DNA of 64,000 bases, from assembly GCA_013416795.1 (NCBI GenBank), contig RQSC01000016.1:170560-234559 (forward strand). The letters run 5' to 3'. The notes below the pieces were generated by a model. That model did no database searches. It worked only from the letters and a program-made list of their open reading frames with translations, and was not told the origin of the DNA. A program made the position numbers and the translations under genes. Source of the DNA: Prasinococcaceae sp. CCMP 1430 (taxonomy: Eukaryota > Plantae > Prasinodermophyta). Position 1 is the stretch's first letter; the number at the start of each line of letters is the position of its first letter. Of this stretch, positions 1-64,000 are shown piece after piece.

Positions 1-910
1 GGCTCGTCGAGCAGCTCCCTGACGAAGCCAAACCAGTACACCACCATGCCCGGCCCGAAACGGTTGACGTACGCCTGGAACTGCTCGGCGCACTGCACGC
101 TGTGCATGTGGTCGTCGCCGAAGGACGCCTGCGCTCGCGCGCGCGCGCGTCAGCAATGCTCAAGGATCGAAAGAGCTCGCGCGGGGCGTCCACGCGCGCG
201 CGCGCGCGCGCACGAGCACACACGCCACGCACGCACGCACGCACCTTGGAGTCGATCCAGTGCACGACGCGCCCGTCGACGAGCAGCGGCACGTCGAGGT
301 GCGCGTCCGGCGTGCGCGCGCATCCACGCGCGCGCAGCTCCTCCTCGGTGGAGAAGGGCACGTGCGCGGCGCGCAGGGCGGCATACAGCGCCTGCTCGTG
401 CGCGTGCCCCGCCAGCCGCCGCAGGCGGTCGCACGCCGGCGCAGACACGCCGTCGGTGCGCACGCAGCGCCGCGCGTCGGCGAAGAGCTGCGATCGTGCG
501 CGCGAGAGAGAGCGCGTGTGGGCGCGCGGGCGCGCGGGCGCGGGCGGGCGGGCGCGCGCATGCGTGCGTGAGCAAGAGCGCGCCTCCTGAGCGCGAGCGT
601 GCGCGCGCGTGCGAGTGCGCCCGAGAGCGGGAGCGCACGCGCGAGCGAGCGGCTCCTCACCCGAGCGACGAGCTCCCCAGCGGCTGTCGCGCCGAAGCGC
701 TCCACCAGCGTGGGCGTGAGCAGCAGCTCGCGCACGAGGACCTCCTCGTTCCCATCGCCCTCGCCCTCGTCCGCCGCTGCTGCGGCCAGTCGTAGCAGCT
801 GCGCGGCCGCACCGCCGCGCACGCCCGCGAGCTCGTCGAGCAGCGCGCGGAGCGCTGCGCATGGCGGCGCGCCGGCGTCCGCGGCGAGCGCGACGAGCTC
901 GGCCGTTCCT
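1..910 (-). CDS. CDIN1: CDAN1-interacting nuclease 1 (C15orf41/TPD-domain) homolog; spliced, exons ~661-910, 245-487, 1-128; both ends incomplete
   Basis: Manual splicing at GT-AG sites gives ...GHAHEQALYAALRAAHVPFSTEEELRARGCARTPDAHLDVPLLVDGRVVHWIDSK|ASFGDDHMHSVQCAEQFQAYVNRFGPGMVVYWFGFVRELL. This matches the C15orf41 motifs TPD, HWI(E/D)SKASFGD and NRFGPGxVxYW. Confidence 0.88.
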
Positions 911-1374
911 TCAGGCAGGGCGTGCGGGGAGCCGGAGACCGCGTCAGCGCCCGACCAGGCGCACGAGCATGCGCGCGCGCTACGCGCCCGCTCGCGTGCG
1001 CGCGCCCACGCACCCTCTGTGTAGGCGCGCGCGAGCGCCGCCGCGGCCTCGGGCGAGCGGTGCGTGTGCCACGCGGTGCGCCGNNNNNNNNNNNNNNNNN
1101 NNNNNNNNNNNNNNNNNNNNNNNNNNNNNNNNNNNNNNNNNNNNNNNNNNNNNNNNNNNNNNNNNNNNNNNNNNNNNNNNNNNNNNNNNNNNNNNNNNNN
1201 NNNNNNNNNNNNNNNNNNNNNNNNNNNNNNNNNNNNNNNNNNNNNNNNNNNNNNNNNNNNNNNNNNNNNNNNNNNNNNNNNNNNNNNNNNNNNNNNNNNN
1301 NNNNNNNNNNNNNNNNNNNNNNNNNNNNNNNNNNNNNNNNNNNNNNNNNNNNNNNNNNNNNNNNNNNNNNNNNN

Positions 1375-1438
<64 letters not shown>

Positions 1439-1570
1439 ACACACACACACATTGCACACACACATGACCACACACACACATTGCACAAATACACACACAT
1501 TGCACCCACACACCCACACCCACCCACATCCACCCACCCACCCACACACACACACAAACGCACACACAAT
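1375..1570. repeat. (CTA)n microsatellite followed by a degenerate (CA)n tract, flanking an assembly gap
   Basis: About 21 CTA units at 1375-1437, then a CA/CCCA-rich run. Confidence 0.95.
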
Positions 1571-2153
1571 CACACAAACGTGCACACGCACGCACGTCGC
1601 TCCGTCGCGCGTGCGCTGCACCGCACACACACGCGCGCGCGCACACGCACGACCGCAACGCGCACGCGCTCGCAGCGGTGAGCGGCGTCGGCCGCATCGT
1701 GGCGCCGGAGCCCGGCAGCCTCTGACTGAGGGCCGCCTCTCTCTGCCCTCCGCCTTCGTGTCTCGGTGCCGAGGGTGAAAATCGATGCGGTGGTACTTCA
1801 GAAGTGTAAGAGCCAAGCGAAGCTTTGCGCGTGAAGTAAAGTGTCGTGCCGTGGGCTTCTAATGATGGGATGCCCCGTGTGCCGCGAAGATTGCGATGGG
1901 CGTTGTCGTTGTAGCGTTTCTCTCTACGAGCGTGCGCCAGGCGCTTCGTGGAAGCCACCGTTGTTGCCCTCCTTCTTCTGTGCGCGTGTGGGAATGCCTG
2001 CCTTGCGGTGGCCGTGCTCGTGCCGACCAACAGCACCCCGAAGCGCCTGTGTTCGACTGCGTATCTCTGTGCGCATGCGGACTCGGTGTCGGCGCCGACG
2101 TGCTGCGTTCGTTGCGTGCGTTGCGGTTGCAGTGCGTGCGCGCGGCGGCTTCG

Positions 2154-3279
2154 CTAGATGATTCGCATGATTCGCGCCCACGTCTGCTCGAGTTCAACCA
2201 GCTCGTCGCCCTCTGCTGTTCGCGCGCCGTCGCCGGCCCCGCGCTTGGCGGCGTCCCAGCTGGCAACGAGGACGTCCGCGGCGGCGTCGGCCGACGATGC
2301 GGCGGCCGCCGCCTCCGGGTCGGCGCCGAGGGCGTCGGCGCCCCCCGTCGGCGGCCCCGGCGCCGCGACGAGCGGGGTCTCCTCGGTTGCGATGCCCACC
2401 GACGACCTCCGCCTGCGCCTGCCGCGCGCCCAGTCGCAGTTGACCAGGTCGAACAGCCGCAGCATGGTGTTGCGGCACGGCACGGCCAGCAGCGGCAGCG
2501 ACATGGACAGCGTGACCACGAGCCCGGCGCGCCCCAGCGCCATGGCGCCGTCGTCCGCGGGGAAGTTGAGCAGCACGTTGCCGCAGGTGCGCTCGCGCCC
2601 CACGTAGAACCCCCCGAGGCCGACCAGCAGGTAGAGCGCGAGGACGATGCCCATCGTCCAGTGTATGACGGAGCGTATGCGGTCGGCGTCGTGGATCTCG
2701 TTGTGCACGGGCAGCACGTTGAAGTGGCACAGGAAGGCGGTGGCGAACACGGGGATCGCCAGGAGGACATCGCGCGCGCTCTCCGGGTACAGGCTGTCGC
2801 CCTCGCCGGGCCCCGCGCCGCACTGCTCCGGCGGGTCGCCCCAGCCGCCCGCGCACTGCGCGGCGCGCACGAGCACCGCGCCGGCCAGCAGGAGCGTCGA
2901 CGAGAACGAGATGAACGACGTGAAGCGCAGCGCGTGCAGCGAGTCCTGGAAGCAGAAGGGGCTCATCGCGGCGAGGGTGATCGCCATCGCGAGCGGCCGC
3001 GTCGCGGGGCCCAGCGCGTGGGAGTCGTTGAAGAGGTACTCGAGGAGGGGCACCTCCAGGTCGGCGATGAGCACGAGGTACGCCACGGTGGAGGGGAGGA
3101 GCAGCACGAACAGCAGGAGCACGGTGACCACCTCGCCGGCCTTGCCGTAGGTCTTCACGGCGAGGTCCTACGTATTTTTTGTTGTTGTTGTTGTTGTTGT
3201 GTGTACGGTGTCGTTGGGTCGGTGGTTGGGTTGGGTTGGTGGTTGGTTTTTGGTGGTGGCGGCGGTGGTGCGTGTGTGC

Positions 3280-3334
<55 letters not shown>

Positions 3335-3857
3335 TTGTGTTGTGTTGCGTGTGTGTGTTGTGTGCGTGCGCGTGCGCGGTGGTGGTCGCGAGGTGTGGTG
3401 CGTCAGCGACCGCTGCTGAGTCGAACGACGCAGCCGGGAGCTCGAACGGCGGCGGCGTAGCTGCTGCGCGGCTGCTGCGCGCCGCGCGCTCGAGCGGAGA
3501 TGGAGGATAGCCGCCGGAGAGAGCAAGGATAGCCGCCGGAGAGAGCGGTGGGCAGGGTCTCACCGCGCGCGGCGGCGGCGCCCGCGCCCCTCCGTTCTCG
3601 CGGACGCGTTTCGCCCGCGCGTCTCTCTCTCTCTCGCGCGCGCGCTCGCGGCGCGCGCGCACCTCGTACGACAGCCCGTGCATCCTCCGCGCGGCGGTGA
3701 TGAGCAGCTGCAGCGACGCGTCCGTCACGACCGCCACCGCCGCGAGCGCGAGCGGCCCCGCCACGAAGCCGAGCTGGCCGATGGCGTACGGCAGGCTGAG
3801 CACGCCGCCCCCGCAAATCGTCGCCGCCAAGTTGAAGATCGCGCTGTGCGAACGCAT
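2154..3857 (-). CDS. Amino acid transporter, AAAP/SLC38 (AVT6-like); exons 3663-3857 and 2154-3167
   Basis: SAIFNLAATICGGGVLSLPYAI...LSYE|DLAVKTYGKAG, FLCHFNVLPVHNEI and multiple TM helices. The GT..AG intron 3168-3662 keeps the frame. Confidence 0.9.
3281..3331. repeat. (AC)n microsatellite inside the transporter intron
   Basis: About 25 perfect AC units, flanked by TG/GTT-rich sequence. Confidence 0.95.
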
Positions 3858-4163
3858 GGCGGATCCGACCGACTTTCCGGAACGCACGCCCAAATTGCGC
3901 GCGCTTCCGCGGCAGGTGGGGGGGTACGAGGCCGGCCAGGAGGTGCGAGCGCGGCCCCTACTTGCCCTGCCTCTCCCTCCCTCCCTCCCTCCCTCCCCGC
4001 CTCGAGGCGGCGCTCGGGGACCGCCCCTCCTCCCCGCGCGCGCGGGCGCCCGCGCGCGCGGGCGCGCGCGCGCGGTGTGTGTGCGCACGCGCGCGCGCAA
4101 GCGAGCGCGCACGCGCGTGCCACACGTCGCGAGCGCGTAGACGGAGGTGTGTGGGGGAGAGAG

Positions 4164-5610
4164 ATGCTGCGCCGCGCGGCGGCGCTGGCGGCGCGCGGGG
4201 TGTTGCACCCGCGCGACCGTGCGCTGTGGTCGTCCTCCTCCGCCGCCTCCGCCGCGGACTTCCCGGGCCTCCCCGCGGGGCCGCCCGCCGGCTTCACGAG
4301 CGAGCNNNNNNNNNNNNNNNNNNNNNNNNNNNNNNNNNNNNNNNNNNNNNNNNNNNNNNNNNNNNNNNNNNNNNNNNNNNNNNNNNNNNNNNNNNNNNNN
4401 NNNNNNNNNNNNNNNNNNNNNNNNNNNNNNNNNNNNNNNNNNNNNNNNNNNNNNNNNNNNNNNNNNNNNNNNNNNNNNNNNNNNNNNNNNNNNNNNNNNN
4501 NNNNNNNNNNNNNNNNNNNNNNNNNNNNNNNNNNNNNNNNNNNNNNNNNNNNNNNNNNNNNNNNNNNNNNNNNNNNNNNNNNNNNNNNNNNNNNNNNNNN
4601 NNNNNNNNNNNNNNNNNNNNNNNNNNNNNNNNNNNNNNNNNNNNNNNNNNNNNNNNNNNNNNNNNNNNNNNNNNNNNNNNNNNNNNNNNNNNNNNNNNNN
4701 NNNNNNNNNNNNNNNNNNNNNNNNNNNNNNNNNNNNNNNNNNNNNCGGCGACGCGAGCGCTGCGGGCGGCGGCGAGGCGGAGCGCTCCGCCCCCGCGTCC
4801 GAGTGGCTGCGCCGCGCCGACCTGGCCTCCGAGTTCCTGGCGGGCACCGTGGGCATGGTGCAGGCGGGCCTGCAGGCGGCGGTGCCCGTGGCGGCCGCCG
4901 CGCTCGACTCGGCCGGCGCGTACGCCAAGGGGAAGCTCACGCCGGCCGCGGAGCCGGTGGAGCTCTCCGAGGCCACCAAGCAGCGCATCGCCAAGGCCAA
5001 GCGCACCGCCGAGCTCACCGCGACCGTGAGCGGCGTCGCGGTGGAGGGCGCCACCAGCGCGGCCGTGCGGGCCGCCGACGCGCTCGCCGAGCGCCTCAAG
5101 GCCACCGAGCTCGCCGGCAGGCTCATGCGCTCCGGCAAGGGCTCCGACAAGACCGAGGCGGCCGCCAAGGTGGCCAGCGCGGGCTTCTCGGCGCTCACGG
5201 CGATCGCCGAGGCGGCCTACGGCGCGGGAAAGGTGCGGAGAGGGAGCGCTTGTTGTTGAGTATGCAGGTGGGGTCGGTGGTCGGGTGGTGTCTGTGCGCG
5301 TGCCGTCGAGCGTGCGCGCGTGCTGGTGTGAAGAGTTCGGGCGGCGGGCGGGGAGCCTTTGTGGAGCGAGGGGAGGTCGCTGACGACGCGTTGCTCCCGC
5401 CGTGCCCCTCTCGCAGGCGCTGGCGAAGAAGTCTGCCTCGGTGACGGCGGACGTGGTGACGCACAAGTACGGCGAGGACGCGGGCCGCGCCGCCGCCGAC
5501 GGCGCCGAGGTCCTCGGCGACGGCATCGAGGCCGCCGCGGCGCTGCGCAAGGCGGGGCCCAAGTCGCTCGCGAAGCGCGCCGCCAAGACGAGCATGGGCA
5601 AGCAGCTGGG
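4164..5610 (+). CDS. Senescence/spartin-domain protein (ERD7/SPG20-like); exons ~4746-5231 and 5418-~5610; interrupted by gaps
   Basis: EPVELSEATKQRIAKAK...GFSALTAIAEAAYGAGK|ALAKKSASVTADVVTHKYGEDAG resembles the C-terminal Senescence domain. The ATG at 4164 is tentative. Confidence 0.7.
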
Positions 5611-6496
5611 GGGGGCGAGCGGGGGGGGAAGGGTGGGCGCGCGAGAGGGAGGGACAGAGTGGGAGCGAGAGCGGCCCAGCGCGCGCTGGTGTGCGGAGCG
5701 CGGGCGCACGCGCCTCGCCCCGAGCGCTCGCGCGAGCGAGCGNNNNNNNNNNNNNNNNNNNNNNNNNNNNNNNNNNNNNNNNNNNNNNNNNNNNNNNNNN
5801 NNNNNNNNNNNNNNNNNNNNNNNNNNNNNNNNNNNNNNNNNNNNNNNNNNNNNNNNNNNNNNNNNNNNNNNNNNNNNNNNNNNNNNNNNNNNNNNNNNNN
5901 NNNNNNNNNNNNNNNNNNNNNNNNNNNNNNNNNNNNNNNNNNNNNNNNNNNNNNNNNNNNNNNNNNNNNNNNNNNNNNNNNNNNNNNNNNNNNNNNNNNN
6001 NNNNNNNNNNNNNNNNNNNNNNNNNNNNNNNNNNNNNNNNNNNNNNNNNNNNNNNNNNNNNNNNNNNNNNNNNNNNNNNNNNNNNNNNNNNNNNNNNNNN
6101 NNNNNNNNNNNNNNNNNNNNNNNNNNNNNNNNNNNNNNNNNNNNNNNNNNNNNNNNNNNNNNNNNNNNNNNNNNNNNNNNNNNNNNNNNNNNNNNNNNNN
6201 NNNNNNNNNNNNNNNNNNNNNNNNNNNNNNNNNNNNNNNNNNNNNNNNNNNNNNNNNNNNNNNNNNNNNNNNNNNNNNNNNNNNNNNNNNNNNNNNNNNN
6301 NNNNNNNNNNNNNNNNNNNNNNNNNNNNNNNNNNNNNNNNNNNNNNNNNNNNNNNNNNNNNNNNNNNNNNNNNNNNNNNNNNNNNNNNNNNNNNNNNNNN
6401 NNNNNNNNNNNNNNNNNNNNNNNNNNNNNNNNNNNNNNNNNNNNNNNNNNNNNNNNNNNNNNNNNNNNNNNNNNNNNNNNNNNNNNNNNNNNNNNN

Positions 6497-6890
6497 ACGG
6501 CCGCGGCGCGAGCGGCGACGTGCGCGAGCGGGGGGGCTTCATCGGCGGCGGCGGCGGCGGCGGCGCGTGCGCGCGGGCGCTGCGCTGCATCGTGTGCGCA
6601 GCGGCAACTGTGTTCGTGCTGGCCGCCGCGGGCATTGCGCTCAGGCACTACAGCGACAGGTAGCGACGCGGCCCGGCAGGTGCGCGCGCTCCCCTGCGGG
6701 CGCCCGCGCGCCCGCCCGCCCGCTCGCTCTGACACCTGCGCGCGCACAGGGGCGCGCGGCGCGCTGCTCCCGCCGCCGCCGCGAGCGCGCGCGCGCATGC
6801 ATGCATGCGTGCATGCATGCGCGCGCTCGTGGCTCGCCGCGCGTGTACAGTCGATCTGGATCGCTCATCCAACCATATATCGCAACTTAG
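6497..6890 (+). CDS. 3' end of a gene encoding a C-terminal single-TM segment; exons <6497-6659 and 6851-6890
   Basis: ...ALRCIVCAAATVFVLAAAGIALRHYSD|SRSGSLIQPYIAT*. Donor AG|GTAG and acceptor TACAG keep the frame. No family recognised. Confidence 0.35.
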
Positions 6891-7027
6891 CCCCACCCGC
6901 CCACCCACTCGCGCACGCACGGCGCGCCCGGCCGCGTGCTGCTCCGCCGCGCGCTCCACGACGCTCCCCCTCCATCCGCCGCTGGAGCCAACACGGCTGG
7001 CCGCGCGCTCGAGGATACCTGCTCGGC

Positions 7028-8252
7028 CTAGGAGGCATCGCCGGTCGCCAGGAGCTTGGCGAACTGCTCGGTGCTGATCACCCGAATGCCCTCCGCCGCC
7101 GCCTGCGCCCTCTCCTCGGGCGTGTTGTAGCCCCAGTCCACCAGGTACAGGTTCCAGTCGGCCAGCCGCCCGTCCTGCACGACCTTGCGCAGCGTCGCGA
7201 GGCGGTCCTCCACGAAGTGCAGCGTGCTGCCCGCGTGCTCCTCTGCGCGCGCGCGGGGGGGAAGGGGGGGCGAGAAAAACAGTCGTCGAAGGGGACACAA
7301 GAGGGGGGCGGGCCACACACCGCACACGTCAGCGCGACGCAGACTCCTGCATGGACTCCCGCGCGCTCCAGGACGCCCCGCTCGCCGCCCCGCTCCAATC
7401 ACGAGCCAAAACAGCAACAAGCGCAGCGCCACACACCCAAGCGCGGCCGTCGACGGACCCCAACACGCGAGCGCACGCACCCTTGCCCTGAATGAGCGCG
7501 AGCGTGTCCGCCTTGGGGCCCGAGCCCAGGCCGTACATGCGGTCGCAGTCGGCGGGCACGTCGACGTCGCCCAGCCGATCGAGCAGCGCGCTCGCGAAGC
7601 GCGCGTTCTTGGTGGTCACGACGTAGTAGTCGAAGGGCGTCGCCCGCATGGCCTCGGCGGTGCCGTCGTACATCTGGTTGGGCGCCAGCCAGCCGTCGAA
7701 GTCGCTGGCGATCCAGTCGTCGCGCACGCGCGCGAAGAAGTCGGCGAGGAAGGGCTTCTCCAGGCCCAGCGCGTCCACGTACCGCTCGCACATGTCGGCC
7801 CACCCGCCGCCGAGGATCCGGGCCACCATCTCGCCCCCGGGATTGCCCGCGAGCGCGTCCTCCAGGAGCAGCCGCGCGAGCACCAGGTTCTCGTAGCCGG
7901 TCTCCACGACCGGACGGGTGAGCTTGAGCTCGGCGACCACGCGGTCCCTGTGCGCCGCGGCCTCGTCCGTGCCGAACAGCTCGGGCCAGAGCTCCACGCC
8001 GCCGCGCCAGCCACTGAGCGACGACTCGGGCTCGGTGTCGCACACGACGCCGTCGAAGTCGAGCGCGAACGTGTGCGCGGGGTCGACGGCGCGCGCCGCG
8101 CCCGCGCCCGCGCCCGCGGCCGAAACACGCGCTTCCGAAACCGTAAAAAAAAAACGGACGCCGCGCGCGGAAACGGCGCGCGAACTCGCCCGCGAGGGCA
8201 GGGAGAGACCCGACGCGACAGGCGCCGCCGCTCCCTTTTTTTTTTTTTTTTT
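7028..8252 (-). CDS. HAD-superfamily hydrolase (plant/cyanobacterial At2g45990-like); exons 7481-~8250 and 7028-7242; start uncertain
   Basis: HAD motif I ALDFDGVVCD, RPVVETGYENL, VVTTKNARF, GPKADTL and HFVEDRLATL. Confidence 0.85.
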
Positions 8253-8648
8253 NNNNNNNNNNNNNNNNNNNNNNNNNNNNNNNNNNNNNNNNNNNNNNNN
8301 NNNNNNNNNNNNNNNNNNNNNNNNNNNNNNNNNNNNNNNNNNNNNNNNNNNNNNNNNNNNNNNNNNNNNNNNNNNNNNNNNNNNNNNNNNNNNNNNNNNN
8401 NNNNNNNNNNNNNNNNNNNNNNNNNNNNNNNNNNNNNNNNNNNNNNNNNNNNNNNNNNNNNNNNNNNNNNNNNNNNNNNNNNNNNNNNNNNNNNNNNNNN
8501 NNNNNNNNNNNNNNNNNNNNNNNNNNNNNNNNNNNNNNNNNNNNNNNNNNNNNNNNNNNNNNNNNNNNNNNNNNNNNNNNNNNNNNNNNNNNNNNNNNNN
8601 NNNNNNNNNNNNNNNNNNNNNNNNNNNNNNNNNNNNNNNNNNNNNNNN

Positions 8649-9736
8649 GCGACGAGCGGCGCCTGCTCGAGCGCGCGCGCGACCATGTAGCCTGGCGGAG
8701 CGGGCGGCGGCGCGCGGTGCGCTCGGCGGGGTCAGCGGCAATTGGCGAGGTGGAGGGGAAGGGGCGGACGACGGAGAGCGGGCGGGCGCGGCGCGGCCGC
8801 GCGTGCGCGCGCGCGCGAGAGAGAGAGAGAGCGCGCGCTCCGCATCACGACGACAAAGGGACTCACCGGTCGACGGGTGGACGGTGCCCGCCGCGCCGCC
8901 GAAGGGGACCACGCGCTGGCCGAGCGCCGGGATGGCCGACCCCATGGGGATCATGGCGCGCTCGTCCTCGAGCACGGCGACCACCCGCACGCCCAGCCCG
9001 GCCAGCCGCGCCTCGAGGCGGCGCTCGAGCTCGGCGCTGCTCACCGGCGGCTTGGCCACCAGCGAGGTCTCCTCCACGAAGATGCGCGTGGGCGAGAACG
9101 GCATGGCGTACAGGAAGGACGGCTCCTCCTCGTTGCGCGCGCGCCCCGCCGCGTCGAGGTGGCCGTCGCTCCAGTCCATGAGCAGCGCCTGGTGCATCGG
9201 CCACGGGCACGTGCCCGCCTCGATCTCGAGGAAGGCGCCGTACGTCACCTGGTAGCCCGGCTCGTGCACCTCGCCGGGCTCGTACTCCACCAGCGCGCGC
9301 GCGAAGCCCGTGCAGTCGAACACCGCCGCGGCGGCCACCTCGCCGCGCTCGCCGCGCCCGCGCACGGCCACGCGCGCCTCCTCCCCCGGCCCGCCCGCCG
9401 CCGCGGCCGCCCACTCGACGCCCTCGACGGCGCCCTCGACGAGGGTCACGAGGCCCGTCTCGGCGCACTGCGCGATCAGGCGCTCCTTGAGCTTGACGCG
9501 GTCGACCTGCCCGTACGCGCGCGGCAGCACCGCCTCCTCGCCCTCCTCGGCGACCCACAGCGTCTCCGGCCACTCGCGCGCGAGGCAGTCGGCGTACTCG
9601 GTGCCGCGCACCTCGTCGGCCCACACGCCGTAGTTGTTGGGCCACGGCGCGGAGAGCCCCGGGTCGGCGACCACCACCGAGGCGCCGCGCCGCGCCAGCT
9701 GCGCCGCGAGCGCGAGCCCGGCGGGCCCCGCGCCCG
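8649..9736 (-). CDS. LCYB: Lycopene cyclase, most similar to beta-cyclase; partial, both ends in gaps; exons 8865-9736 and ~8649-8692
   Basis: FAD motif GAGPAGL, WPNNYGVWADE, FLYAMPFSPTRIFVEETSLVAKP and GGAAGTVHPSTG|YMVARAL. The beta assignment rests on the ETSLVAxP-type motif. Confidence 0.85.
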
Positions 9737-10368
9737 NNNNNNNNNNNNNNNNNNNNNNNNNNNNNNNNNNNNNNNNNNNNNNNNNNNNNNNNNNNNNNNN
9801 NNNNNNNNNNNNNNNNNNNNNNNNNNNNNNNNNNNNNNNNNNNNNNNNNNNNNNNNNNNNNNNNNNNNNNNNNNNNNNNNNNNNNNNNNNNNNNNNNNNN
9901 NNNNNNNNNNNNNNNNNNNNNNNNNNNNNNNNNNNNNNNNNNNNNNNNNNNNNNNNNNNNNNNNNNNNNNNNNNNNNNNNNNNNNNNNNNNNNNNNNNNN
10001 NNNNNNNNNNNNNNNNNNNNNNNNNNNNNNNNNNNNNNNNNNNNNNNNNNNNNNNNNNNNNNNNNNNNNNNNNNNNNNNNNNNNNNNNNNNNNNNNNNNN
10101 NNNNNNNNNNNNNNNNNNNNNNNNNNNNNNNNNNNNNNNNNNNNNNNNNNNNNNNNNNNNNNNNNNNNNNNNNNNNNNNNNNNNNNNNNNNNNNNNNNNN
10201 NNNNNNNNNNNNNNNNNNNNNNNNNNNNNNNNNNNNNNNNNNNNNNNNNNNNNNNNNNNNNNNNNNNNNNNNNNNNNNNNNNNNNNNNNNNNNNNNNNNN
10301 NNNNNNNNNNNNNNNNNNNNNNNNNNNNNNNNNNNNNNNNNNNNNNNNNNNNNNNNNNNNNNNNNNNN

Positions 10369-11071
10369 CGGCGCGGCGGCGGCCGTGGCCGCGGCCGCGA
10401 TCGCCCTCGCGCCGGTGCCGCCCGCGCTCGCAGGAGGCGAGGCTGACGCCGGCGCGCTCTTCGAGGCCAAGTGCATCGCGTGCCACGTGGGAGGCGGGAA
10501 CGTCGTCGCGCGCAACAAGGTGCGGAAGGCCGGCGCTCTCGCAGCGGCCCGCCCGCCTGGACACCCATGCGCGGCGCGCGCCCCTGCGCGCAGACGCGCG
10601 CTCACTCGCGCATGCACGAGCGCGCGCACTCTGCGCTCGCACTTGCCGGTGCCTTGCCACGCGCTCGCACGCGTGTGCACGTGGGCGCACGCTCTCGCGC
10701 ACATCGCCACAGACGCTGTCCTCCGCCGATCTGTCCTCGCACGGCTACGCAGACGCCGCGGCTGTCGGCACGATCATCGAGGGCGGCGCCGGAAAGGTGC
10801 GTGCATGCCTGCCAACCACGCGCGCAAAGTTGACGCGCTCGCACCGATGCACGCGCGTGCCCACGCCCGCGCGCGCGGGCGGCATCCGAGCTCACACGCG
10901 CCCGCGAGCGCGCGCGCGCAGATGCCGGGCTTCGGCGAGAGCTGCGAGCCGCGCGGCGCGTGCACCTTCGGCGCTCGGCTGAGCCCCGAGGAGGTGCAGG
11001 CGCTCGCTGAGTACGTGGTGGCGCAGGCCGACGCCGGCTGGCCTGATGGCGGCGCCGCAGCGAGCAGCTGA
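10369..11071 (+). CDS. Cytochrome c6A (thylakoid lumen); exons <10369-10519, 10713-10796, 10922-11071
   Basis: Heme motif CIACH, axial Met in GKMPGF, and the two-Cys loop insertion ESCEPRGACTFG that is diagnostic of c6A. Confidence 0.92.
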
Positions 11072-11356
11072 CGTGCGTGCGGCGAGCGCGCGCGCCAACG
11101 CGCGCGCGTGCGTGCGTGTTTCTCGCATGTACTGTCTTGTGTATGAATACCATTCCATTCGCACGGCACCATCTCATCCGCGCGCCCGGACGCCCTCACT
11201 GCACACGCACGCCCTTGCGACCACGCTCGCCCGCACGCAAGCACGCGCCCGTGTGCATGCACCCGATGCACGCGCGCGTGTGGGAGAGAACGGTTGCGCA
11301 GGCCGAAAAAATTGTGCCCCTCCATTACGGGCCCTATGGTACAGAGCACCCGGCGC

Positions 11357-11991
11357 TCAACGCCGTCCCGCGGGCTCCGCAGAGACTGTGCGGTCGTAGC
11401 TGTGCAGGCGTGATGCGAACATTTGCGCGTTTGCGCGTCCATCCGCCCGTGTGGGAGTGTGCGTGGGGCGGGGGGGTGCCGTGTACGTTTGCGTGCACGT
11501 GTGTGTGTGGATGCGCACGCACGAACGCGCGATCATGTGTGTGCGCGTCAGTGCGGGGTCACAGCGTGCGCTTCTGAGGCGCATGTGGCGCTGCGCGCAC
11601 GCGCGTGCGTGCGCGTTTGGGACCGCGCGAATCGCTCACCCCTCGATGCACGCCGCAGCGAAGAGCACGCCGAGCGTGAGGCCCTGTGCGTACACGCGCG
11701 TGTGTATGAGCTTGAGCGAGATCGGCAGCGCTGGCTACACGCGGCGTATTTTTGTGCGCGTGCGGAGCGTCCGAGTGTCAGTACGCCCTCGCATGTGCGC
11801 GCACTCTCACCGACGAGCGAGGGGGCCGCATTGCGCTTACACGCACGAGAGCGCGAGCGCGCGCTCTTGCTCGCACGCCCGACGCGCCCACCCACCCACC
11901 GCGCTCACGCATGCGCGCGTGCGCGCGCGCGCGCGCGCGCTCCGGGAGCGCCACCGCCGCGCCGCGCCGCACCTTCATGGCGAAGTTATAC
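11357..11991 (-). CDS. HIG1/HIGD-domain small membrane protein; exons <11991-11973, 11734-11640, 11399-11357; 5' end lost at N11992
   Basis: Spliced translation YNFAMK|PALPISLKLIHTRVYAQGLTLGVLFAAACIEG|YDRTVSAEPAGRR* resembles the plant HIG1 motif YNWSKP..SVKIIHARLHAQALTL. Confidence 0.8.
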
Positions 11992-11992
11992 N

Positions 11993-12110
11993 TGCGTGTG
12001 TGTGTGTGTGTGTATGTGCGTGTGTGTGTGTAGGTGTGTGCGTGTGTGTGTAGGTGTGTGTGTACCCTGTGTGTGTGTGTGCGCACGCGTGTGTGTGCGT
12101 CTGTGCCGTG
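11993..12110. repeat. (TG)n-rich tract after a single-N join
   Basis: Degenerate TG repeat seen directly. Confidence 0.9.
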
Positions 12111-12559
12111 CTACGTACGTACCCACCCCTCTCGCAGCTGAGGCGGCTCTCCATGCGCGCGACGTGCGCGCGTGCGCGCGCGCGCGCGGCCCTGCGGCGA
12201 CGGGAAAATGCAAATCGAAATCTCAACCGACGTTTCTCCATGAAATGTATGTGCACGTATCTATCCCACGCGAAGCCGCGGAAGTCAACGACGAAAGATC
12301 TCACCGAATGGAATCCACAATCTGGTGAAAGTGTACATATAAATGGAAAGAATGGATTCCTTAAAACTTAAGGGTTCCAAATCAAAATGACGTGGGTTCC
12401 AGCGGTGAGTGATAAGTCTCCCGTGTGTGGATAATACGTCTGTTAATGATTGGGTATGAATGCCGACGGGCGTGGGCGCGGGCGCGGGCCAGGCGACTTT
12501 TTGGTGTCCGGGACGCCGTCATAGGGTACAAGCGCGCGTGCGAGCGCGCGGCGCTCGGC

Positions 12560-13231
12560 ATGGTGAACCCCAAGGCGGCTGCCAAGAGGGAGCAGCAGGC
12601 TATCCGCGCGCAGGCGAGCGCCATTGTCGCCGAGCGCCGCGCCGAGGATGCCTACTGGAAAGAAGCTGGCGAGGGCGCCATGAGCAAGGCGCAGCAGAAG
12701 CGCGCCGAGGACGACCGCCGCCGCGCCGAGGCGGCCAAGCGCAAGTCCGAGGGCAAGGCGCTCGCCAGCGCCGAGGCTGCCGAGATGGCATCCTACGGCA
12801 AGAAGCAGGGCCAGAAGGCCAAGGCCAAGCAGGGCAAGAAACTCACGGTCGCCGAGCTGATGGCCCGCAAGGCCAAGGAGAAGGCCGAGCGCGAGGCGGA
12901 GGCCGCGCGCAAGAAGGACGAGGTTGGGGTCGACCAGTACGCCGCCATGCTCGACGTGCGCAACTCGAACCGCGACGAGGTGGACGTCGAGGCGAGTGGC
13001 ATCGACGATGCCGTCGCGCAGCTCGTGGCGCTGCAGATGGGCGAGGGCGACGCCCCGGCAAAGGACATGCACCCTGAGAAGCGCGTCAAGGCGGCCTTCA
13101 TGGCGTTCCTCGATGCCGAGCTGCCCGCCCTCAAGGCCTCCAAGCCGGGCTTGAGGGAGAACCAGTACCGCGAGATGGCGTGGAAGGCCTTCCGGAAGTC
13201 GCCCAACAACCCCCTCAACCAGCAGCAGTGA
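12560..13231 (+). CDS. CCDC124: Coiled-coil domain protein 124 (Lso2/CCDC124, ribosome hibernation factor)
   Basis: EDAYWKE in the N-terminal half and C-terminal MHPEKRVKAAF...ELPALKASKPGLRENQY...FRKSPNNPLN. Confidence 0.9.
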   Translation: MVNPKAAAKREQQAIRAQASAIVAERRAEDAYWKEAGEGAMSKAQQKRAEDDRRRAEAAKRKSEGKALASAEAAEMASYGKKQGQKAKAKQGKKLTVAELMARKAKEKAEREAEAARKKDEVGVDQYAAMLDVRNSNRDEVDVEASGIDDAVAQLVALQMGEGDAPAKDMHPEKRVKAAFMAFLDAELPALKASKPGLRENQYREMAWKAFRKSPNNPLNQQQ

Positions 13232-13417
13232 AGGGCGCGGCCCGCGCGTGGGGCGCATGCTCCACCGCCGCCGCGGACGCCTATCGGCGCTTATACATTT
13301 TTTACGACCCTCGCACGCCCGCCTGCCCGCGCACTCGCCTGCCTCGCCCCGCGCGCACCCGCGCATGCTCAGTGCTGGCGCGCACGCGTGCACGGCGTCC
13401 GCCTCGCCTCGCCATCG

Positions 13418-14527
13418 TTACATGCGCGCGCGCATGGCGGCGACCGCGCACGCGGCGGCGGCCTCGTCGAATCCCAGCGCGCGGCACACGTGCGCGGCGA
13501 TGCGCTCCGGCGCCTCCTGCGGCAGGAAGTGCCCAACGCCGTCCACCACGTGAAGTGTCGCGTCGCGCATGCGCGAGATGCAGTGCCGCTCGTAGTACTG
13601 CACCGTGGGAATGCGCTTGAGCAGGTCGAAGTGCCGCGAGGCGCTGCCAACGAGCAGCGCCACCGGACAGACGATCTCGCGTAGGCGCTCCACGACGATT
13701 GGGGGGTGCAAGTAGAAGGGCGCCTCTACCTCGGGCGAGCAGCGCAGCTCGAGGTCGCGCCCGCCGCGAGTCGCCAACTTGGTGGCCGAGTCGGCATAGG
13801 CCTCCACCGCACGCGCGTCCCACGCGGCGTACGGCCGTCCCTTGGCTACGAGGTAGGCGAGCAGCTCCTCGCGGTTGCCCCAGCGGCGCTGACGCGCACG
13901 CGTGGTGGCGTAGAGCAGATTTCGGTCGGCGCAGCGCGACCAAGGCGCCGCAGCAGCCTCCGCGTCGAAGAGCACCGGCTCGAGGAGGACGAGCCGAGTG
14001 AAGAGCCCGCCCACGCCGTCACCCGCGCGTGCGCGCGTGCGTTCCTGGGCGCGCGCATCTGTGTTTGGCGCGCCGTCCGCGCGCCGCGCGGCGTCCATCT
14101 CGGCGATCGCGCATCCCGTGCCGCCCATCGAGTGGCCCACCCCCACTATGGGCACGACGCTTTCGGCGTCGTCGCCCTCCCCCAGCAGCCCCGCATCGCG
14201 CAGCACTTCCCTGATGTTGGCCGGACAGAGGCTGCCAAAGTGCCCATCGGCGTGATCCGCGCCATCTGACCCGCCGTGGCCGCCGAAGTCGAGGCTCAGA
14301 TAGCCCGCAACGGGTGCCCCCGCCGCGAGGAGCGTGTCCACGAACGGCGACCAGCACTCCTTCGTGAGGCCTGCGGCATGCGCGAGCAGCAGCACGGGTG
14401 GCGCGCTATCTCGTCCGGCCGCGGTCGCGTTCTGCTCGCACGCTCGCGCGTGCGCGGCGCCCGCCCGCCAGTGCCACGCGACGCGTCCCCGCGTGCGGCC
14501 GGCGCGCTCGCCGCCGCCGAGCGCTCG
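13418..14527 (-). CDS. Alpha/beta-hydrolase fold protein; 5' end runs into a gap
   Basis: LLAHAAGLTKECW, DFGGHGGS, nucleophile elbow GHSMGG, LVLLEP and catalytic His in GVGHFLPQE. Confidence 0.85.
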   Translation of the reverse strand, partial: RALGGGERAGRTRGRVAWHWRAGAAHARACEQNATAAGRDSAPPVLLLAHAAGLTKECWSPFVDTLLAAGAPVAGYLSLDFGGHGGSDGADHADGHFGSLCPANIREVLRDAGLLGEGDDAESVVPIVGVGHSMGGTGCAIAEMDAARRADGAPNTDARAQERTRARAGDGVGGLFTRLVLLEPVLFDAEAAAAPWSRCADRNLLYATTRARQRRWGNREELLAYLVAKGRPYAAWDARAVEAYADSATKLATRGGRDLELRCSPEVEAPFYLHPPIVVERLREIVCPVALLVGSASRHFDLLKRIPTVQYYERHCISRMRDATLHVVDGVGHFLPQEAPERIAAHVCRALGFDEAAAACAVAAMRARM

Positions 14528-14814
14528 NNNNNNNNNNNNNNNNNNNNNNNNNNNNNNNNNNNNNNNNNNNNNNNNNNNNNNNNNNNNNNNNNNNNNNNNN
14601 NNNNNNNNNNNNNNNNNNNNNNNNNNNNNNNNNNNNNNNNNNNNNNNNNNNNNNNNNNNNNNNNNNNNNNNNNNNNNNNNNNNNNNNNNNNNNNNNNNNN
14701 NNNNNNNNNNNNNNNNNNNNNNNNNNNNNNNNNNNNGCCCTCTCCTGAAGGCCCAGCGCCAGAGTGGCGCCGCGCCCGCAGCCCCAGGCGCCGCGCGCGC
14801 GCGATCCAAAACGC

Positions 14815-14838
14815 TTTTAGGGTTTTATCTTTAGGGTT
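14815..14838. promoter_or_regulatory. Telo-box motifs (TAGGGTTT, TTAGGGTT) in the divergent ABH/Rab18 intergenic region
   Basis: ttttagggtttt...ttagggtt seen directly. Confidence 0.55.
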
Positions 14839-15017
14839 AACTGTGAGTTCAAATTGCCTCCGCGCGGAGGCGTTGCGTTTGTTCTGTGCGGCGCCCGGCG
14901 CAGCTCGTTGTGATGGCATTTTCACAATGGGGCCCTTTTTTTCCGTAGGCTGCGCGGCGCCAGGCGCCACACGCGCGCCGGGGCGCGCCCCCCTTGGATC
15001 GCGCGCGCGCGCGCGCG

Positions 15018-16045
15018 ATGTCGTCCGCGCTGCAGGGCGGCGCGGGGGCGTTCGACCACCTCTTCAAGTTGCTGCTCATCGGCGACTCGGGCGTGGGCAA
15101 GGTGGGGCGCGCGAGCCGCGGGCGCGGCTCGCGCGGGGCGCTCGTGCGGTCTTTATCGTGCGCGCGGCCGGCTGCGAGAGTGCGAGAGAGGGGGGGGGAG
15201 GAGGAAGGCCGCGAGAGCGCGCGGCGGCGCCCGCAGCGCGGCTCGCCGCGAATGTGCGCGCGCAAATGCGCAAACGCGCGCGCCAATCAGTGCGCACCTG
15301 GCGCTCGCACTGACGCGCCGTCGCTCTCGCGGCGCGCGCGCGTGCCCGTGGGTGCGCTCTTCGCACGCGCGCTCCCAGTCGAGCCTGCTGTTGCGCTTCA
15401 CCGCGGACACCTTCGATGACCTATCTCCGACCATCGGCGTGGACTTCAAGCTCAAGACGCTGTCGCTCGACGGCAAGTCGCTCAAGCTCACCGTGTGGGA
15501 CACTGCGGGGCAGGAGCGCTTCCGCACGCTCACGAGCAGCTACTACCGCGGCGCACAGGGCGTCATCCTAGTGTATGACATCACGCGCCGCGACACCTTC
15601 GAGGCGCTGCGAGACGTGTGGCTCAAGGAGGTCCAGATGTACGCCACGTTCAAGGTGCGTGCGCTCGCTCGCGCGGACAAACGTACACGCATGATTCCCC
15701 CCGGGGCGCGCCCGCCCGTTGATGCGCGCGTGTGCTGACCCCTGCGCGGGCGCTGGCTGCACCCGGCCCTCCCCGCAGGAGGCACCAATGATGCTTGTGG
15801 GCTCCAAGGCGGACCTCGACGGCGAACGCGAGGTGTCCGCTGAGGAGGGCGAGGCATTCGCGCGCGAAGTGGGCTGCCTCTTCCTGGAGTGCTCCGCCAA
15901 GACCAGGCTCAACGTGCAGCACTGCTTCGAGGAGCTCGTGCGCAAGATTCTGGAGACGCCCAGCCTCGTGAACGGCGGGGGCGGCGCGGGGGGTGTCAAC
16001 GTGAGCGGCGGCGGCAGCGCCGTTGCCAGCGCGTGCTGCAGCTGA
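15018..16045 (+). CDS. RAB18: Rab18/RabC small GTPase; exons 15018-15101, 15379-15654, 15779-16045
   Basis: GDSGVGK|[43 protein letters not shown] and C-terminal ACCS prenylation site. Confidence 0.93.
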
Positions 16046-16179
16046 GGCATGTCGCGCACCCTGTACCATTGTAACTCCGACACGCACGCGCGCACGCACA
16101 CTCGCGCGCGCGCGCGCGCGTCACGCGTGCCCTGGGGCACAAGAATCACCGAACTGACAGTGGGCGGCGCTGCGGCCGC

Positions 16180-17577
16180 TCACTTGAGCGACAGCAGGAG
16201 CTCTGTGGGCCGCTCGACGAGCTCTTTCCAGCGCGCGGACATCCTCGCCATCGTCGCGCCGTCCACCGCGCGATGATCCGCCGACCAGCTGATGGGCATT
16301 ATCGAGTGGCGCTCCAGCTCGCCGGAAGCACCGTAGCGCGGCGTCGGCGCCACGCGCCCCAGCGCCACGATGGCAACCTCGGGGAGGTTGAGCAGCGGCG
16401 AGGCGTACGTGCCGCCAATGGTGCCCACATTCGACACGGTGATGGTGCCGTCCTTGAGGTCGTTCTCCCCAAGTTTGTTGTCCTTGGCCAGCTGCTGCAG
16501 CCTCGCCAGCTCCCGTGCGACGCCTGCGACCGATTTCGCCTGCACCGCCTTAATGTTGGGGACCACCAGGCCGTTGGGCGTGGCCATGGCCACGCCGACG
16601 TTGTGATCAGCCCGCAGAGTCACCTCGCTGCAGTCGGCGTTGGCGGTCGCGTTGAGCCGGGGGTGCTCGGTGAGCGCAACGCTGAGCGCTTTGATCAGCA
16701 GTGGCAAGTAGGTGAGTTTGGCGCCCTCGAGCGCGCCTGCTCCGACGAGGGCACGGCGGACGTCGCGCAGCGCGTCCATGCGGAGCTCGTCGCAGAAGAG
16801 GAAGTGCGGCACCGCGTTGGCTGCGTCCATTGCCTTCACCATCGCGCGTCCATACCCGCGCACGGGCATGACGACGTCGCTCGCCGCGGGCGGTGCGACT
16901 GCTGGCGCGGCGGTGGCAGGCGCCGCGCCACGCACGGCTGGCGCGAATCGCGCATCCGTGCCGTTGAGGAAGGCCAGGATGTCCTCTTTGACGACGCGAC
17001 CACTCTTGCCGCTGCCCGCGACTGCGCCGAGGTTGATGCCGTGCTCCCGCGCGATGGCGCGCACGGCGGGTGTTGCCAGCGCACCCACGGCTCCTCCTGA
17101 GACCGTGGCAGTGCGTACGGGCGGGATGTCCTCCTCCACGGTGGACGTGGCCCCGGCCGCGGCTGCGGGCGCGGGCGCGGACGAGTCGGCGGGCGCCCCT
17201 ACGCGCATGGCGTCGTCGGGGTCCTCCGCACTGCCCCCCAGGCGTATGTCCACCATGTTGGCGCCAACGGCGATCACATCACCGACAGACCAGTGAAGCT
17301 TCTCGACGACGCCGTCATAACGGCTGGTGATGGAAATGGTGGCCTTGTCGGACTGCACCTCGCACAGCGGCTCGAACTGCTCGATGGCGTCGCCCTCCTT
17401 GACGAACCATCGCACCAGCTCGCACTCGGCGATGCCCTCGCCGGTCTGTGGCAGCGGGAACTGCACGAGTGCGCCCGCGCCCGCCTGGGCGGGCGTGAGC
17501 GGCGCGGCCTCCGCGGCAAAGCTGCGCGAGGGCGCCCAGGAGGCAGCGGCGGCCCGCCTGCCGGTGGCCGCGGCGGC
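16180..17577 (-). CDS. DBT: Branched-chain alpha-keto acid dehydrogenase E2 (dihydrolipoyl transacylase); N-terminus crosses a gap
   Basis: Lipoyl domain GEGIAECELVRW...EVQSDKA, E3-binding ATPAVRAIAREHGINL and catalytic SADHRAVDGA. Confidence 0.95.
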   Translation of the reverse strand, partial: AAAATGRRAAAASWAPSRSFAAEAAPLTPAQAGAGALVQFPLPQTGEGIAECELVRWFVKEGDAIEQFEPLCEVQSDKATISITSRYDGVVEKLHWSVGDVIAVGANMVDIRLGGSAEDPDDAMRVGAPADSSAPAPAAAAGATSTVEEDIPPVRTATVSGGAVGALATPAVRAIAREHGINLGAVAGSGKSGRVVKEDILAFLNGTDARFAPAVRGAAPATAAPAVAPPAASDVVMPVRGYGRAMVKAMDAANAVPHFLFCDELRMDALRDVRRALVGAGALEGAKLTYLPLLIKALSVALTEHPRLNATANADCSEVTLRADHNVGVAMATPNGLVVPNIKAVQAKSVAGVARELARLQQLAKDNKLGENDLKDGTITVSNVGTIGGTYASPLLNLPEVAIVALGRVAPTPRYGASGELERHSIMPISWSADHRAVDGATMARMSARWKELVERPTELLLSLK

Positions 17578-18831
17578 NNNNNNNNNNNNNNNNNNNNNNN
17601 NNNNNNNNNNNNNNNNNNNNNNNNNNNNNNNNNNNNNNNNNNNNNNNNNNNNNNNNNNNNNNNNNNNNNNNNACCCGCCCGCCCACCCCGCCGTCTGCAG
17701 GCGTGCCGGGCCCGCCTGCGCGCGCTGCGCGCGCGCGCGCGCGCGCGTGCCCCTCCCGCCATCAAATCGAAAGGGGCTCAAAAAAGGCGCGCGCTCCCCC
17801 TCCCCCCCCCCTCCCCGATCGAACACTGCCCCCCCTCAAAAAATGAATGCATTTTCATACGAAGGAAGAAGCCTCGGGTCGAATTCGACTGTGAATTGTC
17901 AGTCTCGGAATCGACGCCGAATACGCACCCGTCGACTCGAATCGTCGCTGCCCGCATAAACCCTGACCCTAAACCAAACGCCCGCTTCGTTCCGTTTCCG
18001 TTCGTACGCGTTGCGTCGATCGATCCGCGTTTTCGGATGCGTTTTGACGTGGCGAAACACCACATCACATCACATCACATCGGCAAGGTGGGGGTGAGGG
18101 GAAAAAAGAAAAAAACGCATCTTGAAGCAGCCAACCTCGCACCGCCGTTCGTGCGTGCGTTTTGATGGAGGGGGCGGCCCGGCGGCGCCGCCGGCGTTTT
18201 TCCCGGGCGAGCTCGACGAGCTCGACGAGCACGACGAGCACGACGAGCTGGACGAGCTCGACGGCGGCGGCGCGGCCGCCGTCGCGCGGGCGGGCAGGGG
18301 GGTGGGAGACGACTCGCGGAGGGCGCAGCCGCGTCCCTCCCCCCGCCGAGCTCGCTCCTCGCCACCCCACCCAACCCGCCCCGGCGTGCCGATCGACGGC
18401 GCCGAGCGAGCGGGAATCGCCGAGCGCGCCGACAAAAGCGCGCGACAGGAAGCAGCGCGCGCGCGCCATCGGCAGCCGGAGCCTCCCCCCCGCGGGAGGG
18501 GTTTCCGCGCGCGCGCGCGCCTGGCGTCAGCCGCGCGAGGGCGGACGCGAGGTGAGGGGCGTCGCTCCTCGTCGCGACGGCAGCCGCCTCAGTCATCGGT
18601 GAGCTCCCGATGGCAGGCGGCGGCGACCTTCCCCTTTCCGGCGGTGCGCCGGTGGGGGCGCGCCACGCGCGCTCGGGGAGCGACACGACCTTTGATCGCG
18701 CGCCGAGCGCGGCGGCGCTCGCAGAGGCCGACAGCAGAGGCGGCGAGGGCAGCTCCTCCGGTGGGATCGCCGCTGGTGACGAGAGCAGTGCGGGTGTCCT
18801 CAGGGCCGTGGCGCGCAGAGCTTCGGCGCGG

Positions 18832-21800
18832 ATGGTGCGTACTGTCTGTCGGTGGTTGTTTGCGCCCGCGTGAGCCCTGTGCATGAGATCCCAGCTGCAA
18901 GCTGCAGAGCGGACCTGCACACGCATGCGTTCGTGCAAGCGCCTGTAGAGAGCAGCGCCCATTGCCCTCGGCTGCTACGACGCGCCTCCGCCGCAAGAAT
19001 GCGCACCGCCCTCCATCGGCACTTGCGAAAGTATCTCAGCTGACGCCCAGTGCTACTCGTGCCCACGCGTGCGCGCGCGGCATGCACGCGCCGATCGGCA
19101 CCGCGCTTTCTTGCGCATGTCGGCCGCGCACACGGCGATTGCTGCCTCGCTCGAACGCCTTTATTTGTGCTCACGCTACTCCTGCTGGGCGGTGCAGTCC
19201 GCACCGCCCGCTGCCGCGCGCGGACAGCTCGTGCAAGCGGCGAGCGTGTTGCCTGCGCTCGTACCTGAGTCACCCCCGCCGGAGCATCCGCGCCATGCCG
19301 ACGAAGAAAAAGGCACGGAAGGGGTGGGCGCCAGTGCTGTCTCAGGCGGCGCCGCAGCTGATGCGGCGACCGCCGCCTCTCCCCCAGGCGGTGATGGTGC
19401 GCTCCCATTCGTCGATCCCAACGAGGAGGACGCCGAGGCTTCCGTGCAGCGTGCCGTGTCTGGCACCAGCAGCAGCCTCGAACTCATCGCCGGGAACGGC
19501 GAATGCAGCGCGGGGGGGAGTCTGCCGGCGAAGGAGAAGAAGGCGCGCGCCGGCCTGCTGGCGTGGCTGTTCTGCTGCGGGTGCGGGGCGGGCGCGGGGC
19601 TGTGCGGCCTCTTCCGAAAGCACGAGCCAAAGGCGCGCACGGTCATACTGAACGCCTCCGAGCAGCCGCCCGAGGCCGCGCGAGAGTACGCCTCCAATCG
19701 CGTGGTTTCGTCCAAGTACACGCTGATCTCGTTCATACCCCTCAACCTGTGGCAACAGTACCACCGCGTGTCTAATGTGTACTTCACGTTGGTGGCGGCG
19801 CTCAGCTGGTGGAGGGAGGTGAGCCCGTTCGACCCAGGCGGCTCGACGGTGGCGATCATCTTCATCGTGGTCGTGGGGATGCTCAAGGACGCCGCGGACG
19901 ACTACAAGCGCCACGTTGAGGACAACGCGTTGAACCAACTCAGTTTCACCACGCGGCTGAGGCGAGCACAGAGCGCGCCGGGTGGAGCACCCGTCGGTGC
20001 TGACGGTGGAATCGCTATGGCGTCGACGACCCCGTCGTCAGCCAGCGGCGGCGTGGGTGCAGAGGCGAATGGGGGCGCCGCTGGCGCCAGCGAGGAGATC
20101 GCCGGCGTGGTGCAGGAGCGCGTCGCCTGGCAGGACCTGAAGGTCGGCGACACTGTGCTCGTGCGCGACAACGAGCAGTTTCCCGCCGACATGGTGTGTC
20201 TGCACACTAGCCTCGAAGGCGACGTATGTTTCGTGAAGACCGCCAATCTCGATGGCGAGACCAACCTCAAGCTCCGCTCGGTGGCGCCTGGGGTCAGCAC
20301 GGACAGCGTCGCGCACGCACTCATGCTAGAGGGCGAGGTGACTGCCGAAGCGCCTTCTCCCAACCTGACGTCGATGGAGGGCACCATCCGCATCGAGGGC
20401 TCCGAGAAGGTCGCGCTCTCCATCAACGAGGTGCTCCTGCGCGGGACGACGCTCAAGAATACTGGCAGCGTGGTAGGCTGCGTCGTGTACACTGGGCACG
20501 AGTCGCGCATCGTCATGAACGCGTCGGCTCCGCCATACAAGCGCTCCACGTACGACGCCTTCATCAATTGGCAGATCCTGTACATCTTCGTAGTGCAGAT
20601 ATGCCTGATCCTCGGCTCCGCGGGCGGCTCGCTGGCGTTCCGCCAGGAGAATCGGGAGAGCGCCTGGTACCTGGACTTCGTGAACGACTCGGACGGCGAC
20701 TTTCTCTTCTTTTTCAAGAAGTGCATCACGTTCTTCATCCTTTACAGCTACATGGTGCCGATCTCCTTGGTCGTGACGATGGAAATCGTCAAGGCGCTGC
20801 AAAGTTCGGTCATGATCGATCGCGACCCTCTGATGTACGACGCCGAGACCGACGAGCGCGCGCGCGCGCGCACCACCAGCCTGAACGAGGACCTCGGCGC
20901 CGTGCGGTACGTCTTCAGCGACAAGACGGGCACGCTCACTGCCAACGACATGAACCTGCGCCAGCTTTGCGTGGGTGGCAAGAACTACGGGCGAATGGGG
21001 TTCAAGCTCGAGGACTTTATTGGCGCCGGCGCCCCCGCAGATGGCGCAGACAGCGGCGAGCCAGAGGACGTGGTCTCGGCAGCCGAGAACGGCAACGGGA
21101 ACGAGCGCTACGGCGCGGCAGGCGCGCCGAGGGCCCGTCGGCCGTCGGACATAGCGCGCACCGTCCCCAGGGGACGAGAGGCTGCCGTCGCCGCCCGCCG
21201 CGCCTTCGATCCCGCGCTTGATGTGTCTTCGCCCGACGCGGCAGGAGCACTCACCTGCCTCGCGTTGTGCCAGACGATTCTCGTTACGAGGGACGAGGAC
21301 ACAGGCGGCGTCTCGTATCAGGGCTCCTCACCGGACGAGGTCGCTCTCGTGTGCGCCGCCGCCCGGCTGGGCTTTGCCTACGTGGACCGTTCCGCTACCG
21401 CCCTCACCATGTGCGTGGATGGCGGCAAGAACGTCACGTACGAGACCGAGGTGGTCCTCGAGTTCTCAAGCGAACGCCGGCGCATGGCGGTGCTCGTGAA
21501 GGAAAACGACACCGCGGACAGCCACGTGACGCTGTACATCAAGGGCGCGGACTCGGCAATCATGCCCCGGCTGCGAGCGCCGCGCAACATGCGCGAACGC
21601 GAAGTACTGGCGGAGACGGAGCGGCTGCTCGAGGAGTACTCCCTCGAGGGCCTGCGCACGCTCGTGCTCGCGCGGCGCGAGATCCCCCTTGCCGACTTCC
21701 GCGAATGGGAGGCGCGCTACGCAAGCGCGTCGCAACTTACGGAGGGGCGCCGCGAAGCGATGGAGGCACTGGCAGAGGAGGTCGAGCAGCACCTCGAACT

Positions 21801-23493
21801 CCTCGGTGCGACAGCCATCGAAGACAGGCTGCAAGATCGTGTCCCCGAAACGCTCGGCAAGCTGCGCGACGCGGGCGTGCACGTGTGGGTTATCACCGGT
21901 GACAAGCAGCAGACAGCGATCAACATCGCGCGCTCCGCTGGGCTCTTCACTGGCGACCCGCGCGACATCCTCAAGCTCAACGCGCGCTCGGATGAGGAGC
22001 TCGCGGAGGTGATGCGCGACGTCGAGATGTCCGTGTTCAAGTCATCGGAGGGCAGTGCAGCCTCCCAACCGAACGGGGCACGGGCGCGGCGGCGCGCCCT
22101 CACTGCGGGAGACTACCTGCTACCTTGGCGCTGGTTCCGCAGCAGGAAGGAAGCGCCTGGCGCGCAAACCCTCGAGCCCCCCTCCGCGCGCAACATGCGC
22201 GTGTTCGCCAGCCCCGACAGCATCTACAAGCACCAGGCGGAGATGGCAAGCGCCCAGCTGGTGGTCGATGGTGGCACCCTCGACCTGATCCTCGATGACG
22301 TCACGCTGGAGGCGCGGCTCGCGTCGCTCGCGCAGCGCTGCACAGCCGTGGTCGTTTGCCGCGCGAGCCCGATACAGAAGGCTCGCGTAGTCCGCATGAT
22401 GAAGGGCAAGAGCAAGGCGGTGACGCTGTCCATCGGCGACGGGGCCAACGATGTGCCTATGATACAGGAGGCACACATCGGCGTGGGAATATTTGGCAAG
22501 GAGGGCCGCCAGTCGGTCAACAACAGCGACTACGCCATCGGCCAGTTCCGCTTCCTGCAGGATCTGATGCTCGTCCACGGCCAGCAAGACAGACAGCGGC
22601 TTGCGCGCCTCATCAAGTACAGCTTCTTCAAGAATTTGGCGTTTGCATTCATGATGTTTTTCACGCAGATATACGTGGGCTGGTCGGGGCAGAGCCCCGC
22701 CAACGCCACGCCCGCCGCGCTGTTCAACGTCGTCTTTACGGCGCTGCCCATCGGCGTCCTCGCTGTGATGGACTTTGGATTGCGGCGCTCGACACTGCTG
22801 CGCTTCCCGCAGCTGTACCTCAGCCACCGTTCGCTCACGCGCGGCGTCTTCTGGAAGTCGCTATTGGAGGGCGTCGGCTTCGGCGCGGTGGCCTTCTTCG
22901 TCCCGTTTTGGCTGTTCAGCTTCGACGCGGGGCGCAACAATATCAATGACTTCGAGAGCTGCGGGAACCTCGCGTACACGATCGTGCTCACCATTGTGAC
23001 GCTCGACCTCTGCCTCGTCGTCAGGAGCTGGAGCGTCCTCTTCACTTTCACGATCTTCGCGTGCTACTTCGTCTGGTATCCCTTCTACAACGTCTACCCC
23101 TCGCTGTACACCGAAACCAAAGGCTTCACGGCCGAGGGCAGCGCCGCACACTCGTTCGCGGACGTGCGTTGGTGGCTCGCTGTGGCACTCTCGGCGATGT
23201 TCACCACCACATATCGCCTCTGTTGGCTCACGCAGCGTGTGCTCTTCCGGCCGCGCGACGAGGACATCGTCCGCGAGTGGGAGCTGCTGCAGAGCAAGAT
23301 CAACTGGCAGAGAGAGCGAGAAGAGCGGGTGAAGGCGCGGGGCGGCGGAGGGAGCACGACGTCATCAGCGCGGTCCCCCGACTCGCCCCAGGAGAGCTGG
23401 GCGGGCGGCGCCAGAGAGGAGCAGGGTAATGGTGACCTCAGAATGGGTGGCTCCATCCAGATGGCACACGTGTCGTCGGATCGGGCGTATTAA
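18832..23493 (+). CDS. P4-type ATPase phospholipid flippase (ALA-like); main exon 19198-23493, possible ATG-ending exon at 18832-18834
   Basis: DGET, PISL in TM4, DKTGTLT phosphorylation site, GDKQQTA, GDGANDV and C-terminal TM helices. The 5' structure is inferred. Confidence 0.95.
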
Positions 23494-23596
23494 GCGAAGG
23501 CCGAGGAGGGCGAGTGGCGGTCGACGAAAGTGGTCGCCGCGAGCGTGACGATGCGCCCACCACGCAAGCCGCGGTATGATCGTGTCCTTTACTTGA

Positions 23597-24633
23597 TTAC
23601 TTATTAAGCCCTGCCATGATCTCAGCCGCGCGCTGTGTGAAGGCCTGCGCGACGCGCTCCGCGTCCGCAGCGAAGCCCGTCTCCTGCGCGGCCAGTCGCG
23701 CCGCAGCGAGCGCCTCCTTGCGCGCTGAGGCGAGCGCTGCCGACGCCGCGCGCTTGTTGCAGTCTGCAGGGGCGCGCCGCATTGCCTCGGCCACCGCGCG
23801 GCGGCAGAGCAGGTCGGCAGCGTGCAACGCACTCTCCGCGGTTGCGGCGCGGTCGGCCTCGCGACTCGCGAGCAGGGCCTCGTCTTCCGACGCGAGCAGC
23901 TCGGGCGCGGCGCCCCACGCGACGTGCATGATCCATGTGGCCGCCTGGTGGCGCTCCGCCAGGAGATATTGCGCCGACGGCGGGTCAGCGTGTGCGCACG
24001 GGGACGCACCAGCGCAGCTCGGCGCGCTCTCGCACGCGACCTCACCTCCTCTGCGAAGCCGTCGACATCTGCGCCCTCTGCAGCAGTGTCGAGGGACAGG
24101 ACAGGCCCACCCTCGGTGCTCGCATCGGGCACCTCCATGACTGCCGCCATGCGCGCGATGGTCTCCTCACCCACGCGTGCGCCGCCCGCGCGCGACGCGT
24201 CGCGAGCCACGCACGCGCTTGTGCTCGCTTGCACGTGCACACACGCGAATGCGGCGCGGGCGCGGCGACACAGTCCGTAGAACTCGCGGCGCATCGAGCG
24301 GTAGAAGTGGTTGTCGTCAACCAGCACGACCCCGCCGCTGCCGCGCGTGCCGCCCTCGCCGCCCTCGCCGCGCCACTCATCGAGCGCCCGCGCCACACGG
24401 GACGCAGCCAGTCTGCGCGACTCCTTCCACACGCGCGCACCCTCCTCACCACCCCACTCCGCACTACCGTCACGCACGCTCCTCCTTGCCTCGTCGAGGT
24501 AGGCGTCGGCGGCGACGCTCACGCACCGCACGCCGTGCGCGCGGCCGAGGACGCCCGCCAGCGCGGCCGCGAGCGTCGACTTGCCCGAGCCGGGCAGGCC
24601 GACGAGCACCACCACCAACGAGGGGGCCCGCAT
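23597..24633 (-). CDS. PSTK: O-phosphoseryl-tRNA(Sec) kinase-like P-loop kinase; exons 24046-24633 and 23597-23944
   Basis: LVGLPGSGKST, LVDDNHFYRSMRREFY and ACVARDASR...VGEETIARM. The related KTI12 family is less likely. Confidence 0.75.
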
Positions 24634-24928
24634 CGGAGTATCGGCTGGGCGCGAGGCAGGCCCTGCGCGCGCGCAGGGCGCGCATCGACCGTCGCAGCCG
24701 ACGTGTGCGTGTGTGTGTGTGTGGTGAGGGGAGCTGGGCGGTGGTCGCTGTCAGGCGCGCACCGCCGGCCGCGCGCGGCGCCCTGCGGTTTGGGTTGAGG
24801 CTTCCCAGGGGGGTAAGGTGCATTGATGCCAGCGTGAGGATTGTAGATTTAGTGTAGGGTCTGTTATGTATATCAAAATGCATTGTGATTCACGCACACG
24901 TGGCGGCGGCGGCTGGGCTGGCCGCGCC

Positions 24929-27900
24929 ATGGCGGGCTCGGCGGGCTCGGACGGCCGGCTGACGGCCGCAGTTGGGGCCGACGCGGCGTCTGACCGCGCG
25001 ACGGTCGGCACCGTCTCGTGCGACGTCGTCAAGGCCGATGCTTCGACCGCGTCCGCGTCGACGAGCGGCCCGCCCGAGCTCTACGGCAAGTTCACCTGGA
25101 AGATAGACAAGTTCTCGGAGATCTCCAAGCGGGAGTTGCGCTCCTCCATGTTCAAGGTGGGGGGCTTCCACTGGTACATCCTGGTGTATCCCCACGGCTG
25201 CGACGTGAGCGACCACTTGAGCCTCTTCCTGTGCGTTGCGGACTACGACAAGCTGCTGCCTGGCTGGACGCACTTCGCGCAGTTCACAATCGCAGTGGTG
25301 AACCGAGACCCCAAGAAGTCCAAGTACTCGGACACGCTGCACCGCTTCAGCAAGAAGGAGCACGACTGGGGGTGGAAGAAGTTCATGTCTCTCGACAAGC
25401 TGGCGGACGGCTTCACGGTGAGCGACACGTTGGTGATAAAGGCACAGGTGCAGGTCATCAAGGAGGCCAGCGCGAGCCCCTTCAGATGTCTGGACGCGCA
25501 GTACCGACGCGAGCTGGTGCGCGTGTACCTGACCAACGTGGAGGGGATCTGCAGGCGGTTTGTGGAGGAGCGGCGCACGGAGCTGGCGCGGATGGCGCGC
25601 ACAGCAGACGCAGGGTTCCGGTCGTACTGGGGCACCGCAGAGGGCGACCGACAGCGGCGCAGCACGGCCGAGTCGCGCGCCGGCGTGCTGAAGGCCATCG
25701 TCAAGCGCTTCTTCAACGAGAAGGAGGTGACGTCGACGCTGTTGATGGACGCGCTGTGTTCAGGCGTGAGCGCTCTGCTGCCACTGGAGGAGGCTGAGGT
25801 CGCGCGCGCTGCGCAGGAAGAGGCGCGCGCGGCGGCGCTCGAAGCGCTCGCAGCCGACGTCGAGGCGACGCCCATGAGCGAGATGACCGACGCCTCGCGC
25901 GACGAGCGCCTGCGCGCTCTCGAGGGGGCAGCGCTGCCGCCGCTGGCTAATCTGGTCGGCACGACGGGGCCCGGCGGCGACTTCGTGCTTGCGGTCGATG
26001 TCCTGTCGGCGCTCGAGGTGGGCGTTTCGGCCTCGCTTCCGCCTGCGCCGGAGGACAAGGTGGACTCGCCAGAGCGCGACGACGCGCGCCTGGCCGAGCT
26101 CGGGAGGTGCACCGTCGAGATGTTTGTGCTAGGGCATCTCATGTCGCAGCGCGTGGAGGTGGCCTACCGCGAGGCCGAAGCGCTCAAGATGCAGCAGGAG
26201 CTGCTTCGCGAGGAGGAGGAGGAACGCGCGGGCGCCAACGCCGCCTCCGAGAAGCGCTCCAAAAAGCAGGAGAAGCGCAAGCGGAAAAAGGAGCAGGCGA
26301 AGAAGGAGCGCGCCGAGAAGGAAGCTGCCGAGGCGGAGGCAGCGGCTGCCGCGGAGGCGATCGCCGCCGAGGAGAAGCGGAAAGCCAAGGAGGCCGCCGC
26401 CGAGGCCGCCAGGCTCAAGGCGGAGGCCAAGGCGAAGAGCGAAGCGGAGGCCAAGGCCAAGAGCGAGGCAGAAGCCAAGATCAAGGCGAAGGCCGCCGCA
26501 GAGGCCAAGGCGAAGGCCAAGGCGGAGGCCAAGGCGGCCAAGGCGGAGGCCGCCGCCAAGGCGGAGGCCGCCGCCAAGGCGGAGGCGGCAGAGGCGGAGC
26601 TCAGGGCGGATGCGCAGCGACGGAAGGCCGGGGAGGCGGCCAGAGGTGCCGAGGCTGCGAAAGCGAACCTGCGAGAGAATGGCCTTTGCGCGGAGGGAGC
26701 GCCAGCTCCGGCGTCGGGGAGCTCTGAGTCGGGCACAGACAGTGGCTCGAGCTCCAGCGGCGAGAGCGACGCGAGCGCACGTGGTAGCAGCGGTGACGGC
26801 GGACGCGGGGCGCCAGAAAGGATGGATGCGGCGACGCGAGCGCAGTCGCAGGCGCTCGCACAGGCGCAGGCACGTGCGCCGTCCGAGCGCGGAAACGTGC
26901 ACGACGGCGACGGCGGGGGATGGGAGCAGGTTGAGCGTGGGCGACGGGCCAAGGGGGACGGCGGCAGGGACGATGCCGCCGCCGCTGCCAAGCGCGCCGC
27001 CGCTGCTGGCGTGGGGTCGGCGGCGCCCATAGGAGGTGCTCCAGTCGTCACAGCGCGGGCGAACACTGCGGCGGCGGCCGCGGCGGCCGCCGCGGCCGCC
27101 GCACAGGGTCCGCTAGCAATGAGCTCAGCTGCGCCGGGTGCGCACAGCGCGCCCGCGCCCGCGGCGGGCGCGGCAGCAGGTAGCGCGGAGGTCCTCGCGC
27201 TGCGGCAGCGCGTGGTGGCGCTCGAGTCGGCGCTCCGCTCCAAGGAGGCGGAGGTGCGGTCGCTCCACGACGCGCTGCGGCGCGAGCGCGAGCGCGCCGA
27301 CGCCATGGCATCTGCAGCAACGGTCATGAAGGGGGGTGACTCGAGCGTGAGCGCCAACGCCGCTCCGAGCACTCGTGCCCCGCAGGCTCAGCCATCCTCG
27401 CAGCCGCCCGCGCGGGGTGCCGGCATGGTTGGCGCGAGCAGCCCGCGCGTCCGCGTCGCGGAGAACCGTGCGTGGGGCAGCGCGGGCGCGGCCGCACAGG
27501 CGCAGCAGCAGCAGCAGGCGCAGCAGCAGCGGGCACAGGCAGGGGTGTCGGGCGCTCGGAGCGGCGCCTCGATGCCGCCAGGATTCGTTGGTGGAGGTGG
27601 TTCGCCCCTCAAGCAGCCGTCGGCGCAGTCCTCGCCGCAGCAGCCATCTCACCTGGTCCAGCCGACGTCGGCGGCAATGTCGCCGCAGCAGCAGCAGCGC
27701 GCGGTGGCGGCCGCCGCCGCAGCAGCGGCAGCAGTTGCGACCTCCGCACAGTTCGCCGCGCGCAGCGCAGCCCCGCCTGCAAGCGGAGCGAACGCGTCGG
27801 CTGCTTCGGCCGGACTCATGCCCACCACGCCCCCCGGGCGCTCGCTAGGCGGGCTCGGCATGCCAATGGGCACGCCCCAGCAACAGGCGGCGCGCGTCCC

Positions 27901-28009
27901 GCCGCCTGGCTTGCCGGCGATGTCGCTGCACCAGGCCGTGCCGGTGGGCACACCCATGACGGAGGACTTCAGGCACCACCTGGACATGATTGATAGCCTT
28001 CTGGAGTGA
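24929..28009 (+). CDS. MATH/TRAF-domain coiled-coil protein (At5g43560/TRAF1-like)
   Basis: YGKFTWKIDKFSEISKRELRS...WYILVYPHGCDVSDHLSLFLCVA...HRFSKKEHDWGWKKF and LDAQYRRELVRVYLTNVEGIC. Confidence 0.92.
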   Translation: MAGSAGSDGRLTAAVGADAASDRATVGTVSCDVVKADASTASASTSGPPELYGKFTWKIDKFSEISKRELRSSMFKVGGFHWYILVYPHGCDVSDHLSLFLCVADYDKLLPGWTHFAQFTIAVVNRDPKKSKYSDTLHRFSKKEHDWGWKKFMSLDKLADGFTVSDTLVIKAQVQVIKEASASPFRCLDAQYRRELVRVYLTNVEGICRRFVEERRTELARMARTADAGFRSYWGTAEGDRQRRSTAESRAGVLKAIVKRFFNEKEVTSTLLMDALCSGVSALLPLEEAEVARAAQEEARAAALEALAADVEATPMSEMTDASRDERLRALEGAALPPLANLVGTTGPGGDFVLAVDVLSALEVGVSASLPPAPEDKVDSPERDDARLAELGRCTVEMFVLGHLMSQRVEVAYREAEALKMQQELLREEEEERAGANAASEKRSKKQEKRKRKKEQAKKERAEKEAAEAEAAAAAEAIAAEEKRKAKEAAAEAARLKAEAKAKSEAEAKAKSEAEAKIKAKAAAEAKAKAKAEAKAAKAEAAAKAEAAAKAEAAEAELRADAQRRKAGEAARGAEAAKANLRENGLCAEGAPAPASGSSESGTDSGSSSSGESDASARGSSGDGGRGAPERMDAATRAQSQALAQAQARAPSERGNVHDGDGGGWEQVERGRRAKGDGGRDDAAAAAKRAAAAGVGSAAPIGGAPVVTARANTAAAAAAAAAAAAQGPLAMSSAAPGAHSAPAPAAGAAAGSAEVLALRQRVVALESALRSKEAEVRSLHDALRRERERADAMASAATVMKGGDSSVSANAAPSTRAPQAQPSSQPPARGAGMVGASSPRVRVAENRAWGSAGAAAQAQQQQQAQQQRAQAGVSGARSGASMPPGFVGGGGSPLKQPSAQSSPQQPSHLVQPTSAAMSPQQQQRAVAAAAAAAAAVATSAQFAARSAAPPASGANASAASAGLMPTTPPGRSLGGLGMPMGTPQQQAARVPPPGLPAMSLHQAVPVGTPMTEDFRHHLDMIDSLLE

Positions 28010-28246
28010 GCGGGTTCGCGCCGCAGGCAACTGGTGCAGCACGGCAGGCTCAGGGCGCAGCGCTCGCGCGCCCCACGTAAGTTCTCGCAGCAGTCCGGCA
28101 AGCGAGCATTGCGCGCCCGCGCGGCGGCGAGCACGCGCGCAGCCGCGCGCCCCTCCATCCCTGGCAAGAGATGCGTGTACTATTACTGCGACCTGCGCCG
28201 CGCTTCTACTGGGGCCCGCAAGAGGGGTGGGGTGAAGGGATGCGAC

Positions 28247-29425
28247 TCAGTCGTCCAGCTTGCGCTTCTTGTCCTTCTTGGCCGACTTCTCCTTCTTCTC
28301 TTTCTTTTCCTTCTTCTCCTTCTTTTCCTTCTTTTCCTTCTTCTCCTTCTTCCCCGTGCTCTTCCCCGCCTCGTCGCTCGCATCGCTGCTGTCGGCCTTC
28401 TTGACAGGCGTCACCATGTCAGCCGACGTGTCCATCGCCGCCGCCGCCGCCGCGCCCGCCCCGGCGTCCGCCGCCGCGGTACCGAGCGCGGGCACCGCCT
28501 TCAGCCACTCCGAGGGCGTCGAGGCGTTGGGGCGCCCGTGCTTGTCGAGCTTGCCCTCCGCGATGAGCGCCTTCTTCTTGACCGCCATCGGCCCCAGACC
28601 CCAGCGCCTGGGGTAGGTGTCGCGCTCCATCACCACGCGCTTGATCTTAGCGACCACGCCGTGGTCGCACGTGGCCATCACGGCGGTCGTCATCTGTGCG
28701 ATGGCCACCGCGATCGCCTCGCCCTTGGTGGTCATGAGCACGCACTCGTCGCCCACGTCGATGCCCGACTCGTAGCGCAGCAGGCCGGGAATCATCAGCT
28801 TGGCGCCGTAGCAGATGGCGTTCACGGCGCTGTCCTTGACCACCACGCGCTTGAAGCTCGTGAGCAGCACCTCGAGCGGCATCACTACGCGGCGCAGGTA
28901 CGACTCATCCTTGGAGTTGTCGTAGACGTGCTGGGCGTCGAGCACGTCATGCATGGTGCTCATGGGGTCGCCCTCCGAGAGGATGCCGGAGCGCACGCGG
29001 CGCAGCTCCTGCATGTGCCCGCCAATACCCAACAGCAGGCCCATGTGCACGCACAGCGTACGGATGTACGTGCCTGCCTCGCAGCTCACCCAGAACACGG
29101 CCAGGTTGCGCTCGGCGTCGTACTCGATGAGCTTGCTGTCGTAGATGGTGCGCACGCGCAGCTGGCGCTTCACCGCGGAGATGAGCGGCGGGCGCTGGAA
29201 AAGCGCGCCGGTGAGCGTCTCGATGGCGCGCCCGACCTGCACCTTCTCGGCGGCGGCGTGGAGGCGGGCGACGGCCACGTACTCCTTGCCGGCGCCCTGC
29301 TGCGCCTTGACGAGGCGCGTCGCGCGGTCGATGCACACGATCAGGCAGCCCGTGACCTTCGGGTCAAGCGTGCCCGAGTGCCCGGTCTTCTCCACGCGCA
29401 GGATGCGCTTGATCCACGCCACGAC
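28247..29425 (-). CDS. DKC1: Dyskerin / H/ACA pseudouridine synthase Cbf5; 5' exon(s) lost at N29479
   Basis: [27 protein letters not shown] domain, [12 protein letters not shown] and a KKE-repeat tail. Confidence 0.97.
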
Positions 29426-29480
29426 CTGCGCGAGAGGGGAGGGTGGGACGCGTCGTCGGGCTCGCTGTACGTCGGCGGNG

Positions 29481-30284
29481 TTCGTCGGGCACATCAAGAC
29501 GCTTTGCGAGCCCATCGCGGCCGCTGAGGGTGGTGGAGGTAGGCTCGTCGAGCCGCTCACTTCTCTCGCCACGACGACCGGCAAGGCGATCGCCGAGGTC
29601 GAAGAGCAGCGGCAGGAGGCGGAAAAGCTGGCGGTGAGCGTGGCAGCTGTTGACACGGTCGACGACTCGGTGACCGCGGAGGCCTTCGACGTGGCCGACA
29701 TGTCGGTGCACCTGCTCATGACGGCGTTCACAGAGGCCACCGAGGGTGCAGCTAGTCGCGAGAAGACAGACAAGCGCGGGGCGCTTTTGCGTGCGGAGAG
29801 CTATCGCGCGTTGGCTCAAGCACTCGGCCGCGCTGCGGCAGCAGGGGCAGCGGCTGCGACAGAGGCGCGGTCGCAGGCCAAGGCGCGCGCCACAGAGCAG
29901 CGCGAGGAGTATCTCATGGCCCTCATCGGGAAAAATTTTGGGAAGCCGCTTGAGTTCCTCGGCAAGCTTGAGGCTGTCGCTCGCACAATATCCGCCGACG
30001 AGGTGCCTCTCGCGGCAGGTTTCTCTAAGGAGGAAGCCGAGCGCTCTCTCAAAATGCCCATGCCGCCTGACAAGGCGGTGAGGGCTCTCAAGGCCAAGAT
30101 CACTGGCCACCTGGGCACCGAGAACTCGCCTGCAGTGGGGCGCGTCTGGGCAGCGGCCTGCGAGCTGCTGCCCGAACGCTGGGAGGAGCTCTCGAAGGCG
30201 CTGCGCACGAGCTACCGCAGCCGTTCCATGCTATCGCCTACGACCGAGGAGCTGCGCGGCATGATGCTGAAGCTGAAGTCGTAA
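29481..30284 (+). CDS. SEC3: Exocyst subunit SEC3/EXOC1, C-terminal part only; 5' lost at N29479
   Basis: ...FLGKLEAVARTISADEVPLAAGFSKEE...DKAVRALKAKITGHL...VW...SY...PTTEELRGMM resembles the plant SEC3 C-terminus (TITPEEIPFQLGLSK...VDKSIAAMYKKLQKNL). Confidence 0.7.
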   Translation, partial: FVGHIKTLCEPIAAAEGGGGRLVEPLTSLATTTGKAIAEVEEQRQEAEKLAVSVAAVDTVDDSVTAEAFDVADMSVHLLMTAFTEATEGAASREKTDKRGALLRAESYRALAQALGRAAAAGAAAATEARSQAKARATEQREEYLMALIGKNFGKPLEFLGKLEAVARTISADEVPLAAGFSKEEAERSLKMPMPPDKAVRALKAKITGHLGTENSPAVGRVWAAACELLPERWEELSKALRTSYRSRSMLSPTTEELRGMMLKLKS

Positions 30285-31409
30285 AGCCCAAGCACAATAT
30301 ACTACTCAAAGCCCAGACCCATGCTCTTCTGCCGCCGCAGAGCTTTGACAGGCTCGGCGTAGCCGCCGCGCGCGGAGAGCCGCCGGCGGCGCCCCGGCGG
30401 CTGGCGGAATCCACAGCACGAATACGCTCACAAAACCCGAATTAAGTGGATTCCATCTCTCTCATGGAATGCTCTTTCACACCGTCTGGATTCCGGATTC
30501 CACCGCCGCGCCATCCGCTGCCCTCCGAACTCGGTGCCACGTCCACACACGCGCCGCCGCTTCCCTTCATTTACATGATACACTCAAGTACATATACAGT
30601 GATGAGAAAAGAATTCAATTGAAGACGCGGTCACCCGGCCGAGCGCGACGCGGGGCGGGGCGGGGGGCTCGAGCGCCACTGCGTACTGCCGGGACGCGCG
30701 CGTCTGCGCGTGCAGGCGCCGCCTCCGAGGAGAGGATGATACCCTCAAAGACATTTGTATTGAGGTATAAATGCATGCGCGCCGGAGCGGGAGTAAGGAG
30801 TTCCCCCGGGTTGTGGCTGGCCCGCGCTCTGTCGCTGTCGGGCGTGCGCCGCGCGGCGCGCGGCGCCCGCGGCGTCGCGGGGGCGCCCCGCCGCCGACCG
30901 AGCCCGGACTGCGCCACGGACGCGCAATCCGCCGCCGCCGCCAGCTCACGGCACCGCGCCTTCAAAAGAGGTCGCCCGTGGGATGCTAAAAAGTACGAAC
31001 GCACACATGATGATGGTACATCCAATTCCGCCGCTTTCACGGCTTCCCGCGAGTGCTGTATCAGATAGTATCAATTTGTGGGGCTATTTCGCGCTGGACG
31101 ACATATTTCGGATGGGACATTCCGCGATTTCGCTCTGAGTGGGCGCTTGTGCTGTGGGAGTGCGCGCGCGCGCGCGCGCGCGTGTGTTTTCGTGTGTGCG
31201 TGTGTGTGTGTGCTCGCGCACACGTCGCCACACACGGAGAGGCACATTCGCATCTGTACCATCGTGATGGTACGGACAGTACTGGACGATGGTACCGCGC
31301 ACAGGATATGCGGTCAAGAACAAAAAGGGTCCATGTACGCGGTAGGCATGATTCGTTTTAATAAACGATTTGTTGCGGACAGGCGCAGGCGCGGTTTGGG
31401 TTGACACGC

Positions 31410-31530
31410 GCACCCACCCACCCACCCAACCAACCACCCACCCACCCACCCACACACCCACACACACACACGCGCATTCACACGCATTCACACACACTCG
31501 ATACACACACGCACGCACACACACATACAC
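31410..31530. repeat. (CCCA)n/(CA)n low-complexity tract
   Basis: Seen directly. Confidence 0.85.
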
Positions 31531-32499
31531 ACGCAGCCGCCGGCAGAGCCCTGCACCCGCCCCCGCTCGCGCCCGCGCGCCTGCGCCCGGGGCGGAATGC
31601 AGCCTTATCCGCTTATGGTGGTGGGGTCCAGCCCAGATTGACCTGCAATCGGCCTACCAAAGTGGATTCCGTATTTTACGCTGAATAATAACGAATCCAA
31701 CATTGCATTTATTCGTCATACTACGATACAAGTCCGATATGGAATCCACTATTTCCCACCGAAGTTGCATTGGGATTCCACCTGGCGCAAACGCCGGGAA
31801 AAGCGGGTGCGAAAAGCGGGAGCATCTAACTGCAAAAACCGACAGAACTCTAAATTCTCTCGAGGTTCACATAAGACCTCACATTGTGTTCATTATTCGA
31901 TCATTTCGCGTAAACCCCTCACGAAACTCGGCCCCGCGTTTCGGGCGCGCGCGATGCGCAGCCACACGCGCGCGGGTGCGCCGGCACACGGAACCCATCC
32001 GCGGAATCCACCGTTATACCCCGGATACGCGCGGAATCCAAACCCGGTGTTGCTGGNCGGCGCCGCTCGCGCCGGCGGGCGCCGACGCGGCGATGCGCGC
32101 GGCGAAGAGGGACGCCTTATCCCTTTTTTTTTTTTCCGGGGAGGTTGTAGGCTCCGGTTGGAGCGCTCGCTCGCTCGCGCGCGAGCGCGCGCCTGTGCGC
32201 GCGCGCCCGAGCGAGCGCGGTCGGGCGCAGTGCCCGCCCCCCTGTTGGGGGAGGGGCGATGTGCGCTGGACGATGCGGGGGTGAACCTGGACGGGAGTGC
32301 GGGGCGGGGAGGGGGGATGGCGGGGCACTGCAGGGCCGTGTCGCGCGCGCGCACTCCCGTTTTTTTTTCCCTCCATCTGCGCGCGATTTGTTGGCGACGC
32401 GTGCGGGCGCGCGGGGCGCGGGATGGCGCCTGCTGGGCACGCCGAGCTCGCCTCTGACTCAGTTCGCGCCGCCTGGCTGGCCATCTCATGACATCGCAG

Positions 32500-33533
32500 G
32501 CCCCTACTCTGAGGGCGCGTGCCCGGCGTACCTCGACGGCACCTACCCCGGCGAGTACGTTGCGCGGCGAGCGAGCGCGGCGGAGCGCGTGGGCGCTGCA
32601 GCGCTGCGCGATCCTCTGGCGGCAGCAGCATGCGAGCCGCGCCTCGCTGCGCTTTGCGGGCGCACCGTCGCTTCGCCGATGCCAGACGCAGGCGGGCCGC
32701 GCGCCGCTACTGCTGTGCGACCGTTCGGCCACGCGTGCCTGTGAGCGCGCGCCCGGCGTGTGTGGGGCGCTGTGATTGCCTTCCGCATGCCAAGTCGCCA
32801 AGCGTGCTTCGGACACTGCGCATTGGACGCGGGTGCGCCGCGGTGCGCCGCGCAGTGTGTGCGCGCGACGGGTTGTAGCGCGCGACCGAATAGGCGTCGG
32901 CAGCTGACCCCGTGCCGCTTCCGTCGTCGCCCACCCCCCTTTGTCTGCAGCTACGGCTACGACACCATGCGCCTCTCGGCCGACCCTGAGCGCTTCGCCG
33001 TGTACCGCGAGCAGGAGCTGCTGCACGCGCGCTTCGCTATGCTCGGCCTGGTCGGTGTGGTGATCCCGGAGGCGTTCCCTTCGATCGGCTCGACGTGGTT
33101 CGAGGTGGGCGCGAAGATCTTCGAGGACGACGGCCTTAACTACCTCGGCAACTCGTCGGCCATCCACGCGCAGTCCATCCTCGCGGTGGTGTTCACCCAG
33201 GCGTTCTTCATGGGCCTCATCGAGTCGTACCGCGTGAACGGCGGCCCGGCCGGCGACGGCCTCGACCCGCTGCACCCGGGTGGCCCCTTCTTCGACCCCT
33301 TCGGCCTGGCGGACGACCCGGAGGCGTTCGCTGAGCTCAAGGTGAAGGAGATCAAGAACGGCCGCCTCGCCATGTTCGCCATGCTCGGCGTCTACGTGCA
33401 GGCGCTGTACACGCAGCAGGGCCCGGTCGCCAACTGGAAGGCGCACATCGCCGCGCCCTTCGAGGCCAACGGCTTCGCCTACGGCGCCACCGCCTACTGC
33501 ACGGCGGACCCCGTCAACTCGCTCTGCGGTTAA
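32500..33533 (+). CDS. Chlorophyll a/b-binding protein, major LHCII (LHCBM/Lhcb-type); exons 32500-32554 and 32951-33533; 5' exon not found
   Basis: PAYLDGTYPG|DYGYDT, ELLHARFAMLG, LNYLGNSSAIHAQSILA and FDPFGLADDPEAFAELKVKEIKNGRLAM. Confidence 0.95.
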
Positions 33534-34048
33534 TTCGCACGCCGCGTGAAGCGCGCCCGCCGGCGTGTCAGTGTACCATCCAGAGGCAAGCGCCTAGTTT
33601 CCGATCGCCACTTGCGCGCTGCGGACCTGTCAGACGATGACATTAATTACTCATTGCGTCCGAGGGCCGCGCGCGGGAGCGAGAGGGCGCGCGCAGCCTG
33701 CCCCCCCCTGTCCCACTCCCCTCTTCCCCGCCCCCTTTATCCACCCACCCCACCCACGCACCCTCACGCAGCGCCCTGCCCCAACTCTGATGCCCTCTCT
33801 CACCTCACACCCCACCCCCATCCCACCTCGGCGCGCGCAGACACGGGCCACCCTGAAGAGTGGATGAGTGCCTGATGAGTGACACGTGACGCGCATGCGC
33901 TCGTGCCGATCAGTGTGAATATATTGACAAAATGTGATCAAATTCACCCACGGGCGCTTGATGCTCTGGACGTCACTGTAATTCCATTCGAATCCGAAAA
34001 AAGTGCGCACCGCGCGCTGCCGCGCCGCGCCACACATCGCGCCTCTGC

Positions 34049-34049
<1 letters not shown>

Positions 34050-34088
<39 letters not shown>
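34050..34088 (+). repeat. C39 homopolymer upstream of the uridine kinase ATG
   Basis: Seen directly. Confidence 0.9.
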
Positions 34089-34090
<2 letters not shown>

Positions 34091-34145
34091 GCGCGGCGCC
34101 GGCGCCGGCGCCTGCTGCGGCGGGGCGAGTGCGGGGAGTGGCGCG

Positions 34146-35968
34146 ATGGCGCCCTCGGACAAGCCGATCATGCGCCAGGGCACGCCCCTGCGCGGCGCGC
34201 AGGCTCCGGACTCTGATGACGAAGGCGACGGCCTGCGCGCGCCTTTCATCATCGGCGTCGCGGGAGGCACGGCGAGCGGCAAGACCACGGTGTGCGACCA
34301 GATCATGCAGAAGCTTGCCAACCAGCGCGTGGTGGTAATCTCGCAGGACTCCTTCTACCGCGGACTCACCGAGGAGGAGCTGGCCAACGTGTCGCAGGTG
34401 CGTGCTAGCAGCGCGCCGCCGCCGCCGCCGCCGCCGCCGCCTCTGTCTGCTAGGCGGCGCCCGGCACTGACGTGCCCACCGCTGCGTATGCGCGCGCTGG
34501 CATGCACACACAGTACAACTTCGACCACCCCGACGCGTTCGACAACAAGGAGCTGGCAGATGTGCTGCGCAAGATCAAGACGGGCTCGGCCGTCGAAGTG
34601 CCTGAGTATGACTTCGTCACCCACCAGCGCTCGACCGACGTGCGCCTGCTGCCCAAGGGCATTGATGTGGTCATCATGGAAGGCATCCTGGTTTTCCACG
34701 ACGAGAGTGCGCGCAACCTCATGAACATGAAGGTGTGCGCGCGCGCACGCGCCGCGTGTGCGTGCTGCAGGCGCCGCGCGCTCGTGTGTGCGTGGCGCCG
34801 CGAAAGGGCCGCGAAGAACTCTCACGACGCAGGCTCGTGCACGCCCGTGCGTCGCTGACTCCCGCGCGCGCGGCGGCCCGTGCAGATCTTCGTCGACACC
34901 GACGCCGACACGCGCCTGGCGCGCCGCATCAAAAGGGACACCGTGAGCCGCGGCCGCAGCGTCGAGGGCGTCATCGAGCAGTACGCCAAATTTGTGCGTC
35001 GACAGCGCGTGAGCGCCCACGTGCCCGCGCCGCCCACGTCTGCTGCGCACGTCAATCCCGCGCCTGTGTGCGTGCAGCACGCTGACGCCACCCCTGTCTT
35101 CGGTCTGTAGGTCAAGCCCATGTTCGACCAGTTCGTGGCACCGACGAAGAAGTACGCCGACATCATCGTGCCGCGCGGCGGCGAAAATCCGGTGGCTGTT
35201 GATCTCATCACGCAGCACATCCTCCTCAAGCTTGGGCAGAACGACCTGCGCAAGCACTACCCGCGCCTGGTGATCATGCCCTCGAACTTCCAGACCAAGG
35301 GCATGCACACCATCATCCGCGCGCACAACACCGCGCGTGACGACTTCGTGTTCTACTCGGACAGGCTGATCAGGCTCGTAGTGGAGCACGGTCTGGGCAG
35401 CTTTCCCTTTTCGGAGACACACGTCACCACTCCCGTTGGCTGTCACTACACGGGTGTGGATTTCGCAAAGCGCATCTGTGGCGTCTCAATCATCCGCTCG
35501 GGCGAGTCTATGGAGAACGCCCTGCGCGCATGCTGCAAGGGCGTCAAGATCGGCAAAATGCTCGTGCAGCGCGACGATCAGGGCGCAGGCTCCAAGGTGC
35601 TCTACTCACGCCTGCCCCAGGACATCGCCGATCGTCACGTGCTTCTGCTCGATCCCATCCTGGCGACGGGGAACTCGGTCATCGCCACCATCGCTAAGCT
35701 CATCGAGTGCGGCGTGCGCCAGGAGCGCATCGTCTTCATATCGCTCATCGCCGCACCGGAGGGCGTCAAGAACCTCTTCGCAGCCTTCCCGTCGATCACC
35801 ATCGTAACCACCGAGGTCGACGAGGGCCTCGATGGCCAAGGACAGGTCGTGCCTGGCATCGGCAATTTCGGCGACAGGTACTTCGGAACGGAGGACGAGG
35901 TTGGTGGCTCATGTCCGGCACGCTCGAACGGCCTGGCACGCCTCGAGCGCTCCAGCAGCGAGCACTAA
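34146..35968 (+). CDS. Uridine kinase/UPRT-like bifunctional protein (UKL/UCKL1); exons 34146-34397, 34514-34732, 34886-34993, 35111-35968
   Basis: [42 protein letters not shown], and in the UPRT half [15 protein letters not shown] and [12 protein letters not shown]. Confidence 0.95.
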
Positions 35969-36189
35969 GGCAGTGCGAGCGTGCAGGCTGTGGCAATGCG
36001 CTCCGCCTCGGCGGCGACGCCGAGCGCGCGCGAGGGGGGCGCGCCTTGGCGCCGCTGTCGCCCTCTGTCGCTTCCGAGCGCAGAGGGTCGAATCGTAACA
36101 TATATGCATAATTATGACCATCTTCCCGGGCGCCTGCGCCAGTGGTGCGGCCATGGACATCAGCTCCTGCGTATCGCTGCCGCGCCATG

Positions 36190-39100
36190 CTACAAATCCG
36201 AGGTGAGCGCGCCGTCCCTGCACAGGCTCATCAGCGCACCCTCGAGCACATACTCGGCGAACTCCTGGAACTCGGGCATCGCCATCACCGCGGCGTCCGC
36301 CGCGGCGTTGGCCTCGGCTTGCCGTTTCGCGAGCACCTCGGCGCTCTCAGCGTCTTCAGGTACGCCGCCGGGCCTCTCCCAAGAGGTGATGGACTCGTAC
36401 GCGGGCACGGTGTGATGCGGTGGGTCAGCGAGGGCTTCGCGAACGGCGTCGCTCACCAGCACGCCGCCGACCATCCGCTTAAGCATGGCGGCCACGAATA
36501 CACTCTCATCCGCGGTGGTTTCGGCGTCACGACCAAGTGCTGCTGCCAGCGGCGTCAAACGACTCGCGGCCTGTGGCTGCAGTTGCGGGGTCATGGCCGC
36601 GCCCATCAGCGAGCGAAAGTGGCTGGCCGAGAGCACCGAGGCCTCGATCCCGAGCAGCAGCACGAGCGGCTCAGCGCCTGCGTGGCCCATAGTGCTCATG
36701 GGTTCATCGGCGAAGAACGACATGCCCTCCGAGTCGGCAGTGGGCGGGACACCACCCGATTGCGCTCGAGTGGCCATCGACGTGGCAGTGCGCATGCGCA
36801 GCGAGGGGTATCGCCGCACCATCGACTCGGTGCCGCACTCAACGACCGACAGTCGCGGGCCAAGCACGCGCGGCGGGCGTTGGTACGGCGCATCGATGGC
36901 CAGAACTTCCTCGCATTCGCCGTCGGTGACGTCTCCGTCGCTACTGAAAGCGTCCGACGTGTGCTCGCCACCGTCGTGTCCGCCGTCGATGCCCATCGCG
37001 CTCGCGTCGCTTGTCCGTCTGGAGGTGCGCCCCACCGAGCCATTGTCATTGCGTTGAAGCTCGCCCACGTGCGTGAACACGCACGCCGCCTGCACCTCAA
37101 ATACCTCGGGCATCGATGCGCTGAGCGTCACCTCGCACGTGGAAGAAGCGCCCCCCGCCAGCGTGCCCTGCATGGGCGACACACGTATGTCCGCCGCCAG
37201 GCGACGTGCGCTCGTGAGGTCCCACTGGAAGGCTAGAGGCGCCGAGCTCGTGTTGGTGACTTTCACCACACGGTAAGAGCGACCATGCGCGCACACAGGC
37301 CCAAATGCCGCCACGGTCGTGCTGAGGCGTGCGCGTTGACCCTCGACTTCGAGTGTCTGCATGGGTGTAAAGCATTGCCACTCGGACTTGGGTAAAGGCG
37401 CCGCGCAGCCCGCTGGCGGGGCCGATGGCTCAGTACCAGGGTGGCCGTGCGCGTCCCGCTCTGGGATGTACCCCTCTGCCACCAGGCTGAGCGTGGCCTC
37501 ATAGTCATCAGATGCGTCGCCGTCGTCACCACCATCGCCCTCGCTGACCGTGGCGACGGACACGGGGAGGGTGACCTCGTATCGATGCGCCTCGAGGGGT
37601 TGGAAGCGCACCTTGACGTGGTCGGTTGCGCCAGGCTCGAGCACACCCTTTGCTCCCTCGAGCAGCTCGAGCACGCGGAACCCATGGTTCTCCGCTTGCA
37701 GCGCGTCGAGCGCGGCCGTGTCGATCGAGTAAGCAAGCGGTGCCGAGCCCACGTTGCGCAGGGGCAGCAGTTGCGCGGGAGGCTCGTCCTCGCCCAGCGG
37801 GACGGGCAGCAGTGGCGTATCGGGCGAAGGTGTGAGCAGACGTGACGTGTCCAGCGGCAGCGTGCGGCCCACCGTGTTGAGACGTACGCGCTTGCCCCGT
37901 TGAAAGCAGAGCAGCATGGGTATCTCATGAACGCCAGCAATGGAGTGACGATACGTGAAGTCAACTGTGACGGTTGCACCAGGTGCGAGGCTACCACGGC
38001 GGGGCGACACTTCAATGATGCCGTTCTCGATGATGAAGTCCTGCCTGCGGTCGTCCTCGGTCTCCGCCTCACCCACGTCCACCCAATTCTCATTTTCCTG
38101 TTCGCGGTCGCCTCGAAGGTGCAGCGACCAGTTGGCCACGAGCCCCGCCGAGCGGTTGGTAAAAGCCACGCGCACCACAGTGGGCTCATCGCCCTCTGTG
38201 CCCCATCCGAGGTCGAAGGGCAGAGACAGGCCCGCCCCGTCCAGAGCTGACATTGCCATGTCCGCGCTGACGGTGAACGAATGCTTGTTGAGCGACACCT
38301 CGGCTTCAGACAGGTCGCAGCTGAGTTCGGCATTGACGCGGTTGACGGCCAGCTGGCGCCACAGGTCGGCTGCGGCCACACCGCGGCAGAAAACTTCGGT
38401 GACGTGCGCAGTTGGGTACGCGGCATTGCCCTGTAGTGTGACGGCAGGCGGTAGCTCGGCACCCTCGCCCTCGGCTGCGTCGATCGCCGACGCCGAGGTG
38501 CGTTCAGTGGATGAGATACACCGGAGCGAGTACTTGACGCGCTTGCGCTCGGCACACTTGACGCTCACGACGACGCTCTTGAACGCGCGCGCGGGGAGCG
38601 CGCCTGCGGGTGCGTCAAAGGTCACGTCTGCCGCCTCGCCGCCCTTCTCCTCGTCCACTGCCACCAAGCGGTACTGCATGTTGCCATCGCTCTGGTTGAG
38701 CAGCGTGATCGGCGCCTGGTATTGCTGGCCCACGAAGAGCGCACCGAGGTCGACACTCGATGGTTCGACTGTGATCGCACCAACGGTGGCCTTGCCGTGC
38801 ACGCTCACCGACAGCGAGTCAGAAACCACGCTCGCGCCCACAGCCGCCACCTCGCAGGTGATTTTGCCTGAAAGTGGCTTGTGCCTGCGAGGCGAATAGG
38901 TGATGCGCACGGGGTGGCGCTCATTTCCCCTCATGGTGCCGCTCGAGGGCTCCACGCTGACGGACTCAGCGAGCCTCGGCGGCACCGTCCACGCAAACTC
39001 GACGGGCGTGCGGCTCTTGTTGTGCAGTGTGACTTCTCGGCGTGACACCGCGCCCACGCACGTCGGCTTGAACGACAGCGAGTTGGCGATGATGCCCTCG

Positions 39101-41568
39101 ATGTCGAGCGTGGGCTTGTGTGCAGCGCCGTGCAGCGGCAGATTGATCGCTGAGCTATTGTTCAGCACAACGGCGGCGCGCTCGGAGATGTGGCACGGCG
39201 CACCCGCCTTGAAGCGCAGCGCGATGAGTTGGAACCCGCGCGCGGGGATGACGCCCTTGCGCGGGCGGGCCGTGAACGCTCGCCCGAGCGCTGCGTCTTG
39301 CACCTCGTAGCGCACAGGCGTGTCACCGGCATTGTTTAGCTGTACTACCTGATGGGCAGCCTTTCCCACCTCGGAGGGCGTGAAATGCACACGCGTGGGG
39401 ACGAAGGCTGCTTTGGGTGTGAACGCTTCACCCGCGCCCGCCGTGAAGGTATGCCCGGTGCAGTGCACAGCTGCGTGCCATGGCGGCACGAACGCGCCCT
39501 CGGCCACCAGTCGGAAGTTGCGCATGGTCTTGACATACGCCGTGCACTCGAGCGTCTGCGCGTAGTAGCAGCCGCTCGATCGCGGGCGAAAGGCTACACG
39601 GAAGGTTGCGCTGCCACCGGAACTCACGTCGGCTTCCTCGGGGTGGACCACGAAGGCGCGCTGCGACTCGGGCAGCTCATGGGTCTTGCTTGTGCTGGCT
39701 GCGGTGCCGCCGTCGACGCGCGTCCACTGAACGGTGATCTTGGCGCCGGTGGTGTTGGTTACACGCAGCTCGCGGTGGTCGCCCGCTCCCATCGGGTCCG
39801 CACCACCGAACTCGAGGTCCGATACGTCGAGGCGTACGGGCGCGTCGTCCTCGGTGCCGGCGGCGAAGTACTCAGCCCATGAGGGCTCCTCTGCGAGCTT
39901 GTTGATGGTGCCCGTCGCTGCGGCGTGCGCGGCCACGTCACCGGCATTGAAGGGCGGCGGGCGCACCGCGTCGCTGAAGCACGTGCCCATAAGTGCGACT
40001 TTCAGCACCTCTCCGCTATCGCGCACCAGGGCGTGGTGCGTCTGCATGAAGTTTGCCGGCGAGTCCGGCGCGAAGGTGACGGTCACGTGCGCCGATCCGC
40101 CTGGTGGCAACACGCCGCTGCCGGGCGAGGAAAATTGTCCCTTGCCAAACCCCGTGCTTTTGCTCAGGCGGAAGACGCCCTGCCCAGGCAGCGCCAACTG
40201 GAAGGTTGCTGGCGAGTCCCTGTTATTGTTGTGTACGTGGAGCACCTTTGACGCGTGGTCGCCTGCGCGCACATCGCCAAAGTCCAGCACCGACGGCGTG
40301 AGCGACATCGAGGGCCCAACAGCCGTGCCCGAAACTGAGAGCGCAGATGTCGTGCATGCCCCCGCTGTGCGCAGCATGAACTGCTCGCACGAGTACGTGC
40401 CAGCGCTCTTAGGGGCGTAGCTTACGCGCAGCGGCGCGCACTCGCCGGGAAGCAGCGTACCCGTCGCTGGTGAAAGCGAGAAGAAGCAATCGCTGGCGGG
40501 CGCGCTGCTTGCGCCGCCGGCGTCGCCGTCCCGGCGCACTGCCGAGTAGCTCGCCGGGACTAAGCCCACGTTTGTGAGGCGCACCTCGCGCTCAGCAACC
40601 TGGCCGACGAGCACCTCGCCGAAGTCGGCCTCGGCGCCGGCGAGCGACAAGTAGGGGTACTTGCCAATGCCCTTGATGTGCATTGAGCAACTCACGTTCG
40701 GCAAGCCCACGACGACGCATGTCGCAGTGGCCACGTGCACCGACGCATCCGACGGCATGAAGGTGGCCGTAAGTGCGGCTGTTTCGCCCGGTGCGAGCGA
40801 TCCACGAGTGGGCTCAACAGTGAACGGCGCGTCGACTTCCCACTCGTATTCGATCGCCACCTCGCCAGCGTTGCTGAGAGTGAGTGGGCGCTCGGCGAGC
40901 TCGCGACATGCGCAGAAGCCGAAGTCCACCGCATCCGGCGCCGCGAGCGCTGCCTGCGGTAGCGCAGCGCGCACTGGGATCGTGAATGAAGCCCAACCCG
41001 CACCTTCCGTTGCGAGGGCAGCCACGCTGAATTCTATGCTATCTTCGTATCGCTCTTTGCGGATGGGACAGAACGAGACAGCCACGCTGCAGCTCATGCC
41101 GGGGCTCAATCTGCGTAGTGCGGCGACACGTGCGGCAGGTCAGCGCACACGTGGGAGCGAGCGGGCGACGGGCGACGACGTGGCAGCGCGCGGGCCAACG
41201 CACGCAGGCGCCTGCGCGCGGACGGGCCATTGCAGGTGCACGTGCGCGCGCGCGCATTCGCACCTGATGGTTTCTGGGAACTCCATGCTGAAATACTTGG
41301 TTGCCGGCAGCTTGTAGCGCAGCCTGACGCTCTTCGTGCTAAGGTTCTTGACGAGTAGCGTCTTGTGATACTCGCCGCCGGGCGACCAGTTGCGCCACTC
41401 AAGCGAGTCGGCGCAGTCGATCCCGAAGAGTGCCGTGCGGTCCTCGCGCGAGAGCGGCGCGGGCAGTGCTTGCGCTCGGACCGTCGGTGCCGCTTTCGTG
41501 ACACTGCGGGCCGGCGGCGCGGCGCCTGCGGCGGTGTGCGGAGAGGCGACCATCACCGCTGGAGGCAT
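36190..41568 (-). CDS. CFAP65: Cilia- and flagella-associated protein 65 (CCDC108/FAP65), repeated ASH/PapD-like Ig domains; exons ~41264-41568 and 36190-41110
   Basis: W..W..G.EYHKTLLVKN...RYKLPATKYFSMEFPETI|RLSPGMSCSVAVSFCPI, repeated DFG...L.N.G Ig units, GIGKYPYL and RTMRNFRLV-like motifs. Confidence 0.85.
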
Positions 41569-42609
41569 TGCGGGGCTCTGTTTCTCGTTCTGCTCGATCA
41601 CGCGCGACTGCGCCGTGCTCTCCCTCTCTACCTGTGTTCCGCGCCGGCCGTGCACGCGATGCAGACAGCTGCAAGCTCGCGGCGTCAGGCGCCAGCGCGC
41701 ACGTGCGCGCGCGCGCGCGCGCGCGCGCGCCCGCTCCCNGCCCCGCCGGCGCGCCAGCGCCCCCGCCGCACCCCGCCAGAGGCTCACCCCGCGGCGGTGC
41801 CCAGCAGCAGCAGAGGCAGCCGGCCGGCGGCCCCTCCGTCGGCCGGTCGGTCGGTCCGTCGCGTCGGGCGTGCGTCCGCCCGGGGAACGCAGCGCGCGCG
41901 GCCGGATCGGGAAACGCGGCCCTGCCCGGCGCCTCCGCCCACCTCCCCATCAAACATTCGGTTCGATGGCCGCTGCGAGACGCCTCGCGCCGACGCCACG
42001 ATCCTCGATTCTGGATCGATCGCGGCATCCGCGCCGGCGACGCGCGGGCGGAGCCGCGCGCGCGCGGGGCGGCGCAACCCTAAAAAAAATAAAAAAAAAA
42101 AAAAAAAAAAAACGGCTGCCGTGAGCGCAGCGGGAGCTGAAGGTTACGGGTGGGTCGCGGCAGGGGGGCGGGGTGAGGGGGGAGAGGGGACGGGGGAGGC
42201 TTGCAGGCGCCACAGCGCGCGCGCGCGCGCGCGTGCGTCGGGGTGGGGGTTGGGGTCGAGTGGAAGGCGGAGGAGGTGGGAGTGCGGCTGACGCGCCTCG
42301 TGCGCTGGCGGGCGCGGCGCGGCGCGGCGCGGGGGTGGCGCCCGGTGCAGGCGTGGGCGACCGTGTGTTGGGGCGGTGCGCGCGCGCGCGTGCCCGTGTG
42401 TGTGTGTGCGCTCTGATTCGTGCGGGGGGAGGGAGGCGGGGAATCAGTGAGGTGACGGAGCTTATCAGACACCCTGGGGACACGCCGCGCCGGTGCAGTG
42501 CGCCGCAGCGTACCGTGACTGCCGTGCTGCGCGACGGGAGCTCTGGCCCGACAGTCTCCGTCGCTGCTGTAAGCTTGCATCGAGCGGGCAGCGCGTGGAT
42601 ATCGCTGAG

Positions 42610-44655
42610 ATGGAGAGCATGGCAAGGGAGGTGCGTCGACGCGCCTCCGCCGCCCTGCGATGCGGGCGGTGTGCCATGCGGTGTGGCGAAGAGCGCTGAC
42701 GCCTCGCGAAAACTCACGCCTGGGTGCTCGCGTGCTGTGTGCTCGCATGTGTGTGCGTTCTCGCATCGCAGGACATGACGCAAGACGACTTACAAAAGGC
42801 CCTCGACAGCCTCGACGATGCCACGAGGCTAAAATTAGACGTAGATGGCGATGGCGAAATCAACGTGGTCGAGTATGAGGCGTTCCTGCGTCGCGCGGAG
42901 GCGGAGCGCTTTGAGATCGCAGAGCTGACGCAGCTGTTGTCGCCCGAGGAGCTCGCGCTGGTGGATGTCGATGGCGACGGCGAAGTCTCGATTGAGGAAT
43001 ACCGCGCGTACCTCGCTGCCCGCGGCACCTTCTTCATATATATGCGCCAGTCGGCATCCGGACGCTGCCGACGAGTGTTGTGGAACGGCACGTCGCGCGC
43101 AGAGCTCCTAGCCCTGTACCTAGACAACTTCTACCCGACCTTTGAGCGGCAGGCGCAGATGGGCAGCTTGTCGTCGCCAGGCCGAAGGTCGTTTAGGACG
43201 AGGCAGGTGGTGGACATAGATGCAGATGTCCGGCGACCGGCCGATGTGCGTTTCGTGCTTCAACACTCGCGATTTGGCGTCTGCTTCACCAACTTTAATC
43301 TCAACGACATCAAAGAGGGCTGCATGCTTTGCGCCCAAGAGATCTTCGCCGACGCGTCGCCGGGTACGATCAGTGCGCAGACGTCGCGCAACGAGAATGA
43401 AGGGGAGGCCTCGGGTGACGGCACCACGCTCTCCCTGCGCGAGCGCGTCTGGATGACGCTGGACGATCCGCTGTTCTCGCCCACCGCTACGGCCATCTTC
43501 GTGTCGATGATGGTCCTCATCGTGCTCTCGACGGTCACTTTCTGCATCGATACCATGCCGCGCATATACGATCACAGCGGGTCGTTCTCTCACCCGCTGG
43601 TGATCATCGAGGCTGTCTGCATTGCGATATTCACCGCCGAGCTCGCCGCACGGTTCTGGGCGTGCCCGGACCGCCGGAGCTTTTCCCGGGACACCATGAA
43701 TCTCATAGATCTTGTGGCGGTCGTACCGTTCTACATCGAGCTCATAGCCACAGGCGTGGAGGTGCCGGGGCTGGCCGTGCTGCGTGTCTTTCGCCTCGTG
43801 CGGGTGTTCCGCCTTTTCAAGATGAATCGTGGGCCCGTGCAAGTGTTTGCGTCGACGATGGAACGCTCGGCTAGGCCGCTGTACATGCTGCTGTTTTTCG
43901 TGCTCATCGCGCTGGTCGTCTTTTCCAGTTTGCTCTATTTTGTGGAGACGCCGGTGTACGATGACGGCCTGCGCTCGCACGTGCGACACGTCGGCTGGGA
44001 GTGCGATTTCACGTTCGCGTACGAACCGCCGCTGCGCTACTCAGTGCTCGATGCCACGCAGCGTGAGCGCAACTCGGGGCTCGACGACCCATGCGTGCTC
44101 CTCCCGCTCGAACAGCAGGATGTTGATGCGTTGGCCGCCGATGCGGATGCTGCGGACCCGCTGCTCCCACACGCGTACTACCGCTGCCCTTCGACGTACA
44201 GCAATGGAAACAATTGCGCCAAGGTGTGGGAGGAAACGCCGTTCGAATCCATCCCGGCCACCATGTGGTTCTCGCTCGAGACCATGACGAGTCTTGGCTA
44301 CGGTGACTTCGTGCCAGTGTCGGCGCTGGGCAAATCGCTGTGCATGTTCATCATGGCCAGCGGCCTGCTTGTGCTCTCCCTCCCAATCAGCGTGGTGGGC
44401 AACAACTTCACAACAGTGTACCAGTACATGCAGATGCAGGAGCGCAGGGAGAAGCTGGCCGAGCAGAATCGTTTGGCGCGCGAGGAGGAGGCTGCTCTTG
44501 CGACCAAACAGCGCAGCGCCAGGCGCCAAAGTCTGCTTGGTTCGGTCGGGAAGGCGCTCCTCAGCGAGCGGCCCGTGAAGAGGGCGGTCGGCTCGGCGGC
44601 ACACACTGAATACAACAGGAAAGCCAGGTCGCCCAAAGCTGCGGGGGGCGAATGA
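42610..44655 (+). CDS. Voltage-gated K+ channel (Shaker/Kv-type 6TM) with two N-terminal EF-hands; probable exons 42610-42630 and 42772-44655
   Basis: EF loops DVDGDGEINVVE and DVDGDGEVSIEE; S4 LRVFRLVRVFRLFK; pore SIPATMWFSLETMTSLGYGDFVP; S6 LSLPISVVGNNF. Confidence 0.93.
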
Positions 44656-44926
44656 CACGAATGCATCAGAATCCCCACGATGTAGTAATACAGCAGGCGT
44701 GATGGCGGCGTCCAAGCACCCCACCAACCGCCTCGTCGCCGACGACTTGCCCCTCGCCGCGCGCGCCCTTCGCAGCCCGCAGGCGTAGCTTCCCCACGCC
44801 CTCGAGCACCCCCGAGCCCATCGCCTCCGCGCTCCCGCGAACACGGCGAAGTCGGTAGCGGAGAGCCTCGAGAGAGCGCAGGGCGTGCGTTGCGTCCAAC
44901 CCTGATCAAAGCTCACGCGAGGATGT

Positions 44927-46582
44927 GTGGGGTCGCACACACACACAACACTTTGGCCGACCCGGATGACGTCTACCGCGCTCGCGGCGGCACTGGGGGC
45001 GCGCGTGGCGCCCCCTTCCCCCCACCCCGCACTGCCCTCGTGGCGGCAGCCGCGGTCGTGGCGGCGGCGGCCATGTCCGCGGCGCCCAGCGCTGGGCCCC
45101 ACGTCAGCGGGCGCGTGGCGAAGCGCCGATGGCGCCGATGGCGGGGGGGGCGGCGGCGGCAGTGAGGGCGGCGGGCGAGGGCGCGGCCGCGGCCGCGGCC
45201 GCGATGACAGGGCTCAAGGTGGACGAGGTGGAGGTGGAAGGGGCCAGGTGAACCAGCGAGGCCAGTCGCGCGAGCATGCTCAAGCGCGTCAGCAGCACGC
45301 GCCTGAAACACATGACGACGCGCCCGCCGGAGCGCGCAAGCCACCGCGCGCTCCGCGCGGCCCGCCGCCAGTGAAGCTCGTGCTGCGCGGTGTGCCGTCG
45401 ACTGCGACCCCCACTGCGCTACGCGAGGAACTCGAGAAGCTCGCCGATGCGCCGCTCGTGTGGCTCAGAGCCTATGGTTGTGCGCGCGACGCCGCGGTAG
45501 ACGCTGCCGCCGATGACGACAACGGCGATGGCGATGACCGTGACGGCCATGAGAGCGAGGACCAGGCGATGGGTGTGGGTGAGGGAGAGGAGGATGGAGA
45601 AGGCAGAGATGAAAGCGACGTGGGCACGCACGTGCCAGAAACACCAGCAGCGCCTGTGACGTACACCGGCCGTGTGTACATTGGTGTCCGCGCTGCAGCG
45701 GACGCGGTCGCGCTCGCAGACGCCGTGGCAGCGTGCGGCCTTGCTGGCACTGGCGGCGGGCGGGTGACCGCCGAGTGGGCTCCGTACCAATTCGTTCCAC
45801 CACCGATGAAGCGGGACAGACACGAGGGACGCATCGAGCAGGATGCCGAATACTTGCAATTCGTGGCCAAACTCAAGGAGGACCACGCCCGCACCGAGGC
45901 CAGCGGCAGTGGCGCGACAAACGTTGGTGCCGCTGGTGTGCCCCTGGCTGGTGGCGATCATGATGCCGCCACCGGCGAGGTCGTCACGTCGCTCATGCAC
46001 TTCCTTCGGACCAAACAGGCGCGCGCGAGCAGGCGGGGAGAGAAGGCATCGAAGGCAGCAGCCAGAAAGGGAGCGAGGAGTGCGCACCAGCACCAGCAGC
46101 AACGCGTGGGAAAGGACAAGCAGCACGGGAAGGGATCGACTAAGGGCAAAGTCGCACAGAAGCAGCAGGCCGCGTCGAGCCCGCGGCAGCAGCATCAACT
46201 CCATCCGCAGCCCCAGCAGCCCGGGCGACGCAGGGATGGAGACGGAGGCGCGCAAAAGCAGTCCGCTGCCGCCCCGGTGGTCATGGTGAAACGCAAGTCC
46301 TCGCAGCCGCCCAGGCCGCCTTCGAAGCTGCAGCAGCAACCCAAGGAGAGCGAGGCCAAGCCGCAGCAGGCGAAGCAGAACGGCGGCGGGCGTCCAGGAT
46401 CGGCAAAGTCCCAGGGGAGCAAGCCGCCGCCGTCGCTGATGCGGTCCTCGCAGGACAAGGCGAAAGGCCAGGCGCCGCCGGTGGTCCTTCACCGCAGGCC
46501 CGAAGGCGCGGCACAGCCATCGTCTGCAAAGCAGCCGAACGCTGCGCCCACGTTGCTCAAGCGACGACCTACCGCATCGTGA
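44927..46582 (+). CDS. UPF3: Nonsense-mediated decay factor UPF3 (Smg4/UPF3 RRM); start uncertain
   Basis: VKLVLRGVP...GRVYIG...AEWAPYQFVP...RDRHEGRIEQDAEYLQFVAKL...VTSLMHFL, followed by a basic low-complexity tail. Confidence 0.8.
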   Translation: MGSHTHTTLWPTRMTSTALAAALGARVAPPSPHPALPSWRQPRSWRRRPCPRRPALGPTSAGAWRSADGADGGGGGGGSEGGGRGRGRGRGRDDRAQGGRGGGGRGQVNQRGQSREHAQARQQHAPETHDDAPAGARKPPRAPRGPPPVKLVLRGVPSTATPTALREELEKLADAPLVWLRAYGCARDAAVDAAADDDNGDGDDRDGHESEDQAMGVGEGEEDGEGRDESDVGTHVPETPAAPVTYTGRVYIGVRAAADAVALADAVAACGLAGTGGGRVTAEWAPYQFVPPPMKRDRHEGRIEQDAEYLQFVAKLKEDHARTEASGSGATNVGAAGVPLAGGDHDAATGEVVTSLMHFLRTKQARASRRGEKASKAAARKGARSAHQHQQQRVGKDKQHGKGSTKGKVAQKQQAASSPRQQHQLHPQPQQPGRRRDGDGGAQKQSAAAPVVMVKRKSSQPPRPPSKLQQQPKESEAKPQQAKQNGGGRPGSAKSQGSKPPPSLMRSSQDKAKGQAPPVVLHRRPEGAAQPSSAKQPNAAPTLLKRRPTAS

Positions 46583-46933
46583 CCGCTGCTGCGCACCTGT
46601 AAGGACTCCTCGTCGCCTCGCGGGTCTCGCTGCCGCCAGCCGCGGCGACGCCCGCGCCCGCGCCCGCGCCCGGCGGGTGCGCGCTGCAGTGTCTCCTCCT
46701 CGGTCGGCATCGCCACTCGCCACCCCCCGACCCCTCAGCGGCCGGGTTCGCCGCCTGCGCCGTGCCTCTCCGCGCGCGAACGGCGCACACCGCCCACCCA
46801 CGACATGCGACGTTCGCATTTAGGACACACATGACTACGGGAGACTCTTTTCATTGCGCGCATCACCTGCGGTTTGACACGCCCGAAGCCGAGCGCCGCC
46901 CGCTCCCGGCGTCGCAATGTTGGGGTTATCAAA

Positions 46934-47096
46934 TTAGGGTTCGATATACCGTACTTCGATGGCCGTTCGCGTGCGCGTCGGGGCGGTGCGTGTGGTAGGG
47001 TTGGGGGTGGGTTTGGGGTTGGGAGAGGACCCTTCGCCGTGGATGCCATGAGCACTTCCTTGCGGGTGCGGCTTCGCCCGCGCATTAGGGTTTAGG
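46934..47096. promoter_or_regulatory. Telo-box cluster (TTAGGGTT at 46934, TAGGGTT at 46996, TTAGGGTTTAGG at 47085)
   Basis: Seen directly, upstream of TLP18.3. Confidence 0.5.
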
Positions 47097-47437
47097 CCGC
47101 GAGCGCATGCCCGCACATGGCGCGCGGGCGGGGTTCGGCGGAGCGCGCCGCGCGAAATCGCGCGTTTCCGTGGCGGGGGAGGTTCCGGGAGATGGCGGGC
47201 GTCGCGGCAATCGGGGTTCGGAATGCGGCGCCGTGCGGTGTTTGGCGCGATATTGCGCCACGCGCGCGCGCGGCCGCGCGCGGTTGGCGTCGAGTATCTA
47301 ATCCCCTTATCCGCCGCGGTGGTGGTGCGGGGGAGGACACCCCGGGGGGGGGGAGGGTGCGGCGGCACACGCCGCGCGACGCCGCGCCGCCCGCCTCGGC
47401 CCGTTTCCGCCCGCCTCGAGCCGCGCCCCCCCCCGCG

Positions 47438-48509
47438 ATGGCGGTGGTCTCCCTCAGCGCGCGCTAGCGCCCTTCCTTGCTTTCGCTCGCGCCGTTGTGT
47501 GCATGCGCGCTCGCGCGCCGCGTGTGCGGCGGCGGCGCCGAGGCCGCTCCAGGCGCTCGCCAAGGTGAGGCGCGCGTGCGGCGTGAGTGTGTGGGCGTGC
47601 GGGCGGATGGATGGCGGGGGCAGTCATGCATGCACGCGGCGTGTGGAGCGCGTCAGCAGGGGGCCGACGGCGCCGCCCACGCGCTAGCGGGAGGCGCGCA
47701 TTGCGGCGCGAGTACGCACCTCGCGACCGCGTGCGCCAGCCCAGCCCCTGTCCAGTGGGCGATAGGTCCTTGCCTGTCGCTGACACCAGCACCGACTGCG
47801 CTTTCACCACCCGATCTCTGTGCTCGCTCACGCGCCCGCCCCCAAGGGTGCCACCGCTCTCGCCGCCGCGGCGACGCTCTCGCTGAGCGCTGGCGTAGGC
47901 GCTGCGAACGCCGAGGAGTTCGACATCCTGGCCGCGGGCGCACCTGAGAAGTACGTGTATGACGACGCCGGCGCGCTGTCGATCACCACCAAGAAGAAGA
48001 TCTCCAGCCAGCTCGGCGCAATCAAGGGTGCCTCCGGGGTGACGCTTCAGGTTGTGACCACGCGCAAGCTCACGGTCGAGCCTGACGTGTACTCTTTCTC
48101 GGAAACCATCCTGAAGAAGTGGTACCCTGATGAGGCCGATCGCTCCAACAAGGGCGTGCTGCTGATCGTGACCTCGGCCAACGAGGGCGCGATTGCCGCG
48201 GGCCCGAACTTCCAGAGCAAGATTTCTGGTGACCTGGTCGACTCGATTGAGCAGGCCAACATCCCCTACTACTGCGGGGAGGAGAAGGTCAATGAGGCGA
48301 CCACGTCGAGTGTCACGCGCATCGTCAGCTCGGTCCTTGGCCAGGCGGACCCTGGGCCGCCCGCGCAGGCCAAGGTGCAGGTGGGCTCCAACTACAAGAC
48401 CTACGAGGAGGTCTCGAACAAGCGTGACAAGTACGTCACCGTTGTCGGCGGTCTCCTCGTCATCGCGTTCGTCGTGCCGATGATCCAGTTCTGGGGTTAC
48501 ACGAAGTAA
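47438..48509 (+). CDS. TLP18.3: Thylakoid lumen 18.3 kDa protein (TLP18.3/Psb32, TPM domain); exons 47438-47564 and 47847-48509
   Basis: Bipartite transit peptide (A-N-A|EEFDIL), YVYDDAGALS, KWYP, EGAIAAGPNF, SNYKTYEE and C-terminal TM VVGGLLVIAFVVPM. Confidence 0.92.
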
Positions 48510-48908
48510 GGGCAGCGCTAGGATAGATAGGGGACTGCGCGGTGGCGGTGCGTGCTCGCAGATGTGGGCGAGGGTGTGCGAGGCAGGAATGCACGTGCAC
48601 ACGCGCGTTGGTAAGCAAATACAGTGAACGCACTGTCGTTCAACACCGACATGCGCGCGCTATGCACGGGAGTATCTTTCGATGGGATTCGGCTGCGTGG
48701 CCGCCGGGGCGTCCGTACGCGCCGGGTGGCACGCCTTCTGAGAGGCGGCACTGTGCTCACTTCAAACTCGAGCTGAGCGCGCAGCCACTCGGTCTCCATC
48801 TCCATGTCCACCTCGGGCCGAGCCAAGTGGCGAGCCAACTCGGCCTCCCGCTCCCGCTCCGCCAGGCGGTGTGATTGCCCCACACTGCGGCGCACGCGTC
48901 TCGCATAC

Positions 48909-48937
48909 AAACCCTAACACATAAACCCTAAAAACCC
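48909..48937. promoter_or_regulatory. Tandem telo-boxes (AAACCCTAA x2) upstream of TBCC
   Basis: aaaccctaacacataaaccctaaaaaccc seen directly. Confidence 0.6.
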
Positions 48938-49219
48938 GAAATTCGAACGAGCCCACGCGCGCGTTGACTGATGACGGCGCGGCTGGCGGCACAGCGCCCG
49001 GCGCACCACCGCCCCCCCCACTGCCGGCCCCAGCACAGCCCTCCCAGACCTGCGCCCGCGCGCGCGCCCACGGGGGTGCGATCGATCGATACATAGATAC
49101 AAAACGCGCCGCGCCGCGCCGTGTGCGGGGGGGGGGAGAGTGGGGGAATGTCGCCGGCGGATGGCGGCGACATCGGCGGCGCGCGGCTGGTGGGCGGCGC
49201 GAGCAGCGACGCCGACGCA

Positions 49220-50446
49220 ATGGCGGCGCGTGCTGCGCGCATGGCCGAGCGGCTGGACGCGTCGGCGGCGGCGCGCAGGGCGGTGAATGAGGCGCGGCGC
49301 GAGGCGGTGCAGAATCAAGCGTCCGAGGCCGAGTCGGTCAGTGGGTTCCTCAGCACGCTCAACGCAGACAGGGCACAGGCGGAGGCCGACATCCAGGCTG
49401 CGACCACCGGCGGGCGGATCGACGAGCTCATCGGCACCCTCGCAGCGCTAGAGGAGCGCGTGGCCAAGGCAGCGTACTTCCTTCCGAACTACGACGTGCG
49501 CGCGGCGCAAGCTGCGTTGTCCGCGGCACGCAAGGCTGCCGACGCGCGCCGCACGGCCGTAGCGCCACGCAAGAAGTTCGCCTTCAAGAAGAAGATTCAC
49601 AAGAGCTCTGCGCCGATTCCAACGCAGCAGCCAGCCGAGCAGTCGATCGCCGCCGACGGTGCGGCCGACACCCCGCTGCCCGCCATCCCGCCAGGGCGAG
49701 GCGAGGCAGGGGGTGCTGCCGGGCGAGACGTAGTTGTCACGAGCGATGGCGGTGACTACACGTTCGCGGGACTCCGCGAATGCCGGGTGGTCATACGTGG
49801 GGCGTGCACCGCGCTGCGGCTACTGAAGTGCTCGGGCTGCCAAGTGTTCGCCGCACCGGTCGAGGGGTCGTGCTTCGTTGATGCGTGCGACACGTGCGTG
49901 TTCCACGTATCGACCCGGCAGATTCGCATTCATAGCACCAAGGTGCGTGGCATGCCTGCGCGCACACAGCGGCAAAGTAGTGCCGCCAGCGCGTGCGAGG
50001 GGCCGATTGGGCGCCTGCGTTGAGCCTGCGCCAGTCCGGCGGGCGTTGTCCGCGCGGGTTGCGCGAATGGCGCCCCTCGCAATAAGTCCCACGCGCCTGA
50101 GTGCGCCGGACCCGCCCCTTCGCTCGTTTGGCCTCGCTGACTCGCCGCGCCGTATTACCCACCGCAGCGCACGGACTTCTACCTGAGGGTGCTCAGCCGG
50201 CCAATCATCGAGGCCTGCGACGCTGCGCGCTTTGCGCCGCTCGAGGGCGTCGATGCCGAGGGGGCGTACGCGGGTGCCGCGCAGGCGCTTGCCGCGGCGG
50301 GTATGGCCGACGCCACCGACTTGTGGAGCTCGGTGGACGACTTCCTGTGGATCAAGGAGGTCCAGTCGCCGCATTGGAGCGTGCTGCCTGAGGGCGAAAG
50401 GAAACGCGCGACAGAGTGCGCACTCGCGGTAGGCGTGGCCAAGTAA
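49220..50446 (+). CDS. TBCC: Tubulin-specific chaperone C; exons 49220 (or 49148)-49942 and 50168-50446
   Basis: AAYFLPNYDVR...APRKKFAFK, beta-helix C-CAP domain, STRQIRIHSTK|RTDFYL..SRPIIE and VDDFLWIKEVQSPHWSVLPE. Confidence 0.92.
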
Positions 50447-50721
50447 TACAGACCAGATTCATTGCCCTGCGAGAGCTTCCTGGCCGGAGCTAGTTCCCTG
50501 GTGCATGCACCGTCGAGCGCACGCGAGCGCTGCCATCTCCCCCCCTCCCATTCCACTTGGGGCCATGTTGCGAACTGCCAACTTGAGGCGAATTACTGCT
50601 GTGCCGGCACAGACGCGCGAGTCATCACAGCCGCGGCGTGCGCGAGCGGGCGCAGTTGCGCTCCCTGCTCAGGGGGCGCATCCATTCCATTAATCCGGCA
50701 GCATGAGTCGAGAGCACGTCT

Positions 50722-51480
50722 CTACTCCTGGCCCTCCTCGTCCTTGGGGTCAGCCTCCATGTCGCTCGTCCAGAGCGTGAGGTTATCCCGCAGCAGCTGC
50801 ATGATGAGCGTGCTGTCCTTGTAGGACTCCTCGCCCAACGAGTCGAGCTCCGAGATGGCATCGTCGAACGCCGACTTCGCCATCTTGCACGCCTGCTCGG
50901 GGCTGTTGAGGATCTCGTAGTAGAACACAGAGAAGTTGAGCGCGAGGCCGAGGCGAATGGGGTGGGTGCTGGCCAGGTCGGTCGTGGCGATGTCCTGCGC
51001 GGCCTTGTACGCCTTGAGCGTCTCGTCGCCGGCCGAGGTCTTGTCATCGCTGGTCTTGAACTCCGCCAGGTAGCGGTAGTAGTCGCCCTGCATCTTCAGG
51101 TAGAACACCTTGGACTCGCTGGACGCCGCCGACGGGACGAGGTGGTCGTTGAGCAGGCCGAGGATGGACTGGCACGTCTGCTCGAGCTCGCCCTCGATCT
51201 TCTGGCGGTAGGTCTTGATGAGCGCGACGTTGTCATCGTGGCCCTTGGAGGACTCCTTGGACTCGATGGTGGAGGTTATCCTCCACGACGCGCGCCTCGC
51301 GCCGATCACGTTCTTGTACGCCACCGACAGCAGGTTGCGCTCCTCGACAGACAGCTCCGAGTCCGACTGGACGGTCTGGGCCACCTCCTTCATGGCCTCG
51401 ACCATCTCGTCATAGCGCTCGGCCTGCTCGGCGAGCTTCGCCTTGTAGATCAGCGACGCGCGAGGCGTCGCCTCGGCCAT
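50722..51480 (-). CDS. 14-3-3 protein, intronless
   Basis: [60 protein letters not shown] and [19 protein letters not shown]. Confidence 0.98.
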
Positions 51481-53288
51481 GGTCAAAGCACGCGACTGTG
51501 GGCACCCGAGCGCGCACGCCCGGCAGCAGTCGGCGCAGCGCCGCCCACAGCGCGCGGGCGCGCGCGCGAGCAGGCGCGCCCAGTCGGAGGCGGCGAGCGG
51601 CGGCGAAGGCGCAGTGGCGACGCGCATTCACCGTCAGCAAAGAGGCGTGGGGCGAACGAAGTGGTGCGGCGGGGAGGGCCCACGGGCGCGCGCGGCAGGG
51701 CTCCTTCCCCACTGCGCCAGCGAGGAGCGCGTTGCACGCGCCTGCGCGGCGCTCGCAAAAGATCGCGCACATGCTGCGGCGGGCGCCCCGCGCCACGAAG
51801 TTCCTCCCCGCGGTTGGATCGGCCTCAGCGAACGGCACAGTGCCGCGGCGCCGCAGCGCGTGCCGGCCGAGACGGCGACGCACGCGGAGAGGGAGGGGGG
51901 GGGGGGGGGGGGGGGGTAAAAAAAAAAAAAAAGGAGGGGGAAAACTGGTGCGTGCTGCAAGCAGCGGTCGCGCGCGCGCCGCTGCACGCCGCGCCTCCGC
52001 TCCCCCCCTGCCCCCGCCTCTCTCGCTCCCTCCCTCGCTCTCTCTCTCTCTCTCTCGCGGCCCAATCGCCGGGGCGTCTCCCCCTCACCCTCCCACCCCG
52101 CGCGCGCGGCCTCCGCCTCGCCCCACCGCCTCGCCCGCGCCCCTCCCTCCGGCGGCGCCCCCCTGCACCACGCACGCACGCACCGTCACCGAGGCGCACA
52201 GTGGCGCCGCGCGCGCGCGCGCGCGCCCTTTCTGTGGGTTTGCCCGAACGAACGAACCAAAAACAACACCAAAAAAAACGCGCGGGGCCGCGTTTCGCCG
52301 CGCGCGCGCGCGACCTAACTCGGCTCCGCGCCGGCCGGCGGAGCGGTGATGCGCCGCCGGGATGGGGTGTGTGGATCCGGATGTGAGGCGGGGTCCACCC
52401 CCGGCGGGCGCGGCTCGGTTTGAGTAAACCCAGAGATTGATCCGAGACCCGCCCCCCCCCTCGGTCCCCTTTGGTTGGAGCCTGGGCCGCCGGGCGGCCC
52501 GAATCCCCGGAAGGCGGTTTTCGTTCCGTTTTCCGCGGGCGGGCCGCGGGCGGGCGCCGAACCTTAACCCTCGATGCAAACCCGGGCCCGATCGCCGCCC
52601 ATATGAAATCGCACTCTCCTATGAATGGGTACTTGACAAACCCTGATATTGTAACCTCAAATGGGCCGCTTCGGGCGAGCGGCGCCCGGCGCGAAAACGC
52701 GCGAGCGCGGGGCCGGAAAAAAAAAAAAAAAAACGCGCGCGCGCGCGCGCGACCGCGCCCGCCCGGAAATATCCGCGCATGCGGATTGACGTAGCGGAAT
52801 CCTTTCGGTGAGACCCGTAACAATGTGCAGAATCCATTCCCTTGTACTATTCAACACATTGATGATATCTGCAACGGAATCCATCAAGTGAGATCTGGGT
52901 ATTGCCGCGAATCCATGGGGACGGCCCCACGCGCTTCGTCCCCCGCCGGGGCCGAACTCGCACGCGCCATCAGAGCAGTCAAAGCTCGACGCTCGAATGA
53001 AACCCGAACACATACACTGTACAGTATGGGGTTTGAATGGTTGGATTTGGAAAAAGGGTTTGTGATTTGCGGGCAGCGGGCGGGTGTGCGCGGCTGGCGC
53101 GGCGCTTTTTGCGCACGCCGGGCCACCCACACGGCGCTCGCCTGGCGGGGGGCGGGGGTGGTGGAGGGAGTGCGGGCCGCCACGTCCCTGCGGCGCCGAC
53201 AGCGCCGCGGGGATGTGCACGCCGCCGCTTCGCGAGCGCGCGAGCCCCACTGGGTGTGCACGCGCGCGCGGCCCCACTCGTCTTCCAG

Positions 53289-54492
53289 GCCGAACGTTTA
53301 TCAAAGTCCACGAGACGCACAGCGTCCTCCTCAGCTTCGGGCGCGCTCGAGCATGGCGAGCACCTGACGGCCGAGGACGCCGCGGCGCTCGTGGGCGTGC
53401 GCACCGACGAGGTGTGCCCCTTCTACGACTTCGAGGAGCCGGACGGCCCGCTGCCCCCGCTGACGCGCGCAATGGTGCTCCTCTTTGCCGTGCCCGTCGT
53501 GATTTACCTCACACTGACCTTCGCGGGGCTATTCATCTACATGTTCTACCTCTACGGCCTGACATTGCTCCCGCAGGGCCCACGACGTCGCCGTCTGCTG
53601 CACGCGAGCACGTTGGCCATCTCCCGGTTCTTCCTCCACGCCACGGGATGGCGGCTCGAGTACGAGGGTAAGGAGAATCTCGTTGCCGCGCGCGAGAGCG
53701 GCGTGCCCTTCCTGTGCGTGGCCAACCACACGACGATCTTCGACGCTTTTGGCATCGCCGCGTGCATGGGGCCTTTCTCGCCCGTGGCCTTCTCCGGCAC
53801 CAAAAACTACCCCGCGATCGGGAGGATCGCGACGGAGTGGGGGGCGCTCTTCGTCGATAGGCGCGACAAGGGCAAGGGCTTCACCAAACTGCTAGGCGAG
53901 CACGCGCGCAGGCAGACAGCCCCCGAACTGGGCGCGCGCGACGTGCTGGTGCCCATGCTCGTCTTCCCTGAGGCCACCACGACATCGGGGCGGAGCCTGG
54001 GGCGTTTCAAGAAGGTAGGCGCCACCGCGCAGTCCGTGCCGACGCGCCACCGGGCTGGCATTCCAACGCGCTGACGCATCGCTGCGCGCGCGCGTCCTCT
54101 CGCGACGCTGTCGCTTGCGGTGCGCGCCACCCATCGCTTGCGTGGCTGTTGCCGGGTCGCTGCAGGGCGCCTTCGTGCCAGGGCTGGCCGTCGCCCCGAT
54201 CGTGATGCGCTTCCGCTGCCCTGGAGTGTCTCCAGGCTGGGTAGGACCGCACTCCTTCGGCGTGCACCTCGTGCGCATGTTCATGCAGTGGAAGCTGAAA
54301 ACCATCACCACCACGTGCCTGCCGTTGTACAGGCCCTCCGATGCCGAGAAGGCCGACCCAGAGCTCTACAGCCGCAACGTGCAGCGCTACATGGCAGACG
54401 CGCTCGGCGTGCCCGCGTGTCAGGATTGGGGCATCGAGGAGAGCAGGGCGCTCTACAGCGTCCTGGATGAAAACTACGCCAAGAGCAGCTGA
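53289..54492 (+). CDS. Lysophospholipid acyltransferase (LPEAT/LPCAT, PlsC family); exons ~53289-54014 and 54166-54492; start uncertain
   Basis: VANHTTIFD (HxxxxD), FVDR, LVFPEATTTSG...FKK|GAFVPGLAVAP and YARNV-like LYSRNVQRYMA. Confidence 0.88.
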
Positions 54493-54932
54493 GTGGGTAG
54501 GGGTGTGTGTAACAGACGTCAAAAATTGTATCATCAACACCCGCGCGCGGCGGAGCGGCTGCGGGGGCGGCGCCCAGCCCAGCCCAGTCACGTGCCTCAG
54601 CGCCGCCCAGCCGAGTGTCCCCAATGCCTGCAACCCCTGACTGAGAAGCGGGGGAGAGGGGGGACGTCCCAGCCTGCGAGCTGGAGAGCGCCCGTGCCTC
54701 GCGTCGCCGAGTGCGCGCGGCAACGAGCGCGGCGCCACATTTTTTTCCTCCGGATTTTGCCGCTTTGAATTTTTTTTGAACTTCGAAACGCGGCATCGGG
54801 CGCCGCCGCCCGCGCGCAGCACAGCGCTCGCGGGGCGCGCACCAGGGAGGGCAGCGTGGGGCGGGGTTCCCTGCGCCGGCGGAGCTGCCCAACGCGCGCG
54901 GTGCGGCGCTCGATTCGCCGCGGCGGGGAGGC

Positions 54933-57785
54933 ATGGATGGCACCGGCACGGGCGTGGGGGCGGGCGCCGGAGCGCTCGGCGAGGGCCCGCGCGCCGACCT
55001 GCTGGCGCTGCCCGCGCGGACGACGTTCCCGGCGTTCCCATACGCGACTCCGTACCCAATCCAGCAGGACTTCATGGAGGCGATGCACGCGGCACTGGCC
55101 GGCGGCAAGGTGGGGGTGTTTGAGTCGCCAACGGGCACGGGCAAGACGCTCTCGATGCTCTGCTCGTCGGTTCAGTGGCTGGTAGACGAGACCGCGCGAT
55201 TCAAGGCGGCCAAAGCAGCGGGGGTTGAGGATGGGCGCGGTGCGCGCGCAGCCGTTTCGCCCGGCGGCTCCGACGGCGATCCGTCGTGGATGCGAAACTA
55301 CGACGTCGACGCGGCCGCGGGCGCGGCCGCCGAGGCCGAGGCCGAGGAGAGGAAGCGAAAGCGGCGCGAGCGACGAGCCCGCCGCGCCGCCCGAGCGGCC
55401 AGCAGGCCCGCGCAGAACGTCGGCGGATCGGATGCCCAGCGCGGGAGCCCCGAGGGAGACGATGACCTCCTACTTGAGGAGTACGACTCGGACGGGAGGC
55501 ACGGCGACTCTCGCAAGCGCGGCGCGGGTGCGGCCGCAGCCGGGCGCTCCTACGTCTCCAGCTCGGACGAGTCAAGCGGCCTCGACGACAGTGGCAGCAA
55601 CAGCAGTGAAGACGAGGACGGCCTGGGCGGGGCGCCGCGCATGTACTTTTGCAGCCGGACGCACTCGCAGCTGGCGCAGGCGGTGAGCGAATTCAAGCGC
55701 ACGACCCTCGCCTCCGAGGTGGATCTCATTAGCCTGGGCAGCCGCAAGGCGCTCTGCGTGCACGAAGGCGTCAAGAAGCTCGGCTCGGCGTCGCGCATCG
55801 CGGAGCGCTGCCTCGAGCTGCAGCGGGGCGGCTGCAGCAAATCCAAAAGCAAGGGCGCGCGCACAGAGGAGACGGGCGGCGCCGGGGCCGGGGCAGCGAG
55901 CAAGCCCAAGGCCAGCCGCTGCGCGTGCCCTTACAAGGCACGCGCGAAGGGACTGAAGGATGCCATCCTCGAGCGCTCACCGCTGGACGTTGAGGAGATT
56001 GCATCCCTGGCTACGCGCAAGCAGGCGTGTGGGTACTACGCAGCCCGAGCAGCAGCTGCCAAGGCCCAGGTCGTGTTGTTGCCGTATTCCTCGCTGGTGC
56101 ACGCTGAGACCCGAGCGTCGCTTGGAGTCAAGCTCAAAAATGCTGTCATCGTCGTCGACGAGGCGCACAACCTTGTCGACGCCGTCAACTCCGCGCACAG
56201 TGCGGACCTCAGCCTGAGGCAGCTCACCGCCGCGAGCGAGCAGCTGAATGAGTACTGGGAGAAGTTCAAAGCTCGCCTGGCGCCAGGCAACGCGCGCCAC
56301 ATCAAGACGTTGCTGCTGCTGTGCCGAGCTCTTCACAAGCGGGTGGATTCGGCTGCCGTTAGCAGGCTTGGCGTCGCCGCCACACCACCTTCCTCGAAGG
56401 GTCACGGCACTCCCCCGCCTGTGTCCGAGGCGCTGCGCGTGAACGAGTTTCTGTTCTCCTTGGGCATGGACAACGTGAATGTCTACAAGCTGCAGCGCTA
56501 CGTGACGGAATCGAAGGTGCTCTTCAAGGCCGCGAGCTATGCCGAGCGGCGTGCGGCGGCGGCGGTGGCGGCCGGTCAGCCGACGGATGAGCAGGAGCGC
56601 CTCTCGGCACTGCACGCGCTCATGGGGCTCCTGAGCGCGCTCACCTCCGCCGATGCCGATGGGCGCGTGCTTGTGCGCTCCGCCGCCCGTGGCTTCGAGC
56701 GTGGCGAGCGCGGCTGTCGATTCGTCGCCCTCAATGCCGCCGAGTCCTTCTGCAAAATCACCGCCGATGCGCGCGCCATCGTTCTGGCGGGTGGCACGCT
56801 GTCCCCGGTACCGGAGCTCATCCAGCTGCTCTTCCCCGAGCAGCCGCGTTCTCGCATCGCACAGTTCAGCTGTGGTCATGTGGTTGGCTCGGACCGCCTA
56901 GTGGTGCTGCCGATCTCCAAGGGCCCCACAGGCACCTCACTGCGTTTCTCTCATGCCGCCACGCGTGGAGAAGCCGGAGCCGCCGCCGTCGACGAAGTCG
57001 GCCGCATGCTCGTCAACATCGCCCGCGTCGTGCCGCAGGGGGTCGTCGTATTCTTCGCGAGCTTCGACGCCATGACCAGCGCGCTGACCCGCTTTCGCAT
57101 GTCGGGGGCCCTCGAGGCCATCAAAGCGCGCAAGCATGTCTTCGAGGAGCCCCGGCAGCAGCGCGACCTCGATGGAGTGCTGGCGAGGTATGCGGACGCA
57201 GTGCACGGCAAGACGGCTCGCCAGAGCGACTTCGCCAGCCCAATTGAGCCCTCGGACAAGCCACCCCGCACGGGAGCGATCATCTTCTGCGTGGTCGGTG
57301 CCAAGCTCTCCGAGGGCATCAATTTTTCGGACGGGCTGGGGAGATGCGTGGTCATGGTCGGCATGCCCTACGCCAACCCGCACGACCCCGAGCTCAGTGA
57401 GCGCATGCGCTACCTCGATTCGCTCGAGGCCGGCTGCGCGGCGCTCGGCAATGCGCGCGCGGGCGGGCGCTCGCGTGGCTACGAGTACTACGACAACCTG
57501 TGCATGAAGGCCGTCAACCAGAGCATTGGTCGCGCCATCCGTCACGCGGGCGACTATGCTGCAGTCGTGCTGGCAGACGACCGATACTGCGCGGTCGGAC
57601 CCAGCGCCGACCGCGGGCGCCGCACGCAGACGAAGCTGCCCGGCTGGATGCGCTCCGCAGTTGTCGAGTCCAGCGCCGCGGCAGCAGCCGCGCCCGGCGG
57701 GCGCGCCTTCGGCGAGTTCCAGTCGGCCCTCTACCGCTTCTTCGCTGCAAAGCGCGAGGAGGCCAAGACGGCGCAGGGCGCCTGA
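54933..57785 (+). CDS. DDX11: DDX11/ChlR1 (CHL1) Fe-S XPD-family DNA helicase, intronless
   Basis: FPYATPYPIQ, FESPTGTGKTLS, YFCSRTHSQL, Fe-S cysteines (LCVH, RCLEL, CACPY, ACGYY), DEAH, SEGINFSD and NQSIGRAIRH. Confidence 0.95.
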   Translation: MDGTGTGVGAGAGALGEGPRADLLALPARTTFPAFPYATPYPIQQDFMEAMHAALAGGKVGVFESPTGTGKTLSMLCSSVQWLVDETARFKAAKAAGVEDGRGARAAVSPGGSDGDPSWMRNYDVDAAAGAAAEAEAEERKRKRRERRARRAARAASRPAQNVGGSDAQRGSPEGDDDLLLEEYDSDGRHGDSRKRGAGAAAAGRSYVSSSDESSGLDDSGSNSSEDEDGLGGAPRMYFCSRTHSQLAQAVSEFKRTTLASEVDLISLGSRKALCVHEGVKKLGSASRIAERCLELQRGGCSKSKSKGARTEETGGAGAGAASKPKASRCACPYKARAKGLKDAILERSPLDVEEIASLATRKQACGYYAARAAAAKAQVVLLPYSSLVHAETRASLGVKLKNAVIVVDEAHNLVDAVNSAHSADLSLRQLTAASEQLNEYWEKFKARLAPGNARHIKTLLLLCRALHKRVDSAAVSRLGVAATPPSSKGHGTPPPVSEALRVNEFLFSLGMDNVNVYKLQRYVTESKVLFKAASYAERRAAAAVAAGQPTDEQERLSALHALMGLLSALTSADADGRVLVRSAARGFERGERGCRFVALNAAESFCKITADARAIVLAGGTLSPVPELIQLLFPEQPRSRIAQFSCGHVVGSDRLVVLPISKGPTGTSLRFSHAATRGEAGAAAVDEVGRMLVNIARVVPQGVVVFFASFDAMTSALTRFRMSGALEAIKARKHVFEEPRQQRDLDGVLARYADAVHGKTARQSDFASPIEPSDKPPRTGAIIFCVVGAKLSEGINFSDGLGRCVVMVGMPYANPHDPELSERMRYLDSLEAGCAALGNARAGGRSRGYEYYDNLCMKAVNQSIGRAIRHAGDYAAVVLADDRYCAVGPSADRGRRTQTKLPGWMRSAVVESSAAAAAAPGGRAFGEFQSALYRFFAAKREEAKTAQGA

Positions 57786-58242
57786 GCGACGTTGCATACA
57801 CAGTACTGATGGTGTGCTTGCCCCGCCTGTGGCTGCCCTACCTCGCAGAGCACGTGCTGCTCATTTAATACACGACATAATACGCGGCGGCCCTCAGGCG
57901 CACCACCGTCGCCTCGGACACGGCCGCGCGATGCTGCTGAGCCACGCTCGCGAGCGCGGGTAGGGGATGGCGGCGCGGCCTCCCCCGCCATAGCTGCGCG
58001 GGCATTTCGATATGCGAGAGAGCTGGGGGAACGAACGACAGGTCAAAGCGCACGCGTTCCTCAATGCGCATTCAAACGGTTCCCCGAGCGCGCGCGAGAG
58101 CGCGCGCACGTGCGAGCAGCACGCGCGTGCGCGTGCGTACAGGATGCGCGCGTGCATGAGCTCGTGCGCATGCGCGCGCGTGCACGTTGGTGCATGCGTG
58201 CGCCGCGGCGCCAGAGCGCGCGCTCCGTGCGCGGGCGCGCGC

Positions 58243-58861
58243 GATGGTGCTGCTCGATGCGGCCGAGCGCAAGCGGCGCGCCATCGGCGTGCTGCGCGTC
58301 GTGCGCGCCTCGCTCGCTGCGCGCCTCCACGAGGCGGGCGTGCAATGGGAGGAGACAGCGCACTCCTCGGTGCCTGTGCCGCTGGAGGCCGCAGTGGACG
58401 GGCGGACGACGCTCAGCGGCGTGATCGTGCCGCGCGCCCCGGCGGAGCTCGAAGCGCTGCTGCGAAATCCGCCCGCACGGCCGCCGCAGATGCTGGAGTC
58501 GCTGCCCGCATCGCCAGCTGGAGCGCTTGACGCATTGCACAGAGGGGGGGGAGGTGATGACGTCGAGGCGGCGGAGGGCAGGAGCGACGGACCTAAAGGA
58601 GGGGCGGGCGAAGACGCTGCCTCTGACACATGCACACACGCATGCGCGGGCGTGCATACGCGTGCATGCACACGCATCGGCAGCATATCTCTGGAGGAGC
58701 TCCCCCCGGGCGGCAAGTACAGAGTGGACAAGGGCGGCACCTCGTGGTACGTGCACCTTGAGGAGGGGGCGTTCAGGCAATCGACGGATGGCCGCTTTGC
58801 GTTCGTGGGGCCATATGGCGCCGACGGGACGCCGCAGCTCGGCCGCCTGGCCAAGCGATAG
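58243..58861 (+). CDS. Hypothetical protein, no recognised family
   Basis: 206-codon open frame with coding-like composition, especially the C-terminal GKYRVDKGGTSWYVHLEEGAFRQSTDGRFAFVGPY. Confidence 0.4.
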
Positions 58862-59167
58862 TACGGGTGGGCTCGACGGCGCCACGGCGCGCGCGCGTGC
58901 TGAGCGATCCGCAGCGCGCACAGGGTGTGAGCGCGCCTTCGCAGCAGGAGTACAGGTAATAAGGTGGGCGACGAAATCACACTCACACAAACTACCGTAG
59001 CACGAGCCTTGTTGCGAGACCCGCCTCCCGCTCAGGTGGATGACAGCATGTGCGGGCGGTCCGTCAACGCGAGCGATATTATTAGTTCTATGCCGTACCG
59101 TGGTCGCTCGAACCAGCGCGCTCGGACGACAGCTGCCGCTGCGCGGGATGCCGAACAGCCGGCTGTT

Positions 59168-61874
59168 TCACCTCCTCGCGAATTCGGCCTTCAGAGCCTG
59201 GGCGAGGACCGCGTCCGATGGCAAGGCCTCGTCGCCCTTGCCCACGACGCGCACGCCCACACCCCGCGCCCTCGGCCTGCGCCCGCGCCCGCCGCCCGAG
59301 CGGGTCTCCTTTGGCGCGGGGTTGAAGGTGCCCATCGAGTCGTCGAATTGTTTTGCGATGTCGTGCGGGCGCTGGGTGCCCACCGCCTCGGCGGCCTTTG
59401 CAGCGCGCATCTTGGCAATGCCCGCGGCGGACGAGCGCACCTGCGGGTGGAAGTGACGGCTGAGTAGCGTGAGCTCCCACAGCGAGCCCGAGCTGGCGGC
59501 GCCCTGCACCGCCAGCATGCGACCGGTGAGGCTCGCCTCGACGCCACCGCCCTCGTTGCCCAGCATCGTGTCGCAGATGCCGGGCATCGCCAGCGCGCGA
59601 GAGACGACAGCCAGCGAGCCCAGACTCGCGCCTACCGGCGCATGCAGCGAGGCGTCGGCAGCCGCATGGGCGGTCGATTGATAGTAATGGCGGCTGCCGG
59701 TCGCCAGCTTGGACACCACCGTGTCGAGCACATCCACCGCCAGCATGGACGCGTGCGCGTCGCGTTGTTGCTGCCGTGCTCCCTGCGCGCTGTCCTGCCC
59801 GCCCTCAGCCTGCACCTTCGCCTGCGCCTGCTCGAGCGCGCCGACGAACGGCGCGCGCTGCACCGCCGCCATGGCGGCGGTCACCAGGAAGGACTGGTCG
59901 ACCTGCAGTGCATTCCCCTGGCCGAGTAGCACAGCATGGATCGCAAGGATCATGCGAAGCTGCACGCGCACGGGCAGCGTTCTGCCAGGCGAGTGGCCAT
60001 TCCCCGTCGCGCCGGCTGCGCCTGCCTTGGGGCGCGGGAGCATGCTGAAGAGGCATTTGAAGAGGTCGGCCATGAAGTCCACGTTGATGTACTTGGCTTG
60101 TTTGGCGAGGCCCGCGAGCGCGGCCTCGAGCGTAGGAAAATTGGCGGCGCCGCCCTTGCCGGCCGCAAACTCCTTGAGCAAGCGGAAGTACACCTCGAAG
60201 GTGGTCTCCACCACGCGCGCCTGCACGTCCGCGCGCGCGCGCAGCGAGCGCTCCGCCTCGGCCTCTTTGAGGTCGCGCGCTGTGTCGGCATCGACGCCCT
60301 TCTTGCCTTTTTTGGCTTTCTTCTTCTTCTTCTTCTTCTCGGCGGCTGCCTGGGCCCTCTCCTTGGCCACCTCTCCCCATGCGCTGTTGAGGCGGTCGTC
60401 GAATTGCAGCGAGACCAGGCAGCGCACCAGCGCCGCCGGGGAGCCCGCGCCGCGCCCGCGCACCGCGCGGGCCACCGCGATCACCGCGTCGAGCGTCGCC
60501 TCGCCCGAGGCGCTGTCCGCGCGGAAGAGATCGCGCAGCGACGCGCACGCCGCCTCGCGCGCGCCGTCCACGCGACTGGCGGCGCCCTTCACCAGCACGC
60601 CTATCACCTCACGGCGGTGGTTGAAGTGGCCGGCCGCCACGACCAGGATGCCGGCGCAGCGCGCCGACGCCTCCGCGCGCGCCTCGTCCTTGACACCCTT
60701 GGCCAGAGTTGCAACGTACGACCGGTAACTCTGGAGCAGCCCGAGTTCGTACGCGTTGCGCGCTGCCACCTCCTTGCTGAGCGTCACCCCCTTCTCGTCC
60801 TCTCCCGCAGCGAGAGCCTTCTCGTTGACGCGGTAGCCCGGCAGCACGTCGCGGAACACCGCCGCCAGCGAAAGCGTCACGAGCCTGCAAACGGCGGCGT
60901 CGCCGTCCCCGCACAGCATGAGCAGCTCACGCAGGACTGGCAGGCTGGACTCGGGCGACTGCAGCACGCGCAGGCATGCCTCGCCAACTGCGTTGCGCGC
61001 CACCGCGCGGCGCTCCTCCAGGCCGCGCGCGCGTGCCAACGCCCCGAACAGCGCCGAGGCGTGCTGCGCCTCCCGCTGCCTGCCGCGCGCGCCGGCCTCC
61101 TCGTCGCCCTCCCCCTCGCCGTCATCCTCCCACTCGAGCTCATCCTCGTCCTCGTCCATGCTTTCCTCGTCGAGGCTCTCCACGCCCTCTCCCTCCTCCC
61201 CCTCCGTCTCCTGCTCGCCTTGTCCCTCGCGCGGCTCCCTGGGCAGCAGCGCGAGCTCGCCATCGAGCGTCTTGACGGGCAGCAGCATGGGCGCCTCCTC
61301 CTCGTCGTCCTCGTCGCGGCCGCGCCTCGCGCGCTTGCGGGCGGGTCGACCGTCGTCAGGGCCCTTGCCGCCGCGCTCGCTGTCGCCGTTGTCCCATTTA
61401 CCCGTGCGCCCGCGCCGCTCGTACTCCTCAGGCGCGTCGGCGCTCTGCGCGCTCGCCTTGCGCTCGGCGGCGCGCCGCGCGGCGAGATCCGCGCGCAGCG
61501 TGTCGTCGTCCATGTCGGAGTCCTCGCCGCCGCTCTCGTCGCTGTCGCTGTCGCCGCTGTCATCGCTTGGCGCCGCTCCCGCGCCCGCCGCTGCCGCGGC
61601 GGCGGCCGCCTTGCGCTTGCGCTCCTTGCGCTCCGCCGCCTGTATGTTGCGCTCGTCGAGCTCCTGCTCGAGTTTGCCGCCTGCGAGGAAGGCCGCGTAC
61701 CCGGCGTTCTCGCGCAGAAACTCCTCGGCTTCTCCGGCCTCGACCTCCGCCTCCGCGAGCGCCTCGATTTCGTCCTCGTCCGCCGCCGGCAGCGGCGCCG
61801 TCGCCGCCCTGCGCTTGCGCAGCTCGGCGTTGCGCACCGCGTTGCGGTCCGCGCGGCTCAGGCCGCCGCCGCGG
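59168..61874 (-). CDS. NOC3: Nucleolar complex protein 3 (NOC3, CBF/Mak21 domain); 5' end in a gap
   Basis: LLPVKTLDGEL, SLAAVFRDVLPGYRV, HFNHR, VFETYFR-like TTFEVYFRLLK, LAKQAKYINVDF and LWELTLLSRHFHPQV. Confidence 0.9.
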
Positions 61875-62333
61875 NNNNNNNNNNNNNNNNNNNNNNNNNN
61901 NNNNNNNNNNNNNNNNNNNNNNNNNNNNNNNNNNNNNNNNNNNNNNNNNNNNNNNNNNNNNNNNNNNNNNNNNNNNNNNNNNNNNNNNNNNNNNNNNNNN
62001 NNNNNNNNNNNNNNNNNNNNNNNNNNNNNNNNNNNNNNNNNNNNNNNNNNNNNNNNNNNNNNNNNNNNNNNNNNNNNNNNNNNNNNNNNNNNNNNNNNNN
62101 NNNNNNNNNNNNNNNNNNNNNNNNNNNNNNNNNNNNNNNNNNNNNNNNNNNNNNNNNNNNNNNNNNNNNNNNNNNNNNNNNNNNNNNNNNNNNNNNNNNN
62201 NNNNNNNNNNNNNNNNNNNNNNNNNNNNNNNNNNNNNNNNNNNNNNNNNNNNNNNNNNNNNNNNNNNNNNNNNNNNNNNNNNNNNNNNNNNNNNNNNNNN
62301 NNNNNNNNNNNNNNNNNNNNNNNNNNNNNNNNN

Positions 62334-63893
62334 GCCGCGGCGCCGCGCCGGCTGCGGCCGGCGTGCGCGACGCCCGTCGTGCTGCTCGCGGACGACGCGG
62401 AGGTGGCCTTCACGCGCATCCGCAACGGCAAGCTGGTGAACGTGTACATCGTGGAGGCCGACGTCGAGCTGAAGCGGCCGCTCGGCATGGTGCTCGCGAG
62501 CCGCCCCAACGGCAAGGGCGTCTTCGTCGACGAGCTCGTCGAGGGCGGCAACGCGGAGAGCAGCCAGCTGGTGCTGCCGGGCGACGTGCTGCTGGGGTGC
62601 GCGCCGGGCGGCGACGGCGTGGAGAGGGAGCTCACCGCGTGCGGCGAGATGGACTTCGACGGCGTCATGGAGCTGCTCACGCAGGCGCCCGACGCGCCCT
62701 CCATGCGGCTGCGGCTGCAGCGCGAGCAGGACGAGGAGCAGGAGGAGGACGAGCTCACGCCGGAGGAGCGCGAGAGGCGCTACCGGCAGGAGTACTTCGA
62801 GGAGCAGCGCCTGAAGCGCGAGGAGCGCTGGAAGTCGGGGCAGACGACGAACACGCTGGGCCACCCGTCGAGCGCGATTCGCGTGGAGCAGGGCAAGGTG
62901 CTCGGCGAGGGTTCGTTCGGGCAGGTGCTCGAGGGCACGCTGACCACCGAGGAGGGCGAGGTGGCGGTGGTGCTCAAGCGCGCCAAGGAGGGCGTGTTCG
63001 GCGCGGAGGAGCTGCTCACCAGCGAGCTCAAGCTCAGCGGGAAGGCCCTGGAGGTCTCGGGCGGGCGCACGGCCGCCTTCATGGGCGCCGTCGAGGTGGG
63101 CTACGCCGAGGAGGGCCAGATCTACGACGGCGTGCTCAGCACGGGCATGTGGGGCGTGTGGCGGCTCGAGGGGCGCACCAGCCTGCAGTTCGCCCTCGCG
63201 CGCGCCTCCAAGGACCCTTCGACGCGGCCGCTGTCCAAGGAGCTCGCCGAGATGGGCATGGCCGGCGCGGCGGGGGGCGAGGCGGCGGCGGTCGCCGAGG
63301 TCATGCGCCCGCTGCTGAGCGTGCTGGCCGACCTGCACGAGGTGGGCCTGGTGCACAGGGACCTGAAGCCGGACAACATGATCTACGCCGAGGGCGACGC
63401 CGTGTTCAAGCTCATCGACTTCGGGGCGTCCGCGCTCTGCCTGGGCACGGCCATCAACCACGAGCCGGGGGACGGCCCGCACGACCCCAAGTACTGCGGG
63501 CTCGGCGAGACCAACCTGCTGCCCGAGGAGGCCTTCATCTTCGACGGGCTCAACAAGATGAGCTACGAGCTGTCCGAGGAGGAGTTGCAGAGCGTCTGGG
63601 AGAGGTTCGAGCCGCAGCTCTTCGACGTGTACTCGGCGGGCATCATCCTGATGCAGCTCGCCGTGCCCGCGCTGCACTCGGGCGAGGGCCTGGATGCCTT
63701 CAGGGAGGAGCTCGCCGCGTGCGACTTCGACCTGGACGCGTGGCGCGAGCGTCACATGGGCGCTGCCCCGTACGCGGAGCACGGCGCGCCGGCGCTCGAC
63801 GCCGACGGCGGCAAGTACTGGCAGGCCGCGAGGGCCATGCTGCGACCCCGCGGAGAGAGGGCCTCCGTGGCCGAGGCGCTGGCGTTTTTTTGA
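62334..63893 (+). CDS. PDZ-like domain fused to an STN8/STN7 (Stl1/Stt7)-family Ser/Thr kinase; 5' end in a gap
   Basis: PDZ: KRPLGMVL...GVFVDELVEGGNAE...PGDVLL. Kinase: LGEGSFG, VVLKRA, HRDLKPDN, IDFGA, DPKYC and LFDVYSAGIILMQLAVPAL...DFDLDAWR, an STN-family signature. Confidence 0.85.
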   Translation, partial: AAAPRRLRPACATPVVLLADDAEVAFTRIRNGKLVNVYIVEADVELKRPLGMVLASRPNGKGVFVDELVEGGNAESSQLVLPGDVLLGCAPGGDGVERELTACGEMDFDGVMELLTQAPDAPSMRLRLQREQDEEQEEDELTPEERERRYRQEYFEEQRLKREERWKSGQTTNTLGHPSSAIRVEQGKVLGEGSFGQVLEGTLTTEEGEVAVVLKRAKEGVFGAEELLTSELKLSGKALEVSGGRTAAFMGAVEVGYAEEGQIYDGVLSTGMWGVWRLEGRTSLQFALARASKDPSTRPLSKELAEMGMAGAAGGEAAAVAEVMRPLLSVLADLHEVGLVHRDLKPDNMIYAEGDAVFKLIDFGASALCLGTAINHEPGDGPHDPKYCGLGETNLLPEEAFIFDGLNKMSYELSEEELQSVWERFEPQLFDVYSAGIILMQLAVPALHSGEGLDAFREELAACDFDLDAWRERHMGAAPYAEHGAPALDADGGKYWQAARAMLRPRGERASVAEALAFF

Positions 63894-64000
63894 GTGGTGA
63901 CGTAGTCGCGGCGCCCGCCGGGTACGCGTAAGACGTTTCGCGCGTGCGCGTACGGGCGGCTCACCGGCGCGGCGCGCCGCCGCCACAGCGCGCGGCCGCG

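What the first reader, a model, noticed from the sequence alone, without database searches (positions are those of the whole stretch)
42610..43440. EF-hand pair fused to an animal-type Kv channel in place of the T1 domain: candidate Ca2+- and voltage-gated K+ channel
Sequence: two canonical 12-residue EF loops (42838-42873 DVDGDGEINVVE; 42964-42999 DVDGDGEVSIEE), then a ~140-aa unrecognised domain, then a Shaker-type S1-S6 with an R/K-rich S4 and TxxxxGYGD filter. Established: metazoan Kv1-4 channels use a BTB/T1 N-terminus and get Ca2+ sensing from separate KChIP/calmodulin subunits; plant Shakers are CNBD-type; BK uses RCK domains. I know of no characterised channel with this exact architecture. 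Inference: a self-contained Ca2+ sensor, possibly repolarising flagellar or Ca2+ action potentials. It shares a divergent promoter region with CFAP65.
Basis: partly seen in the sequence, partly recalled or inferred. Interest (0 to 1): 0.8.

Follow-up and report, generated by a model that had tools for sequence, protein, structure and literature searches.

The report
EF-hand-tagged Shaker-like potassium channel
A marine green alga (Prasinoderma coloniale) expresses one gene that joins a pair of calcium-binding EF-hands and a ubiquitin-like domain to a T1-less, Shaker-like voltage-gated potassium channel, so it may sense calcium and voltage in one protein, although calcium gating has not been tested.

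Summary
The gene has two exons: 42610-42630 and 42772-44655, with a GT..AG intron seen spliced in RNA contigs. It encodes 634 aa, identical to a Prasinoderma coloniale transcriptome ORF.

Domain order (numbered from the Met at 42775):
- Two canonical EF loops at exactly the stated coordinates.
- A beta-grasp (ubiquitin-like) domain, residues 85-192.
- A flexible linker and a Kv1-type pre-S1 helix.
- S1-S6, with S4 charges R-R-R-R-K-R, a 97-aa four-cysteine S5-P insert and the filter TMTSLGYGD.

There is no T1/BTB, RCK or CNBD domain. The solved structures closest to the model are Kv1-Kv4.

The channel belongs to a green-algal clade of T1-less Kv-like channels that share the ubiquitin-like domain. 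Only this protein and one marine-metagenome orthologue (56% identical) carry the EF pair. The EF pair is therefore an add-on to that family, not a T1 swap in an animal Shaker.

Other protist Kv-like channels carry EF pairs at the C-terminus. These sit elsewhere on the tree and appear in no paper found by five full-text searches, so cis EF-hands on Kv cores seem to have arisen more than once.

Calcium gating is inferred only. The CFAP65/flagellar link is weak, because the two genes lie tail-to-tail in the orthologue.

Verdict: new variant of a known kind, moderately interesting.

The parts
42437..42630 (+). Exon 1: 5' UTR (the transcript starts at or before 42437) plus the first 7 codons, ATG at 42610 (MESMARE)
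   Evidence: RNA contig X1 record 1 and X4 record 12. The frame upstream of 42610 holds no earlier ATG after the stop.
42631..42771 (+). Intron, 141 nt, GT..AG
   Evidence: The joint 42628/42770 (cut +2) is seen in contigs of runs X1 and X4. The spliced ORF is identical to transcriptome protein P0130.
42772..44655 (+). Coding part of exon 2, ending at stop codon 44653-44655. The 3' UTR runs on to about 44694-44743.
   Evidence: ORF list; RNA contigs reach 44694 (X1) and 44743 (X2).
42781..43026 (+). EF-hand pair (residues 3-84, numbered from the Met at 42775). Ca2+ loops are at 42838-42873 and 42964-42999.
   Evidence: Pfam EF-hand_1/5/6/7; PS00018 matched twice; AF2 helix-loop-helix pair at pLDDT 83-94; PDB sequence hits to Entamoeba CaBPs, the calmodulin C-lobe and calcineurin B.
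43027..43350 (+). Beta-grasp (ubiquitin-like) domain, residues 85-192, with a disordered loop at 128-150. It follows the last EF helix without a linker.
   Evidence: AF2 models; VIA-align Z 8-9.4 to UBL/PB1 domains, and all top 50 hits are beta-grasp; Foldseek PDB and AFDB hits to UBL/PB1; conserved in EF-less relatives; hhalign against T1 gives probability 0.1%.
43351..43479 (+). Low-confidence linker (residues 193-218), then the pre-S1 helix LRERVWMTLDDP, which aligns with the Kv1 motif (QRRVWLLFEHP in P0018)
   Evidence: pLDDT <50 for residues 194-215 and helix 221-230; alignments.
43480..43830 (+). Voltage-sensor domain S1-S4. S4 is at 43771-43830 with R337, R340, R343, R346, K349 and R352. 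F286/E289 in S2 and D312 in S3 are conserved.
   Evidence: Pfam Ion_trans; invariant columns; S4 string.
43831..43947 (+). S4-S5 linker helix and S5
   Evidence: AF2 helix 352-391. It aligns column for column with the Kv1 S4-S5 linker of P0018.
43948..44238 (+). 97-aa beta-rich S5-P insert with Cys410, 440, 471 and 481. It is shared by the green-algal clade and absent from animal Kv1-4.
   Evidence: Alignment A1; Cys positions; AF2 strands.
44239..44424 (+). Pore helix, selectivity filter TMTSLGYGD (44281-44307) and S6 with P-I-S in place of the Shaker P-V-P
   Evidence: Pfam Ion_trans_2; sequence.
44425..44652 (+). Cytoplasmic C-terminus. A long helix continues from S6 to about residue 597, followed by a basic disordered tail containing RRQS.
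   Evidence: AF2 helix 517-597; only 26% identical to the orthologue.
36190..41568 (-). Neighbouring CFAP65 gene, head-to-head. Its probable start codon is near 41568, about 1 kb from the channel ATG.
   Evidence: Pfam Ig_CFAP65 domains with E down to 1e-78; upstream exon ORF.

Best explanation
[quoted passage not shown] Its cytoplasmic N-terminus carries a calmodulin-lobe-like EF-hand pair, joined without a linker to a ubiquitin-like beta-grasp domain.

Shown here:
- the gene model and its expression;
- the domain order;
- canonical Ca2+-ligand residues in both loops, kept in the 56%-identical orthologue;
- a complete Shaker-type voltage sensor and a Kv1-like S4-S5 linker;
- a GYGD pore;
- the absence of T1, RCK and CNBD domains.

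Inferred:
- Four subunits form a depolarisation-activated, K+-selective outward rectifier in a membrane whose outer face is oxidising. The four conserved cysteines of the S5-P insert suggest this.
- Cytosolic Ca2+ binding to the two EF sites changes the EF/beta-grasp module and so shifts voltage dependence, inactivation or availability.
- The result would be a cis-encoded counterpart of KChIP-Kv4 or calmodulin-Kv7 regulation, and a functional analogue of BK or plant TPC1 as a detector of voltage and Ca2+ together, giving negative feedback on Ca2+-carrying depolarisations.
For: - Gene model and expression: spliced RNA contigs, and identity of the spliced ORF to transcriptome protein P0130.
- Domains: Pfam EF-hand, Ion_trans and Ion_trans_2.
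- EF loops: both match PS00018 here and in orthologues P0002, P0140 and P0142, against 0.002 matches expected by chance.
- Selection on the EF region: it is 56% identical with no gaps between the orthologues, against 26-27% in the linker and the C-terminal tail.
- Type of EF pair: by sequence it resembles Ca2+ sensors (calmodulin C-lobe, calcineurin B, Entamoeba CaBP).
- Structure: AF2 model with pLDDT 79 and EF pair at 83-94. Foldseek's best solved matches are Kv1.3, Kv1.2, Shaker, Kv4.2 and Kv2.1 at E 1e-15 to 1e-13.
- Voltage sensor: S4 R/K pattern and counter-charges are invariant across relatives.
- Recurrence: EF pairs also occur on other Kv-like cores, at the C-terminus, in separate parts of the tree. 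Recurrence fits a selected regulatory role.
Against: - No functional data of any kind exist. Ca2+ binding, K+ selectivity and gating polarity all rest on sequence.
- The filter is S-L-G-Y-G rather than T-V-G-Y-G in both EF-bearing orthologues, and one environmental variant (P0133) has G at the Ser position.
- EF pairs can be structural, or can serve as docking or dimerisation modules.
- Only two 90%-identity clusters carry this layout, so there is little comparative power.
- The ~25-residue low-confidence linker between the N-terminal module and pre-S1 gives no obvious rigid path to the gate.
- The AF2 alignment contained only two EF-bearing rows.
Confidence: 0.5

Rival explanations
1. The EF pair is not an acute gating sensor. 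It is a constitutively Ca2+-loaded structural, assembly or docking module. Together with the ubiquitin-like domain, it would replace T1 as a platform for tetramer assembly, trafficking or partner binding.
For: - The beta-grasp domain matches UBL/PB1 domains that oligomerise, such as the PKD ubiquitin-like dimerisation domain 6ra0 (Z 8.6) and the aPKC and NBR1 PB1 domains.
- EF-less relatives keep the beta-grasp domain, so it has a function independent of Ca2+.
- The flexible linker to pre-S1 argues against tight mechanical coupling.
Against: - Both loops keep the full canonical ligand set across 56% divergence. This is more typical of working Ca2+ sites of the sensor type (calmodulin-like hits).
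- Independent C-terminal EF fusions sit directly after S6, where gating is usually modulated.
- T1-less Kv channels assemble through their membrane cores (established knowledge).
Confidence: 0.3
2. The protein is a channel but not a depolarisation-activated, K+-selective one. It could be a weakly selective cation channel, or a hyperpolarisation-activated channel of an internal membrane.
For: - The filter variant S-L-G-Y-G occurs only in the EF-bearing clade, whereas relatives have T-V-G-Y-G.
- S6 has P-I-S instead of P-V-P.
- The large S5-P insert has an unknown effect.
- Localisation is unknown.
Against: - GYGD and the pore helix are intact.
- The long Kv1-like S4-S5 linker and the closest structural matches to Kv1-4 favour domain-swapped, depolarisation-activated gating.
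- No organelle-targeting extension is evident by eye at the acidic N-terminus.
Confidence: 0.12
3. The fusion is an annotation or assembly artefact, or the main product starts downstream so that most channel protein lacks the EF hands.
For: - The RNA evidence consists of assembled contigs, not single long reads.
- No single contig spans the whole 2.3 kb; the X1 contigs break at 43100-43115.
Against: - The EF hands and the channel lie in one uninterrupted ORF of exon 2.
- X2 contig 42857-43365 bridges the X1 break.
- An independent transcriptome ORF of 634 aa is identical.
- The same layout occurs in a 56%-identical orthologue on metagenome contigs up to 25 kb long.
Confidence: 0.03

Closest known systems
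Shaker family Kv1-Kv4 of animals and some choanoflagellates
   Same: Six-TM core with pre-S1 motif, S4 charges R1-R4/K5/R6, S2/S3 counter-charges, a long S4-S5 linker and a GYGD filter. These are the best solved-structure matches (E about 1e-15).
   Different: It lacks the T1/BTB domain that defines the family (PMC11287247). It has an EF pair plus a ubiquitin-like domain instead. It also has a 97-aa cysteine-bearing S5-P insert, P-I-S rather than P-V-P in S6, and an S-L-G-Y-G filter. On the tree it sits in a green-algal clade, not inside the T1 groups.
T1-less 'Shaker-like' or 'Kv-like' channels of protists (Pozdnyakov et al. 2020, PMC7576140; Jegla lab 2024, PMC11287247), here the prasinophyte clade (Pyramimonas, Tetraselmis and marine metagenome members)
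   Same: Same core, same ubiquitin-like N-domain and same S5-P insert. The 24-row clade has 99% SH-aLRT support.
   Different: None of the other members collected has EF-hands. They have a T-V-G-Y-G filter.
Kv4-KChIP and Kv7/SK/EAG-calmodulin complexes
   Same: An EF-hand Ca2+ sensor acting on the cytoplasmic face of a Kv-type tetramer. The EF pair here is calmodulin-lobe-like.
   Different: In those complexes the sensor is a separate four-EF subunit bound in trans. Here a two-EF module is encoded in cis at the N-terminus.
Plant TPC1 and TPK1/KCO1
   Same: Cis-encoded cytosolic EF-hands on a member of the voltage-gated-like channel superfamily. TPC1 needs both voltage and Ca2+ (established knowledge; PMC9783492 and PMC8619664 were listed).
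   Different: TPC1 is a two-repeat, non-selective vacuolar channel with its EF-hands between the repeats. TPK1 is a 4TM/2P channel without a voltage sensor and with C-terminal EF-hands.
BK (Slo1) channels
   Same: The predicted job is the same: a K+ channel opened by voltage together with Ca2+.
   Different: BK uses C-terminal RCK domains and an extra S0 helix. No RCK domain is present here.
Kv-like channels with C-terminal EF pairs, absent from the papers my searches found (P0219, P0223, P0225; P0213 has T1 + Kv + EF; ESM Atlas clusters mostly haptophyte or ciliate)
   Same: An EF-hand pair fused in cis to an Ion_trans/Ion_trans_2 core.
   Different: The EF pair lies after S6, not before S1. 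There is no ubiquitin-like domain. P0219 and P0225 have a charge-poor S4. They sit in distant parts of the tree, so the fusions are independent.

Membership tests
Shaker family proper (Kv1-Kv4) | Cytoplasmic T1 (BTB_2) tetramerisation domain before S1 | tested here: not met
   No BTB_2 hit at E <= 1. hhalign of the N-domain profile against a T1 profile gives probability 0.1%. The predicted fold is beta-grasp, not BTB. A weak ESM-feature lead to BTB_2 (score 0.72, below the tool's own reliability level) was not borne out.
Shaker family proper (Kv1-Kv4) | Six-TM core with a charged S4 and a domain-swapped S4-S5 linker | tested here: met
   Ion_trans E 1e-42; S4 charges R/R/R/R/K/R; Foldseek hits to Kv1-4 at E 1e-15. 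Domain swapping itself is inferred from linker length only.
Kv-like (T1-less) voltage-gated K+ channels | K+ selectivity signature T/S-x-G-Y/F-G-D in the P-loop | tested here: met
   TMTSLGYGD at 44281-44307; Ion_trans_2 E 5e-11. Selectivity itself cannot be tested here.
Kv-like (T1-less) voltage-gated K+ channels | Groups on the tree with eukaryotic Kv-like channels rather than CNBD or prokaryotic Kv | tested here: met
   A 56-row Kv-like group is separated from the CNBD rows and three others (P0222, P0023, P0025) at 100% SH-aLRT. The query lies in a 24-row green-algal clade at 99% (quick tree).
EF-hand Ca2+-binding domain | Paired helix-loop-helix with 12-residue loops carrying ligands at positions 1, 3, 5 and 12 and Gly at position 6 | tested here: met
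   Two PS00018 matches 42 residues apart; Pfam EF-hand_1 and EF-hand_5 above their cut-offs; AF2 helices flank both loops.
EF-hand Ca2+-binding domain | Actual Ca2+ binding and a Ca2+-dependent conformational change | not testable with these tools
   Needs ITC, 45Ca overlay or spectroscopy on residues 1-84 or 1-192.
BK/Slo Ca2+-activated K+ channels | C-terminal RCK domains | tested here: not met
   No RCK, TrkA or BK_channel Pfam hit. The C-terminus is a 76-residue helix plus tail.
CNBD-type channels (plant Shakers, HCN, EAG) | C-linker and cyclic-nucleotide-binding homology domain | tested here: not met
   No PF00027 hit. The CNBD-bearing hits form a separate group.
Ubiquitin-like beta-grasp fold (N-domain, residues 85-192) | beta-beta-alpha-beta-beta(-beta) grasp topology superposable on UBL/PB1 domains | tested here: met
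   VIA-align Z 8.0-9.4, rmsd 2.3-3.2 A over 69-83 residues, and all top 50 hits are beta-grasp. Foldseek PDB probability reaches 0.98 but E is 0.05 or worse; AFDB E 1.5e-3. This rests on a predicted model only, and Z values near 8 are close to the tool's background.

The most novel reading that the evidence does not exclude
Kv-type channels have acquired their own cis EF-hand Ca2+ sensors at least twice. One case is the N-terminal EF pair coupled to a ubiquitin-like domain in Prasinodermophyta. The others are the post-S6 EF pairs of the protist lineages. On this reading, the P. coloniale protein is a self-contained detector of voltage and Ca2+ together, built on a different plan from BK, SK, TPC1 or Kv4-KChIP.
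Probability: 0.35. Interest if true: 0.7.

Novelty: new variant of a known kind. Interest (0 to 1): 0.55.

Why it matters
In animals, K+ channels that integrate Ca2+ and voltage are built with RCK domains (BK) or with separate EF-hand subunits (KChIP, calmodulin). A Kv core with a built-in EF pair would be a third solution, and a compact single-gene one.

It also occurs in the earliest-diverging phylum of green plants. That bears on how excitability and Ca2+ feedback were wired in the first green algae.

The gene offers a small, intron-poor construct for structure-function work on how an N-terminal sensor can talk to a Kv gate without T1.

The shared ubiquitin-like N-domain and the cysteine-bearing S5-P insert also define a green-algal Kv-like subfamily that Pfam does not cover and that none of the papers I searched or read mentions.

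Tried and rejected
- **Trypanosomatid origin with no introns.** This was my first guess, from the GC-rich long ORFs. It was rejected by the prasinophyte homologues, the spliced RNA and the P. coloniale cluster member.
- **N-domain as a diverged T1.** Rejected by Pfam, hhalign probability 0.1% and the fold searches. The ESM-feature lead to BTB_2 (score about 0.7) is below the tool's reliability level.
- **Exhaustive HMMER search with residues 1-235.** Apart from the protein's own 50%-identity cluster, it returned only generic EF-hand proteins. None has a channel domain. It did not recover the ubiquitin-like domain of the relatives, which is too divergent.
- **ESM Atlas shape search with the whole model.** It gave only Kv and BTB clusters at TM <0.5 and added nothing.
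- **Literature searches for a described EF-hand Kv channel.** They found only trans EF-hand partners, TPC1/TPK and general surveys. Pozdnyakov 2020 does not mention EF-hands, and the P. coloniale genome paper does not mention ion channels, potassium or calcium.
- **Naming the organisms of the C-terminal EF channels.** This failed: the clusters carry no names.
- **Earlier scan notes.** They hold nothing on this gene.
- **My relaxed EF-loop regex.** It was one residue too long, so its hits are meaningless. Only the phmmer part of that call is used.
Full report
**Observation.** The stretch 42610-43440 is the 5' part of one protein-coding gene on the + strand.
- Contigs of two RNA-derived runs, one of them a marine metatranscriptome, show exactly this joint. 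RNA contigs cover 42437-44743 without a gap once X2 contig 42857-43365 bridges the break between the two X1 contigs.
- Exon 2 is one uninterrupted ORF to the stop at 44653-44655.
- The spliced translation (634 aa) is identical to P0130, a complete ORF from a Prasinoderma coloniale MMETSP transcript that UniRef lists only as 'EF-hand domain-containing protein'.
- The window's GC content (65%), the thylakoid-kinase note on the same window and the genome paper (GC 69.8%; PMC7455551) fit that organism.
- Both EF loops sit at the coordinates given (42838-42873 and 42964-42999).
- Pfam reports EF-hand_1 and EF-hand_5 above their cut-offs, Ion_trans (E 1e-42, residues 243-550) and Ion_trans_2. It reports no BTB_2, RCK or CNBD.

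**Anatomy** (residues numbered from the Met at 42775, as in the 626-aa gene calls).

*N-terminal module.*
- Residues 3-84 form a helix-loop-helix pair at pLDDT 83-94. By sequence it is closest to Entamoeba CaBPs, the calmodulin C-lobe and calcineurin B.
- The last EF helix runs straight into strand 86-92 of a second domain (85-192), with no linker.
- That domain was modelled alone from 12 homologues, with core pLDDT around 90 and an internal disordered loop. It is a beta-grasp: every one of the top 50 VIA-align matches is a ubiquitin-like, PB1 or RA-type domain. The best are the tubulin cofactor B and E UBLs (Z 9.4 and 9.2), the USP11 UBL, the PKD ubiquitin-like dimerisation domain and the aPKC PB1.
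- Foldseek agrees, but weakly: PDB E is 0.05 or worse with probability up to 0.98, and AFDB clusters give E 1.5e-3.
- It is not a T1 domain. Profile-profile comparison with a T1 alignment gives probability 0.1%.

*Linker and voltage sensor.*
- A low-confidence linker (residues 194-215) leads to the pre-S1 helix LRERVWMTLDDP. This aligns with the Kv1 pre-S1 motif.
- S1-S4 carry the conserved S2 Phe/Glu, the S3 Asp and an S4 that reads R-x-x-R-x-x-R-x-x-R-x-x-K-x-x-R.
- The S4-S5 linker aligns residue for residue with that of a cnidarian Kv1.

*Pore and C-terminus.*
- Between S5 and the pore helix lies a 97-residue, beta-rich insert with four cysteines (410, 440, 471, 481). Three are nearly invariant in the family.
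- The filter is TMTSLGYGD, and S6 has P-I-S where Shaker has P-V-P.
- S6 continues as a long helix to about residue 597 and ends in a basic tail.
- The nearest solved structures for the whole model are Kv1.3, Kv1.2, Shaker, Kv4.2 and Kv2.1, at E 1e-15 to 1e-13.

**Relatives.**
- Word-indexed searches of 5.8 billion proteins, and an exhaustive HMMER pass over 1.8 billion representatives, found the EF + beta-grasp + Kv layout in only two 90%-identity clusters.
  - One is the P. coloniale cluster, which includes 96-99% identical environmental variants.
  - The other is P0002 (648 aa, 56% identical) from Tara Oceans and other marine assemblies.
- P0002 keeps canonical ligands in both loops.
- Between the two orthologues, the EF region is 56% identical with no gaps, the beta-grasp 44%, the pre-S1-to-S6 core 71%, and the linker and C-terminal tail only 26-27%. 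The EF pair is therefore conserved like a folded, functional domain.
- The next relatives are 35-45% identical in the core. They include Pyramimonas and Tetraselmis proteins and many marine metagenome proteins. They share the beta-grasp N-domain and the S5-P insert but have no EF-hands.
- In a quick maximum-likelihood tree of 63 channel cores, the two EF-bearing proteins pair at 100% SH-aLRT. They sit in a 24-row clade of these algal channels at 99%. This clade lies inside a broad Kv-like group that is separate from the CNBD channels and a small group of three other rows (P0222, P0023, P0025), and it is not nested in the T1-bearing groups.
- Prasinodermophyta branch before the Chlorophyta/Streptophyta split (PMC7455551), and the base of the clade is unresolved. 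One change on the tree explains the pattern either way, so gain and loss of the EF pair cannot be told apart.

**Other EF-hand/Kv fusions.**
- The ESM Atlas feature search pointed to clusters with EF-hand + Ion_trans + Ion_trans_2, mostly haptophyte, and an EF-hand + Ion_trans cluster that is mostly ciliate.
- A channel-only homology search recovered four such proteins.
- Pfam places their EF pairs after S6. In P0219, P0223 and P0225 the pair starts about 25 residues after the pore. P0213 has T1 + Kv + a C-terminal EF pair.
- They fall far from the query on the tree, and P0219 and P0225 have a charge-poor S4. Cis EF-hands on Kv-like cores are therefore recurrent and independent.
- I found no paper describing any of them.

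**Mechanism.**
- The shown and inferred steps, and the proposed mechanism, are set out under the best explanation; they are not repeated here.
- One possible cis target for the Ca2+-loaded EF pair is the basic amphipathic C-terminal stretch (KQRSARRQSLLGSVGKALL). This is a low-confidence idea from sequence alone.
- The main rival is that the EF/ubiquitin-like module serves assembly or docking rather than acute gating.
- I put about 0.5 on Ca2+-modulated gating, 0.3 on a structural or assembly role, about 0.1 on atypical selectivity or polarity, and about 0.03 on an artefact or an EF-less main isoform.

**The flagellar idea.**
- The upstream minus-strand gene is CFAP65 (Ig_CFAP65 domains, E down to 1e-78). 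Its probable start is near 41568, about 1 kb from the channel ATG. The head-to-head arrangement is therefore real.
- On the orthologous metagenome contig L001, the CFAP65 orthologue (60% identical) is again adjacent but tail-to-tail with the channel. A shared promoter is therefore not conserved, and the adjacency may be plain synteny.
- P. coloniale has not been seen with flagella, although it retains 217 flagellar genes (PMC7455551). A flagellar role remains pure speculation.

**Comparison and novelty.**
- The protein works like a Shaker-type Kv, but it fails the defining test of the Shaker family, the T1 domain (PMC11287247).
- It is best filed as a member of the T1-less Kv-like channels (PMC7576140), in a green-algal subfamily marked by a ubiquitin-like N-domain and a cysteine-bearing S5-P insert.
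- The cis N-terminal EF pair is a new variant on that theme. Its closest functional analogues are Kv4-KChIP and Kv7-calmodulin (trans EF-hands), TPC1 and TPK1 (cis EF-hands on other channel architectures) and BK (RCK-based).
- It is not categorically new. Its interest depends on an untested Ca2+ effect, so I score it 0.55.

Noticed in passing
window 43948-44238; also P0003-P0013 and P0148-P0161: The whole green-algal Kv-like clade carries a ~80-100-aa beta-rich insert between S5 and the pore helix, with three or four conserved cysteines. Animal Kv1-4 lack it. It is probably a disulfide-bonded extracellular cap of unknown function.
   Followed up: partly
window 43027-43350; N-termini of P0003-P0013: Pfam has no family for the N-terminal ubiquitin-like (beta-grasp) domain of this channel clade. 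It may be the clade's counterpart of T1 for assembly or docking.
   Followed up: partly
L001:2606-6355 (-) and window 36190-41568 (-): CFAP65 is adjacent to the channel gene in both P. coloniale and the 56%-identical metagenome relative. It is head-to-head here and tail-to-tail there, which implies a local rearrangement that kept the two genes as neighbours.
   Followed up: partly
P0213; P0187, P0194, P0196 (proteins): P0213 (one metagenome or metatranscriptome contig) combines T1 (BTB_2), a Kv core and a C-terminal EF pair. P0187, P0194 and P0196 are T1-bearing Kv proteins whose Ion_trans match spans about 390-435 residues, which implies a very large pore-loop insert. Their organisms are unknown.
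   Followed up: no
P0133 (96% identical environmental variant of this protein): This variant has Gly instead of the filter Ser506 (TMTGLGYGD) and Asn at position 5 of EF loop 2. It may be a natural variant or an assembly error.
   Followed up: no
window 42082-42112 and 41739: The otherwise ~75% GC intergenic region between CFAP65 and the channel gene holds an A8-T-A22 tract. It also holds a single N, and the window contains 3280 N in total in masked stretches.
   Followed up: no
window 47820-48509 (+) and 49121-50023 (+): Downstream ORFs encode a TPM-domain protein (E 5e-17; it recalls the thylakoid-lumen protein TLP18.3, from memory only) and a tubulin cofactor C homologue (TBCC_N + TBCC).
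   Followed up: partly
window 43402-43422 and 44553-44575: Metatranscriptome contigs of runs X3 and X4 touch these two ~20-nt stretches and continue into unrelated sequence. These are most likely short chance or paralogous matches from other organisms, not an alternative splice.
   Followed up: no
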